DNA from: Oculina patagonica
Lineage: Eukaryota
NCBI RefSeq assembly: GCF_052425735.1
Contig: NC_135765.1
Location: 62,001-126,000 of the forward strand
Length of the DNA: 64,000 bases
Direction of reading: 5' to 3'
Part shown: positions 1 through 64,000 of the stretch, piece after piece
Position numbering within the stretch: the first letter of the stretch is position 1
Layout: the number at the start of each line of letters is the position of its first letter
Program-made: the position numbers and the translations under genes
The notes under the pieces: generated by a model
The model's input: only the letters and a program-made list of their open reading frames with translations
What the model was told of the DNA's origin: nothing
Databases searched by the model: none

Positions 1-22
1 TCCATAATTTACTTTTCTTCAG

Positions 23-3000
23 ACGATGTCACCGCACTTGCCAACATACAGCAAGACCCTGATGGTGCAAGAGAGGTAGGAAGAAATTACATTTCAAACG
101 AGAAACTCGTTCCCTTCAACAAAATCAATAATTTCTAATATCATCTGCATTCTTAATTCTCCTCTGGGAGAATAGGGCCTTAATTTCTAATATACTATAC
201 ATGAATTGCTAAAGTCATGTTATAACTTTTTAAGATTTGTGGCAACTTGTGAATATAATTTTTCTAATGAAACACCACACCATCAGGTTATGGAATCAAT
301 AGTTGACCCTGCAATATATTTCAGTGCAAGAACTCCAACCAAGGCCACCAAAGCAATGTCTTGCAAATTGACCAATAGTGTTTAAGAGTTAAAATTATAA
401 AATAGCACATATCAAATGAATTGCTTTTTAGTCAATTCAATCATTTTTTTGTAAACTATGATGCAAGTAATAATGGTGACTTTGCAATCCATGAATATGT
501 CTCCTTAATCCGTCAACTTGCACAGATTTATTGTCAGATGGCATTGGTTGAGGTCAGCCGAACTGAAATAATCTTTTGGTACACCACCTCGTACTTACAA
601 AATAATGTTGACGACTGGAATTCAGTGAACTTCTAGAATGAATGATGCAGCAGGATGCTGTACATGTACTTGAAGTCACACAAAGTAGTTTGGTATAACT
701 TTGCTAGCTACCATGCGTCTCATAGAAGTAAGCTATAAAGCATCCAAAAACTAATCAGAAGGTCACAGGTTTGAAATAAATGTCTATCTTGACTTGACAT
801 TCCACAGGTGTTGGGAAAGCTAGGTTTTGCACTGCAACAAAGACTGCAACTTGCAATTCAACAGTCGACTTCAATCGGTTATTTTTTGTCAGATTGCATA
901 AGAGAACATCGCCTCACGACACAAAGTCAGGAACTTCAAGAAGAACGAAGGCGTGGTCGGCCAAAGATGCCCCATTTGTTAGACATATTGGACAATATTA
1001 AAACGTTGAGTACGTCATCATCTACTCTCCAAGACCACATTCTTCTAAAACAAACAGTTGACAACTTTCCTTTGTTGAGTTATGTGAACGAACCAATGTC
1101 TCACTTTTTAAACGGTGATGTAAAAATAGCAGTGGCAAATTTAGCAGATAGGATTCATTTAGAGTGTAGAGCGCCCCACAACATGCACGTAACTGCCCTA
1201 CAAGGTGCTTTCTCTTCAACAGCGTCCAACACACAATCACCACCTTTATCAGACGAAATCCCATACAGCACAGTAACAGCTTGTGACGGAGATGGATTGA
1301 TCACAAATATCAGTCAAAGTCATCCAGACCCTCTTAAAGATGATAATGTTGTCTACACACGCCTGAACGGAATCGATGCGCCAGAACTATCCACCGTTCA
1401 CTTCTTCAAGACGCACGACCTCTCCCATGTCTTTGTCAAACGTGTTGGACACTTGAGTTTGTGTGCTGTACATTTCTTTTTGAGAACGTTTACTTACTCA
1501 GGCAGTGCTTCTTTATGCGAAGAATTACCAAGAGAGGAGTATAATGCCCCGTTTGACTATTACGACCGCCCCCTTAAGGAATATTGGTTTCGATTCTCCA
1601 ACCCAGCTGCAGTTACAGAAAAAGAAAGAACACTACTGAACTATTTTGAAACTCTAGTTGGTGGGAAACCAGAAACCCGTGAAAGAATCATGTCTCCGTT
1701 TTCTGTCACCGAAGCAAGTGCCTCTAAACCATTTGTTATTTCCTTGAATGCCCTCCTTGTTTTAACTGGTTTTAGTCATGTCTTCACAAAATTTTCCCTT
1801 GACAACAGAATGCTCGGACTGCAGAAAATTGCAAAAGACAACAAAATTGGTCCGCTTTGGTGTGGCCCATCACGCAATTACATTTTTGGAGTGGGAAACA
1901 ACAACACAGAAGACAGCGTGCTGCAACATTTCAATGTAAACTTCACACAAACATCCTCTGTCGAACAATTCCTTCCTTGGCATGAGCGAAAAGCTATCAA
2001 AAATCTTTGTTCTCCAAAAACAACGAGAACTGAGGCAAACGAAAACTTTGATAAAGTCAAGCCAGGAACAGAACCTCAATGTGGAGTTTTCATTGACATA
2101 AGGTATGTATAATGCACAGGCTCGGCCATACTTAGACAAAGAACTTGAGGGACAAACCATTCGTTTCTGGAGGCAGGGAGGAATGGTATTTCAAAAACTT
2201 ATTTGAAATTCATGAAGAAAATACAAATGAAATCAATGTTTAATGAGCGTCTTTATATCTTATAAACAATATGTTCACACATCTTGGCCAAAATAAAATA
2301 AAAAATTTAGTGCAAGAACGAGTTGATCTACTTCAGAAGATATTGAAGCCATAAGATAAATCCGCAGTTTGTGATAAGACAGCTGCTCATTTTTTAAACA
2401 TTGCAAAACATGCACCAATTTTGGCTTGAAAGCATTCTAGCACCCCACTCCTCCAGAAGCATAATGGTTCATCGCTAACAAAAAAGACAAAGGTCTTCTG
2501 TCTTGTAGAAACAAAAGTAAAACCTGACAAAGGTGCAAACTTAAATGTCAATATATGAAATGAATATATGAAATTTATATATTTGTACTGGGGATATACA
2601 CTTAAAGCAAATGAAATATCATTGCAGTAATGTACTCAACTTAAGCAGTTGAGAAAAGCTAGCCTATTTTTCTAGTAATATTTCTTATCAAACTAAGCAA
2701 GTATACAGTCAACTCTCGCCTTGCGGACACCCAGTTATTGCGTGCACTTGCTATTATGGACAAAAGATTGCAAAATATGTTTTTGAACTCTCTCTCATAC
2801 AACATACACTGATCGAGGGTGTTGGCTACGACGAGAATTGGCTGTCTTGCTATAACAAAGGGGTAAATTTTTAAACAGAATGTTGATACCTCACATCCCC
2901 TTGACAAGCCTTATTTTGATGTATTACATTGTATCTCTTGATTCAGTCACTCCACTGAGAGCAACAAATACACAACAACAACTTCTGGAGAGGCTAATCT

Positions 3001-3520
3001 GTACGTTTCAGAAAGTAGGGTGGTTGGTATCGCAGGGCAAGACACTGGATTAGGCTTGTTTACTTTAAAAGAAATTCCAAAGAACACATTCATATGTTCG
3101 TACGCCCCGACTGCAACTCTGAGAACGACTACCCAATACGGAGACTATGCGATGGAATTAAATATAGGCGGCGAGAAAATTTCAATCAACGGACAGGAAA
3201 ACGATTATGAAATCGGGCTCGGGATCTTTGCGAATGATGGAACTTTTCCATTCAACCTAGCAGGAGAAAAATTTTCACGTTTTGTCAAGGAAAGGATCAA
3301 CTGCCAGTTTGCAAAAAGAGACAACGAAGTATGGCTAAAATCAACAAAAGCAATCAGACCAAATGAAGAGATCATGGTCTGTTATACACCAGATGGTTCA
3401 TACTGGACTACCATGTTCTCACAAGATCAACTGCAGAAAATTAAAGAGGCACTGCTCAGGTGTGGTCCAACCATAGAGGACGCAGAATATTGTCTTCGTG
3501 ATCTCAACATAACTACATAA
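23..3520 (+). CDS. Spliced gene (5' end outside window) encoding AT-hook + staphylococcal nuclease (SNase) domain + C-terminal SET domain; exons 23-75, 808-2102, 2947-3520
   Basis: GT-AG junctions are phase-compatible (75|808 phase 0; 2102|2947 phase 2, AG+T=Ser). RRRGRPK at 946-966. SNase motifs: DGD 1285-1293, RLNGIDAPE 1360-1386, DYYDRP ~1555-1572, LNALLVLTG, AKDNKIGPLW. SET motifs: GLGLF, GIFANDG, IRPNEEIMVCY. Confidence 0.82.
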
Positions 3521-3736
3521 CTGCATTCCTTTGTGATCCGATAAGCAACCACGATCCCTTTCATTAGCAGGTGAGAGAATTAAACAATGTCAATCTTACA
3601 TATAAGTTAATTGCAGGCCACAGAATTGATATTTCCGACTGTTCTTTTCCGCTGTACTTGACATTATTGTTTCAAATCACACCAACAGCTTCGGTTGTTT
3701 CCTGTTAAATATATACAGAAGCAATTTTTACACACT

Positions 3737-4125
3737 TAAAGGGACTTTCACGGCTAAGTTAATTATTTGTTATTGAATTCGGTCATATATTCGCTATGAA
3801 ACAAAATGTTTGCAAAGAAATTAATTCAATGATTCTAAATGTCAAAACTATAGCTATAGCTTGTCTCCCGGGCATTTAACAATTTAGTGTTATACAAGCA
3901 AACGAGATCAACTTTGAAAACTTTTCCGCCGGACCACATTTCAAAAATCCATATCGCAATCCGTTTCAATCCTGGACACCTTGGCCATCCGTACCTTATT
4001 TTGCACTTGGTATGTTATCTAAATATTCCTTCACTGTTTTAAGAGGTTACTTTATACATTAAAACAAATTTGATAGTCCTTTCTTGTGCCTTAGTTTGGA
4101 TGAAATCCGTGAAAGGGTCCCTTTA
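3737..4125. mobile_element. Non-autonomous DNA transposon (Kolobok-like ends)
   Basis: Imperfect terminal inverted repeats TAAAGGGACTTTCACGG ... CCGTGAAAGGGTCCCTTTA; TTAA at the left end; no ORF. Confidence 0.55.
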
Positions 4126-5610
4126 CATGATTGACTACAAAATTCACGGGAGGCAAAAGGAGACCAGATTGACCCAGATTGACTATGCTAAAATTTCTTA
4201 CCTTTCATACTTGCTATTAGCGTTTCTCAATAAATTCCGCCAGTGACCTTTTTTGCACGAAATCATTTCTACTTGCCCTAAAGACATTTTCTGTCAGCGA
4301 TTTTACCACTACAGTCTAGTTTCATGGTCGCCATTTTATAAACACGTGAGAAGTTTCGCTCGATATTGGCTATTGTCGGATCGGTACGTCCGAGCTAGTT
4401 TCGTCACAACTCGTTAGATGAAAAATCATTATGGCTTTAGATTTTTGATTTTCACCGAGATTTTCGGCTTTTAATCCCTTTTGAGCCGAGTGACACATAG
4501 GAATCTAATCAGCGGGCCACAAATGAGAGTTCGGTTCGTCAAGATGGACATCACGAAATTTCGCGCCAAAGACTGCGTAGCGAAAGATAGAGACTGGGCA
4601 CTACAAACACAATGTTTTTGCTCAAGTTGATAAATTTCCCACGATTTGTCAATCTGTTATTACTCCTGGTTCAAATATGCAAAAAGCCCAACAGGAGCAA
4701 CGTTGCTGGGAAAAATTTGTTTGTAAGTAAATGGAATTGGATTTAACGTTAAGTTTTGCTTCTCTGAGACATAGATAAACATTTCCGCTCGCGAAGAACG
4801 TGTCTTCCCACGTGTGTAATGTGTTTAATACATTTGTTAAATTCTGAACAGGTATAAAGCAAGAACCCGATCTGTGTCACGTTGTGTTGAAAGAAGTAAT
4901 GTGTTTGTGATGGCTCAATCAAGGTGCTCGTCACAAGGTAAGATGTAACTGAAACTTGAAACTGTAGATGGTGTGATGAACAGCTGCAGCGTTTGAACGT
5001 GTTTGACTCTTCATTGCAATTCCGTGCCAGCATAATATAGTCAATATTAGCTCAGTAGTCACGATGAAAGCCATCCCTTCCTTCGTTCTACTTGAACAAG
5101 GCGTAAGTAATTCCTAGAAAAGCTATTATATTGCTTAGGATCTCCCCGTAAATCGTATTTATTGTTGTCTCAATTTTCCATCATGGAAAGATGATTTGTC
5201 GAAGAAAATCTTCAAAAGAGAACTCTCTTGCTCGCTTTCCTTCAAGTTGGGTTTCATCCAACTCAAGATTACACTTCTCCAGTGGATTTAAACTTAAAAA
5301 GGAATTTAAAAAACAATATTATTATTCCATGTTGGATACGAGTGGCTATAGTCAACGAACAGTCAACGACACGCGAAGCACTCAAGGAAAGCTGATGAAA
5401 AACAATAAAACATGATTTTTCTATGTTTTATACTCTGATGAAACATAGGTTTTCAGCTAATCAGAGCGCGTGTAGACTCCTATCTATATTATAAATTCAA
5501 ATAAAACACTATCAAACTTTCAACTTTAAAACTTTCAACTTTAAAACTTGAAAATTATAATCAAATGATCAGCACATGTGTTTAATTAACAGCTTAGCAA
5601 TATGTTAAAT

Positions 5611-6686
5611 CCAGGCGTAGTCAATCGATAGAAATCGATATCACTCGATATCAATCACTGATTGATATCGATTGATATCGGTAATCGATAACAATCGAAC
5701 TCACAAAAAAATTTCTTTATCGATTGTTATCGACAGCAATCGATAAAATCACTAAACCCAAAAAGTCCCTTAAGAAATATTTGTCTCAAGTATGTTACAT
5801 GCCGTTACTACCTAGTAAAAGTAAACGATACGAGATTAGCGTCTAAGTGATAAACATTTTATTATTCAGATTATTTGGAGTATCTAGTCCTGCCGGAGTC
5901 TGTGTAGAAAATTATGTTTACCATCAGGAGATCCTCTTGGTTTGTGTTTCTAAAATATTTTAACTTGTCCAGCCCCGGCTGAGGCTATATAAAGCGTTCT
6001 TCCTTTTGTGATCTGAGGCTGAAAACGTTTTGTTTCAGTAAATTATTGTCCAGCCATCCCAGCGCTCTCATTTGCATCTTGGATCTCCTTCATAGCGTTC
6101 TCGCGTAGATGAAAATCCAACATGATCCTACTACTGGATTACTTTTTATTTCTTGCTTACTCTGCGATTTATTACGATTACGCTTCTTTCTTAATGCAAT
6201 TAACTGAAATCATAAAAACACTGATTCTTTTGTTTATTTTGCTTCATATTTATGGCGTTGCTATAGCGCGACTAGAGGTTTGCACACCACTACTTCGGCC
6301 GCAGCACCTTGTTCTTTTTTGAACCGCGCTGATAAAGATGTTATGTTACTGTTACTGTTCTTGTTATTTTAGTATCAGCTTGTTGGTATTTGCAGTCGCA
6401 TATCCACGATTAAATTACCCAATAAAGCTATAAAAACAACATCCTGTCGATGTTTATCTTGTAGAGATTGTCAAAAATAGTTTCCGATAAAAATCGATGG
6501 CAATCGATAACAATCGATAAAACAATCCTTATCGATTTCCATCGGAAATCGATATCAATCGAACTCACAACTTTTTTTCTTTATCGATTCCTATCGAGTG
6601 GTATCGGAAATCGATATCAATCTTCGATTGATATCGATTGCTATTGATAGTTATGGATTATCGGTTTATCGATTGACTACGCCTGG
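5611..6686. mobile_element. MITE / non-autonomous TIR transposon with ATCGAT-rich subterminal repeats
   Basis: Perfect 20-bp TIR CCAGGCGTAGTCAATCGATA; direct target duplication GTTAAAT at 5604-5610 and 6687-6693. Confidence 0.9.
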
Positions 6687-7157
6687 GTTAAATCTTTGAC
6701 AACATTTGTTTAGTTCTGAACAGGTAAACAAGAGCCCGTTCTGTGTCATGTTGTGTTCTGAGAAGTCATAAACATTGTGGCTGGCTAAAACAAGATGCTC
6801 ATTACAAGGTAAGATAAATTTCATTCTAAAAATTCTCTTAATTCTGAAATTCTTTTCCGTGCCTTATAGTTTTTTTATTTACTTTTTTTTTTAATTGCCT
6901 TTTAACAAAACTGACCCATAAAATGCAGATTACATGTTGAATGCCTGCAGCAATGCAATGCATTTTAGTGCATATGCACCTGTAAGGTTGCAAACTTTGG
7001 TTAGAAAATGCTTTCTCTTGACGATGTGAACACCATTGATAGTTAAATCTCCCTCAAAAGAAATTTTTGTTCCCACAACAGAATTCCCCTCCGCAACAAA
7101 ATTTCCCCTCCGCAACAGTATTTAATCATTCCTCTTAACTACAGCTTTAAAGATAAA

Positions 7158-7576
7158 GGTTATCAGTTTGGTTTTAGGAAAGGGCACTCAACAGAGCAAG
7201 CCATTTTTTAGATCACTGACACCCTCAAACAGGCAATGAATAAAAAGCTGGTTACCTGGGGTGTTTTTTTAGATTTTTCTAAAGCATTTGATACTGTGAA
7301 CCACAATATTCTTTTATCTAAACTCTACCACTATGGTATACGAGGAATAACCCTTAACTGGTTTGAAAACTATCTACATAACCGCACTCAATATGTTAAG
7401 ATTGGTAATATCCAATCTAGTCCTGAAACTATAACTTGTGGAATACCACAGGGATCAACTTTGGGTCCTCTTCTATTCCTGTTTTATATTAATGACTTAC
7501 CTAACTGCTCAAAAAAACTATCCTTTCGTATATTTGCTGATGATACAAATATTTTTTATACAAGTGATAATCTGCA
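7158..7576 (+). mobile_element. Non-LTR retrotransposon (CR1/L2-group LINE) reverse transcriptase fragment, cut by the assembly gap
   Basis: [37 protein letters not shown] and FADDT RT motifs; one in-frame stop near 7209. Confidence 0.9.
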
Positions 7577-8139
7577 NNNNNNNNNNNNNNNNNNNNNNNN
7601 NNNNNNNNNNNNNNNNNNNNNNNNNNNNNNNNNNNNNNNNNNNNNNNNNNNNNNNNNNNNNNNNNNNNNNNNNNNNNNNNNNNNNNNNNNNNNNNNNNNN
7701 NNNNNNNNNNNNNNNNNNNNNNNNNNNNNNNNNNNNNNNNNNNNNNNNNNNNNNNNNNNNNNNNNNNNNNNNNNNNNNNNNNNNNNNNNNNNNNNNNNNN
7801 NNNNNNNNNNNNNNNNNNNNNNNNNNNNNNNNNNNNNNNNNNNNNNNNNNNNNNNNNNNNNNNNNNNNNNNNNNNNNNNNNNNNNNNNNNNNNNNNNNNN
7901 NNNNNNNNNNNNNNNNNNNNNNNNNNNNNNNNNNNNNNNNNNNNNNNNNNNNNNNNNNNNNNNNNNNNNNNNNNNNNNNNNNNNNNNNNNNNNNNNNNNN
8001 NNNNNNNNNNNNNNNNNNNNNNNNNNNNNNNNNNNNNNNNNNNNNNNNNNNNNNNNNNNNNNNNNNNNNNNNNNNNCGAACAAAAAGGCAAGCTGCCAAC
8101 ATCTAGTAATCTGGGACACTCTGTTTTTAGTGAGAGTAA

Positions 8140-11100
8140 AGAAGCTTATCGTGTGGAAGATGTAGGGAATGGTCATGGTCAGTGGCGAAAAAGTAAAGTT
8201 CGTATACGTTCCATTGACTTGGAAGACTGCGAGGACGAGGGACCAACAGCTGTGCTGCCATCTACGAGTGAACGAAATTTTATTCGGCATTCAAGGTCAA
8301 CATGTAAGTACTTTATTCTCTGTAATTTACGGTAATAGAATAGTAGGAGGTGTTAAAAATTACATTACATTTTGGACATAAGTTATTTAACCTAATTTTG
8401 CTATTATGTTGATACCCAGTATTTATGATGTTGATTGTTTGCTATGCATGGCTGATCGAAATACAACATTTGCACTCATAGTAGCAACAACAAAATTCTT
8501 GTTTTTGATTGGTTCTCTGGGCACCTATTAAGGGTATATACCGTACAATTCCGGTTATTAGACCTCCCCCCCCCCCCGGTTAAAGGCCCATCTTCCTGGA
8601 AACAAAAAATACATCCGATTATAAGCTCCCCTGGATATAAGCCCACCTCTGTCAGATGTCAGTACTGAACAGGGCTAAATGTTGCTGTATTATGCATTTT
8701 TAACTTAAAACATATTTCGATCAACACTCCTGTGGCCTGTTTCGGTACATTTTTTCTGCTTATAAGCCCTCCTGGATATAAGCCCCTTCACTTATAAGCC
8801 CACCCAAAAACCCTTATGAAGTTGTATAAGCCCAGGGCTTATAACCGGAATTTTATGGTATGTCTTATTAGACATTTTAGTGTGTAGTATCACTGATAAT
8901 TGTTACAAGTCTTGCAGTATTTTGGTGAGCATGAAGGTTGAGTCAAAATACAAATGACGAGCAAAAGTGTACAGCAATAATACATACTAAATTGTCTAAT
9001 AAGAGATTTATTATCCAATGCTTTGTTTTCCCAAAATGCTGACTTTCCAACATGTCTTTATCATTTGCATGCTCAAGAGGAAATACCGAGCTCATTAAAC
9101 TGGTTTGAGGAGTACAAATATCGCGTATTATTTGTACTCCAGAAAGCAAAGTTGGAAAATAATTGTTATGCGATGAGGTTGGCACATAATTGATCTGTTC
9201 ACTACTTACAAATCACGATATTTTGCAAAAACCGAGTTCAATATTGTTTTACTCTTCAATCACTGAGTTTAATTTTGCAAAATTTCCTTTGCGATCGGAA
9301 CTGGCTAGGAACTGAAAAATGCAGAAGAAATCATAACTTCGCATTTGCCTTTGATAATACAAGCTGATCTTCATCCAATTCTTTTTCATTCATATATTAT
9401 CTAAATATTTGTACATTTAGGGAAATTTTTGTTGCCTTTAAATTCCCTGTTTTCTTGGGTCAAGTAGACAAATCAAACCGCTCTCCCACAACTCTGAAAA
9501 ACAAGCTGCCATTTTTTTATAATATTGTCACTCGACCCTTACCGTATATAACTCCTAAATGTTGTTGTTAAATCTGGGAAGGAATTTTTGCTCTGACTAA
9601 ACTGTCTTTCAGAGACTTGTCCTTCCGATGAGCGACAATTGGAGGTTTAGAAAATGTTTAAGCGAGTTTGTTGTTCTCAGTTATGAGATGCCAGTGTTTC
9701 ATGGACACAACTACCGGGTATGCATGAGCAGAATATTATTTGCAGCAGGCAGTAGGCAGTTATTTGCAGGTCATGTGGTAGGCTGTCGGCCAATGAAAAG
9801 AAAGAAAAAAATGCATCAAGTGATAATGATAAATATTGTGCAAGTCTGCAGGCCAGAGTCTATATTTGGGAGCTGTAAGGCTTTTCTGTGGCAGTTTTTT
9901 GCTTTTTATTTTTAGGATTTTCAAAAGATCTTAACCAATTTGTTTATTTTTTACTTGTTTATAACCTTAAAATTGAAGTGACAAATTGTGATGCAGGACA
10001 TATTATTTGTAGTTAATTCTTATACAGTCATTTAGACATTAGTCAGACACTGACACTAGCATCCTTAGATCACAATTGGTCACTTTTTTGGGTGACTTTC
10101 CTTTCTTTTTAAAAGAAGTTTATAAATGAACTAGAATTTTTGTTAAAAATTATCTATCATGATGATAGAAGAAATCACCATACACATGTAACAGATCCTG
10201 ACTTAAATTGATTTTGGCATCCTGTCAGTAGAGATTGCTAATTAAGTTGAATTCGCTGAACAACACAGGATTATATTTCCTTGAGATCCCGGCGGGGGGG
10301 GGGGGGGGTACTCCCTATATTGGCCTATTCGGGGAGGATCTGCCCGAAAGGGGTACCTTTTTCAGGCTCCAGGTATATGAAAGGGTAGGGATTTCACAAG
10401 TTTAGGTATATGAAAGGCTAGGGAAATCTGCCATAATGATATTTGAAAAGGCCTTTACATTAAATATTTCGAGCAGACGCAACTTTTGGCTGTATCGTCT
10501 TAATTTATTAAGCGCTACATAAAAATGACGTTTTAGGTAAATGTGATGTCATGTAGGTATATGAAAGGGGTGCCTTTTTTCAATAAAAGGTATACAAAAG
10601 GGGTACCTTTTCTATCAAAATGGTATGTAAAAGGGTAAGGGGTTGGATCTCCGGGCGGAGCCTCCCCGTACAAAACTTTTTCGAGTACCCCCTCCGGGCT
10701 TGAGACTTCTTGTGCAAATAAATTTAATTACATGTACAGATATTTAACAATTATTATTAGCTAGCATGAATTGAATATAAGATGGTAACTTTCTCATTTA
10801 TCCAACAAGCACAACAGAAAAACATTTTTGACACCCAAAGAATTACAAAATTTGAGCTCCCTAGCTGTTATCACTGACGCTTTCACCTACCATATTTGTG
10901 GTCTATGGTATATGAGCTCAGATACAATGGCCTGTTATTACCAATCAAAACTCAGGAATTGCAATATTCCATGGCTTATTTTTATCAATGAGTATTGTAT
11001 TTCTTCTGCTCTTTTAGTAGTGCATCAAATTTAAGCAAAAATGGTGATAACAAAAGGCTGGTTGACCGCCTTGTAAGTTTTGCCACTTTACTGTTTAATT

Positions 11101-13602
11101 TTTGTATTACCGAAACCCAGCAGCCTCAAAACTTAACTGACATAAAACTTGGCATTCTACTTGGCTAGGCAGGTGTCTCCTATTTATCAATTAGACTGCA
11201 AGGTTTTGTTGGATGATAAAGTGCAGTTTGCTAAATGGCAAATTTAATTTCATTCTAAATCATGTTAATCAATTGGAGGTGAATAAAAGAGTTTACACAC
11301 TTCTACAGACACAGGAATATATAATAACTCAGTTAAAAAGCCTTGTGTTAAAAAATTCTCTAATTTAAGGCCTCAGGGATAACTTATTTATTCTTCTTAG
11401 TTCCTTGCCCCCAGGTGGTGGATAGGGCCGGGATAACTTATTTACCATATGTACAATTAAAATGTGCCATAATATTGCTATTATAAATTTCAGTAGTACA
11501 GTTGAGTAGTGAAACTACCTCTATAGCTTTTGTCTTCCTAATCAATTGTAATTGTTCCATGTAAAGTTTGAGCAGTTCTTTAGAGATCTACATGTACTTG
11601 TAACTTGACCAGGGCCATGGTTTCCTTTTAATCGCTTGGCCTATGAACAGGCCCCCTTGTGTGATACACAGCAAAATACCACAGTGGTACAGGTACATGT
11701 AAGAAGTTTGTGAGAATGTGCTTCGCCTTGGATTTTAGTTTTTGACTCACTCCACTTGTTACTTTTTCTACCTTATATATACCACTCTTGGGATCCTGTG
11801 CACATGCTACTGATCTCAATGGTTACAGACTGGTGTTAGTAGTACAAACTTGATTCCTTCAAATGTTAAACGATGACTCTAAGCCATTGTTGATTTCAGT
11901 GTTACAGAGGGATTTGATCCAACTGAAGGAGGCTGTGGAGAATCTTAAGTTACGGATAAACAGTAAGTGTTCAAACTACAGGATACTCACTCATAGACTA
12001 CCTTATTGTTACTTATTGTCACAGGACTAAGTTTCACAATTGTTGTGATCAGGCTCCAAAAAACAAACAAACAAATCAAAAAAAATTAATGGGACAAATT
12101 ATTACCCTGCTAATAAAACCTTTCTATTATTAACTTTAACATTAATGAAGATGAATTGTTCAACATGACATGAATCGAACCCATGGCCTCCCAGATACTG
12201 GTTGGGTGCTCTAACCAACTGAGCTACGAGAGACTCGTGGTGAGCTGGGCCATTTACTAGGTTGATATGTGACATGCGTCCTGCATACTGCTAGGATCAG
12301 CAACGTCGAAATCATCAAGTGTGTAGTAAATAATAAAGATGGTAAATTTTAAGCTTGGTGATAAATAATGAAGATGAATTTTTCAACAATGAGACGGGCA
12401 TGGAACAAAGAAAAATTCTGAGTCCCCGATGGGAATTGAACCCATGGCTTCCTAGATACCGGTTGGGCGCTCTAACCAACTGAGCTACAATTATAATAGA
12501 GACTCGTGGTGAGCTGGGTCATTTACTAGGTTGATATGTGACATGCATCCTGCATACTGCTAGGATCAGCAAAGTCGAAATCATCAAGTGTGTAGTAAAT
12601 AATGAAGATGGTAAATTTCAAGCTTGGTGATAAATAATGAAGATGAGTTTTTCAACAATGACACGAGCATGGGACAAAGAAAAATTCTGAGTCCTGACAG
12701 GAAATCGAACCCATGGCCTCCCAGATACCGGTTGGGTGCTCTAACCAACTGAGCTACGAGAGACAGCCTCAGTTGGTTCGAACGCCCAAGCGCCCAACTA
12801 AATTTTTCGACTAAAGAGACAGTCTAGCCTGGCAACACGGATTTTCAATTGTCAGAAAGTTTGGTTGATGTCAGGAAACAAATGCAACCATGTGCATGTT
12901 GTTTAAATCCAGAGTAAATGCAAGTTTTATTGCCTAGCCATGTTCCACTGAAATTATAGTTGAACCTCTATTTACAGACACCTCCATAATACAGACACTT
13001 ACCTATTATGCACAGTTAAATAAAAATACAATAAAGTAACAGTATTTATACAGGATAACCCCGTCAGTGTGCTAAGCACTACTATCAAAGGGGGTCCTGT
13101 TAATAAATATATCTTTAAAAAATGTATATAATTGAAATATAAAAATTCAAGAATTCGGTAAAAGATAAAAACATTTAAAAATCTTACATGGCGGAATAAT
13201 CATCTAATTAGAAAAATGTCCTTAGTGTCCCTCGAGAATTCACTCGGTATACTCCTCCATGATATGGACACTCACTCGACACTCTTCCCTTGCCTTTTGG
13301 TGTCTGAATAAGAAGTTCGACTGCGTAGCCTATTGACTGACTTCCCATGACTGCTTTCCAGCAACAAACATAACTCTTGATCACAATATGATCTTTGTTT
13401 TTATATTCTGCTCCTAACAGAAGTGTCATCAGACCTTGTAACCCAGCTTCAAGAAAAAGACAGCCTTCTTCTTCAAAAACACACCATGAAGGTTACTGTG
13501 GGCCAACTGATCAGTCTTCAGTCCAATGTCAAGACAGCAAGTACACAAAATATATCACGATCTACAAACTCCAGAAGACAGGATACCTTACCTTGCACAT
13601 AA
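8140..13602 (+). CDS. Small spliced gene, C-terminal coiled coil resembling FEZ/UNC-76 or SCHIP1 family; exons ~(gap)-8303, 11900-11962, 13421-13602
   Basis: Three exons joined by phase-1 GTAAGT...AG introns give TLLQRDLIQLKEAVENLKLRINKVSSDLVTQLQEKDSLLLQKHTMKVTVGQLISLQ, similar in pattern to the FEZ1 SEELVQQLARRDEL segment. Missed by the ORF track; start not resolved. Confidence 0.55.
8541..8858. mobile_element. Tc1/mariner-pogo type MITE
   Basis: TIR CCGTACAATTCCGGTTAT ... ATAACCGGAATTTTATGG, TA on both sides, internal TATAAGCCC repeats. Confidence 0.8.
10288..10698. mobile_element. MITE with CCCGG(G)nTACTC termini
   Basis: Inverted ends CCCGG..GGGGTACTC / GAGTACCCC..CCGGG; 8-bp flanks CTTGAGAT / CTTGAGAC. 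Confidence 0.8.
12145..12790 (-). repeat. Tandem array (~2.4 units of ~265 bp) of a tRNA-derived SINE-like unit
   Basis: Unit restarts at ~12173, ~12433 and ~12702; the minus strand carries A-box TAGCTCAGTTGG and B-box GGTTCGA..CC. Confidence 0.8.
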
Positions 13603-14139
13603 TACCTTGTTTGTAGTTTTGTACAGATGTAGTTTTAAAACATCTTATAATATTGTTAATTGATTGGAGACCTTTTTACAAATTCTTTTTTGTTTGTTTT
13701 TGGTAACAAAAACAGTGAAAAAGAAAAGCTAATAAGGTGAAATGATCTAGTGATTTAATCATAATTTAAAATTATTTTACTTCCAGCTGTATATAGTTTA
13801 TATAAGTTATACGTTTATGTTTGCCGAGACTATATTTCTGCAAGAATGACAGTGACACTGTGCATATTGTCAAGGGGGTCAGGGTTACTGGTAGGTTTAT
13901 TCAGGGTTACAGTGTTGCATTGTAAAATATGTGGGACTATTTCTTGTAATTAGTGGATGAGGTTGTTGTAGTCTTATAATGTACAGTGTAGATATGTATT
14001 TTTTTCCTACCTGCATGTAGTGCAAGGATAGAGTTTTTAGCACGACTTGATAGTTTTCTACTTTATTTCATTTCTATACTATTGATGTAGAGGAAATGCT
14101 AGTGATATTTTCTTAGCAGTAGAACAAAATAAATGCATA

Positions 14140-14401
14140 CCGTATTTTCTCGATTAAACGCCGGGCGCCGAATAAACGCCGGATCTCCAAGGTAGAGTTG
14201 TAAGTAAGCCTTTCAGGCATTTATTCGAGGTGTAATATGCTTTAGGTATGATGGCAAAATGCATTTATGTCACAAATAATGATTAAAAACCCTTGTTTAA
14301 TAAACATTTTGCTCGAATAAACGGCACCATTCAAATAAACGCCGGATCTACGGAGCCAAGTTTGGAATAAACGCCGGGGATGTTAAATTGAGAAAATACG
14401 G
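14140..14401. mobile_element. pogo/Tigger-type MITE
   Basis: TIR CCGTATTTTCTC ... GAGAAAATACGG, TA/TG flanks, internal AATAAACGCC repeats. Confidence 0.8.
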
Positions 14402-15014
14402 TGTTAGTAGTCTTTTTCAGTATTGTATCACCATGTTATTACTGTTAAGTGGTCAAGCCCATTTCAGTTCAGGTTGACCTTCTCTTGAGCGGGTACTTGC
14501 GCATGGAAAAATGCGCGCACCTTCACATCCCAATAGTCTGGACAGTTGAACTTGCTACTGTCCGTTGCATTACGGACATGGTGGCATGCGTGATCAAGTG
14601 AAGTTTTTCATACATTTCATTAGTAACGAAAAAACGTAAAAAAGGCAAATGAACATAGTTTTAAAAATTCGAATCGATCGAGGTTTACCGTTAATGTTCT
14701 GTCCGCGACTTAAAAACAGGCTTTGAAATAAACAGTTCTGTGCAGGTTATAACTTACAGTACTTTTATGTATCCTCGAAAACCACGGTACAGGGACCCTC
14801 GTAGGACACTATTGTTTGCGAATGCGTTCCTACCGACCAGTGTTGTGGTCAGGAGGAACGCTGTGGGAACGAGATTGCTTTGAAAGCTATTTAGGATTCG
14901 TTGCCTACAAGCAACACCACGTCATGGCAACCGCTATGGTGCATGCAGAAGCGATAACGTTTCCAAGGGGATCTTAACTAATTTTCAGGAAATTTGTCAA
15001 AAAATTAACCTATA

Positions 15015-15187
15015 CAGTCAACTCCTGCCATGTGGACACCTCGCTATTACGGACACCCCGTTACTACGGACAGAAGTTAGTCCCGGCGAACAAGAATTAC
15101 TGAAAATAACTCCCGCTACTACGGACTTCTCTATTGCAGACACCAAATTGTGGTCCCGAAGGTGTCCGTTATAGTAAGAGTTAACTA
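15015..15187. mobile_element. Tc1/pogo-type MITE (related partial copies at ~2705 and ~12957)
   Basis: TA-CAGTCAACTC ... GAGTTAACT ends; internal TACGGAC repeats. Confidence 0.6.
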
Positions 15188-17711
15188 CGTTATCTTGTAG
15201 CGTGACATCTAGTTTTAGCCTGATATACATTACAGTATACGTTACGCGGTCTCGTAATTGTTTTACACAGACCAAGATGTCTGCTTAAGGACCGGTCATA
15301 AAGTACAGGGGGAGGGGAGGTGCTATGAAAAATTGGGGGGGGGGGGGTGGGTCACTATTTTTCAACATGTCAAAAAGGGCGGGTCAGGAAAAATAATGCA
15401 CTGCATTAAGGTGGGTCATGGTTAAATTATTCATTCAATGACATCTATAATAGTGCAAACATTCTATCAGAATGCCTAAAATAGTATTTCCGAGTTTTTT
15501 TTTAAAAAATAAATTTTCCCGGGGAACTATCCCTCCAGAAGCCACTTACCTTGCTATGTACCTAACATTAACTCAAAACACCCAACTATAATTAGATATT
15601 CTACCAGAATGCCTTTAATAGTATTTGTGAGTTTCTAAAAATCCAAATTTTCCACATTTGTCTCTTTCGTTATATATTGAAGTAGTCCTTTCTAAGTTTG
15701 CAGGAGTATTTTTCTTTGTTTTCTTCGCTGCGATTTGCTATTGTGCTAAGCTTGATCTCGGTCTCATTTATTCCTGTAGTTAGTTCCCAGTCCTACTCGG
15801 TGGCAAACTCGCTTGTATGACGTGCTGTTGACCCTGGTCTACCTTTGAAAAACGAGTTAATTGGAATATGGGACAGAGAAATCAAAATTAAACTTTGACA
15901 GTGCCATTAAGATGCTTTTCAAGATCATTTTTCAAGTCCTTGATGATAGCCCCAGTACTGGACATCAAATCCCTGCATTTTCCCGACGAAAAATGGGAAA
16001 TCCAAATCCTAATTCGCATTTTACCCCTTCAGTACCCTCTTTTATGTCAATATCTTATAAGACTCCCAGCGTTTTCTATTGAGAATCCATGAGTCGGTTT
16101 CGCTGAAAGGAAACGATCGTGCGAGCGTTGCCTTTAAAAAGGGAGAGGTAGGATTTTGTTACCATTTGACAATAAAGGAAATTTGTAAGAAAGATTGAAC
16201 GTAAAGTGGTTTTGCTTAACCCGTGAAATAGTAATTACATACGATTAGATTCTGTTAGACACTAATTGTTTTACGGGTTAAATAAAATTACTCTACCATC
16301 TAACTGCTAGACACACGAAGTATGTTTAGTTTTTCTTACAATATTCTTCATTGAAGTAAATTCAGATTAGGTAACTTCTGTTACTTTAAATGTCAATGCA
16401 ACAGATAATCTCTTGGATTTAGAAGCGTTAACTTTATTTATAAACGCAACACTTTTTTTTCTAACAGTTCAAGAGAACATTTGAACTTTCTAGTTGCATT
16501 ACACATTTTAAGTCCACTGTTATATAACACACCTTTGATTTATTTACAATGCAATATACTTGATTAAGTACTTCAATATTGTATTGCAATATGTACTTCC
16601 TTATATATTACTCTTTATCTTGTGCTATACTTACACCGTTCGTCTTATAAAAATATCCATAATAAAAGGAACTTCTCAGCACGTAGGCATAGTACTAAAA
16701 TAGACTCGTTTAAGAACACAGCGCAGAGCTTATGCAATGTGGAGAGTTGGGGCGAGCGGCAAAGAAAAAAAAGTTTGGACACTCCTTGTTTTAGTGGCGC
16801 AAAGCATTTTTTTCCTAACCTTTTTATTGTCTAATTTAGAAACCTTTTTTTTTCAGCGCACGCAGAACCGTGTCTAATGCCTTTACCACTGTACCACCGA
16901 GTTGCTCGCTGTCATCAGTAAGGGCTGACCTTAATTTAAGTGCTACTCGTTGCTTATGCAGCGCTAAACTGCCATGGAACAAGTCATTATTGACTTCATA
17001 ACCCTTGTCACGGAGTGTCCAAACTAGTTGTGTGAGCTTACTCTCGCCCCAATTCCCCTCGTTCCTTGCGTATGCGTCTTACTGTTCTATTGTTTCACCT
17101 ATAATTATTTAATTTAACAATGACCATTAAATACAACGGGCCTTGAGCATTTCATTTATAATTTTATACAATATAACTCCAATTGTACGTACAGTAACCT
17201 GTAAATAAACGTGAATAATCCCTTTTCTGTTTACAGTTAAAAACGTATCTATATGTTGCTTTTAGTTTTCCAAAACCTTTTACTTCTTCACTTTCAAAAG
17301 TCACGTTATGAAGAACAAAACGAATAAACTAATTATTGTTTGTTGATGAAAAACTTACGGAGAACTAGCCGTCACCAGAAAACTTCATGAAAGAACTAAC
17401 GGAAACGACAACCAAACCCAACAGTAACAATTTGTCGCGTCCCACTCGTGATAACGTAAAACAAATGCGAATAAACACGAAAGAAGGTGTTTTAAACGAA
17501 TATACTTTTCTTGTCCAGATTTTTAGCACGAAAAATTAAATCAATTTACTGGTTAATGTGACCTTAGCAACATATTAAATAAACAAGGAAGAGTATATAA
17601 ACTTGATTCTTGTTGTCAAATGCTTGTTGTTTTTTTTATAATCCGATAACATTTGAACTTGCATAATAATCGCTCAATGAAGCCAAAAATAAGGATCTTT
17701 ATATGGCTCTT

Positions 17712-20700
17712 TCAGTTATAAAAATTCGCCCCTTCCCTACCCGTGAGAATGGCGTCAATCCATATACTCATCGCCAGACCACTGGGAGCTGCAACGTAGT
17801 ATGTTTCTTGTGGAGTCTTGACACAAAACGTAGTCCTGACAGAGGAACCTTTGTGCGAATTGGGCAAATCTACATACACGTCTTGTATGGCCTGGAAATA
17901 AATTATACCCTTGGGTACGCGTTGATGTTCGTCAGAGTAGTAGCACAGAGCACGTTTCTGTCTGTCCAAGACGAACCAGCGTTTTTTCCAGGACTTGATG
18001 AGCTTTCCTCCAAGTTTTGACAGGTACCCTTTACAAGCACTGGCTGTTACACGCACTGATGGACAGTTTTCTAACACGTGACCTGTAGAGACCAAGTGCT
18101 GGACAAGGTTGATGTCACCGTCGTGATGAGACGTGCCATTTTTGACCTGTTTTGTTAAATAGGGTACACAACATAAATAGATGATAGTCAAAGAAATGAA
18201 TGTCACTTTTTATGAGAAATTTAGAATGCTAGTGAATGGGTGTTAGGGGCACTGATTCTACGTGGTAACCATCTAAGCAGTACGATGTGCAAGACAAAAC
18301 TCTAACAGCTCCCAGGCCGCCCCTTCCAACCCGGTATTCCCGTTTATTCGCGCCGTTCCCAGTCTTCTCTCATCGCTCCCGGCCAGTTTGGAAAGGAGCG
18401 AAACTTGGCATGCGTTGCTCTGTGGTTGGAAATAAATTAAATAAAACGAAAGAAACCTTTCCCATTTAAACAGTATTGATTTCTTGGACCTCAAAGTGTT
18501 ATCATTGTCCTTACGGTTACGTAGAAGGAACACACCCCTCCCTGGTGAGGGGGGGAGGGGGGGGGGGGGAGTTGGTGAATAGTCTGTACAGCAACTTCAG
18601 TTGTTACCTTTGGAGGGAGTCGTTCTTGAATGGCCCTCTCTGTCATCATCTCTTTACGAGCTTTCTCTGCCGCTGCAACTTTTTCGAGCTCCTCTTGCTT
18701 TTGTTTTTCAGAGAGAACTCTTTCCATCTCCTGTCTCCTTAAACGTTCCTTTCCCAATGCTTGTTCGAGATCTTTGATTTTGTCACCATCTTCTGCGACA
18801 GCTGTACTATCTTTTTGTTGTTGCACTTCAGCTAACTGTCGCTCGAGCTCCAGTCTTCTCTCCCTTTCTCGCTTCAGCTTCCGCGCTGTTTGGTCTTTGG
18901 CTTTCTCGTCTCCACTACTCCCGCTTTCGCTGCTCTCTTGCTGTTTATGCCAAAGGTTCTCCGCTTCTTTCTTCAATTCTATCAATCGCCTTTTTTCTTC
19001 TTCTAAACGCTGTTTTCGCTCCTGAAGCGAGCATCCGTTTCCAAGTTGCGATATATCTCGCATGTTCAGCGCTGACAGAATCAATGGAGCATCTGAGCCA
19101 TTGCTTCTAATTTTCTTGTACTCTTTCTCAAGGTTGATCAAACGCGACTTCTCTTTTTGCATCTGTTCTCTTTGATTCTTGAGCTCCGCTTGAAGCCGCC
19201 GTCTTTCTTCCTCTGATTGTCGAAGCGTTTCCTGCTGTTGATCTTGTAAACACTGAACGCGCTTCTGCTCTAGTTCGAGTTTCCTTCTTTCTTCCTCTCT
19301 TTCTTTTTCGAATTGTTGTCGAATCACTTCACGCTCCCGTTCAAGCTGCTCGGCCGCTTCGCGTTGTTTCTGCTCTAACTCTTCGAGTAAGAGCTGCTCT
19401 GTTTCGAAAAACTCAAACTCGATTTGGCGTTCACGTTCCATCTTATCTTGTTTTGAAATCATGGCATCTTCGATTTCTTTCATGGCTTGAGAATGCTTCT
19501 CCTCGAGTTCCATCAGCCGTTTCTTTTCCGATTCGATCATCTCTTTTTCATGTTCCTGTTCCTTGGCTGCATTCTCCAGCATTTCTAATCGCTCCTGCTC
19601 TAGTTTGTTTAATCGCTCGCGTTCTTCTTGAACTCTCATCTTCTCTTCTTCTCGTTCTTGATCGAGTCGTTGTCTCTCCAGCTCAATCTGTTTCAGGGCT
19701 TCTTGTTGCTGTTTCTCCAAGAGCTGAATCCTTTTCTTTTCCTGTTCGATCTTAGAATTCTCTTTTTCCCTTTCCTCTTTTAACATCTTGATTTGAGCGT
19801 TCAGTTCCTCTTCCAGTTGATGTATGACCTCACTTTGTCTCTCTTTCATCTCCTCGAGTTTCTTTCTTTCTTCATCGATCAGTTCACTATCAAGTTGCTG
19901 CCGCTCATATGTGAGAAGCTCCTCTTCCAAACAACTTAACTCTTGAAGAGCTAGCTGTTGCCTCAACTCTTCGATGGCTACTCTTTCTTTCTCCGTTCCT
20001 TCTTCTCCCTCCAGCTTTGCTTTCATTGTCTTTAATCGTTCGTATTCTTCTTGTCGTCTCTTCTCCTTATTTGAGCGTTCAAGTTCTTGCTTTCTGACAT
20101 TATCTTCGTATTTTTCCTGAAGCATGATCAGTTTCTCTTTCTCTTCGTCAAAGTGCCTCAGTTCTTCTCGCTGTCTTTCCAGTTCTTTGATTTGAACTGC
20201 TATTTCTTCTTCAAAGCTGTCAACAGCTTCCTTGTGCTGCTGTTCCATTTCTTGAAGCTGAAGCCGTTCTTCTTCAAGTTGTGTTTTTTCAAGCTCAATT
20301 CGCTCTACAGCCTCCTTGTACTCATTTTCCAGAGACAACAGACGCTCGTTTTCCTTCTCAAGTCTTTCTCTTTCTTGCTTATCTTTCTTGTACTGGTCAA
20401 TGGCCAGCTCCACATCTAGTTTGAACAAATAAAAAAATATTAATAAAAAACGAAAAGAGGTGTTGTAAATACATGTACTACATGTATCATGATACGATCG
20501 ATTCCTAGTAATACGGAAATAAAATATTTTAATCCTCTTCACTAACTGTTTCATAATGGTAATAAGACAATGGTTGTTCAGCAAGACCATATCCTCAAGT
20601 TGCAATTACTTTCTCCCTACTAGATAATTCTATGTTACTCGTTACGACCTAACCCTTCATAAAGCCAGGTTAAAGGGGCACTGTCACGACAATTTATTAC

Positions 20701-20999
20701 TACTATTATTACTATTATTATAATTATAATAATATTATTATGTATTATGTCAAAGGACGCGGCTGTGACCCGGACGACCGATGCGGATGAAATAGTACGA
20801 ATATGAGTGCCGAACCCAGAGCAGGGTGGTGCGGGGTGCTGGCACTGCCAAAGGTGCCACCCCAGACTCTGGTGGGCGGGAGCGTCACCGAGTAGGCAAG
20901 CGTTGGTCCCCCCATGCCCTTTTTTTTTTTTTTTTATTTTTTTTTTTTATTATTATTATTGTTATTTCTAGTAAGTTGCTGTCGCGCGAGACCATGTCC

Positions 21000-21040
<41 letters not shown>

Positions 21041-24000
21041 TATGGGAAACTATACAGGATTCTGGGGTGTGCCCACTAATCAACAAAATTACCTTTGAAA
21101 ACAAGCGAAAGGCATACATTCATACTCCAAGATGTGAATAAACCATGATCAATGGTGTTTGAGTAATTTTCTTCCAAGTGTAACTGTCATACTAGAAAAC
21201 GTCGGCCCGAGTCTTTAAAGTTTTAGGCCATTTCTTTCATATCAGTCCGTAACCAAACCACAGTTAAACAATATTCATGACTAGTACAGTACGTTTTAGC
21301 AGGCTAGGCCACATTTAGTGGATTTCCAATAATACCAACACCTTAACTGGGTTTGCAATAATCACTTAATGTTTGTGACACTGCCACTTTACCTAAGCTA
21401 GAAATCAACAAAGAGTACAAAGGAACAAGAATGGGAATATTGGCAAGATTAGAGCAATCCAATAGATCATTGTTACTAAGCAGGGAAGTGTCGGCAAATA
21501 GCTCTTACTTACCAGGGTAGTATTGGTCAGGAACAATAGAAAACCGGTTGCCTGGATTGGATTCCTTGATCTTCTTAGCTTCTTTGGGATGATTAAACCG
21601 AAAGTAATTGGACTTTCCCAGACAAATCATACAACCTACAAAATACGATAACACCGTGACTAAATACGATATAGCGTGACACAGTAACACGATGGTTACG
21701 CGCCTTATTTATGTTTATATATCCACAGACACTGTAACATTCGAAAAGATCACGCAGCAGGCTAAAACGAACTAACTCTCCAAATAAAGAATACTAGTGG
21801 GACATGCAAGCCATCATTTTCGTGATAAAAAAAGTCATATCTATAAACCGTTTCTTATAACTAAAGTTCACTCTTTTTAATGGGGATGATGAGTTATCAT
21901 GTAAGTGAATGAAGCACTATAAGGACATAATCCAGATGCCTTGTTTAAACAGGAGTTCGATTTGAGGGTCATAGCGTGTATACTTCTAATACAAGTGCTG
22001 TACCATCGATAAGTGAGCAATACTAATACCTAAAATATTTGTTCATAAAAAAAAGTCATACCGCTTACTTCAATACAGTGAAACGAGACATAATAAATAT
22101 GCACCATTATGGAACGTTTCAAAATTACACTGAGGTACTGATACATGTACAGCTAAGGTTATGAGTTGTATTCATCAAGAAAAGGTTACACAACATTATG
22201 ACTTAGATCATTACAATAAAACGAACGGAGGCGTAAAGATGGAACATAATGAATTGTAAACACCTACAAAGTAGACGTTACAATGGCGACGAGAATAAGT
22301 GTCAAAAATGCGAAACTGAAAAATAATAATGTCAAACAACAAATCTGCCAGTCAGACTGTATTCCTGACATAAAACCTTAACTAGAAGAAGCAGAAACAT
22401 TAAATAACAGGTGTGGATTATATTTTTTAACGCTAATATATTAATCAAGTCAACATTCGTAATGAGGAAATGAATCACTTTACAGCCGTTAAGAACTTTC
22501 TAGAGATTGAAACTTATTTGAATGATATAGCAATATATGCAAAGATTAATTACGAGATACGTTCTTTTGGGTATAGGCTATATAAAAGGGCATATATATT
22601 TTGCATTTTTATACTATGTACTAATTTAAGAGATAAAAATCTCTTAATGAAAAAAAACTTGCAAAAAGGTGATTGTGTACCAAACTTATAACAAACATTA
22701 CAACCAGCCCTGAGTAGCGAAAATGAAGGGAAAATGTATATTCAAATTATGAACGCATTATTGCGATGTTGGTGTTTTTAATCACTGCGCAACACAGTAG
22801 GATTATAAAGTAGCCTCTTAAATACTGGAAAATACACACGTGTTAACCATATCAATCCTCACTGACACAGAGTAGGCGTTTTAGCGGGATATATTGAGGT
22901 CCGCGGGATCATTTCAAGCAGTTTGAAATCCTCCCGCGCGCCTAAATTTAGATAAATAAACTACCAAGGAATGAAAATTTTTTAAACGCTTTTAGAATAA
23001 TGATTAAACTGAAATATATATAATTTTAGAGTAAACTTACGAGCGAAGATTGAGCAAGAGATTAGACAAAGCTGTTTGCTAATGTGGAAATTCCTGTTTC
23101 CATTTTGTACATTACTGTCATCCAGTAACTAACACGAGAGTTCAAATAATATTTACGTTGTACAGCCTAGTGGCTTATCTAAACACAAGGCTAGCTCCTG
23201 TCAGGGGTAGGGAGAGCAGTACAGTGTTATTCTAGCGGTAGGGAAGACGCGATTGGTCGGATAACGGGTGAATAAACTAATACATGTCACGTGTTAATTA
23301 GAAATCGACTGTTCCATGAGACAGGAAGCTTCAGTTGACGAAGTAGCGGATCACAGGCTCGCGGGAAGATTCGAGGCACAGTAAGAACGGTCAAAGTAAA
23401 CATGCTGCTAAATGTTGCCTTAGTTGTGAATAATTAATACCTTGTGGTAATCTGGTTGGCTCTGAGATAGGAATACCATCCACAGAACACAATGCGGCTT
23501 TCGGATACATAACCACTGCATCGCCATTGTACTCCACTATACAGTGCTCACTGTGGACGAAACACATCTTAATGTTAATGGCTGTCACAAGTTTTCCTTA
23601 GGAGCTCGTCAGGACTCACGAAACTGGCAGATTCAGTTGTCGTTCGTATCCGTCTTATCTCGCAGTCGAAACCATCCTGGTATTCGCGTTTGATTACTCC
23701 TGTGTCCCACATTACACAACTATATGAGCCCCAAGGAAGAACAGAAAATGACTTAAAATATCGGACAACGCTCCTTTAATGTATAAAGTACAATAAGGAG
23801 AGAATAAAAGTTGCTATTGCTCCCACTTACGGTTCTATTCCTTTTCCTCTCAGTTGAATGTCGGGTTTGCATGTTTCTGTTGCAACACCGATCACTGTTT
23901 TTCCTTTCAAGAGAAATAAATTGAATAGAACAAATAAGAAAACAGCTCTAGTCAGGGGAATAGTTTTGTCAACTAACCACATACAATAACAATAACAAAT

Positions 24001-27000
24001 AATGGCTTCGAAAAGCAAATTTTCGACAGCAATAATAAAATTTTGAGGGCTAGTATCTCACTCTCCAGTAATACGTCAAGAATGTTAAAATTCTCTCGCA
24101 CATGTTACTCCTGGATAAAATTAATTTACGGCAATTCTGATATGGTACCTCTTTTAATTGGGCATAAAGTAACACCAATACTGAGCCTTCCTCCGCCAAG
24201 ACTCACAAAGTGAGGCTCGTCTGTTTCGAACTTTAGCGCTGAGCCCAGCTCGGTGACGGCAAGAGCGCGTTCCTAACAGAAGAGAAAAAAGAAAGTCCGA
24301 GATTAATCATAAAATAGCTACACCCTCTGGAGGGGATGCTATACCAACGCCAGCCGAACATGTGAGGTTATTCGTCCAAGCCCTCCCCACATTTATAAAC
24401 CACGGTCAACAGAGGCATTGCGAGAGCAAAGTGTCTTTCCACAAGCAATACCCAAGCAAAGCAGTTAGGACTCCAATCTCAAGTCCCCTGGGATATTAAA
24501 CCTCTCCTATATTGAAAATTCCTCACAGCAGATCACGGGATCAGTTCAAGTCGCAAGGAAATCAGAAAGAAGTTTTCAAACGAAGAACGAAGCTCTCTAG
24601 AGTGTCGTAAGTGTCGTTTAGTACCCCAGGGGAAAAAACCTAAGAGAAATCACTGTGGAGCGTTTGAAAGATTGACTGTCTATCGGCAACTCACCCGAGC
24701 TGTTTTATTTGTGCACATAAGTGGTCTACATCATATAAAAAAGATCTTAGGTACGGATACAAAGAAGAAGAAATCCAAAAATTGAAATAAAATGATCGCT
24801 GAAAACATTTTACCTCATCTGTGCCACCAGAAACTTTAAGCTCAAACTTCATTTTGATATCTGATAACCGTAACTTCAGTTTGACGCACAAAAAAGTTAT
24901 ATTTGAAAGCAATTTGGCATAAATGCACGAGGGTTAAGAGGAAAAAAATAATAAATACAGCTCAAGGAAATATAATTGATTTAATCTTGGGGAAACACGA
25001 GCAATCTGGGATAAACGAGCCCAAAGGAGCATTTCAAAAAATGCACCTGGCAATAAACTTGCGTGCAACGAGAAGAGAAAAAGAATTGTTTGTTCCGACC
25101 ACTTGCCAAACAAAGCAAAAGTTAATTTCCTTAAAGAAAAGTGGACGGTATTTTCGCTTTATGAAGCACTTCTGTCATTCAATCAGAGAGCGCTTTGAAT
25201 TTTTGCTGTCAAGTATATTCGCTAATATTACCGGCGGAGGGTTATTGTCGTGCTTATATTCTAATTGATAACAATTGACGTTTACTGTAACAGAGTCATG
25301 TTTGCAAGACACACAGGAAAGAACAAGCACGTTTTATTGTAAAAATCATAATCAACTACGTCAAACAATAACCGTTTGAAAACCAGAGCACGCGAATAGA
25401 GAATAAGGAAATTAAACCTGACGTACATTCAGTTCGTACGACCGATTACATTCAAAATACAACCTTATGTAAATAAGAAATTACAAATATTGAAATAAGA
25501 TTTTCGCTGTTGTTCTTTTCGCAGAAAAGTGTAAATATTTTCTTAAAGCTTTTTCACCATACATTATGTTGTAATACAAAACGACAAAACGCAAAACACT
25601 GCTTTATTATTTAGACTAATCGAGTACACGCGACTCGTGCTAATAACGTCATATTAATGAAATTCTAACAGATCATCCACGTCTTAAATTAAAAGCCTGC
25701 GAAGGAAAAAAGAGAGATCGATAATGAAAGAAATCGAAGGAAATGTACATGTCGTACATGTAGGTTATTGTCGGATTACAGCCTCTAATGGCCGGCACCA
25801 AATGTGCGATAGTCACAACTTGTTAACAAATAAAAAAGTAGGCATTGGCTTTGAACCAGATTAAGGAATTTTTCTGAGGATTCGGCAATGGTTTAACCAA
25901 GAAGCGACTCTGTGGATTAGCAACGTTTCTATCAGGGAGGCAAGGTCTTAATAAATGATCTCGCGAGAAAAGAGCTTTTCACGCATGATCCCACGAGGAA
26001 AGGAAAGTCCCGTGAGGAAAGAATGCATCCCGCGAGGAAAGTGTGATAATCCCGCGAAGAAGGTGTTTTACATGATGATCCCGCGATGAACGTGTTTTAC
26101 ATGATAGTCCCGCGAGGTGCACGGTAATTATTCGTCCTCAGTTGAGGGTAAACGCTTGTGTAAGGAGCAGGTGCAATGTTTGAGTCATCTTTCAATATCA
26201 AGTTTTGTACTTCTCCTTTAGAAGGTGTCAGCTTATTGTAGATTGTTTATTTGCCGGCAGATAGAAAAAGATCACAAGTATAATAATATGATAAGTCTTA
26301 TCTTTTAAGTAAGAAAGTAATTAAAATGTAAGCCATAAGCATCTTAAAGGAGAAAATTTTGACAAGCAAATTTATCCTAAACGACACCTTATCTGCCGTA
26401 GCAGTGATCTCAAACTAACTGAAAGTCTTACTCACATACGTGTTTGTACTTTTACGACCTTTCCACTGAAATATATCTTCAGTTTGTGACATTCGCTTTT
26501 AGTAGTATTCGTGGAAAAAATATTCGAATTTGAGCAGCACGTTTTTTGGTGTGTTTACTTTTGAAAAAAGCATTACGTGCAGTTGAAAGCAGTATTTTTC
26601 AGTTGTGTAGCTTAAGGTTATAAAGATAACATCTGCAATCAGTTATTAGCGAATAATTATCAGACAGAATTTCTTCTGTTTTTATAACTTAACGAAAAGA
26701 GAGAGCTTTCGGTTATACCCAAAGGACACAATAATATTTAAAACAAAAAGACAGTAAAAAAAAAACTGCTAACAAGACGGTTGGCAGACTATTTTTCTTA
26801 CGCTTTTCAATACAAAATACCAGCCACAAAATGCCATCAAGATGCATTAGCTGTTATGAAGTCAAAAAGCTACTTACCGCTAAAGGGCAAATTATGTCAG
26901 TCGGGGGGATTCGGAACATTTCGGGGTTATTTACGGACTGAGAAGTATATGATACTTATATCAAGCCTAAAGATAACGCGACCGTCAGGGTCTAAAAGTT

Positions 27001-30000
27001 TGGAAAGGATTGTGGACACAAAGCGAACATTAAAACCGAATCTACTTTTCTTCTATCTACTATTTTAAATGAGAAGTTCAAAATTCAAAACGCTCTTATT
27101 AAACGCCACATGATGGCGTCGAAAAGTCCAACCTTTCTTTGATGATCATTCCGAGTGAACTATAAATTATACGTCGAGGGTTGAACACCTTAGCTTATCA
27201 TGTCGTATGGCGATCAAAATTTATAAAAATGGGAACGTTTAATTATGCTGTAAACAACGAACACGATGGTATAAAAAGCAGGCAAGGTAAATATATATAT
27301 ATATATCAGTCTGAACAATCCCTTATAACAACTCGTTTAAGTACTTAGCGATATTCGATGTATTTAGTTTCAACCAAAAAATGCTTAACCTTAATTTGTA
27401 TACGAAAAGACTATCAACGTCAAAAGAAAAATAGATCAAAATTTCACCACAAGAGGAAAAGAGTAGAGAACGTCGTTAATTTCAAGTAAAACTCGCCGAC
27501 TAGTGCAATCGTTTTCAAATTAATCCTCGGTGGCTTAGAGTGCCAGTGTTCATAGCCTTAGGCGAAGTAGTAATATTTCCATCAATAAAAATTACATCTC
27601 CGCTTGGCAAAGAAAAATATATTTTGCTCTACTGGTTTGTTCAAAGGCAGAGCACGATGTCAGGGTCTTGGCCATTTTGTGAGACTTGCTAACCTATAGC
27701 TAGTTACGTAATTCCTTAATTTTACAATCAGCCTCACCACATTAAAAACCTCAAGGCACAGTTTCCATCTGCTGGTCAATTATATTCCTCTTTTGCTTTA
27801 TTAAACAGTTTAGTTTTCAAACCGTTTAAACCACCAAGCCACCAAGCTGAATGTTAGCACAGAGTCGGTAATTTAGAAAATGGATAAATCATTAACAGAA
27901 AACACCGCTGCGACAAGATTTCAAATAAAACGGCGGCCACTTTACCTCGATGAGTTTTTGAGTCTTGCTCCATTTATCTTCCCAGATTCCCGTCAGTCGC
28001 TTCATCAGCTCTTCATTTTCTTGGAGTTTTTTCTCCGCTTTATCAACTCCTAGTGAACTAGGAACATGGCCACTCTGCAACACAAGAAGAAGAAATATAC
28101 CTTCACTTTTACAACGCGAGGAATATAATCGTTTAGGGAGCGAGAATTCCAATTTCCTACTTGACGAAAAAAGAAAAAAAAACTGTATTTGAAGACTGTA
28201 CCTGTTGAAATACTGCATTGGCTAAAATGCGAACAAATCTCATTGTCCAGAGCGAAATTTGGCCAGAGATATCGATTACACTCCCTTTAAAATTCAAAGG
28301 CGGTAAACGCTGTGGATCGGTAGCTTAAAAGGATGTGCAAGCCTTGCTAACGCCTAGTTATTTGAATTACGCCGTCAAGATGAGGTTATGACATAATGGA
28401 TAATATAACAAAATTAGTCATGTGACCATGGCCAACTCCGATTCTGATTATCGCTGACAAGCACCTCAAAGAACCGACAATAAGAATAGAAAACAAAACA
28501 CACAAATCGTAATAGTCCCTGACAGGGGCAAACGCGACACGCAAAATATTGTTTAGGTTATGTCGAGTAGAGTTTAAGTAGAAGCGGCATTGAGGCTAAT
28601 GATAAACAAAATAAATTCGTGCGAGCAGGTCAAAACAAACTTCAATACAACATTAAAATCCGTTTACGGCGAATAAAACAAAACCAGAGCTAGATATTGG
28701 GGTAGGCACGAAATTTCCAATACTTCCTGCTCAAAGTCCACAAATTTGCTTATAAACTGCGAAGAGTCAACATGGACGACAATCTCTGTAGTAATTACTT
28801 TACCTTACTTTACTTTTCTTTCGAAGCGCACACACAAACTCGTTGAACCTTGCCCCCTATACTGCCGCTTTTCATCGATAATTTTGCTCAAACTTCGAAA
28901 TTTTTACCTTCTTCTTAAAACACTCGCAAAAATCCGAGGAAATGTCGCCGCGTTTTTCCTGCTTTTTGTTTTGAAGAAATTATAGAAAATAAGGCGCCGA
29001 CCACCTGCTTCACTTTAGCAGCTGGCGACGGAAATTTCCTCCCCGAACATAACACTTGAAATCAATCGTGTCAGCTCAAAGTTCGACAACAAAACCTTCA
29101 CCAACAGATAAGGTTAAAAGAAACATTGTGAGACACACAGTTTGAAAATGCGGTCAAACCCCAATTGGTCACAGCGTTGTTGTACGCCTCCACATTTTTC
29201 AAGAATAATTCTTTCTTTCCATTGTCTGACTGTGAACGAAACAGTTTCTTTGCATGTGGTTGAATCAAATGCGAATAAAAGATCGGCGCCAATTTGATTC
29301 ACAGTTAGCTATTGTTTCTAAATTATCAACTAGAATCTTTGGAAGTTTTCTTCTTTTCGACCCCAAGGTAAATTCTCGACAGGAAGCGAATTCAATCAGT
29401 TACTCAAGGCCAATTTGTAAGTGTGTATGTTCTCGCGTAACGACCTCATGTACATTAGCATGTTGGATCCTCAAACCATTTAATACATTTTGTGATATCG
29501 CAAGTTTTGTGATACAACTGTTAGAAAGCATTAATTCTGTATGATTATATACTTGAGAGACGTCTTATACGAAAATGGAGTTTCTATACTGTACCAAAAT
29601 GACACTTCACACGGACAAAATAAATTTTGTATACAGACATACATGTAAACGTAAAAATCGAACGTAACTTATTACCATAAAAAGGTAACGAAACGCAACT
29701 TCATTAAAAATGTTTTCCAATAGAAGATTGTTTTGTTCTGTTCAGACAAAGCTTACCTTAACAAAGCAATGGAAGTATTCTGTTTGGTTTAAATTATAAT
29801 TTTGAATCAGACGCAGAAACAAATTCAGAACCAAGACTAAATGCACATGCTGCGATAACAATTCAGTTACGAATAAAAATACATACAAAGAACACATACC
29901 TTTAACCTTTCCTTAAGACTGTGTATTTCCAACTGGAGCTCTTTAATCAGTTTGACATTAGAATCCTGAAAATGCAAAGATCAAGATTGTAGAGAAAGGT

Positions 30001-33000
30001 TAACGATTGAGAGATTACTTCAAGTTGTACCAAACGAAATATACGGGCAAGTTTTCCCATAACATAACTCAATAGTTGGTAATCTGTTACATATGGACTG
30101 ACCTTTAAAGAAAATCATTCTCAGTCTATGTAAAAGTTAGACGCGGTAGAAAGCGAAAAAAAAATTAAGAAAATACTAATTTGAAAGTGATAAATGATCA
30201 TCNNNNNNNNNNNNNNNNNNNNNNNNNNNNNNNNNNNNNNNNNNNNNNNNNNNNNNNNNNNNNNNNNNNNNNNNNNNNNNNNNNNNNNNNNNNNNNNNNN
30301 NNNNNNNNNNNNNNNNNNNNNNNNNNNNNNNNNNNNNNNNNNNNNTTTTTTCCCTAAGAAAAATACAGATGGTCGAAAGTGGTGGAGGCAAGGTAGATGG
30401 CAGATGACTGATTTATTTTGGGGACAATCATTCTAGGTCTATTTGAACTGAAACGTGTTCTGCCATGTCCTCTTTGTAAATTTTGTAGCCAAGGTGTTTC
30501 TTTTTTTTTTCATTCAGAAATTTGGAGTTGGTAATTGACAAAAAAAATGGACAAGAAAGGTTGCTTTTTTTATTTTTTGTGACCAACATACCCTAAAGGT
30601 TGTGTGACCAACATACCCTAAAGGTTGTGTGACCAACTTACTCTAAAGGTTGTGTGACCAACATACCCTAAAGGTTGTGTGACCAACTTACTCTAAAGGT
30701 TGTGTGACCAACATACTCTAAAGGTTGTGTGACCAACATACTCTAAAGGTTGTGTGACCAACATACCCTTTTTGAATACTTTAAAGGTTGTTGGCCTAAA
30801 GGTTGTGTGACCAAGATGCACTTGGAAAGGTTGCATCACCAAACACCTTATGAATTTGTTTCTCAGTTTTGAAAATTAGTGAAATAAATCTTATGTATAT
30901 TGCCTCAATATAATTTTAAGTTGTAACATGTCCATTGTATTTTAAACACATCTTCACCCGTAATACCAAGTGAACTCAGCTGTAACATGTGTTATGGCCG
31001 TTAATGACAGCCCTAAAAATAATTAACAAGAAATAAATTTTATTTAACAGATTCACTAGGTGGCTTTTGTGGAGTCAATATTTAATCAGAAGCCGAGGAC
31101 AGCTTATTGAGAGGATGTGAATAAATTAAAAGTGAGGTCACTTTTCAGGGAGTTCCGGGATTGAATGCTAATGAGATGCACACCATTTATGATGGGCATC
31201 ATGAAGTGTCCTCATTGATAAAAGTTCACCAAAACATAAATAACCCCATCAAATATGAAGTAATATAAAAATTGCCAATAACCAAATAGTACTTATTAAA
31301 CATTTCAAATGTACAAGCATAAATCCTGGACATACAGGGTGTAAGTCCCCCCCCCCCTCCCTTGTGTGCACCTTTTCAATCCTGGACATAAGTGCCCCCA
31401 CCCCTCCCTTGTGTGCACCATTTCTTACCTCATTTACTTTGGGAACATTCACAATGTTCTTGGCGTGATTTGCAAACCTCAAGGTGTTTAGCGTCTCATT
31501 ATGGCATGATGCAGAGGGTGATACAGCTGCTAACATTATAGTATGACAATTTCCACCAAAACAGTCCTTCAATATCCATGTCAGTGCCTACAACAGGAGA
31601 ATAGTCAACAAATTAGCACCTTTATAGGAAACACTTGGACTAAAATGTACAGACAGTAATGTCACTGAAGGAAATGTTTGCATTTTAAAAAAAAAAAATC
31701 AATGACAATGCTCAGACCATCCTCAAAAACCCAAGGGGCAGCTAGTTGGGAAGACAGAATTTTTGAGCAAAAGTTTACAGGTAACTTAAATTTTACAAGT
31801 AAACCCTCGCCTGAAAAAAATTCCATTGTCCTGACTAGCTGTCCCTGGGTCTCTGAGGATGTGCTTTTTACTTACAGAATCCTTGTATGGGACAGCAGCA
31901 GTGGGACCTGACTCCAAGTCTTGGCTTGCTAATGTTGACATGACTCTCTCCAATGTCATTAGTGATTTGTCAACATCAGCAGCAGTAGAACAATTGTCAG
32001 TACACTGGAAAAGACAAGACAAAACAACATTAGAGTCAAAAACAGCCATGCCATGACTCATCTGACCTTGTTATTACGTTGAGTAGTGTAACATACTACA
32101 TTGACTGGCAGTTCTTCTCTTTTTGATATCAGTGGAAAACTTTGTTTCATTTTTACCTCATCATGTATGCTCTTGCTTCCTGCCAAATCCACAAGTTGAA
32201 TCATGCTAACCATTTCACAGGGTAAGTCATCTTCAAGACGAGCCTACATTGTTAAAGAAGTATTTATTTAGTATGGCTGATCTATTATTAAAATCCAGAA
32301 TCAATACTTTGAGACATATTTCAGCAAAAAGTGTGGATAAAGAAATCAAAAACTGGTTTAATCAAGGAACCACTGTGATTTTAAAGTGCACTTGTAACTA
32401 AGAAACCGCAAATAATAATAATAAGAAAAGAAATCATTCACATGACAAATACAACAAATACAAAAGGTAAAGAGAAAATGTTACTCAGAAGAACTATTGT
32501 AGTCAGTACATGGTGTGGTTCAGTTTTACCCTTGGTAACATTTAATTTGGCAGTTTCCTTTGCTCTGATGTACATCGTACATACATGTATGATACAAAAT
32601 TATATGATTCTAATGCATTTATTAAAACAAACTTTAGAGAAGATGTGTAGCAAGTAGAACGAGAGGGACGGGGCCCACCCCCAGGAAATTATTGGGAGGA
32701 AAAACCAGGGGGGAAAAAACAAAGAAAAAAAGAAAAAAAAGTTTTTTTTTTTTATATCCGAGCGAAATAAAAAAAAGAGATGCCAGATCATACCAAGGGT
32801 AAAATTAAACCGCAACTTACATACATGTACAAGTAGTAATTGTAATCCTTTTATTTATTAAAATTCATTTGTTTCCATTTAATTATAAGCAAAGGTAAAT
32901 CATAACTGAAAATTCTGAGATTTAATGCAATATACAAGCTACAAAAATGGCCTTCCTCTTCCTACTGATGGTGCATAAAAATAATACTTAATACCCCAAG

Positions 33001-33175
33001 TAAATTTAATAATTATATTTTTCAACTAATTCCTATATTATACGATATTTTAATTACCTGGGTAAACCTTATTGTAAATATTGTATGCGAGCTACTCGAA
33101 AAGGAATTGGAAGCCCTGGAACATATTGACCTGCAAAGAAACGATACATGTTAATCTATAAATACAGGTATTAAG

Positions 33176-33211
<36 letters not shown>

Positions 33212-36200
33212 CAATCAATTAATCAGTCGACTGATAAAGTATTATTTTTAAATAAATACATGTTCACGTCTGATAACTAGTATAAAATTTAATGTTAATA
33301 TGTGTAGGTCATGTATAATATATTACACATGAACACAAAGCTTAATATCTTAATATTTATTATACAAATGTAGGTCAATATTTTTCAGTGTAATTTACAA
33401 TAATATATGCTGCATAATTTGAACACAGCTAGCTCACCTGTTTTTCTTTCCCTTTTCAATTAATCCCAATACTTCATTAACGTCTGTTACAATATGTTTG
33501 GTCAACTTGTCAACATACACACCAAGTTCACGGTGTTCACGAACTACAAAGAAGTTAAGGTGATAAAATTAACACTACTGAAAATAGCAGAAGGAATATA
33601 ATTTCAATAATACATTTATGTACATGCCCATGACCTTTCATTTATCTAACCTTGTGTGCATGATACAGCACGATGTTGTGGTTTAAATTTATCTTTGGTT
33701 TGAATTCTTGCTTGTTTCAGATTATGAGTAATGATTTAATAAAAAATATATATAATTATGGTGAAAAAAACATAATACAGCACAAATATTTTATAATTTC
33801 ATAATTTCATAGTGCTTTGTACACACTACAGTGTAATACTGTCTCATACTTTGGCTGTATAGTCCAATGATGTAATAGTAAAATAATAACTAAATTTGAG
33901 TTCCAGTCTGTAATGAACCCCAGCTGGGCTTGATAGAAGCGCAGACATTTCAACAATGCTCGATCAGTATATATTACATACTTCTCAATGAGTCTTGCCA
34001 GTTTCTTCTTCTTCCCAGCAGATCCTTCACAAACTCTTTGTGTATTTCAAGGAAACTAAAAATAAAAGTATTAATGTTATTAACAACCACAACTTACAGT
34101 AGAGCAAAATGAGCAAGCAGTAGTAACATGTGGGAAAATGTACATAAAAAATAAGGGAGTCATTGCTTTCAGGTTTCTATTGGTTGAAAATAACAAAACA
34201 AAAACAAAACAACAGCAATTTGTACACTGTACATGTAGGGGTTCTGATAGTGTGAGGCGCAGTGGCCTAATGGTAAGTGCACTGGACTCCGGATCGAGCG
34301 TCCGATTCAAGCCCTGGCCGGGGTCGACGTAATTGTGTTGTACGTGTTCTTACTTGTGGTTACTAAATGGGTACCACCAAAATTAAATTAATGCTGGGGG
34401 GTAACCTTGCAATGGACTTTCATCCCATCCACAGGGGGGAGGGATATTCCACATGGCCTCATGCTCCACAGGGGGGAGGGATATTCCACATGGCCTCATG
34501 CTCCACAGGGGGGAGGGATATTCCACATGGCCTCATGCTCCACAGGGGGAGGGATACTCCACATGGCCTCATGCTCCACAGGGGGGAGGGATACTCCACA
34601 TGGCCTCATGCTCCACAGGGGGGAGGGATACTCCACAGGGGGGAGGGATACTCCACATGGCCTCATGCTCCACAGGGGGGAGGGATACTCCACATGGCCT
34701 CATGCTCCACAGGGGGGAGGGATATTCCACATGGCCTCATGCTCCACAGGGGGGAGGGATATTCCACATGGCCTCATGCTCCACAGGGGGGAGGGATACT
34801 CCACATGGCCTCATGCTCCACAGGGGGGAGGGATACTCCACATGGCCTCATGCTCCACAGGGGGGAGGGATACTCCACATGGCCTCATGCTCCACAGGGG
34901 GGAGGGATACTCCACATGGCCTCATGCTCCACAGGGGGGAGGGATACTCCACATGGCCTCATGCTCCACAGGGGGGAGGGATACTCCACATGGCCTCATG
35001 CTCCACAGGGGGGAGGGATATTCCACATGGCCTCATGCTCCACAGGGGGGAGGGATACTCCACATGGCCTCATGCGCCACAGGGGGGAGGGATACTCCAC
35101 ATGGCCTCATGCTCCACAGGGGGGAGGGATACTCCACAGGGGGGAGGGATACTCCACATGGCCTCATGCGCCACAGGGGGGAGGGATACTCCACATGGCC
35201 TCATGCTCCACAGGGGGGAGGGATACTCCACAGGGGGGAGGGATACTCCACATGGCCTCATGCTCCACAGGGGGGAGGGATACTCCACAGGGGGGAGGGA
35301 TACTCCACATGGCCTCATGCTCCACAGGGGGGAGGGATATTCCACATGGCCTCATGCTCCACAGGGGGGAGGGATACTCCACATGGCCTCATGCTCCACA
35401 GGGGGGAGGGATACTCCACATGGCCTCATGCTCCACAGGGGGGAGGGATATTCCACATGGCCTCATGCTCCACAGGGGGGAGGGATACTCCACATGGCCT
35501 CATGCTCCACAGGGGGGAGGGATACTCCACATGGCCTCATGCTCCACAGGGGGGAGGGATATTCCACATGGCCTCATGCTCCACAGGGGGGAGGGATACT
35601 CCACATGGCCTCATGCTCCACAGGGGGGAGGGATATTCCACATGGCCTCATGCTCCACAGGGGGGAGGGATACTCCACATGGCCTCATGCTCCACAGGGG
35701 GGAGGGATACTCCACATGGCCTCATGCTACTGAAACTGGGATAACTGGTGGGCCACCAGGATCAAATGCAGACTTAACCTTTAACCTTTACATGGAGACA
35801 TTCTGATTGGTAAGTCAGAACATGTTGATTTGCTCATGCGTGTTTTTTTCAGCCAATTATAGATCTCAGTGACTTGCTGAAAACTATTTCAGTCAATCAG
35901 AATCCATGCTGTCAATTAACTTAGTTATTTACCTTATTTCAGCTCTGAATGATGTGTCATCTTCACAGGCAGAAGCTTTTTTGAAAAGACTCTTGCAAAT
36001 CCAAGGAGTAAGGCCTTCAGTTCCATCTGTTCCATACATAATGTGACTTTTACCACTGGCACATGCTCCATAGCTGAACACGCAAGTATTATAACCACCA
36101 AAACATGACGAAAGCACAAACTGACCAACATCTTCTAAAATCTAAAGAGAAAACAATGTACATGAAAGCATATTTTAAATATTATTTTTAGTTACAGTGT

Positions 36201-38155
36201 CCACATAATAAGATTTTGGCTTTTTCCTATAGCTGCACTCTTTGTAAATTCCTTTACCAGTAACTTCCCAGGCATAACTAGATCCATTTTCTTAAGTTAC
36301 AATTCACTGAAAGAAAAACCTAATAAGCACCTCCCCCCCCTCCCCCACCACCACCACCACCACTATCACCACCTCAATTTAGTGCCATCATTTGAATAAG
36401 TGCCCCCTCTTTTGGTTGAAATTTTAATTAAGCATCCGGGCAGTTATTCAAGGAAATACGGTACTCATTGAATAATACTGGGATATAAATATCTTTTTTC
36501 ACAGAAATCCAAATTTTCGCTATATTAAGTACGGCAGGGGTATTTTGCAGAATGCAAAATGATGCCTTAACCAACAAATAACAGCTAACCACTGACCACC
36601 GTTCTGCATTCTGCAAAATACCCCTGTATGCCGAAGGGGTTAAGTATGCATGAAAATTAAAAAAGAAAATTAAGGTAGTGAATCTTGCTGACGAATGATG
36701 CAAGGCAAACTCTCAGCACACAAACCAGTAAAAATGTTAGACTGCAGCTGCAAAGCACAATATTTTCAACTGTACATTACATTATGGATACCATATAATT
36801 AACTCAATACAATCCTGTATCTCCGTTGTCCACTGAAATCTGTCTTTGTCTAAGTGGTAAAGCCTTTTCTTTTTTTTAAATTAAGTAAGCTTAAACATAT
36901 GTGACTTTTAACAAGTTTTACAGTTCTTGACAGAAATTGAACAAGACAATTGACACAATGAAAAGCTGTCACAACAACTCACTAACAAATCCAAGTTTCA
37001 ATATCTATGCAAATTCTTACACACTTGAAAGGTCAGGAGTATAGTTCACATTTTATTGTTAAAGAAAATCGCTGATCGATATTAACTAATACGGCTGTAT
37101 TTTGCTACAAAAAGGCAGATCACATAAACGTGACTGAATGCATTTATAATTTTCCCCGCACACGAAAATTATATCGTGAGTCCTCCACACAAAGGTGAAA
37201 ATCGACCCCCTTGTGCTAATATTATTTTTTTTTCTCTTCGACATAATGAAGTTTCAAAAACTCGCTCCACGCCGCTCAGTGGAACAGGAAAAACAAAAAA
37301 CAACGTGAAACATCCGCCTAAACACATCTTCCATTCGTTTGCAAATCTGTCATATCCGGTCCACACCTTTTGCTAAATCGACTACGAAACGAACAACTTT
37401 AAATGAAAAATACGAATGAAACAGTTAAATACTTGTTTGAAAACTCAACAAGAAATTCACCAAATTATCTTGTAGCTTTCAGCTTCGGATAAGCTAAGTA
37501 GATGCGATAAGATCACTTTATGGCCGTTCGGTTCAATCTGTCCTAAGAGTAAATAAGCTAAATTAGACGACTAAATTTATTTATAGATCAGACCACAATG
37601 AACACATTGGAAATTATAGAAAGAAACTTGCTCTTTCCTTTTATCGTGATATAAAGTTATTGTATTGTTTGAAATGAAAAGAACGCGACATCCAATATTT
37701 TAAAGCTTAAAAAATTAAGTTTAATCTTACCTGCACCTTCGTCTCCGGTTCGGCGGTTTCGTTCGGCTTGCTGCAGAACTGTAAGCAAGATTACGACAGA
37801 ATACAATTAGTCGATAAAATTACCAATCTGCTAAATGACTCGAAACGCTCGAAATTTCTCTCATTCAAAAGAAAAGATTTCTGTTGGAAACGAATACAGT
37901 AGCTTTCCCAGCAAGCGATCAATACACAAGATGAACACTCAATATCGAAGACAAGCTCAACTGTCGCAAGGAAAGAGAGCGTGTTGAACTTACTGTGTGA
38001 TCAAATGTAAACACTTTTTCTTTCCCAGTTTCTGGATTAAGCACTCGAACTTCATCGCCTTGTGTCCAAACTACACATTCCTCGCCATTTTCCCGTTCTC
38101 TGTCGTTCAAGGGTCTCACTGAGACGGCAACCCTTACACTCGATTTAGACGCCAT
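17712..38155 (-). CDS. Kinesin-3 (KIF16-like) degenerate motor + FHA + long coiled coil + PHLDB/LL5-type PH domain; ~17 exons
   Basis: Approximate exons 37994-38155, 37731-37778, 35933-36141, 33983-34056, 33438-33543, 33058-33130, 32157-32243, 31877-32005, 31429-31587, 29900-29965, 27946-28074, 24148-24272, 23830-23903, 23441-23551, 21512-21634, 18608-20415, 17712-18146 read in one frame. Motifs: VAVSVRP, GACASGKS, LVDLAGS, VPYKDS, ETLNTLRFA, EHC..FRFNHP (FHA), KSWKKRWFV..GIIYFQAI (PH). Confidence 0.88.
20920..21041. repeat. Poly-T and (TTA)n microsatellites
   Basis: Directly visible. Confidence 0.9.
25958..26118. repeat. Degenerate ~20-bp tandem repeat, core ATCCCGCGAGGAAAG (~7 copies)
   Basis: Directly visible inside the large kinesin intron. 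Confidence 0.7.
30578..30815. repeat. 25-bp minisatellite TGTGACCAACATACCCTAAAGGTTG (~8 copies plus degenerate tail)
   Basis: Head-to-tail copies with no spacers. Confidence 0.92.
31717..31861. mobile_element. Short palindromic MITE in a kinesin intron
   Basis: CATCCTCA..ACCCA.GGG.CAGCTAGT and its reverse complement at the two ends. Confidence 0.65.
34252..35790 (+). mobile_element. tRNA-derived SINE containing an internal minisatellite expansion
   Basis: Head with A-box TGGCCTAATGG and degenerate B-box at ~34262-34315; the body resumes after the array at ~35728; tail ACTTAACCTTTAACCTTTA. Confidence 0.65.
34428..35728. repeat. 37-bp G-rich minisatellite CCACAGGGGGGAGGGATAYTCCACATGGCCTCATGCT (~35 units, some 20-bp short units)
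   Basis: Directly visible, near-identical units. Confidence 0.97.
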
Positions 38156-38299
38156 TTGTGGCTTGTTGCTCGAATTCTCGCGCCAAAATGGTTCCAACAC
38201 TGCTCATAAAAATGCAGAACGTTTGATCACTTGGCTGCGTTGATTAGACGTCTTGGTTGATTGCACGCTACCGTCGACTTAAAATTCTTTTGCGGATTT

Positions 38300-38460
38300 C
38301 TCGCTGAATCCCACCGTCAGGTAATGCAGGGTAATGTGGGCCCGCCGGACAGGAATTTGAACATTGCTAAAACCGGCAGTTCAGTTGGTTCGGGACCGCG
38401 CTAGCAACTTCCGTCCGGAAATGACGTTTTGAAGAGGTGTGATAAGTCAGGATATAAAAG
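38300..38460. promoter_or_regulatory. Probable promoter region of the kinesin-like gene
   Basis: Locally GC/CpG-rich, 150-300 bp upstream of the ATG at 38155; ETS-like CTTCCG/CCGGAA and CRE-like TGACGT cluster at ~38408-38428. Confidence 0.4.
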
Positions 38461-39621
38461 TAAACCTTCCAATTCCCCAGGGTGTACTTCGAACAGCAGC
38501 CATATATTGATAACCTCCGCCGCGAAAAAAAGAAGCGAATTTATACACAAAAGAATTCACATATGTCCTCAAAAGGGAAAATCGAGACAGCTTTACACCC
38601 TCTAAAAAATTTACTCAACTGTATAAGACTCACGATGAAAAAAAAGAAAAATCCAAACGTATGCTTCCCACAGACGTGATCGAATTTTTATTCGACCCTC
38701 GAACATTTCATGCCATTTTTTTAATGCCACCATTAAAAGACTAGAACAATTTTTAACTCAACGCATAAAGAAAGGAATTCAAAGGAAAGGTGTTTTAAAG
38801 AGTATTGCGTGACGTAAGCGAGGACGGCGTTACACTAATAGATTGCGAGAACGAGAAAGCACTGCAGTCGACTGGTCGACGCACCTCACAATTAGCAGAT
38901 GGTCGACTTAATAGCAGATAATTTACAGTTATCATACAACTTATTTATAGTATACTATTAAGAAGAGCTGACCTACACTTTCACGACCCTTACATTTGCA
39001 ATAAAATTTGGAGATCTTGAAAACAATTTATCATATCTGCTTAGTAACCACGCGAGAAAATCAATAATAAATATGCCGATCGGCTCAATCGGCTGCGGTT
39101 ACAAGGAGCGAATTACAGCTACAGTAGCCCTAATAAGCTCTAATATTCATCAGGATAACTCCAGCTGTAACTCAGCGAATAAAAAGAAGGTAAGAAAGTA
39201 AAGATATAAATTAATAACAAAATTATTACTCGATAGAAAACAAATGACTAAAACAATGGTTTTCCGTTTCGAGTGACTGAATCCTTTGTTGATGGCGGAG
39301 TCATTATTCAAATATTGTTTCGTGATCCAATTTCTACGTAGCGACGAACGCAGCAATTCTCCTTTGAGTTTGAGGTATTCATGAGTTTTCTTAAGTGATT
39401 GTGATACAAAGCATCATTAATGACGAGTTCAGTTGCTTTTCACACTGATTACAGAATGATTTTTGACATTTTTGTGTTCAAAAGTCGCGGTCAGCCTGAT
39501 CTGAGGCCAGGCCCATAGGCTGGGGGTGGATTGGGGGGGGGGGGGGTGAGGGAGGGAATCAGTGGATTTGGAAAGAACCCCTCCCCCACCGGTCTGCGGA
39601 ATGATGCAGCATATGATCCAC

Positions 39622-39679
39622 CAGTCTCCTTCGCAGCCGCTATTTGGGATGTCAAAAATAGCGGCTTCGAAGGAGACTA
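39622..39679. mobile_element. 58-bp hairpin mini-MITE
   Basis: AGTCTCCTTCG.AGCCGCTATTT arms; 9-bp flanks ATGATCCAC / ATGGTCCAC. Confidence 0.65.
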
Positions 39680-41835
39680 ATGGTCCACTTACAAAATATT
39701 TTTACTGACGTTATTTGTATTCATTTTCAACAACATTGACCGAATTTCCTAAACATTTCGCCCGTTCTCCCCTCTTTTTCGGTTTTCAGACTAGAACCAA
39801 AGGCAGAGCGTGTCCAAAGTGATGTCTCATGATATTATTTTTTCACCGATTTGAATGTCGCGGCCGTACAACAAATTTACAGAAGGACGAGTTCTGAAAT
39901 GTTATGCAGGACAGTCTAAAGCAAACCATTGACATCCAATTATTGTACGCAAAATACTCATTTCTAAAGCCATAAGCATCAGCATGTTGCGGCAACTGAA
40001 CTATATGCGAGTATCCATGAATACTGGGAGAGCCGCTTGTCCAATCTTGTGCCTCTTCACATCCATTATATATGTTACCTCTGTGTACCTTAACACGGTA
40101 GCAGAGTGTTAAACTCGCTAACATTCTCCTAGACTACAACCCAAGACTACGGTTGTACAAGCGTAGCAACATTGTCCTAGGCCAGTAGGTACGGGACAAC
40201 AATTTTTTTTTCGCAAGTATCTTTTACTCGTATTTTTAAAATGTGCAAAAAAAAAAAATCAGGCTGAAGCACTTCAAAGACGATGATGCAGTTATAAACT
40301 TATCTTAGGATTATAAATATATCGCAACAACCCTCTCATCTAACAAGTGAAACAGACTGGCCAAGCTACTGGCAAACGCACAACGGTATGTGACGTTTAA
40401 GGCAAGTTCGTTTATAAGAGATAAATGAAAATTAGCGGGCCTATGGTACAGCCTACGGGCCTGGATTCTACGAGAGTTAAGGACAAATACCACAGGACAC
40501 CCACAATTCTTTACCGTATTAGACGGTAAATATATTCAGGCTTTAAAGATTTGCCTTGTACACTGTACGACCCAAGTACGCTCGCACTACTGTATATCAG
40601 GTATTTACTTCACTGACAGTTATAGTGAAGGAAGAAAATCGACAAATGCGTGAAATGCAAAACAAATCCCAAGTTAAGCTCTGCTGTAGTCAGTAAAATG
40701 ATTGTGTATTAAACAAAGACAGAACCAACAGTGATAATAACTCAATTCTTTCATTTTCTCGACGACATTTTCGCTTTAACGTTCTTTTCCATTTTTTGTT
40801 TTTAAAAAAGTTCTGTAAGTTAAAACGAATTCTTATTTGTATTTTACATCTCGAAGGGAACATTTTACCTGTTGGGTGACTATTCAAAGTGTAAACACGC
40901 ATTAAGGTCAACTCTAGTCTTCTAGACACATTCGATTGCGAATACTCAATTTCTTTTCTCAAAAAACATCAATTATAATCATTTCTTCGGGCATGAAGGC
41001 GTATTTTGCGGGCTAAAATGGAGAATTCAGCGGGCTAAAATATATTTTAGCCCGCTGCCGTGGACCAATCAGTAACAAGAAAATAACAAAGCCAGCCAAT
41101 CAGAACTGAAAACCATTCAACTGTTCGCGCCGTTTTCTTTCTGGCTGGGTCGCTGGCTGGCACAAGCTGGCATCACTTCAAGCTCCGTTTTAATAATTTG
41201 AGTCGAGACGCTTTCATCTGCAATTGTAAACTGTTTTTGAGCTTTATAACGACAAAATGTTTGAAGGACTGAACGGGGGAAGCAAATTCTCAGTCTTCTC
41301 AGCTAGATGAAGAGGAATTACAGAAACTCAAAGAAGAATCCAGACGGCGAAGTGAATGTAAGTTTGTCTTCGACGAGCGGAACTCCTGGGAACTCGCTCA
41401 GTTGAATTTCAGGCACATTCCAGACTGCCAGTTCAGTTAACAGCACAATTAATTTATCACTTCTAAATGAGGACTATTTCTTTGCGGCCGATAGAATATT
41501 GTAAGTTCCTTTTTAAGCAAAGATTGTTTTGAGTAATTTTGCGGTTTTCTGCCGAGTTTTTTAAACTTTTGAACCCGGTTTTCAATCAGGGATCAGAAAT
41601 AAACGCCGACTCGCAACGGCAGTGTTCAAGATATCGCTTACCTGTTTTTGATTCCTTAACTAAATGCCCTTTGAATTTATTATATATAAAAATAGAAATA
41701 GAGTTGATGTTTTTGGGCGTAAATATGTTTTTGGTCCTTCTCAGTGCTCATTTTTGCACCTCTAAGCCAGCGGCTCGGGCTAAAATGAGCCCGAGTCGGG
41801 CCATCATCAACCCGCGAACATCAACTCTATTGTTT

Positions 41836-42135
41836 AAATAATTAACAAATATTCACCGAAGTGGAGGTGAATGGTGGTGGATATTCACCGAGCCGCAAAG
41901 CGGCGAGGTTAATATCCACCACATTCACCGACACTGAGGCGAATAATTGTTTTAGTATATACCACACAAGTTGAATAACTAACGGACTAAAACATCACTT
42001 TTGGTAAACAAAGCGACGCACGAAGGCAGTTTGTTTCTCTTTAGCTGCTTGGAGGTAAATAGTACTTTGCTAATCACCTCCGAGTTAACCAATCATCGCG
42101 GGCGAAAAGCACTATTCACTTGTGTGGTATATATT
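41836..42135. repeat. Palindromic interspersed repeat (possibly Crypton-derived); inverted fragment at ~49557-49592
   Basis: ATTCACCGAAGTGGAGGTGAAT and GGTGGATATT..CCGAGCCGC.AAGCGGCGAGG..AATATCCACC stem-loops. Confidence 0.55.
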
Positions 42136-42263
42136 AAATTATATTATTATCACTAGAGCCTTTTGTTATAGTCTTCGAAAATTTCTGAATTCATCCGAAA
42201 TGGTAATCCCATTAAATGACTTACCAATTATTTTCATTCCCATTCTGTAGTTATTCGACAGAC

Positions 42264-45200
42264 ATGCAGTCTGGAGAGAGCTGTTGGCGATGGCTTGTTT
42301 GTGCATTTGCTTTCCTGGCTCAGTTTTTGTTGGGTGGTTTCACTAACTGTGGAGGAGTAATATATGCGGCAGTGCTAGATGAATTCAACTCCAGCAGGGG
42401 AGATGCAGGTATGAAAAAATGTTTAACGACTAAATATTGAGCTGGACTCAAGAAGTGTTTGCTTACTTTTCTTATTTTAATTTATTGATACTACGAAACG
42501 TCTGACTCATGAAGGGCTCTGGATGCTGAATTCTCAGTTATCATTTAAATTCGAGTCAGTTTTTTTTTAAAAATTTTGAAGTCGTTACAGGTTTTTTTTA
42601 TGAATTTAAAAATTTTTTGGAAAAATTTTTTAAATTTTATGTTTTTGTTGTTGTTGGTTAAAAGTTATAAGACTTTTTTCAGCTGTCAGGTAATTGCAAT
42701 GTACCAGTTAGTAAACGACTCGGTTGAACCGCTACATTCCTCGGAAGACCTGGTGAAATCATTGGAAATATTCGAGTGATTTTCGGCAATCCGAGAAAAG
42801 CCTCGAAATTCTTCAAACATCATCGGAGGTCTTCGTCAGATAAAAGTCGGAACATCTTGGATGATCTTCATTAATTCTTATTCGACTATACAACCCGTGA
42901 TGATGGTATGAATTCGTTTTTCACGGCTAATCACACTGTTATAACTTTCCCACTGTCGTACTGTTTGGTCAAAATAGGCTATGTGGTGCACCTCTAACAG
43001 AAAACTATCATGCGATAATCTCTGGGTCAGAGTGATTATGTCCGGCTTATTAGAGGAACGCCTACTTGGCATTGCCCTGGACCAATAAGAATCACTGAAA
43101 CCTTCAGTATAATATTTTGGTGATGAATGTCTGCAGAAAAATGTATGGAGGATTATAACACTGATGAATTACTACTGGGGCAGCCTGAGGACAGTAGTAC
43201 TTACTAATTGTTCAGATTTAATGTAGAATTTTGGGTAACGCTTGTTATGTCGTGTGGTCTAGTAGTGGTAGATATGCATATGTAGTAAACTTATATAAAC
43301 ACGGTATCTCCATTCAGGTATGTTACGTTTTAAAATAGATAAAAAAACCTTAATTGTACTAAGTAACAATCTAACCACTGTAATAAAAAGAGAAACTGCT
43401 TTACAAGGATCGAAATCGGAAAATGATCCAATACGTTTTGAATATATTTAAATGCGCTCGCGAAGCGCGAGAAGATTTCGTGTGCGAAGTGCGTGTCGAA
43501 ATGGCTGGAAAACAAACAGTTCTGCGCCTAACGCGCGCGTCGCGATCACTCTTTTTTACCTCGCGCGTCTAACACGCAAGTCCCGCGCACCCTTAGCCTA
43601 ATTTAAAAATGAACGACTTGGAGCAAGCAAGTCTAGTTTCACGTCACTGGCAATATTTCTAGCCCTAGCTCTGCACGTAAAGTCCTGCGTTTATCGTATT
43701 TTTGTAGTTAATTTGAAATTGATGTTTCGTTTTCATCAACAGCTTGGATTGCCTCTCTTCCTGGTTCAGTTTTGTATGTTACTGCCCCACTAAGCACGTC
43801 ACTGTGCCAGCGATATGGTTGCCGTGCGATGACCATCACAAGCGCACTCATATGCATTCTCGCCATGGTGTTGTCTTCATTCTATTCCAGTCTCTATCAT
43901 TTGTACTTGACCCATGGCGTTATCTGGGGCCTGGGCGTGTCGCTGGGTTACTTTCCTACATTTGTGATTATATCGAAGTATTTCAAAACGCGACTTTCCC
44001 TGGCCAATGGGATTGTAACATGTGGCGGCTCAGTTGGGACATTGGCATTGAGTCCTCTTACACAATGGCTTTTCAAGAGATTTGGATTATCTTCTTCTTT
44101 CCGAATTCTAGGCGCAGCCCACTCAATTCCTTTCGCTTGTGCGATGATCTATCGTCCCGTAAAAGACATGGCAGTGCCCTCGCAGATAGCTAAGAAGAGG
44201 ATAAAGTATTTCGATTGGACTATTTTGAAGAACCCAGGTTTTCTTACTTATATGGTTGCTTTAAGTTTCATGATGTTGGGATACTTGGTACCTTATGTTC
44301 ATTTGGTGAGTTTTCTTTTTTCTTGAGGTAGCTTTGGTGACTAATGTAATTTTAATTAATGTTTTAATGTCTGAACTCAAAATCCAGAGTTCAAGCCTCG
44401 GTAGACAAATTTGTTCTCGAGCCTCTCTCTCCATCAAGGGTGTAAACAATGCTTGAGCCACTTGGCAAAAATACTGTTTTGTTATCTGCAATAGCTACTA
44501 ATTTCCTAGCAACAAATCTGCTAGTCACAAGTCCTGGAGTGAAAAGACTTTGTTTTTATGACCAAAAATGTATTGTTATGTATTGCGGATAACAGCAGGG
44601 TTTTACTGCAGGACGGTATCTCCTTGCCCTCATTTTCTTTCGAAATTTCGATGCGTCGGGTGAATTCTCTCCCCAGTCGTACTCGTAGTTTTCGCGCTCT
44701 CCCCAGATTTTTTTCGGAAGCCGTTTTTCGTTCAACAAACTCGCGCTAAAATTTGGACTGTTTTGCAGATTACATCAGCAGTGGCAACCTTGTTTACAGG
44801 GTGTCTCTTCTTAAGGTGGGGTTGTCTGTTGAATGTGGTAGATCTCATGAATCTCAAATTGACAAAACATGACGGAACAAAAACAGATAAATGTTGTTTC
44901 TGACAAATGAGCTTGCGAAGAAGGCTGAAACTACTATTTTGCCGGCACGGGATACAACACGGCCTGGGCACCAGGCCGGTGAATATGGGGGTTAGCCCCC
45001 TAAATAACTTATTTGTCTTTAGCTGTGTGCTTGTCTGTTGTGTAGTGGAGGCAAAATAGTAAACTGAAACAGTTACAAAAAAGGCAAAGAGAGTGTGAAC
45101 TAAATAAAGACGCTGGGCGAATATCGTGATCGTAAGTTGGCTCCAAATCACTGTAAAGTGTAGCAGTCTGAAATGTCGGTCGTCACCCGCCATCAGCCGG

Positions 45201-45894
45201 AAGCCCGGGTGTTACGCTGAAAGCGAGATCGAGACGACTGACATTTCAGGATACTGTTGTAAAGGAAAATACGGTATTTACCCACTGTGGAATGGATAGG
45301 CCTAGTACTGATATAAGGACGGAACCCACTGTTTACAACTGTTATTTGTTTGTCCGATAGGTCAAAATGGCAGAGGACTTCGGAGCCCCGAAAACTGAAG
45401 CTGCATTACTTATTAGCTACTTAGCGGTCGGGTCAAGTATCGGACGTTTGATGTTTGGTAAAATAGCGGACTATAAACAGGGCAACAGGTTTTACATCTG
45501 GCAAACCGGCTTACTAGGAATAAGTGTATCATCCACACTGGTTACCTTAGCTAGTTCCTACAAATGGCTCGTGGTCTACGCATTTACATTCGGATTATTT
45601 GAGGGTGGTCACATAACGTTAAACCCAGTGTTGATTCGCGACATCGTGGGCGCAGAAAAATTTCCCTATGGCTTGGGAATGACATTTTTTGCGATGTCAT
45701 TTACAAGAAGTGCAGGACCACCAATTGCTGGTTGGATCTACGACAGTTTCCATAGTTACTACGCAGCGTTTCTATACACAGGACTTGCATTTTTTGTAGG
45801 GAGCTGCATTGTGTTTATAGTTCCATTACTCATTGAGAAGAGCCATAAACCAGACTCATGTGATGAGTTGAAAATAAAAGAAACTTCCGTGTAG
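42264..45894 (+). CDS. MFS monocarboxylate transporter family protein (SLC16/MCT-like); exons ~42251/42264-42408, 43743-44305, 45361-45894
   Basis: WRWLVC..F TM1, QRYGCR loop motif, YFKTRLSLANG, GRLMFGKIAD, AGPPIAGWIYD; junctions in phase; about 12 hydrophobic helices. An upstream exon is possible. Confidence 0.9.
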
Positions 45895-45965
45895 ATGAAG
45901 AGAGTGTCCAAAGACAGCACGTACCTATTCAGTTTTTCTTTGTACGTGTAAGTGTCACGATTGAT

Positions 45966-45973
45966 TGACAGAC

Positions 45974-46004
<31 letters not shown>

Positions 46005-46060
46005 AAGGCAGGAGATAGGCCGTAGGTAGACAGTGGACAGACAGACAGACAGACAGACAG
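45966..46060. repeat. (GACA)n microsatellite in the 3' region of the transporter gene
   Basis: Directly visible. Confidence 0.9.
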
Positions 46061-47852
46061 ATATTAGTATCATTATCATCACCACCTCCACCACCGACTT
46101 CCTCACCATCAAGTTTATTTATTATAGGTTGCGTAACCTTCATTTGGTAAGTTTATTTGGTATGTTAGCTTTATTAGCGGGGCGTGGACAAATATATTGT
46201 ATTCCCTTTATTTATATTCATTCGACTCCCATGTCCGCCGTACCTCTTGACCCTCAAAAATAAATCCCCAATGAGAAGGCATACATGTTTGTTTTGTCAA
46301 ATAATTTCAGAAGTTAGCTTATTGATCGTAGTAAATGTTATAGGCGAATTGGTTACTGATAAATAATTTATATTCATTATGACATAGAAGATAGGGAGAA
46401 AGTAAAGTTAGACAAAATCATCCACAATAGAACAGGTCTCTACTAGTGTAAATGCACCATTGTATCTCGAAAAAGGTCTTCCCACATTGTCGTGTCCTTA
46501 ATTAAAGTTTTATTTCGAATTGATTCTATTGTTAGTAATGCAACCGTGGAAAGTTGGGTATAGTAATGAGGGTTTGAGAGAGCATCTGGAGTGAGGTGTG
46601 GGTAGGAATGTCATGGGCTTTCTTCGACTGGATGTTTTCCTCGACAGCGAAAAAACGAACTAAAGTTGGGTTGAATTGTTTGTTTGTGTCAATTTTATCA
46701 GATATTTCTTTCAAGTAAACTTGAGCGGACTTGTTGCGGTCGACAATCTCGTTGTCTTTAATTTCATGAGAATATGAGGAAATTTCCTCTATTTTAATTC
46801 TGTCCCCTTGTTAGATATTTTACATGTATATTAAGTAGTTATCCTCTTGGCATTACCCCTCGCTACGGACCGATAAAAGGCTTATTTTTAAATTGGTGAT
46901 GATTCTTCAACGGAACAGAAATACACTGAAGAAAAATTTGTTAATCGGCCGCCTTGTTTTAAGTTAACGATGGCATGTACTAGTTTCTTGAAAGCAAAGC
47001 AAGTTCATTGTTGGTTTGTTTGGACGGCAAGTTGGCATATTTATTCTTCTTTAACAGCTTACAACTCTTGAACAGGTACTACTGCCACTACTCAGATTTC
47101 AGTGAATAACTAACCTTCTTTAATAGCAGTTTCGTAGACACTATTGGGTTTTTCATCAAAATTTTAAAGAGCAGTTCTTAACAGATTTAACTTAACAATA
47201 CGTTAGACAACTTACAGCTCATGCGACTAAAGCAATCGCCAGGATCGTGGGAACGATCCCATATTCGTGAGAAGCTGTCCAAGTTGAAGCTCACATAATA
47301 TACCAAGCTAAGGTTGTTAAAGAGAAATTCAGAGACACGTTCATAATTTGAGCACTTTATCGCATAACGCAAAAAAACCTTGAGCTACAGAATACACTTT
47401 GTTCCGAGAAGGGCTAACGCTCGAAATTTTCAGCTTTTCCAAATTCGGAACGAAGGTAAAACTAATTACTTTGTTTAAAATTTGAGAACTACTTACTTTT
47501 CAGAGCGAGCGCAACTCACAAAGTAGAAATTTAATCACACAAAGTACACCAACGTTTTGCTTCTAAGCATATTTAAACTTTCAACTAAAGGGCAAATAAG
47601 ATTAAGCTTTGTCTGACACTTGACTTGAGCTCTTGACTTGCTGTTAACCTCTAAATCCTAAAAAATGAGACAATCTTATATTAAAGCAAGCTACAGAAAT
47701 AAATGAATAAATAAAAATTTTCTTTTGATAAAAGTCAAGAGCTTAAACAATGGGAGAAATCTGCTAACTGCAGATGTTGGCGTTCATCAGCGTCATCTAC
47801 TAGTGTCCACTGTTGTTGGTCACCCTTCGTGCCACCAGTAACAGTGTGCATA

Positions 47853-50800
47853 TCAAGTAAGAGATTGCCTTCTTTGAATAAATGAAAATCTAAAGAGAAA
47901 ACCAGTGATTCCTATTTTATAGTAGGGTGTGTGAAATGCAGGAAGCTGGGCCGGATTGCTAGAAAGAAAACTAGAATTAAGAAAAGGCGTACCACAGTTG
48001 ATTGAGCAGTCTTTGACGCATGTTAGCATTTTTGAAATCCACTATACACAAATAAAAGTTAAAAGATCTGTTTTACTCCTGAAATGTTGTCTTTTATTTA
48101 ACATTCTCGTGAACTTACTTTATGCGATAAACAAAGTTGGTAAGAGCTCCTCCTATTCCATCCTTGCAATTGCTTTCTTCAGCTTTTTCGTATGTCTCGT
48201 ATGCCTTACCCAATGTACCATCCGTCCAGCACTCGCCATAATTTTGCAACGCAAAATACTCAATCTTCATATCACGTGCAACAAATGCGCATTGCATAAT
48301 GGTATCTTTAGGATCTTCAGTATTTCTCTGAGCCAAAAAAGACGCGTATCTATTCTTCAAGAGCCTCCTGGCACCTTTATTTTCCTTGTAGCACCCAACA
48401 GCACTGAACTGAGGGGGCGCCTCTAAAAATAAAACGATAAAGAAAATACGTTGGCCTGTACCTCGTGTACACCTGTAGCACCTGACTTTTTGAGACAATT
48501 TACCTCAGATGTTATTTTAAGAGAAAAAATATCGCTTTGGAATCGGTGCAGAAATGAAAAAAAAAATTAACAAAATGTGCAAAAAATGATCGCTGTATGG
48601 GCGACAATGTTTGTCTTTTCAACCTTTTGCGTGCGCTGAGACTGAGCACTCCATAGCCATTTTCATTCACCTATCTGGTCTTGCACTCACAGTTCCTGGA
48701 CTATTATTGGGCCATAACAACGTCTGTATAATTTCATTACCTCTTAATTTATCTTTTATAAACTGACATGACGGAATGACAACAGATCACCAGCTCCAGA
48801 CAACGTGCCTTTTTTGTGGTCTCCATAAAATGTAATTAAATGACTTGGTCGGGGAATGTTCATCAGAAAAAAAGCTAAGGATGTGTTAGTAGAGTACTGT
48901 TGTGACGAATTCGTTTCTTCTTTTTTTTTAAAAAAAAATGTCATCGCTGAAATTAAACTCCTTACCAAAGGTATAAGCATACATAGCGCCCCCACGTCCA
49001 ATTCCATGATCACACTTGTCAGCTCCCGCCCCTCCCTTCTCATAGTAACGTTGACTGGCATCCTTCCCCGAAAGACATAATCCGTAATTTCCAAGAGCAA
49101 AAAGTTTATATCCTTTGTCAAACGCTAGCTCGGCGCACTTCTTCACTGTGGCGTCTGGTGCCTTCCAGTCAACCTCTTTCTTGAAGTCGCCAAGGACTGT
49201 GAGGCTACTAGAGTATTTGAAGCAGGCGATGTGTCTGAACGAAGGGACTGAGAAATAAGAATAACGTTTTATTAATTTAGCGCCAAACTAGAATATCAAT
49301 TCCTCTTAGAGGCATTGTTATAAATTGTCATCACAATACAGTACTTACAAGAGTCTAATCCACTACTTTCTTTGTTCATGCTACCTCCTTGACAGGCTTA
49401 ATATTTATAGAACAGATGGGGATAAAAAGTTTCATGTTATAATGTTCGTATCATTTCCCGAGAAATGGCCAAGTATGAAATATTTTGATACATTACATAT
49501 CTACAAAATTCCTTTCCTAGCTAACCTGAGAATTCTAGAAATAAAATTATTCATCTTCAGCCACCTCCACTTCGGTGAATAGTTGTTTAATATTACAATC
49601 CACACGCTGCTTTTTGACTTATAACCACCCCTCAGTTTACCTTGGCAGTTTATTCCACTAAAGTCGCCAGTGCACTTGCAGTGGTATTTTGTAATATCCT
49701 TGACATCGTTACTGCAAGCTGCTCTATTCAAACAGGGTTTGCTATCACATGGAAATGTTTGAACTGGATAATAAAATACAATAAACAGAATTTGATCATT
49801 TTGTTTCGATGTAATATATCCACATGTGTGGGAGGTGTTTTATGAACCTTTTTCAAGAAAAAAAAGCAACATTTGCAGGTGCGATAGAAATAACTTTCTT
49901 ATAATCAAAGTCTCTTCGAGATACCGACTTTTTTGCATGAATTATGAGTCGAAGGTTTATCCTGTGCATTGTTCTTCGAACTTATCATTACAGTTGCTTT
50001 GCAGTTTAGTTGAACAATTTCCTATCTTCGCAGAGGAAATGCAGCCATATAATGACTATAATTTTGTCAAAAATGGCTCGTACGCACCGGGTATTAATAC
50101 ACATATTCCTCAACATTACACAAATAAACAGTGCAAATTTCACCGAGATCTGACAATTCTATACTTTAAAATTGCAAGGACCTTTCGAGGCAGTCGATTA
50201 CGGCAGCGAAATTAGCAAATGAAACAGCAAAATATGCGTTCGACGCTTTGTTTTTGCGACGCCATATTTGAATTGCTATAGGTAGACCGCTGTTCAATGT
50301 GTTCAAGGCCGTATCGTTACGATTGCTCCACGAAAAAGCACGAAAAAAATACGGATATTTCCGACTACTGTCGGAGAAAACATTGCGAAACAAATCGATA
50401 CACTCAAGCTGCGTTTTGTCTGGGCTCTGCGAGGGTCGGATATCAAGACAGCTTCTTCGTGGGCTTAAGAAGGATTAAACAAAAGCCATATATACAGTGA
50501 ATGCTTTCGAATTATAATTGAAGATGAAATACGAAAGAATTTTGCTGTCTTTGACTGAAATTCCACTCGAACTGCGTAGATACGATCGCGTGTTGTAAAG
50601 CCGATTCATGCAACATTGCTGTCAACGCGAGGTCACGTCCCTAACGACCTAGGCTGATTACGAAATAGAATGGCGCTTGTAGCGACCAAATTTGGCCTAA
50701 TTTTTAACCGCTCCTAAGCTAAAAGAAGCCCCCAACTCTTGCATTTGTTTTAACTTCAATAATATCTTTGAAAAGAGCGAGTTTTTTGGTATAGTTTATT

Positions 50801-53800
50801 TTTGACGTTTGTAATTTTTGAAAGATGTAAGTGCTAGTGATTATTTATTCGTGTTTTAGCATTAGTTACGCAATCCCTTGTTTGTGCGACTCTTTTTATA
50901 GATCGCCATTCAGACACACGTGCGTTGAGATAGGAAAGCTGACATGTCACTTTTAAAATTGTTATATAACGTTTGTAAATGTGACAAGTCACGTTTTTTC
51001 CACAAGATCGCAAGTGATCACCCACGGAAAGAAATCCCTTGAGAAATTAAAACAGTCCCTTGAGAAATTAAAAAAGTCCCTTGAGAGTAGACAAGAATGT
51101 GGTTCCAAATTTTGCCCCACATAACTGCTATTCTCCTACTTTCGCTTGTAAACAAGCAAAAAAGTCGAAAAAAGGGATCTTTCCTAAAAGAAACTTTTTT
51201 GCTATTTTTGGACAAAAAGAAAGAAGAAAAATATGTTACCAGTTTAATTTGGCACCGCGCTTTGTTTCTTACCTTCGCAATTTTTACCACTGAACATTTC
51301 TTGACATTCACATGTGTACAGCAGAGGATCATTCTTGTTCACAACACAAAACCCATTGTTTTGGCAAGGATCATTATCACAACCAGTAGGATAGGAATAC
51401 GAAGGCTGCAGACGATATACGAAGTTTGCCAATTCTTCACCAACTCCATTAACGCAATTTTCTGATTTTCCGTACTTGTTGTAGGTGTTGGCCATGTTCT
51501 CACTAGTCCAACATTCCACTTCATTCTGCACAGCAAAGTACTCGTAACCCATGTCTCGAGCCAAAGTAGAGCAGTACACAACGGTTGCTTTGGGATCTAA
51601 ATTGCTGTGGAAACTGGCGTATTTATCTGTCAACAGCTTTTCTTTCTTGACTTTTTCCACGAAACAACCTTGAGCTACGGATTTTGGTACATGTTCTAAA
51701 AACAAGCATTACATTTTTTTTAAATCCATCTATTAGGTAACTGCCATGAAGATTAAAGCGCTCGGGGCGCTTATTTACTTTTGGTAGCATAAGGGAGAGC
51801 GCTTATATAAAGGGCGCTCATGAAGATAGAGGGGTTCGCATAATCACAACACCATTCAATTGTTAATTACACTCGATATCGTGTTATCACTTGTCTAGCC
51901 AGTCTCTTCTGTCTATATTATGAATGTCACTTTCGCTGCTGGGCGCTTATTAGAAGGAATGGGCTAAATCGAATCATAATGGTATATGTTATTCAATTAG
52001 ACAATATGTGATAGAACAACGAACAGTCAAATTTAAAAAAAATAGTTGGATAATTGCTTGATCGAATGGGACTTAACAGTAGTAGTGCAATACTTGTTGT
52101 TAGTAGTTGCTAAATAGTCGTGCTTATTTACTCACCAAAGGTATACACTTCAATTGAAGACTTGCTTCCTATGCCGCTTTTACATTTCTCTGGGCTGGTA
52201 CCTGATTTCGCGTAGTATTCTTTTTCAGCACGTTCGCTCGATAAGCAATTGCCATTAACGCCAAGAGCAAAATGTCTGTAGCCCTTCTGAAATGCAAGCT
52301 CACCGCATTCATATATATACGTTTTTGCTTTAGCTGGATCAAAATCCTTTTTATGTTCGGCAAGAACATCCTTCAAACCTGATTTCGGTGTCCCGAAACA
52401 ACCAATTTCGGTAAACGATGTTACTGAAAGAAAAGAAAGAACATGAAAAAAGAACACGAATTTTAGACCAGTAGAAATCAAGGAGTATCGTTAATCGGGT
52501 GACTACATGATTGTCTCAGGACAGCCTTTATAATTTACTGTAAATCGCCAGTTAGTATCACTTCATGATAATTTGATGATCTGATACAAATATATCTGCG
52601 CATGCAGCATAGGGAAATGTCCTCTCGTTCCTGTCACGCCACTCAGATAGATACCTAGTTTGATTTTTCGGTCCAATTAAGGTCTCCATTCATGTTCTCT
52701 TTATTACCTTGGCAATTCTTTCCAAAATAACCGTCCGGACAATCGCAGTGGTACACAGATATGTCAGTTTCATCATTTCTACAGGTTGCGCCATTAACAC
52801 AGGGTTTGGCATCGCAGGGAAATATTTGAACTGTGAACAAAATTAAAAAAAAATGCCAATAAGTCAGCATTTCCTCTAACCCATGATATACAAAAATGGT
52901 ATCGATGTCTTCCAATTCTAAGGGTTGCGGGAGTACCGCGGGTACTTATCTCTGGCTTTCATAGCCAGTTATAGCTCTAAATGACAAGGAATATCTGCAG
53001 CTTCAGAATGGGACGCTTGTCCACCGCAGGCTGCTCTCAGCACCCTGCCAAAAGTCTCTGCCATTTCTATTTGAACACAGTTTGAACAATAGCAATTCCA
53101 AACTATCTTGACCAAGAAGGTAACAAGAGAACCGTAAAGTTCCGACACCATAACATCAGGTCACCATGGCTGAAGGAGTAAGGTACCTGCGTAACTTTAA
53201 ATATACATACCAGATTACAATACTAACCTTCGCAGTTGGTTCCTTTAAACCAGTCTCCACAGCGACACTCGTATAACTCAGGATTCTTGGGATCACTGTG
53301 ACAATATCCATCATTAAGACAAGGATCACTGTCACAGGCAGTTAGTTGCACTGTTAGGAAAATATACACTTTTTATAAACAATCCTACTAACAAAGTACA
53401 CTATAGGAAGAAACGAAGAAAAATGTAAAGATCAATAAAAAGTTCTCTCACTAAGCAAGTGGCACATACATCTACCGCTTTATTCCCGGGATTATGTAAT
53501 TCTATTCTATAACCTTTGGATGAATATCAGTGGATCGTCTAACAATCATTACCTTCACAGTTTTTCCCAGTGAACCACTTTTTACAATGGCAATGATACT
53601 CTGAGTTGTCGTTGGCGTCATTGCTACAGTTGGCTCCATTATCGCAAGGTTGTAAATCACAGGGGAAAATCTGTTCTGAAAGTAGAAGGAAATAGAAATA
53701 TATATTATTATCTGAATTTTTTTTAAGTCAGCAAGTATTTTTTTAATTTCTACCTAGCCAACTCCTGAAAGACCTGTAATGTTAACAGAACTGATACAGG

Positions 53801-54391
53801 ATTCAGCTAGAAGTAAAGAAAGAACAAACGGACGGACGGTTGATCTCTATTGGCTTCTTTTGTTTTTGTAATTTTATAAATCCAGTGACCTGAATGCCAA
53901 ACCTTTCTGAGAACGATAAAAAACTGTTTCGACTCCGGCCTAGATAAGCTTTCATTTTTCTAAAAGCAGATGGTTCAAGCAGTTGGCAATAGTCAGTTGT
54001 TATTTTGAATTGTAATTAATAAAAGCAAGGAAATAGCAACGCGGGTATTGACTATGAATTGTTCAACCGCCCAGATACACTCTTTTTTTTATAAGAATAT
54101 AGTTTTTCCGACCCAGGCTGAATATTCTTATTTTTCTGCCGATTTTAGCCTGAAAATATTCTTATGGGACTCTTATGAGCATTCTTAGAAAATACCGTTT
54201 GACATTCCGTTTTAGCAAGTATTGCAATTGGGTAATCAGTTTCAAGTGTTCGGGGTCCAGATCTGTATCGTGTTACATTGTGCATATGTACCATTGCCTT
54301 TCGTTGCAGCCTGGCCGTTTTGGCTTTAAACAAAGCATTCCTCGCAGAGATAAAGTGACGGAAATGAAAATACCTGATTTTGTTTCAACTA

Positions 54392-54429
<38 letters not shown>

Positions 54430-55022
54430 TTCTTAAAATGTTCTTAAAAATTAGCAAATTTCAGCCTCGATATTCTTATAAACTAGATTCATATAAAATA
54501 AAAAGAGTGTAGCAGTAAATTTAGATTTGAGCCCTATTACCCGAGTGCCTTCTAAGCAGGCTTAAAGAGTGACATAGAGTGTAATCTAAAATTAACATTA
54601 AATGGACAGTGTGACTGACTTCTGTGTGACTCAGCTCAAATTGTATGTATTACGTTTGTTAAACATACTTTCACAGTTTGTGCCTTCAAACCAATCTTCA
54701 CAGTAGCATTTGTACCAGGAGGGGTCCCTTTTGTCACTAAGGCAATATCCTCGGTCATTACACGGGTTTTCGTCGCACTTTGTCATCTTTACTGTGAAAT
54801 AAACGTAAATGTTAATTTTGCAGTTACATAGCAAATTCATATCAACTCTGCCTTCTTGCTACACACACACACAAAAAAATATTTTCAAACTGAGCTTACT
54901 TTCACAATATCTTCCTGTCAGCCACGGTGCACAGAGACAGTTAAAATTTGCCGGATCATTGGGATCGTTAATACACGTGGCATGATTGTGACATGGACTA
55001 CTGCTGCATGGAAGAATTTTGT
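47853..55022 (-). CDS. Extracellular multi-domain protein: at least 7 EGF-like domains and 4 WSC-like domains; 5' exons lie beyond the Polinton or are lost
   Basis: EGF exons at ~54899-55022, 54668-54791, 53552-53676, 53228-53351, 52708-52831, 49641-49764 (C..PC...C..C.C..G..C). WSC-like exons at ~52135-52425, 51272-51696 (plus EGF), 48966-49248, 48118-48422 (GCF/Y...C..LA...Y..FA.QN..ECW). Last exon uncertain. Confidence 0.82.
54078..54509. mobile_element. Tc1/mariner-type MITE in an intron
   Basis: TA-CACTCTTTT..TTTATA.GAAT / ATTC.TATAAAA.AAAAGAGTG-TA. Confidence 0.8.
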
Positions 55023-55465
55023 CTGAAAACAAATGAAACAAGACAAAATCTTTTGATCTTAAAAGAATTTTGGTAGGAAACTCGTAAGAATCATGACATT
55101 TAACAGTCACCATAGTTTGCCCGTACTGTTTCAAATTTCCATTTTTGAAGACAGGAATGCTATACAATCGACAGTTATGTCTGCGCCCAGCTTAGATACC
55201 TTCAAAATGGCTCTTTTATGTTACTAACACACACATATAAGGTGGCGCTTTTGGCACAAATCGCGACAACTCGCTCGGCTCGCCATGGCTCGCCTCGCTC
55301 CTTGTCGCGATTAGTGACCAAAAGCGCCACCTTATATGTGTGTACAAAAATCGCGAGCGGCACCCAAAATCTATGCGGCTTGAGAGCTCACAAATCTCAA
55401 GCTCCATTGCTGTGCCAGAAAAAATTCCTATTGAACAAATGTTTTTCATTGGTATAAACGCCAAC

Positions 55466-58400
55466 ATGACTGCTGCAAGTTATTCGAAAGAAGTTTTGCA
55501 AGCACTCTTGAAGGAAATTCGCGGCTTTAAAGAAAATCCACAATGGAACAACAATTTTTTATTGGCCCAATCCGATTTCAATGAATGGCTACGAGTGTGG
55601 AAAATGACCATACCAGAAGGAAGCCGAATCAGCAAAGACCTTTTTGTCTTTCAAAAAAAAACAAAAGGAAAGTTTGTTTATTTGGTAGAGAATGAAATAA
55701 GAGATTTGAAAAGCGTAAAAGTAAGTTTTGAGATGAAAATAAAATTTACAAAAGAAAATTTTGAGACTGGTATAACACAAGAGATGGAGCATTATTTTAA
55801 AGAAAAAGAACCGCATGTTTTTAACGAAAATAATAAACAACAGATAAAACAAGATTTCGAGAGATTTATTGAAAGAGCAAAAGGTCAAATTGAGGCTTGG
55901 TCAGAGCGCGGCTCAGGCTGGGTTATTGAAAGAATAACCGCTCGCTATCAGCCATTGCGCGGAGGAACTTATTTGCCTCTCCCAGCCAATTTGGCAAAAA
56001 AGAAAGCAATAATCAACGTGCAAAACAGGGATAACGAATGTTTGAAGTGGGCTTTGAGAGCTGCACTTTTTCCTCCATGGGACGGAAAAAACCTTCAAAG
56101 AACAAGCAAATACCCGGCCAACGACGGAATTAACTACAGAGGCATCGATTTCCCCACACCTGTAAAACAGATTGACAAACTCGAGAGGCAAAACAGCAAC
56201 CTCTCAATAAATGTGTTCGGCTGGGAAGACAATCGTGTGATTGTGCACAGAATAAGCAAAAAAGAAAAAACCATTCCTCGTATTTGCCTTATTTTGATTG
56301 AGTCAGGATTAATTCAGCACTACTGTTTTGTAAAAAGAGTAAGCGCGTTACTCTTTGATCAGAGCAAACATCAACATGCAAAACACTTTTGCATGATGTG
56401 TTTGACCGGTTTCACAAGAGCGGACTTGCTCGAGAACCATGAAAAACATTGCAATGGCATGAACGGCAGGCCAACAAGGATCGAGATGCCGGAAGAGGGG
56501 AAAAACACCCTTTCTTTCCAAAATCATCACAAACAGATGAGGGCGCCATACGTGATATATGCGGACTTTGAGGCTTTGGTCAGAAAGATTCAAGGATGCG
56601 AGCGTGGGCCAGAGAGCAAGCAAAAAAGCTACACTGAGAAAACAGAACAGCACGAGGCATGTGGTTTTGCTTACACAGTTGTAAGGAGTGACGGAAGAAA
56701 TGAACGGCCAGTGGTTTACAGAGGTGAAAATGCTGTTGAAGTGTTTTTGAACTGTCTTCAAGAGGAAGAGAAAAAAATAAGAAATAGTTTGTCATCGCCA
56801 AAACCTCTTGTGATGACAGCAATAGATTGGGAAAAATTTAAAAATGCAACTGATTGCCATATTTGTGAAAAAAGTTTGATAAAAGATTACTTTTTAGACT
56901 CTTTACCTGTATGGATAAGTGAAACAGGTAGAGTATACACTTATGATGGGCAATGGCATAAAAAATGTTATTACAATGTAAAGAAAGAACACGACAGTTC
57001 GTTTCTCATTCTAAAAAGATTGACAGAAGAAGAGCACAAAGAAGCTGCAGAAGAACAAGATGACTGCTTATGCTGTGGACAACCTTTGCTTCAGCAAAAC
57101 TTCAGAGATGCAGTTAAGGACCATTGCCACATAACAGGCAAGTTTCGAGGAGCCGCGCACAACGCATGCAACCTTAAAATGAGAATAAAACCAAAAACGG
57201 ACCAAATACCAGTTGTATTTCACAACCTTAGGGGCTATGATGCACACCATTTAATGCAGGCGATGTCAAAGCTGTCTCAATCGACACAAAAAGAGGTGAA
57301 ATGCGTAGCCAACAACATGGAGAAATACATAACATTTTCATTTGGCGGTCTGCGCTTTATTGACAGCTTGAACTTTCTACAAGGAAGCCTCGATTCACTT
57401 GTAAGCGCAACACCGAAAGAGTCATTGAAAATAACAAAATCTCTTTCTTCACAAAATTTTGAACTTCTTTTTAAAAAGGGAATTTACCCTTACGAATACA
57501 TGGAATCGTGGGAAAGGCTTGACGAAACAAGTCTGCCAGACAAAGAAAAGTTTTACAGCAAGCTAAACGACGAGCACATAACAGACGAAGAGTACGATCA
57601 CGCAAAGAGGGTATGGGAAGCTTTTGGATGCAAAACGCTTGGTGACTACCACGACCTATACGTGAAAACAGACGTGTCCCTGTTGGCTGACGTTTTCGAA
57701 AACTTCCGAAAAATCTGCCTTGAGCAGTACGGGTTGGATCCTGCGAATTATTACACGTCGCCTGGCCTTTCTTGGGACGCACTCTTGAAAAAGACAGGCG
57801 TGCAGCTTGAGCTCCTTACAGACTCAGAAATGCATCTATTTGTCGAAAGGGGAATAAGAGGAGGTATTTCCATGGTTAGCAAGAGATATGCAAAGGCAAA
57901 CAATCCTTATGTTGAAGGCTATGACCCAAGCAAGCCAAAAAAATACATAATGTACCTTGATGCAAACAACCTTTATGGGTGGGCAATGAGCAAGCCACTG
58001 CCAAAAAGTGGTTTCAAATGGAAAAGAGTTATGCCGACTGAAAAAGAAATAATGAGAAAAAAGGAGTTTGCAAGAACTGGCTGGATATTGGAGGTAGACC
58101 TTGAATACCCCGCAGAACTTCATGAAGAGCACAACAGCTACCCATTGGCACCAGAGAAAAAGAAAATAAGCGAGGAACTTTATTCTGATTACCAAAAAAA
58201 ATTAAAAGATAAGCTTGATCTGGACCCACCAGACAGCGAAAAGCTTGTTTTGACTCTTGAGGACAAAAGTAACTATGTTGTGCATTACCGAAACTTGCAG
58301 TTTTATCTTAAGCAGGGCATGAAACTAAAAAAAGTTCACAAAGTAATGGAGTTCGAACAAGAATGCTGGATGGAGCCGTACATCCGGATGAACACAGAAT

Positions 58401-59270
58401 TCAGGAAAAAAGCGAAAAACGACTTTGAAATGAACTTTTACAAGCTCATGAATAACTCAGTTTTCGGAAAAACAATGGAAAACCTGCGTAACCGTGTTGA
58501 CATAAAAATAGTGCGAAGCAATGAAACAAACAAAATACGAAAATTGATTGCAAGCCCATTGTACTCAAGGCATGTAATGTTTTCTAACGATCTGGTTGGA
58601 ATAGACATGCGCAAAAGCAAGCTTATTCTTAATAAGCCTGTTTACACTGGGATGACTATCCTTGACAACAGCAAGATACTAATGTATGATTTCTTTTACA
58701 ACCATCTGAAAAAGGTATACGGTCCGCGTTGCGAGCTCTTGTATACGGACACAGACAGCCTTTTGCTCGAGATCGAAACAGATGACATCTACGAAGACAT
58801 GGAATGGAACAAAACTCTGTATGATACAAGCGACTACCCAAAAGAGCATCCACTCCATTCATACGAAAACAAAAAGGTCTTGGGAAAAATGAAAGACGAA
58901 TGCGCAGGAACCCCCATATCAGAGTGTGTTTGTCTCAGACCGAAAATGTACTCAATAATTTATGGGGCGCAAACCGAAGACCAAAAAAAAAATCAAAAAA
59001 TCGAAGGGTGTAAAAAAGAGCGTTGTAAAGAAGCAAATTGTACATGAACAGTATAAGGAAACGCTTTTTAGCGCTAAGCAGTTATGGCATGGAATGAACA
59101 TACTTAGAAGCGTAGGACATGAGATTTACGGAATGCATCTCAACAAGGTCTCGCTGTCGCCTTTTGACTCAAAGCGATGGATAGCGGATGATGGGATACA
59201 TACAAATGCTTACGGGTATAAGCTCAAAACTTTTATAGCTTTTTTAGGGTTCGCTTCGCGAAGGTGGTAA
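55466..59270 (+). CDS. polB: Protein-primed family B DNA polymerase (pPolB), with a frameshift in the A10 run at 58983-58992
   Basis: Exo I YADFE, Exo II FHNLRGYD, Exo III YVKTD; Pol motifs YLDANNLYG, KLMNNSVFGK, YTDTDS; the KSKGV and LSPFDSKRW C-terminal motifs lie in the 58962..59270 frame. Confidence 0.95.
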
Positions 59271-60242
59271 CTGTGTATTTGGAGGAATAACGAGCAATTC
59301 TTCACGCACGAAGCCTCGCTTGGGGCCATCGTGCAAGTAATAAAGCACTGGCTGATCAGGTTTAGTAACAGACCTTTCAATGCTGTAGACTTTTAATGAC
59401 CAAATCGGATCTGTAGCCCTTTTTACGCCGCCTTCCAGCTCGCCAGGTTGGTAAAGATAGCGCACATTAACGAGAGAGGGGAGCTTTTTTTCTTTTAAGC
59501 CAACAGGTCTTGTATATTTTGACGACGGTTTGGAAAAAACAGCCTTTTCTTTGATTGCGGCAGCTGGTTTCTTGCCAGTAAGACTTGTTACTTCGTTGTT
59601 CAGAGCTGTAACAACTTCGGGTAGCCTTTTAACCCACGCTGTCGACCTCTGGCCAGATGGCAGGGTCATCTCGACACCGTACTGATAACCAAACAGGCGC
59701 TCTGCCAGTGTTTGATTAAAACGTTCAACAATGGCTTGATCTCTGTGGATGTTAACACGCCCGCGCCTAATATAGGTTTTGTGATTTTCCATTTCTTTGG
59801 TAACAGCACCCATGAATTCGCGACCGGGGTCAACTTGCAGCATCTGTGGCCATTTTAGTGCACTTCGCCTGTAAATTGTCTGAAAACCTTTTGCAACCTC
59901 AGTTGAATCTTTGGAGGTCAAAGGCTCGGCCCCTTTGTAACGGCTGGCAACGTCAACAACAGTCAGAGCGTATTTGTAAACTTTTCGCCCTCGCGGCAGT
60001 TTGTCGTGTGGCAGAAAAAGAAGGTCCGCCTGGTGGACCGCGTTAGGAGTAGAAACATCGAATTTTGGGCGAGGAACGTATCGTGGTGCCGGAAGGTAGA
60101 TCTGCCAAAGGGCCTGCTTAACTAGCCACTTTTTTGCAGCATCTTCGGAAACCTTGGCGGCCTCGGCTAATTTTTTTATCGCGGCAATTCCTTTCCAGTA
60201 GCCCTGGGGGCTATAGTAGACTTTCGAGATCTTTGCATCCAT
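59244..60242 (-). CDS. Retroviral-like (rve, DDE) Polinton integrase
   Basis: QADL, VDPGREF, AIVERFNQTL catalytic triad; N-terminal YYSP; C-terminal WS..Y.I...F.REEL region; no chromodomain seen. Confidence 0.95.
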   Translation of the reverse strand: MDAKISKVYYSPQGYWKGIAAIKKLAEAAKVSEDAAKKWLVKQALWQIYLPAPRYVPRPKFDVSTPNAVHQADLLFLPHDKLPRGRKVYKYALTVVDVASRYKGAEPLTSKDSTEVAKGFQTIYRRSALKWPQMLQVDPGREFMGAVTKEMENHKTYIRRGRVNIHRDQAIVERFNQTLAERLFGYQYGVEMTLPSGQRSTAWVKRLPEVVTALNNEVTSLTGKKPAAAIKEKAVFSKPSSKYTRPVGLKEKKLPSLVNVRYLYQPGELEGGVKRATDPIWSLKVYSIERSVTKPDQPVLYYLHDGPKRGFVREELLVIPPNTQLPPSRSEP

Positions 60243-60269
60243 GCGTGTATACAATAAAAAAAGAAAAGT

Positions 60270-60695
60270 TTAAAGAAACCGAAAGGCAGCGTACCCAAGT
60301 GCAAGCGCGCCAGCACCAACGAACATAAGTTCACCTTGTTTCTGCTGCTCGCTTGGCTGATAAAAATCAGAAAACTTGGGCTCTTTCGGTAAAATAATTT
60401 GTTTGTCAGGATGTGCCTGGTTGTAGAGTTTGAAAGCGTAGTCAGTGTTAGTGAAGTTCTGTTTGGCCTGCTCTTTTATTTCCGCGTTGGTTTGTATCCA
60501 GTCGAGGAGCTTGGTGCGGTCGCGAGAGTATTTAGCGTAAGCGGCCTGGTAAGCCTCGAGAGCTTTGTCGTGTCTTTCTTTTTCTTTTAAAGCGGCGTCA
60601 TCTCCGCCACCCAAAGCTCGAGCAAGGTAGTTGCCGCCAATGAAAGCAGCAGCGTTCAAGATAGCTCCGCCAGCCATAATCGCGATGCTTGCCAT
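60270..60695 (-). CDS. Viral hypothetical protein, 141 aa, Gly/Ala-rich hydrophobic N- and C-termini around a coiled coil
   Basis: Clean ATG-stop ORF tiled within the viral gene block. Confidence 0.8.
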   Translation of the reverse strand: MASIAIMAGGAILNAAAFIGGNYLARALGGGDDAALKEKERHDKALEAYQAAYAKYSRDRTKLLDWIQTNAEIKEQAKQNFTNTDYAFKLYNQAHPDKQIILPKEPKFSDFYQPSEQQKQGELMFVGAGALALGYAAFRFL

Positions 60696-60730
60696 TGTGT
60701 GTCTTTGTTCTTATATTATGCGAATTTTTT

Positions 60731-60949
60731 TTAATTGGTGGGGAGGATTTTCTGGTCCTCGAGATATTGTTTTAGTGCAATACTGCCTGTCATGACGGCT
60801 GTGAACTTTACATAGTTCATAAAACTGCTGCTTGGGTCGGATGTGAAGTTTTCTTTCACAACTTTTTTGGCAGCCCAGCCGATTCCGGCGGCTAGACCTG
60901 TAATGGTGGCTGCATCCATGAGTGTTTTCACGAGTTTGTTGTCGGACAT
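60731..60949 (-). CDS. Viral small hydrophobic protein, 72 aa (MSDNKLVK...)
   Basis: ATG at 60949 follows an AT-rich spacer; two hydrophobic/amphipathic helices. Confidence 0.7.
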   Translation of the reverse strand: MSDNKLVKTLMDAATITGLAAGIGWAAKKVVKENFTSDPSSSFMNYVKFTAVMTGSIALKQYLEDQKILPTN

Positions 60950-61002
60950 GACGGTAGAACTTAGTTCAGTATAAAATAAAAAAAAAACATTTAATTGAAA
61001 AT

Positions 61003-61179
61003 TCATTGTTCCCCTTCTTCTTGAGCGCTTTCGCGCACTTTCACGAAAATATCTGGGTTTTTTGCAATCCAAACGATTGTTTTGACGCACTTTTCCGTGA
61101 AATTTATCCAAACCAAGCCAACCGTTGAAACTGCAGCAACGGTTAACATAAACTGTTGGATGTCAGGGACTTTCCACAT
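61003..61179 (-). CDS. Viral small membrane protein, 58 aa (MWKVPDIQ...)
   Basis: ATG at 61179 preceded by TAATAAA; one TM-like segment; fills the gap between neighbouring genes. Confidence 0.55.
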   Translation of the reverse strand: MWKVPDIQQFMLTVAAVSTVGLVWINFTEKCVKTIVWIAKNPDIFVKVRESAQEEGEQ

Positions 61180-61220
61180 TTTATTATAAAATGATGAAAA
61201 AATATTTAATTGAAAGTTTA

Positions 61221-61742
61221 TTAATCCATCGGACGAATTCCTCTTTTTGGTTGCGGAATTTTCGATGATGCGCTGATTCGCTGCCGCTCTGCAGGAGCCT
61301 CTTGAGCTGGCTCTGGTTCTGGTGCCGTGCCTTTGGCTGGGTGGGTTTTGCTCTTGATAAAGGCTTTGATGTCTTCGCGTTTGACATAAGTTGTAATAAT
61401 TGCAACGCCAATACTCATCAAAGAGATCCATTGATTTGTGCTTAGACCGCTGGATTCCGGCGGAGACTCGGTCGGAGCTGGTTCCGTTACGGGTGGAGTT
61501 ACATTTCGCTTAGCAGCCGCAGATTTCTTTTCCTTTTCTTTTGCAATTATGGCAGCGGCCTCGACAGCAGCTTTTTTCTGTGCTTCACGAGCCTGTTTTG
61601 TTTTTTCAGCTGCAAGCTTGCCAGCAGCCACTCGCTTTGGATTTTTGGCAGGTTTTGTTGCAGGAGTTGTTGAAGTGACTTGTGGAACGTTTTCTTGAAC
61701 AACTGCAGGTTCGCTCGGTATTTGTGTTTCAGGGTCCGCCAT
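61221..61742 (-). CDS. Viral hypothetical protein, 173 aa, basic KNPKRVAAGK helix plus one TM-like helix
   Basis: Clean ORF; WISLMSIGVAIITTYV hydrophobic stretch; Pro/Thr-rich flanks. Confidence 0.8.
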   Translation of the reverse strand: MADPETQIPSEPAVVQENVPQVTSTTPATKPAKNPKRVAAGKLAAEKTKQAREAQKKAAVEAAAIIAKEKEKKSAAAKRNVTPPVTEPAPTESPPESSGLSTNQWISLMSIGVAIITTYVKREDIKAFIKSKTHPAKGTAPEPEPAQEAPAERQRISASSKIPQPKRGIRPMD

Positions 61743-61856
61743 TTATTAGAAAAAATAATATATTTAAATGAAAAATGCTTAGCAAACTTTTTTGGTCAGC
61801 ATTTAATGAGCATTGTTCAGTAATTACTTAGCATTTTCTTAGCATTGCTTAGTAAT

Positions 61857-62417
61857 TTACTCAGGAAGATCTTTATGCTCGCTTTCTAGAGTCGCTTGTG
61901 GTGCTGTGCTGTAATCAATGTGCTTTGCCGTTATCAAAGCAACAGAAGCTGGAGCAAGAAACTTGCCGTATTTGAAAGACAAACCGCCGACAAGATTGGA
62001 AAGCTCGTTGTTGATGATGTAGTCATTTTTAAGCTCTTTTTGCAAAGCTTCAATATTTTTTAAGGGCACGAACAGACTTGCGGCTTTCGTAAAAAGAGTG
62101 AGCGCGCTGTCGATAAGATTTTCTGTGGTCTTGGCCCCAACATACGCTTCGTACCTCTTGAAGTACTTTTCGACGTCTTTCTCGGTCAAGCGCTTTACCT
62201 GCTCGTGAGTTAGCTGCACACCGATTGCTTCTTTAGACTTGCCTGTTGAAACAAGTCTTGCAAGCTGTTCACGTAAAGCTGGAATGTCAGGTCCCGCTGC
62301 TTGCATCTCTGACGGCATACTGCCTGGTTCAGGTTCAAGCAATTCCATTACGGACGTTTCCAACATAATTCGTTCACTTGCAGTGATATCAGTGGAATTT
62401 GCGAACGGGTCAGCCAT
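61857..62417 (-). CDS. Viral hypothetical helical protein, 186 aa
   Basis: Clean ORF tiled between the ATPase and the 173-aa gene. Confidence 0.8.
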   Translation of the reverse strand: MADPFANSTDITASERIMLETSVMELLEPEPGSMPSEMQAAGPDIPALREQLARLVSTGKSKEAIGVQLTHEQVKRLTEKDVEKYFKRYEAYVGAKTTENLIDSALTLFTKAASLFVPLKNIEALQKELKNDYIINNELSNLVGGLSFKYGKFLAPASVALITAKHIDYSTAPQATLESEHKDLPE

Positions 62418-62438
62418 TTATTACTCAAAAAAATATGT

Positions 62439-63038
62439 TCAATAAAAAAATTCTGTGCCGTAAGGGTGGCGATGAGAAATAACAAGATGCGAAAACTTAT
62501 TTTTTTTTAGCTTTGAAATGACTTCTTTGTAATCTTCATGGGAAAGTTCGCCAGCGTAATCCTCAAAGATTGCCTTCGTGGTCTTGGCAGAGGGGGTGTA
62601 AAAGAAAACGATTGCAGCAACATTTTCACGGAATGAGGATGTAATGCTTGTCATTTTTTGAGTCAGCACCCACACGCTCAAACCTGCGTGGCGAGCAGAG
62701 AAAGCAAGATTTACTAACTCCCCCGTTCGACCTTTTACATCTTTCGAAGCAGCGCAGTCGTCGAGGATTATAAGCGTGTTCGCACCCTCAAAAAGAAATC
62801 TTGAAAGCTTTAACCAAGATTCAACCTCGTGCTGCTCACAAATGTAAACATAAAAGCGCGGATCTTCCTCAGCAAAGCGATAATAAGTCTTGTTGTGCGC
62901 GAAAGTCGGGCAGATGAGCACGATATAGTCAAACTTGCCTCGGAAAGGGCCACAAAGCTGATTGACCACGTACCTTGTTTTTCCTGAGTTTGTTGGTCCC
63001 ACAATGAGGGCGTTGAAGGGAATATTGGAAGGATCCAT
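62439..63038 (-). CDS. FtsK/A32-like genome packaging ATPase
   Basis: Walker A GPTNSGKT, Walker B LIILDD, ARH...VLTQ...REN motifs. Confidence 0.92.
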   Translation of the reverse strand: MDPSNIPFNALIVGPTNSGKTRYVVNQLCGPFRGKFDYIVLICPTFAHNKTYYRFAEEDPRFYVYICEQHEVESWLKLSRFLFEGANTLIILDDCAASKDVKGRTGELVNLAFSARHAGLSVWVLTQKMTSITSSFRENVAAIVFFYTPSAKTTKAIFEDYAGELSHEDYKEVISKLKKNKFSHLVISHRHPYGTEFFY

Positions 63039-63069
63039 GTCAGAACAGAACTTCGTTTGCGTTCGTATA

Positions 63070-64000
63070 TTATAAAAGCACAGATTCTAACTGCCTGTTA
63101 ATTATGTTCATCTGGGCGTCGCTGATTACGTAAATGTGGCAGTTCAAATTACCTGAGCCGCTTGTTTTCCTCTCTAGCTCAAGCTGGACACCGTCCTTTG
63201 TGTTCACAAGGCGCTTGCCGCTTCCGTGCATCGAGTGGTCAGCCATGGAACGCAGATCAATCAGAAGGCCGAACTTGTCTTCTGTGTAAAACTTTTGCAG
63301 GGTCATGTGCTGCGTTTTATTTTTTTCTTTCATGTAGAATCTTTTAACTTCTTCCCATATGTCCATTCCTTCGATGCCGTTGTTGTACAGCATGTTTGGC
63401 GAGCCGTTGACAGTGACGCTTACTTTTGTAAGGTCTGGGTTAATGTACTTTTCCGAGATCCTTGCACCTTTGGCATATTGCTCTATAAAAAGTAGCAAGA
63501 TACCTTTTAGGGACCTCCTCTGAGGGTTGACCTTAAGATTCAGACGTGTGTCGGATCCTTTTGCAAAAGTAACAACTTCGGCACGCTGGATGTGGTCGTA
63601 AGCGAACTCTTTGCCGCCCGAGTAAGCGCTGAACGCCTCATCTGCAATTTCCTTGCTTCTTATCATCTCGTACTCCAGCTGGATGTTTGTCAGCTTGTAT
63701 TTCAGTTTTGTCGGATCTGAGCCTCTGACAACATGTTCGGCTGCCGCGAGCTTCAGTTCGAACACAAGATCGTTGTATAGTGCCTGTGGATAAAATGCTC
63801 CGTGGTCAGTTAAAATCTGGTGTTCCAGGCGTATCCGGTATTTATTTCCATATAGCTCATTCAGCTTTTTTTCTGCGTCAACTCCTGAAGTTTTCTTATC
63901 GCCAGCATTTGAGCGAATTTTGTTGAGGTCCTCGCTTTGAATGCCCTCTGGCACCCTGTCGTCGCGCTCCTCCTGCGAAAGGAAAAAATCCTCAAATATT
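63070..64000 (-). CDS. Probable major capsid protein (double jelly-roll), N-terminus outside the window
   Basis: Frame stays open to 64000; beta-strand-rich pattern (YKLTNIQLEY, LKGILLLF, NPDLTKVSVTVNG, GLLIDLRS); adjacent to the packaging ATPase. Fold assignment is inferred. Confidence 0.75.
   Translation of the reverse strand, partial: IFEDFFLSQEERDDRVPEGIQSEDLNKIRSNAGDKKTSGVDAEKKLNELYGNKYRIRLEHQILTDHGAFYPQALYNDLVFELKLAAAEHVVRGSDPTKLKYKLTNIQLEYEMIRSKEIADEAFSAYSGGKEFAYDHIQRAEVVTFAKGSDTRLNLKVNPQRRSLKGILLLFIEQYAKGARISEKYINPDLTKVSVTVNGSPNMLYNNGIEGMDIWEEVKRFYMKEKNKTQHMTLQKFYTEDKFGLLIDLRSMADHSMHGSGKRLVNTKDGVQLELERKTSGSGNLNCHIYVISDAQMNIINRQLESVLL

What the first reader, a model, noticed from the sequence alone, without database searches (positions are those of the whole stretch)
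17712..38155. Kinesin-3 motor fused to a full PHLDB/LL5 architecture
Seen: motor, neck, FHA, coiled-coil and PH exons are phase-continuous. The pre-FHA segment LAVTELGSALKFETDEPHFVSLGGGRLSIGVTL and the PH region HLVSTGH..CKGYLSKLGG..KSWKKRWFV..GIIYFQAI..WIDAILTG closely follow PHLDB1/2 as I recall them, while the motor (LPCEMVSMIQLVDLAGS) is KIF16B/STARD9-like. Known: PHLDB proteins lack a motor, and KIF16B ends in a PX domain. Inference: a possible intermediate showing that PHLDB cortical microtubule-capture proteins arose from kinesin-3 by motor loss, or a lineage-specific fusion.
Basis: partly seen in the sequence, partly recalled or inferred. Interest (0 to 1): 0.72.

Follow-up and report, generated by a model that had tools for sequence, protein, structure and literature searches.

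The report
Coral LL5/PHLDB gene with kinesin head
This coral gene joins a kinesin-3 motor head, whose catalytic residues have decayed, to the FHA, coiled-coil and PH tail of the cell-cortex scaffold LL5/PHLDB. All sampled cnidarian classes have it, which suggests that the headless PHLDB proteins of bilaterian animals are kinesins that lost their motor.

Summary
Window 17712-38155 (minus strand) is the coding span of one 17-exon gene with GT-AG at every intron. My model gives 1302 aa and is 100% identical to RefSeq XP_078380781.1, an uncharacterized protein of Oculina patagonica.

Pfam finds Kinesin at 13-339, FHA at 466-521 and PH at 1196-1291. RNA-like contigs from three runs splice neck to CC1 to pre-FHA. 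They also join the last motor exon straight to the neck exon, so the N gap at 30203-30345 lies inside an intron.

- **Distribution:** the same architecture is annotated in stony corals, octocorals, jellyfish and hydrozoans, under the names "KIF16B" or "PHLDB1".
- **Trees:** the FHA groups with bilaterian PHLDB (98/97), with KIF16B as sister. The motor groups with KIF16B/STARD9 (97/98).
- **PH domain:** it is PHLDB-type, not KIF1-type. It is the only such PH domain in this genome.
- **Motor:** it has lost the switch I arginine and the switch II glutamate in cnidarians generally.
- **Headless isoform:** an unannotated alternative first exon (about 28446-28202) probably produces one.

Motor loss in bilaterians is the most economical reading but is not proven. 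The scan also noted the decayed motor of this gene separately on this same window (s1-286895), not on other DNA.

The parts
37994..38155 (-). Exon 1: start codon at 38155, motor residues 1-54 (N-terminal strands of the motor, VAVSVRP).
   Evidence: Donor is GTAAGT. Identical to P0296.
37737..37778 (-). Exon 2: 42-nt mini-exon, residues 55-68. A second donor 6 nt downstream would add 2 aa, which matches RefSeq isoform X1 (1304 aa).
   Evidence: Found by comparison with P0291 and P0296.
35933..36141 (-). Exon 3: residues 69-138. The P-loop reads GACASGKS, where canonical kinesins have GQTGSGKS/T.
   Evidence: Pfam Kinesin 6.5e-14 on this exon alone. Motif table.
33982..34055 (-). Exon 4: motor residues 138-163.
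33438..33543 (-). Exon 5: motor residues 163-198 (REHRELGVYV...).
33058..33130 (-). Exon 6: residues 198-222. Switch I reads SSSSH instead of SSRSH, so the arginine is lost.
32157..32243 (-). Exon 7: residues 223-251. Switch II reads DLAGSK instead of DLAGSE, so the glutamate is lost.
31876..32004 (-). Exon 8: residues 252-294. Loop 11 is degenerate, loop 12 has no lysine-rich K-loop, and helix alpha4 begins here.
   Evidence: The AlphaFold model has low confidence at 247-261 and 282-285.
31429..31587 (-). Exon 9: residues 295-347. It holds the conserved alpha4-alpha6 region and ends with the start of the neck linker (PKVNE).
   Evidence: Pfam Kinesin 1e-13..
30203..30345 (.). Assembly gap (N). 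It lies inside intron 9 and is not coding.
   Evidence: RNA contigs join exon 9 directly to exon 10 (loose ends at 29967). The model is identical to RefSeq with nothing missing.
29900..29965 (-). Exon 10: kinesin-3 neck linker and neck coil, residues 348-369 (DSNVKLIKELQ...).
   Evidence: Joint 28074|29900 in X1, X2 and X5. Colinear with KIF16B.
28202..28446 (-). Probable alternative first exon, not in RefSeq. Its ATG at 28243 encodes 14 aa (MRFVRILANAVFQQ) in frame with exon 11. The product would be a headless LL5-like isoform.
   Evidence: Joint 28074|28202 with GT..AG in X2 (depth 10.7, against 8.4 for the neck joint). A contig in X5 covers 28202-28446. Sequence and frame. An in-frame stop upstream argues against a cassette exon.
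27946..28074 (-). Exon 11: CC1 segment, residues 370-412, with the motif RLTGIWEDKWSKTQK that is conserved across Cnidaria.
   Evidence: Joints on both sides. HMM of this region against KIF16B gives 1e-21. Weak Pfam Kinesin_assoc hit.
24149..24272 (-). Exon 12: pre-FHA and start of FHA, residues 413-454. It has no in-frame ATG, so it cannot begin a protein.
23831..23903 (-). Exon 13: FHA core, residues 454-478.
   Evidence: The loose end at 24148 in X1, X2 and X5 reads into this exon..
23441..23550 (-). Exon 14: FHA, residues 478-515.
21513..21635 (-). Exon 15: end of FHA, residues 515-556 (NYFRFNHP motif).
18608..20415 (-). Exon 16: 1808-nt coiled-coil exon, residues 556-1158.
   Evidence: The donor at 18608 is confirmed by identity to P0296.
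17712..18146 (-). Exon 17: PHLDB-type PH domain, residues 1159-1302, and the stop codon.
   Evidence: Pfam PH 8.4e-18. Best database matches are PHLDB1.

Best explanation
**What is shown.** One gene (Oculina patagonica LOC144663646) encodes a 1302-aa protein. In order it has a kinesin-3 motor of KIF16 type, a neck, CC1, an FHA domain, about 600 aa of coiled coil, and a C-terminal PH domain of LL5/PHLDB type. It is the cnidarian counterpart of bilaterian PHLDB, it is the only gene with a PHLDB-type PH domain in this genome, and it occurs in all four cnidarian classes sampled.

**What I infer about origin.** A KIF16-type kinesin-3 duplicated before cnidarians and bilaterians split. One copy gained the PH tail. 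Cnidarians kept the head, and the bilaterian line lost it. The likely route was an internal promoter just upstream of the CC1 exon, which already produces a headless isoform in cnidarians.

**What I infer about function (less certain).** The coiled coil dimerises the protein. The PH domain ties it to membrane rich in 3-phosphoinositides. The head keeps a kinesin fold, helix alpha4 and the neck linker, but it has lost the switch I arginine and the switch II glutamate. It would therefore bind microtubules with little or no ATP turnover. The protein would then be a direct cortex-to-microtubule tether. In bilaterians LL5 does this job indirectly, through CLASP.
For: - **Gene model and identity:** (1302/1302 identical to XP_078380781.1).
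- **Domains:**
- **Spliced RNA:** joints 24271|27945 and 28074|29900 in three runs, against continuous unspliced cover in the DNA-like run X17.
- **Orthologs with Kinesin+FHA+PH:** Pocillopora, Porites, Acropora, Dendronephthya, Paramuricea, Rhopilema, Sanderia, Clytia, Hydra and Hydractinia.
- **PH domain:** top full-length hits are PHLDB1 of Ptychodera, Penaeus and lamprey at 50-55% identity. The nearest solved PH domains are 3-phosphoinositide binders such as DAPP1, centaurin-alpha1 and cytohesins.
- **FHA score ladder:** cnidarian orthologs 200-337 bits, PHLDB 113-170, KIF16B 98-105, KIF14 about 48, KIF1A/B about 53.
- **FHA tree:** cnidarian proteins plus PHLDB form a clade at 98/97, with KIF16B as sister.
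- **Motor tree:** one cnidarian clade at 100/100, sitting with KIF16B and STARD9 at 97/98. The AU test rejects a recent origin from cnidarian KIF16B (p=0.017).
- **Neck-CC1-preFHA:** colinear with KIF16B, 1e-21.
- **CC1 remnant in PHLDB:** two bilaterian PHLDBs (P0029, P0077) keep it at their N-terminus, i-Evalue 2e-5.
- **No second copy:** no other PHLDB-type PH domain in the genome.
- **Headless isoforms:** alternative joint 28074|28202, Clytia RefSeq isoform X2 starting at the CC1 exon, and a 905-aa Acropora cervicornis model.
- **Motor decay:** the motifs are degenerate in all 14 cnidarian sequences, while alpha4 and the neck linker are kept. The motor is the least conserved globular domain.
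- **Fold:** confident kinesin-3 fold, pLDDT 85.9, TM 0.87 to KIF13B.
Against: - No outgroup (sponge, placozoan, ctenophore) was found or could be searched properly, so the direction of change rests on parsimony.
- The cnidarian motors are long branches. The AU test does not reject placing them with KIF14 (p=0.078).
- KIF1, true KIF13 and KIF28 were not in the trees.
- The coiled coil has no significant similarity to PHLDB coiled coils after composition correction.
- The headless isoform rests on two short, low-depth contigs and on automated models in other species.
- Walker A (GxxxxGK[ST]) is mostly kept. Octocoral copies keep SRRSH and DLAGTD, so some nucleotide binding or turnover is possible.
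- No biochemical or localisation data exist.
Confidence: 0.72

Rival explanations
1. Fusion in the cnidarian stem. A headless PHLDB-like gene already existed, and the cnidarian ancestor placed the motor-neck-CC1 module of a KIF16-like kinesin in front of it. The head would then be secondary, and bilaterian PHLDB never lost one at that stage.
For: Every headed form found is cnidarian or comes from unlabelled marine samples. No outgroup is available. The motor is a long branch whose subfamily placement is not fully robust. A published analysis placed the origin of PHLDB2 in Bilateria (PMC9145010).
Against: The PHLDB FHA is itself of kinesin-3 type and closest to KIF16B. Some bilaterian PHLDBs still carry a CC1 remnant upstream of the FHA. 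A kinesin ancestry with motor loss is therefore needed anyway, and this rival adds a re-fusion at exactly the homologous position. The AU test rejects derivation of the head from cnidarian KIF16B (p=0.017). The neck-CC1-FHA region shows no seam.
Confidence: 0.15
2. Working transport motor. The head still hydrolyses ATP and walks, carrying PIP3-rich membrane through the PH domain. This would parallel KIF1A with its PH domain or KIF16B with its PX domain.
For: Walker A GxxxxGK[ST] is kept in most orthologs. The neck linker and neck coil are well conserved. Octocoral copies keep near-canonical P-loop, SRRSH and DLAGTD. The fold is intact.
Against: The switch I arginine and switch II glutamate are absent in scleractinians. 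Switch II glycine is lost in medusozoans. Loop 11 is unrecognisable in all, and there is no K-loop. The head evolves far faster than the KIF16B head: 36-37% identity between coral and hydrozoan, against 69% between coral and insect for KIF16B. RefSeq lists isoforms that truncate the head in Acropora and Pocillopora.
Confidence: 0.1
3. Two neighbouring genes, a kinesin remnant and a PHLDB gene, wrongly merged by read-through or by assembly.
For: The contigs are assembled, not single molecules. A likely internal start exists at 28.2-28.4 kb.
Against: In-frame GT-AG joints link neck, CC1 and pre-FHA in three runs at depths up to 298. The pre-FHA exon has no start codon. Independent models in more than ten species have the same architecture and the same junctions.
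Confidence: 0.02

Closest known systems
PHLDB1/PHLDB2 (LL5alpha/LL5beta), bilaterian cortical microtubule-capture scaffolds
   Same: The C-terminal PH domain is 50-55% identical, including the flanking HLVSTGH...C.GYL segment and the C-terminal ending. The FHA region scores 113-170 bits and forms one clade with PHLDB. The overall order is FHA, long coiled coil, PH. It is the only such gene in the genome.
   Different: It carries a 347-aa kinesin head, a neck and a full CC1 in front of the FHA. Homology of the coiled-coil sequence could not be shown. CLASP, ELKS and liprin binding sites are not recognisable and were not tested.
KIF16B / Klp98A (kinesin-3 with a C-terminal PX domain)
   Same: It is the closest canonical kinesin for the motor (41-43% identity over motor to FHA; clade support 97/98). 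The neck, CC1 and pre-FHA are colinear (1e-21), and the FHA scores 98-105 bits. RefSeq names several orthologs KIF16B.
   Different: There is no PX domain; a PH domain stands in its place. True KIF16B with PX exists separately in corals (P0309, P0311, P0312). The catalytic motifs that are intact in KIF16B are degenerate here.
KIF1A/UNC-104 (kinesin-3 with a C-terminal PH domain)
   Same: The architecture is motor, FHA and a C-terminal PH domain. The FHA matches KIF1A/B structures at 1e-13, and the motor matches KIF1A at 3e-76.
   Different: The PH domain is not KIF1-type. No KIF1 PH appears among the matches. One search found no KIF1-specific tail domains. The K-loop is missing.
Catalytically degenerate kinesins such as KIF26A/B (from my own knowledge, not tested here)
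   Same: A kinesin fold is kept while the ATPase motifs have decayed, and the presumed role is static microtubule binding.
   Different: They belong to a different family (kinesin-11) and have a different tail. I made no direct comparison.

Membership tests
Kinesin-3 | N-terminal kinesin motor domain with a kinesin fold | tested here: met
   Pfam PF00225 2.9e-79 at residues 13-339. AlphaFold pLDDT 85.9; the Foldseek top hits are KIF13B, KIF1A and KIF14, TM up to 0.87.
Kinesin-3 | Falls inside the kinesin-3 clade in a motor tree | tested here: met
   The kinesin-3 group separates from the KIF15/KIN-12 outgroup at 100/99, and the protein sits with KIF16B and STARD9 at 97/98. PDB scores for kinesin-3 are 1e-72 to 1e-79, against 1e-56 or worse for other families. 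Caveats: KIF1 and KIF13 were poorly sampled, and the AU test does not reject a KIF14 placement.
Kinesin-3 | Neck linker and neck coil followed by CC1 and an FHA domain | tested here: met
   The segment VNEDSNVKLIKEL, then CC1, then FHA is colinear with KIF16B at 1e-21. The FHA matches KIF1A/B and KIF13B structures.
Kinesin-3 | Lysine-rich K-loop in loop 12 | tested here: not met
   Loop 12 contains no lysines in the coral copies. The coral KIF16B loop is also lysine-poor, so this feature is not universal within the family.
Kinesin-3 (as an active motor) | Intact catalytic motifs: P-loop GQTGSGK[ST], switch I SSRSH, switch II DLAGSE | tested here: not met
   The window has GACASGKS, SSSSH and DLAGSK. 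All 14 cnidarian orthologs are degenerate at switch I and/or switch II.
KIF16B | C-terminal PX domain (PF00787) | tested here: not met
   Pfam finds no PX and finds a PH domain instead. Separate PX-bearing KIF16B genes exist in corals.
PHLDB/LL5 | C-terminal PH domain of PHLDB type | tested here: met
   The best long hits among 1.8 billion representatives are PHLDB1 proteins, E 1e-38 to 1e-36, 50-55% identity, always at the C-terminus.
PHLDB/LL5 | FHA domain of PHLDB type | tested here: met
   Scores of 113-170 bits to PHLDB FHAs, above any kinesin. The clade with PHLDB has 98/97 support.
PHLDB/LL5 | Homologous central coiled coil | tested here: inconclusive
   A coiled coil of about 600 aa is present. 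After composition correction the only hit is one weak match at E=0.008.
PHLDB/LL5 | Protein starts at or just before the FHA, with no motor | tested here: not met
   The main isoform carries a 347-aa motor. A headless isoform from the alternative exon at 28446-28202 is probable but rests on short contigs.
PHLDB/LL5 | Binds PI(3,4,5)P3 and recruits CLASP and ELKS to the cortex | not testable with these tools
   The basic motif K..(6-11)..KKRWF in strands beta1-beta2 is conserved, as read directly from the sequence. The nearest solved PH domains are 3-phosphoinositide binders. No binding data exist.
KIF1-type PH tail | PH domain groups with KIF1A/UNC-104 PH domains | tested here: not met
   No KIF1 protein appears among the best 150 matches or among 36 solved PH matches.

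The most novel reading that the evidence does not exclude
LL5/PHLDB scaffolds are decapitated KIF16-type kinesin-3 proteins. Cnidarians still carry the headed ancestor, with a head that has been catalytically decayed since before the cnidarian classes split. One gene makes both a headed and a headless form from two promoters. In the bilaterian stem the headless form became the only one, and microtubule capture passed to partners such as CLASP.
Probability: 0.6. Interest if true: 0.68.

Novelty: new variant of a known kind. Interest (0 to 1): 0.56.

Why it matters
LL5/PHLDB proteins anchor microtubule ends at the cell cortex in bilaterians, and their origin has been placed in Bilateria (PMC9145010). 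That paper saw that the closest coral homolog grouped with KIF16B and left it there. The domain-by-domain evidence here shows instead that this cnidarian protein is the PHLDB counterpart and still carries a kinesin head.

This gives a concrete and testable account of how a motor became a scaffold. The catalytic residues decayed, an internal promoter arose, and then the head was lost. It also points to a simpler ancestral way of tethering microtubules to membrane.

There is a practical point too. The same gene is named KIF16B in some cnidarian annotations and PHLDB1 in others, which misleads ortholog tables.

Tried and rejected
- **PH exon against 50%-identity representatives:** no full-length cnidarian protein appeared, which wrongly suggested the gene was unannotated. 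The coiled-coil exon search and then the search with P0291 found the orthologs.
- **Octopus PHLDB1 FHA as query:** it returned only bilaterian PHLDBs in the best 120, so it said nothing about cnidarians.
- **ESM Atlas:** it gave only PHLDB1 for the PH domain and KIF16B/STARD9 for the whole protein. No cluster showed the combined architecture.
- **My first model:** it had an off-by-one error at donors and lacked the 42-nt exon. Both were corrected.
- **Coiled coil against PHLDB coiled coils:** no significant similarity.
- **CC1 HMM against about 287 PHLDB-like proteins:** only two carried the remnant, so it is not a general PHLDB feature.
- **Bacterial-type promoter scan upstream of the alternative exon:** not meaningful for an animal gene, so I disregarded it.
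- **Prd1 paper:** unrelated; it concerns a PLEKHM2-like protein.
- **Organism of P0029:** not resolved. The only information is assembly GCA_040938485.1 and a nearest named relative in hemichordates.
- **Not attempted:** no complex prediction, and no dN/dS because no ortholog coding DNA was available.

Full report
**What is there.** The minus strand of 17712-38155 carries open exon-sized frames with kinesin, FHA-like, coiled-coil and PH peptides. Pfam recognises kinesin motor pieces and a PH domain even on single exons. I picked splice sites by frame and by consensus and added two small exons that I had missed at first (23903-23831; 37778-37737). The result is a 17-exon model with GT-AG at every intron. 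It encodes 1302 aa and matches P0296 = XP_078380781.1, "uncharacterized protein LOC144663646 isoform X2" of Oculina patagonica, at every residue. The window is therefore Oculina, or something indistinguishable from it at this locus, and the gene model is already public. Pfam on the whole protein gives Kinesin at 13-339 (2.9e-79), FHA at 466-521 (2.1e-5, above cut-off) and PH at 1196-1291 (9.8e-17).

**Gap and transcript continuity.** I laid four runs on 24100-29990. Run X17 covers the stretch continuously with no joints, so it behaves as DNA. Runs X1, X2 and X5 cover the exons deeply and the introns hardly at all. They carry the joints 24271|27945 and 28074|29900, both with GT..AG on the minus strand. 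One X1 contig of 5373 nt holds the pre-FHA, CC1 and neck exons in a row, with 3832 nt on the 3' side and 1219 nt on the 5' side. Beyond 29967 all three runs continue with letters that encode NIVNVPKVN, which is the end of exon 9. Exon 9 is therefore spliced directly to exon 10 across the N gap at 30203-30345. The gap lies inside an intron and hides no coding sequence. I did not try to fill it. From the contig lengths I infer a 5'UTR of about 180 nt and a 3'UTR of about 1.3 kb.

**A second start.** In X2 the CC1 exon is joined not only to the neck exon (depth 8.4) but also to 28202-28296 (depth 10.7), again with GT..AG. X5 has a contig covering 28202-28446. This segment ends in an ATG at 28243 followed by 14 codons in frame with the CC1 exon. 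It has a stop upstream in that frame, and no joint enters it from upstream. I read it as an alternative first exon that gives a headless protein of CC1, FHA, coiled coil and PH. Two automated models from other species fit this reading. Clytia isoform X2 (P0465) has a different N-terminus and joins the common sequence at the start of the CC1 exon. An Acropora cervicornis model of 905 aa starts at the pre-FHA exon. The support is modest: short contigs, low depth, and pipeline-generated models.

**Relatives.** The PH exon searched against 1.8 billion representatives finds proteins of 1100-1600 aa with the PH domain at their C-terminus, at 50-55% identity. The ones that carry names are PHLDB1 of a hemichordate, a shrimp and a lamprey. 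None of the best 150 has a motor, and their FHA sits at the N-terminus. Searching with the coiled-coil exon and then with the Desmophyllum ortholog brought out the cnidarian set:
- Kinesin+FHA+PH proteins of 1230-1500 aa occur in Pocillopora, Porites, Acropora, Dendronephthya, Paramuricea, Rhopilema, Sanderia, Clytia, Hydra and Hydractinia.
- Automated annotation names them either "KIF16B" or "PHLDB1".
- True KIF16B with a PX domain exists separately in Porites, Desmophyllum and Actinia, at 41-43% identity to this protein.
- In the window's own genome the PHLDB-type PH domain occurs once.

**Domain histories.**
- *Motor tree.* The cnidarian proteins form one clade (100/100) whose internal order follows cnidarian classification. 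This clade sits with KIF16B and a STARD9-like protein (97/98), inside kinesin-3 (100/99 against KIF15/KIN-12).
- *AU tests.* Forcing the cnidarian heads together with cnidarian KIF16B is rejected (p=0.017). Forcing them with KIF14 is not rejected (p=0.078).
- *FHA scores.* The FHA region scores 200-337 bits to cnidarian orthologs, 113-170 to bilaterian PHLDB, 98-105 to KIF16B and about 48 to KIF14. It scores about 53 to the KIF1A/B structures.
- *FHA tree.* Cnidarian proteins plus PHLDB form a clade (98/97). Cnidarians (100/99) and bilaterians (83/83) are each monophyletic within it, and KIF16B is the sister.
- *Neck-CC1-preFHA.* A profile of this segment matches KIF16B end to end (1e-21).
- *CC1 remnant.* Two bilaterian PHLDBs, whose nearest named relatives are hemichordate, still begin with a recognisable remnant, "...WED..K.TQK.I..." (i-Evalue 2e-5).
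- *PH domain.* Its nearest solved relatives are 3-phosphoinositide binders, and no KIF1 PH appears.
- *Coiled coil.* It has no demonstrable similarity to PHLDB coiled coils.

**Reading of the history.** Head and FHA both point to a KIF16-type ancestor, and the segment between them shows no seam. The FHA and the PH domain are shared with PHLDB, and some PHLDBs keep a piece of CC1. The simplest account is that PHLDB descends from a KIF16-type kinesin-3 and lost the head in the bilaterian line, while cnidarians kept it. A fusion in the cnidarian stem needs an earlier head loss plus a re-attachment at the same place, so I give it about 15%. I had no outgroup, and the heads are long branches, so the direction of change is an inference.

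**How it probably works.** The head folds confidently as a kinesin-3 motor with its neck: pLDDT 85.9, TM 0.87 to KIF13B. Confidence is low only in loops 11 and 12. The catalytic motifs, however, are decayed:
- The P-loop reads GACASGKS.
- Switch I reads SSSSH, so the arginine is lost.
- Switch II reads DLAGSK, so the glutamate is lost.
- Loop 11 is unrecognisable, and there is no K-loop.
- Every cnidarian ortholog is degenerate at switch I and/or switch II. Medusozoans also lose the switch II glycine. Octocorals are the closest to canonical.

Helix alpha4, alpha6 and the neck linker are well kept. The head is the least conserved globular domain (81% identity to Pocillopora, 36-37% to hydrozoans), the FHA is the most conserved (97% and 60%), and the PH domain lies between. 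KIF16B heads change far more slowly. I therefore favour a dimeric tether. The PH domain would sit on 3-phosphoinositide membrane, and the head would hold a microtubule with little or no ATP turnover. The headless isoform would act like bilaterian LL5. None of this was measured. A working motor remains possible, at about 10%.

**What is known.** I found no paper that describes a kinesin-PHLDB protein or derives PHLDB from kinesin-3. One study of cortical microtubule complexes states that PHLDB2 "has origins in Bilateria" and that the closest Stylophora homolog is closer to KIF16B (PMC9145010). That is this gene, seen through a whole-length tree. The gene models are public, but the architecture and what it implies appear not to have been described. 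The scan's separate note on this window about the decayed motor (s1-286895) agrees with what I found.

**Verdict.** This is a new variant of known kinds, kinesin-3 and PHLDB. It is of moderate interest to people who study the evolution of the cytoskeleton.

Noticed in passing
window 34428-35728: A 1.3-kb G+C-rich minisatellite with a 37-bp unit and about 35 copies sits in the intron between exons 3 and 4. It produces long spurious ORFs on both strands (up to 479 aa).
   Followed up: partly
window 30578-30769: A 25-bp tandem repeat with 7.7 copies at 95% match lies about 230 bp from the assembly gap, inside the same intron. It may be the reason the assembly broke there.
   Followed up: no
window 37731-37737: A second donor 6 nt downstream of exon 2 (GTGCAG|GTAAGA) would add two residues. 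This matches the 1304-aa RefSeq isoform X1.
   Followed up: partly
window 24649-26180 and 26864-27097: Short RNA-like contigs at depth 3-5 lie inside the 3.7-kb intron in runs X1 and X5. They are probably unspliced precursor RNA, but another transcript is not excluded.
   Followed up: no
P0436, P0438, P0481, P0484 (Pocillopora and Acropora RefSeq isoforms): Several annotated isoforms start inside the motor, either after the P-loop or at the REH..GVYV exon. They would produce truncated heads, which fits a head that is dispensable for catalysis.
   Followed up: partly
public annotations: The same orthologous gene is named KIF16B in Pocillopora, Clytia, Hydra isoform X2 and Acropora muricata. It is named PHLDB1 in Acropora millepora, Rhopilema, Hydractinia and Hydra isoform X1. 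In Desmophyllum it is split into two gene models, OS493_035325 and OS493_035326.
   Followed up: yes
window 24100-29990, run X17: The DNA-like run differs from the window at roughly 3% of intron positions and has several small indels. It is a related species or a divergent haplotype, not the assembled individual.
   Followed up: no

What the first reader, a model, noticed from the sequence alone, without database searches (positions are those of the whole stretch)
55227..55343. 115-bp terminal hairpin with a mirror-symmetric GCTC core at the Polinton end
Seen: arms 55229-55269 and 55302-55343 are near-perfect reverse complements (~41 bp). The centre CTCGCTCGGCTCG-CCATG-GCTCGCCTCGCTC is a mirror repeat (one mismatch) around the palindrome GCCATGGC, and both outer ends carry the ACACAC terminal motif. 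Known: protein-primed replicons use short terminal repeats; GCTC/GAGC iterations inside a terminal hairpin are the Rep-binding element of AAV ITRs. Inference: a structured origin or end-processing signal. The AAV resemblance may be convergent, since no HUH Rep gene is visible here.
Basis: partly seen in the sequence, partly recalled or inferred. Interest (0 to 1): 0.7.

Follow-up and report, generated by a model that had tools for sequence, protein, structure and literature searches.

The report
Self-pairing hairpin ends of coral Polintons
Both ends of a family of virus-like, self-copying DNA elements (Polintons) in this animal genome, likely a coral, begin with a hairpin-forming palindrome whose two arms change in step across copies and never flip, and it likely serves as a fold-back tip that lets a single DNA strand restart protein-primed copying and repair its own end.

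Summary
The hairpin is real (-49.8 kcal/mol, z -13). It is the first 115 bp of both 213-bp TIRs of a 15.4-kb Polinton with a 5-bp target duplication. The genome holds 349 matches to its core, mostly in convergent pairs about 16 kb apart. Across 75 distinct hairpins, bp 7-19 vary freely (20 types) yet stay 98.5% paired (66% with arms shuffled). The terminal AC repeat, a box at nt 20-26 and one extra base on the inner arm are kept. No flip/flop was seen in 284 ends and no solo copy in 119, so it is neither an AAV-type ITR nor a MITE. The GCTC 'mirror' is a by-product of a direct-repeat array. The polymerase keeps a predicted terminal-protein fold and a vOTU domain, so priming is likely by protein. 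Relatives in metagenomes show the same layout with different sequence (14 of 19 at 50% identity or more). Best reading: a fold-back duplex origin and self-repair tip on displaced single strands, like Streptomyces telomeres; the function is inferred. Terminal palindromes are in a 2026 preprint for protist PLVs, mostly without pPolB, and this scan noted a hairpin in Giardia Polintons.

The parts
55224..55228 (.). 5-bp target site duplication CTAAC (left copy; right copy follows G000:C8:132601)
   Evidence: 39 of 43 paired ends in the genome show a 5-bp TSD
55229..55441 (+). Left terminal inverted repeat, 213 bp; first 144 bp identical to the right TIR, 9 differences after that
55229..55234 (+). 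Terminal AC repeat, the likely slide-back start for protein priming; first base A in 74 of 75 hairpins although the inner arm often does not match it (paired in 54 of 75)
   Evidence: role inferred from known protein-primed replicons (recalled)
55235..55247 (+). Freely varying but paired 13-bp stem segment (bp 7-19)
   Evidence: 960 of 975 cells paired; 20 self-complementary types
55248..55254 (+). Conserved box (GTT.TG type; C at its first position in this copy) at nt 20-26 from the end
   Evidence: same position in 13 of 14 relatives from metagenomes
55255..55269 (+). Inner stem, outer arm; tolerates inherited mismatches; much longer in some relatives
55270..55301 (+). Apex: pyrimidine-rich CTCG/GCTC direct-repeat array with 1-3 GGCTCGCC-type units in other copies; always on the strand that forms the 5' end
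55302..55343 (+). Inner arm, a near copy of the end in the opposite orientation
55317..55317 (+). Single unpaired base on the inner arm just after bp 26; identity varies (T 41, A 26, C 5, G 1), presence kept
   Evidence: 73 of 75 by strict test; the other two show it in the gapped alignment
55373..59047 (+). Protein-primed B-family DNA polymerase ORF (1224 aa). The frame ends early in this copy; the C-terminal part continues in ORF 58962-59270
55580..55960 (+). Predicted terminal-protein domain (little-finger/PAD fold) with invariant GSGW; Ser at 55913-55915 is the candidate linking residue
   Evidence: fold signature per PMC11161782
55982..56347 (+). Predicted vOTU protease domain with invariant Cys and His
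57017..57178 (+). Endonuclease VII-like segment inside pPolB
   Evidence: PF02945, E 6e-06
59244..60242 (-). rve-type integrase
   Evidence: PF00665, E 9.7e-06, below the curated cut-off
62439..63038 (-). A32-like packaging ATPase
   Evidence: PF04665, E 5e-11
63070..64000 (-). 417-aa ORF (continues past the window), possibly the major capsid protein; not confirmed
   Evidence: no Pfam match; Atlas unavailable

Best explanation
The hairpin is likely a fold-back origin and self-repair tip: when strand-displacement copying by the protein-primed polymerase leaves a single-stranded genome, each 3' end would fold onto its own inner arm and rebuild a 26-bp duplex copy of the end on the spot. Shown: the hairpin begins at base 1 of both TIRs; its arms co-vary; it has one fixed orientation; the AC repeat, the box at nt 20-26 and the strand-fixed apex are kept; the polymerase keeps a TP-type fold and vOTU residues. 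Inferred: (1) the TP-pPolB complex starts on this local duplex without needing the 15-kb panhandle; (2) a shortened 3' end is extended on the inner arm, which copies inner-arm changes to the outer arm without inverting the apex, while slide-back on the AC repeat restores base 1; (3) the bulge and the non-palindromic apex let proteins tell the 3'-end hairpin (purine-rich apex) from the 5'-end hairpin, and the true end from the inner copy.
For: Pairing is kept while sequence is free: bp 7-19 are 98.5% paired against 65.7% (maximum 71.8%) with arms shuffled, over 20 types as little as 3/13 alike. On 19 copies, 18 of 41 pairs change on both sides, 0 of 500 shuffles match this, and slid controls fall to 29-52% paired. 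Multi-base insertions are mirrored on both arms (L114, L116, L118, L126), as copying would give. Inherited mismatches are rare in bp 2-26 (70-75 of 75 paired) and common beyond the bulge (40, 55 and 53 of 75 at bp 30, 33, 34). No flip in 284 ends. One end carries a 17-nt overrun of the palindrome into internal TIR sequence, the product expected of fold-back extension (L092). Tandem duplications of the inner arm, with or without the apex, in 6 ends fit hairpin formation during copying. TP fold (Z 8.7, rmsd 2.9, 112 aligned to the Pol eta little finger), OTU fold (Z 7.4) and invariant GSGW, Cys and His across 61 sequences. TP sequence tracks TIR type: 82-93% identity in type A, 53-56% in type B, while palm and integrase stay mostly above 85% and 93%. 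Same layout with different sequence in relatives: 14 of 19 at 50% identity or more, 0 in coding controls. Precedent: fold-back extension repair of TP-primed Streptomyces telomeres (PMC5449611).
Against: No biochemical or episome data; every functional step is inferred. Some one-sided mismatches are inherited at both TIRs (bp 12, 23, 25, 26), so arm copying is occasional, not every cycle. The bulge is not universal: 8 of 14 relatives have extra inner-arm bases near the box and 6 have only mismatches. The TP/TIR link could be simple physical linkage, and the pairs are not independent. Adenoviruses manage with a panhandle and no hairpin (recalled), so a hairpin is not required for protein priming. 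Distant relatives (42% identity or less) showed no hairpin within 600 nt upstream of pPolB (0 of 23), though in several the terminus is probably not there. The fold matches are of middling Z. The 17-nt overrun is a single case without a TSD and could be host repair.
Confidence: 0.5

Rival explanations
1. Excision or integration signal: the palindrome extrudes as a hairpin on the lagging strand, or as a cruciform in the chromosome, and gives the integrase (or the EndoVII-like domain) a duplex end with a single-strand junction to cut. The bulge and apex mark the strand.
For: The hairpin starts exactly at the TSD. Integrase is nearly invariant (95-100% over the 121 scored copies), as are the AC repeat and the box. 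An EndoVII-like segment is present. Polinton excision and TP removal are unexplained (PMC11161782). It is compatible with the best explanation; both could hold.
Against: The inner arm is a near-perfect 26-bp copy of the end, yet no solo hairpin with a TSD was found in 119 ends. It does not by itself explain mirrored insertions or the first base being set independently of the inner arm. An EndoVII-like motif also appears in distant homologues, so no link to the hairpin is shown.
Confidence: 0.2
2. Self-priming hairpin, as in parvoviruses and as proposed for Halocafeteria elements: the folded 3'-OH primes second-strand synthesis, and an asymmetric resolution step keeps one orientation, as at the MVM left end.
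For: The 3' end pairs to its last base, which is primer geometry. One 17-nt overrun. The MVM dimer junction is resolved asymmetrically (PMC1185569, passages; Cotmore 1994 seen only as a title in its reference list). Model D of bioRxiv 10.64898/2026.07.28.741278.
Against: TP and vOTU residues are invariant, so protein priming seems in use. Pfam found no Rep nickase in the ORFs. The last pair is a mismatch in about a quarter of hairpins (paired in 54 of 75), which disfavours self-priming. No flip. In the preprint, palindromes go mostly with non-pPolB elements.
Confidence: 0.15
3. Duplex protein-binding array or promoter: the box pair and GCTC repeats are binding sites in double-stranded DNA, and the arms are matched by occasional quasi-palindrome correction with no role for the folded form.
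For: The apex repeats vary in 8-10 bp units. A further copy of the box lies at the inner end of the TIR just before pPolB, here and in relatives.
Against: It gives no reason for near-perfect pairing of a freely varying 13-mer, for inner stems of up to about 60 bp of unrelated sequence in relatives, or for a bulge that survives while both flanks are homogenised.
Confidence: 0.1
4. An independent MITE, or a captured AAV-like ITR that works with a Rep protein.
For: The 115-bp unit has terminal inverted arms; GCTC repeats and a CCCGGG centre in some copies recall the AAV2 ITR.
Against: No solo copies in 119 ends. 41 convergent pairs and no divergent pair among the first 100 listed cores. No flip. 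The repeats are unpaired in the apex, with no T-shaped B/C arms.
Confidence: 0.02

Closest known systems
Polintons/Mavericks (Polintoviricetes), including coral polintoviruses (PMC11131425)
   Same: pPolB with TP-vOTU front end, rve integrase, A32 ATPase, TIRs, 5-bp TSD, about 15-16 kb; TIR and TSD sizes lie in the ranges given in PMC10748475.
   Different: The TIR begins with a 105-142-nt hairpin and AC (or ACT) repeats. 'hairpin' and 'palindrom' do not occur in the main text of PMC11131425 or PMC10748475.
Terminal palindromes of Halocafeteria virophages and PLVs (bioRxiv 10.64898/2026.07.28.741278)
   Same: Palindrome inside the TIR next to the TSD in integrating relatives of Polintons; a hairpin role was proposed.
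   Different: Those are in a protist, 52 nt in the subtype drawn, mostly in elements without pPolB, and modelled as self-priming. Here the host is an animal, TP-pPolB is kept, the stem is imperfect with a conserved box and bulge, and covariation and fixed orientation are measured.
Streptomyces TP-capped telomeres (Tap/Tpg; PMC5449611)
   Same: Protein-primed ends with terminal palindromes that fold on a single-stranded 3' end; fold-back extension repairs shortened ends.
   Different: Bacterial, internal origin plus end patching, several short palindromes, dedicated Tap primase; no homology is implied. A works-like comparison only.
AAV2 ITR (PMC10892565)
   Same: Terminal palindrome of similar size (125 nt), GCTC repeats.
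   Different: AAV is T-shaped, its RBE pairs across the stem, it has a trs, uses Rep and shows flip and flop. No T shape, paired repeats, flip or Rep gene was found here; a trs could not be tested.
MVM/LuIII left-end hairpin (PMC1185569)
   Same: Imperfect terminal hairpin with a small asymmetry; resolved asymmetrically and reported in one orientation.
   Different: Needs NS1 nicking and host polymerases; single-stranded virus without a terminal-protein polymerase.

Membership tests
Polinton/Maverick | Protein-primed PolB with TP and vOTU domains | tested here: met
   Homologues with PF03175; little-finger and OTU fold matches, Z 8.7 and 7.4; invariant GSGW, Cys, His
Polinton/Maverick | Retroviral-like integrase | tested here: met
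   PF00665 E 9.7e-06, under the curated cut-off
Polinton/Maverick | TIRs of 100-1500 bp and 5-8 bp TSD, 13-25 kb | tested here: met
   213-bp TIR, 5-bp TSD, 15,373 bp; ranges from PMC10748475
Polinton/Maverick | Packaging ATPase | tested here: met
   PF04665 E 5e-11
Polinton/Maverick | Major and minor capsid proteins, Ulp1-type protease | tested here: inconclusive
   A 417-aa candidate ORF has no Pfam match; Atlas look-up unavailable; no fold was run
AAV-type ITR | Flip and flop orientations | tested here: not met
   105 + 179 standard ends, 0 flipped; the single flipped-pattern hit is an unflipped end with a 17-nt overrun
AAV-type ITR | GAGC/GCTC Rep-binding element paired within the stem; T-shaped B/C arms | tested here: not met
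   Repeats are direct, on one strand, in the apex; unbranched fold
AAV-type ITR | HUH Rep gene | tested here: inconclusive
   No Pfam Rep match in the element's ORFs scanned; the genome search for PF08724 rang nowhere, controls included
AAV-type ITR | Terminal resolution site nicked by Rep | not testable with these tools
   Needs biochemistry
MITE | Stand-alone short copies flanked by their own TSD | tested here: not met
   0 of 119 called ends; the one 5-bp match (L102) is the end of a full element
Streptomyces-type telomere (works-like only) | TP-primed synthesis on a folded single-stranded 3' end, with fold-back repair | not testable with these tools
   Sequence patterns fit; no assay
Streptomyces-type telomere (works-like only) | Tap/Tpg proteins and multiple short GNA-loop palindromes | tested here: not met
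   One long hairpin; TP fused to pPolB with a little-finger fold

The most novel reading that the evidence does not exclude
A clade of animal Polintons uses a hybrid end: a parvovirus-sized terminal hairpin worked by the element's own TP-pPolB. It lets a single strand leave the chromosome, start replication and re-template its own tip without flip/flop. The bulge and apex act as a strand code, and the variable stem co-evolves with the TP domain as a family-specific key. That would supply the missing mechanism for how Polintons are excised and re-initiated from a single strand.
Probability: 0.2. Interest if true: 0.85.

Novelty: new variant of a known kind. Interest (0 to 1): 0.62.

Why it matters
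How Polintons leave the chromosome, start replication and shed the terminal protein is an open question (PMC11161782 says TP removal is unclear). These ends give a short, defined substrate plus a natural mutagenesis set that already shows which features matter: pairing but not sequence at bp 7-19, a fixed box at nt 20-26, a strand-fixed apex and a single orientation. That makes origin and excision models testable with oligonucleotides and purified domains. It also extends terminal palindromes from protist PLVs that mostly lack pPolB to an abundant animal Polinton that keeps protein priming.

Tried and rejected
Core pattern in viral contigs: 0 hits. Integrase query in viral contigs: none. Twelve distant viral-contig relatives (22-50% identity) showed no comparable terminal hairpin, but their ends are mostly not assembled, so this is uninformative. 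A genome search with a distant pPolB (P0080) returned only the families already seen. The Rep_N genome search rang in no control and is not used as evidence. Atlas look-up of the capsid candidate was unavailable. Foldseek gave no match at E<=0.001; its best rows were Y-family little-finger chains. Sequencing runs: no RNA holder listed; only contigs were available, so ends, strands and episomes could not be seen, and runs labelled 'viral metagenome' also cover host flank, so they are no evidence of virions. One search failed on an offset error in my script and was redone. The strict pattern missed several visible hairpins, so a pattern-free score and anchored alignments were used. The TP-versus-stem rank correlation (rho 0.48) uses non-independent pairs and is not taken as proof of co-evolution. 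Mirror symmetry as the functional feature was rejected. Look-ups of earlier notes by place and by sequence found nothing.

Full report
Observation. The window has two arms, 55229-55269 and 55302-55343, that pair at 40 of 41 positions, with one A.A mismatch and one extra base on the inner arm at 55317. The outer 26 bp are perfect. Folded as DNA it gives -49.8 kcal/mol, z -12.95, and none of 200 shuffles folds as well. The core 55270-55300 is a mirror repeat with one mismatch.

Context. Downstream lie a 1224-aa polymerase ORF with an EndoVII-like segment, an rve integrase and an A32-like ATPase. The polymerase frame of this copy ends early near its C-terminus. A search of the genome placed the second TIR at G000:C8:132389-132601, giving a 15,373-bp element. 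The TIR is 213 bp with the first 144 bp identical, and the flanks repeat CTAAC. The hairpin is therefore bases 1-115 of both TIRs. The closest named polymerase homologues are labelled from a stony coral, so the host is likely a coral. A 417-aa ORF may be the capsid protein, but this was not confirmed.

Copy number and MITE test. The core pattern (up to 2 mismatches) has 349 matches, and the reversed-pattern control has 0. Among the first 100 listed there are 41 convergent pairs (median 16.0 kb), no divergent pair and one same-strand neighbour from a nested insertion. I called 119 ends from 130 loci examined; 11 were not called (truncated, divergent or missed). Of 43 left/right pairs, 39 have a 5-bp TSD. 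Of the 4 misses, one is the overrun end below, one has inverted flanks and two are unresolved. No end is a solo hairpin: the single 5-bp flank match (L102) belongs to a full element.

Flip/flop test. For the two commonest TIR types, patterns tying the inner arm to the internal sequence gave 105 and 179 matches in the standard orientation. The flipped patterns gave 1 and 0. The one hit is an unflipped end whose palindrome runs 17 nt further into a copy of internal TIR sequence. So 0 of 284 ends are flipped; rarer TIR types were not covered by these patterns. My caller required a pyrimidine-rich apex and so could not itself see flips, but the TSDs and the TIR sequence that follows confirm its orientation.

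What is conserved. The 119 ends give 75 distinct hairpins of 105-142 nt. Bases 1-6 are AC repeats and bases 20-26 a GTT.TG-type box. Bases 7-19 come in 20 self-complementary types, as little as 3 of 13 alike, yet 960 of 975 cells pair; shuffling arms between copies gives 65.7% (maximum 71.8% in 1000). On 19 copies picked mostly one per outer-arm type, 18 of 41 pairs change on both sides; 0 of 500 shuffles reach that and slid registers fall to 29-52% paired (related copies inflate such counts). One extra base follows bp 26 on the inner arm in 73 of 75 by strict test, and in the other two in the gapped alignment; its identity varies. Beyond it, inherited mismatches are common (bp 30, 33 and 34 paired in 40, 55 and 53 of 75). 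Base 1 is A in 74 of 75 but paired in only 54. Multi-base insertions appear mirrored on both arms. The apex holds 2-7 CTCG words and almost no CGAG; units are lost (L013) or gained (L062) by direct-repeat slippage, so the mirror is a by-product.

Relatives. An alignment of the polymerase front end found 410 related metagenome stretches, of which the best 80 were kept; 53 had at least 250 nt upstream. A strong hairpin lay upstream of pPolB in 14 of 19 at 50% identity or more (two loci share the same hairpin; one hit, L187, is a different short hairpin), in 4 of 11 at 43-49% and in 0 of 23 at 42% or less; coding controls gave 0 of 53. In several distant loci other coding sequence seems to lie upstream, so the terminus was probably not in view. 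In 14 hairpins aligned by anchor the box sits at nt 20 in 13; the terminal repeat is AC-type or ACT-type and is mirrored on the inner arm. Inner stems reach about 60 bp of unrelated sequence. Extra inner-arm bases near the box occur in 8 of 14; 6 have only mismatches. The layout is thus clade-wide and the bulge is not.

Priming mode. A model of the first 378 residues (mean pLDDT 74) matches Y-family little-finger domains at residues 39-165 (Z 8.7, rmsd 2.9, 112 aligned) and OTU proteases at 173-294 (Z 7.4, rmsd 3.7, 103 aligned). This is the TP-vOTU signature described in PMC11161782 (sections 5-7 read). A Gly-Ser-x-Trp motif (GSGW here) between helix 2 and the last strand, and the OTU Cys and His, are invariant in 61 sequences. 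TP identity follows TIR type (82-93% in type A, 53-56% in type B) while palm and integrase vary much less; linkage alone could explain this.

Mechanism. Protein-primed polymerases displace one strand; adenoviruses rebuild an origin by pairing the two ITRs (recalled). Here each displaced 3' end can instead fold onto its own inner arm and rebuild the terminal 26 bp locally. That accounts for pairing without sequence constraint, fixed spacing of the AC repeat and box, and a single orientation. Extension of a shortened 3' end on the inner arm would copy changes outward without inverting the apex, and slide-back priming would reset base 1. This is how Streptomyces telomeres are repaired (PMC5449611, abstract and passages). 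The overrun at L092 and six inner-arm duplications are traces such folding would leave. All of this is inference; I put it at 0.5. The rivals are an excision or integration signal (0.2), self-priming with asymmetric resolution (0.15), a duplex binding array (0.1) and MITE or AAV-type (0.02).

Comparison and novelty. The element meets the tested Polinton criteria; capsid genes are unconfirmed. It fails AAV-type membership on flip/flop and on the placing of the GCTC repeats (PMC10892565, passages). Terminal palindromes next to TSDs are described for Halocafeteria virophages and PLVs, mostly without pPolB, with a hairpin-priming model (bioRxiv 10.64898/2026.07.28.741278, passages and section 7). 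Term searches in PMC11131425, PMC10748475, PMC11296320 and PMC6431247 (passages) and library searches (listings only) showed no report of such a hairpin in animal pPolB Polintons. The 2006 and 2007 founding papers, repeat databases and all supplements were not seen and may hold one. Verdict: a real, selected end structure, a new variant of a known kind, interest 0.62.

Noticed in passing
L092:1414-1546 (G000:C4:59872271-59872403): An element end whose palindrome runs 17 nt past the normal terminus with a copy of internal TIR sequence; no TSD with its partner end.
   Followed up: yes
L259/L260 (G000:C14:23383.. and 23399..): One element is flanked on both sides by about 870 bp of outside DNA in inverted orientation at 98.9% identity, as if TIR conversion ran into the host flank.
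   Followed up: partly
L039, L091, L114, L116, L118, L126: Tandem duplications of the inner arm, with or without the apex, inside the TIR; the terminal bases are not duplicated in any of the six.
   Followed up: partly
window 55412-55441: A further box copy followed by a TATTGAA-type motif closes the TIR just before the polymerase start and recurs in relatives; a possible promoter or binding site.
   Followed up: no
G000:C1:15281784-15314216 and G000:C8:488015-519781: Polintons inserted inside other Polintons of the same family.
   Followed up: no
L145-L174, L113-L132: The TP domain is far more variable among genome copies (46-93% to the window copy) than the palm (85-99%) or the integrase, and follows TIR type.
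   Followed up: partly
L202:1-200 and L203:1-260: A more distant relative begins with AGT-type repeats and has a 24-bp hairpin about 130 nt inside; another has GAGC-rich repeats upstream of pPolB.
   Followed up: no
window 34428-35800: A 37-bp minisatellite with 20-bp sub-units, about 37 copies.
   Followed up: no
window 12173-12764 and 30550-30820: Three tRNA-like repeats about 265 bp apart, and a 25-bp tandem array.
   Followed up: no
window 51000-55113: The element sits beside short EGF-like coding pieces on the minus strand, so it is probably inserted in an intron of a host gene.
   Followed up: no
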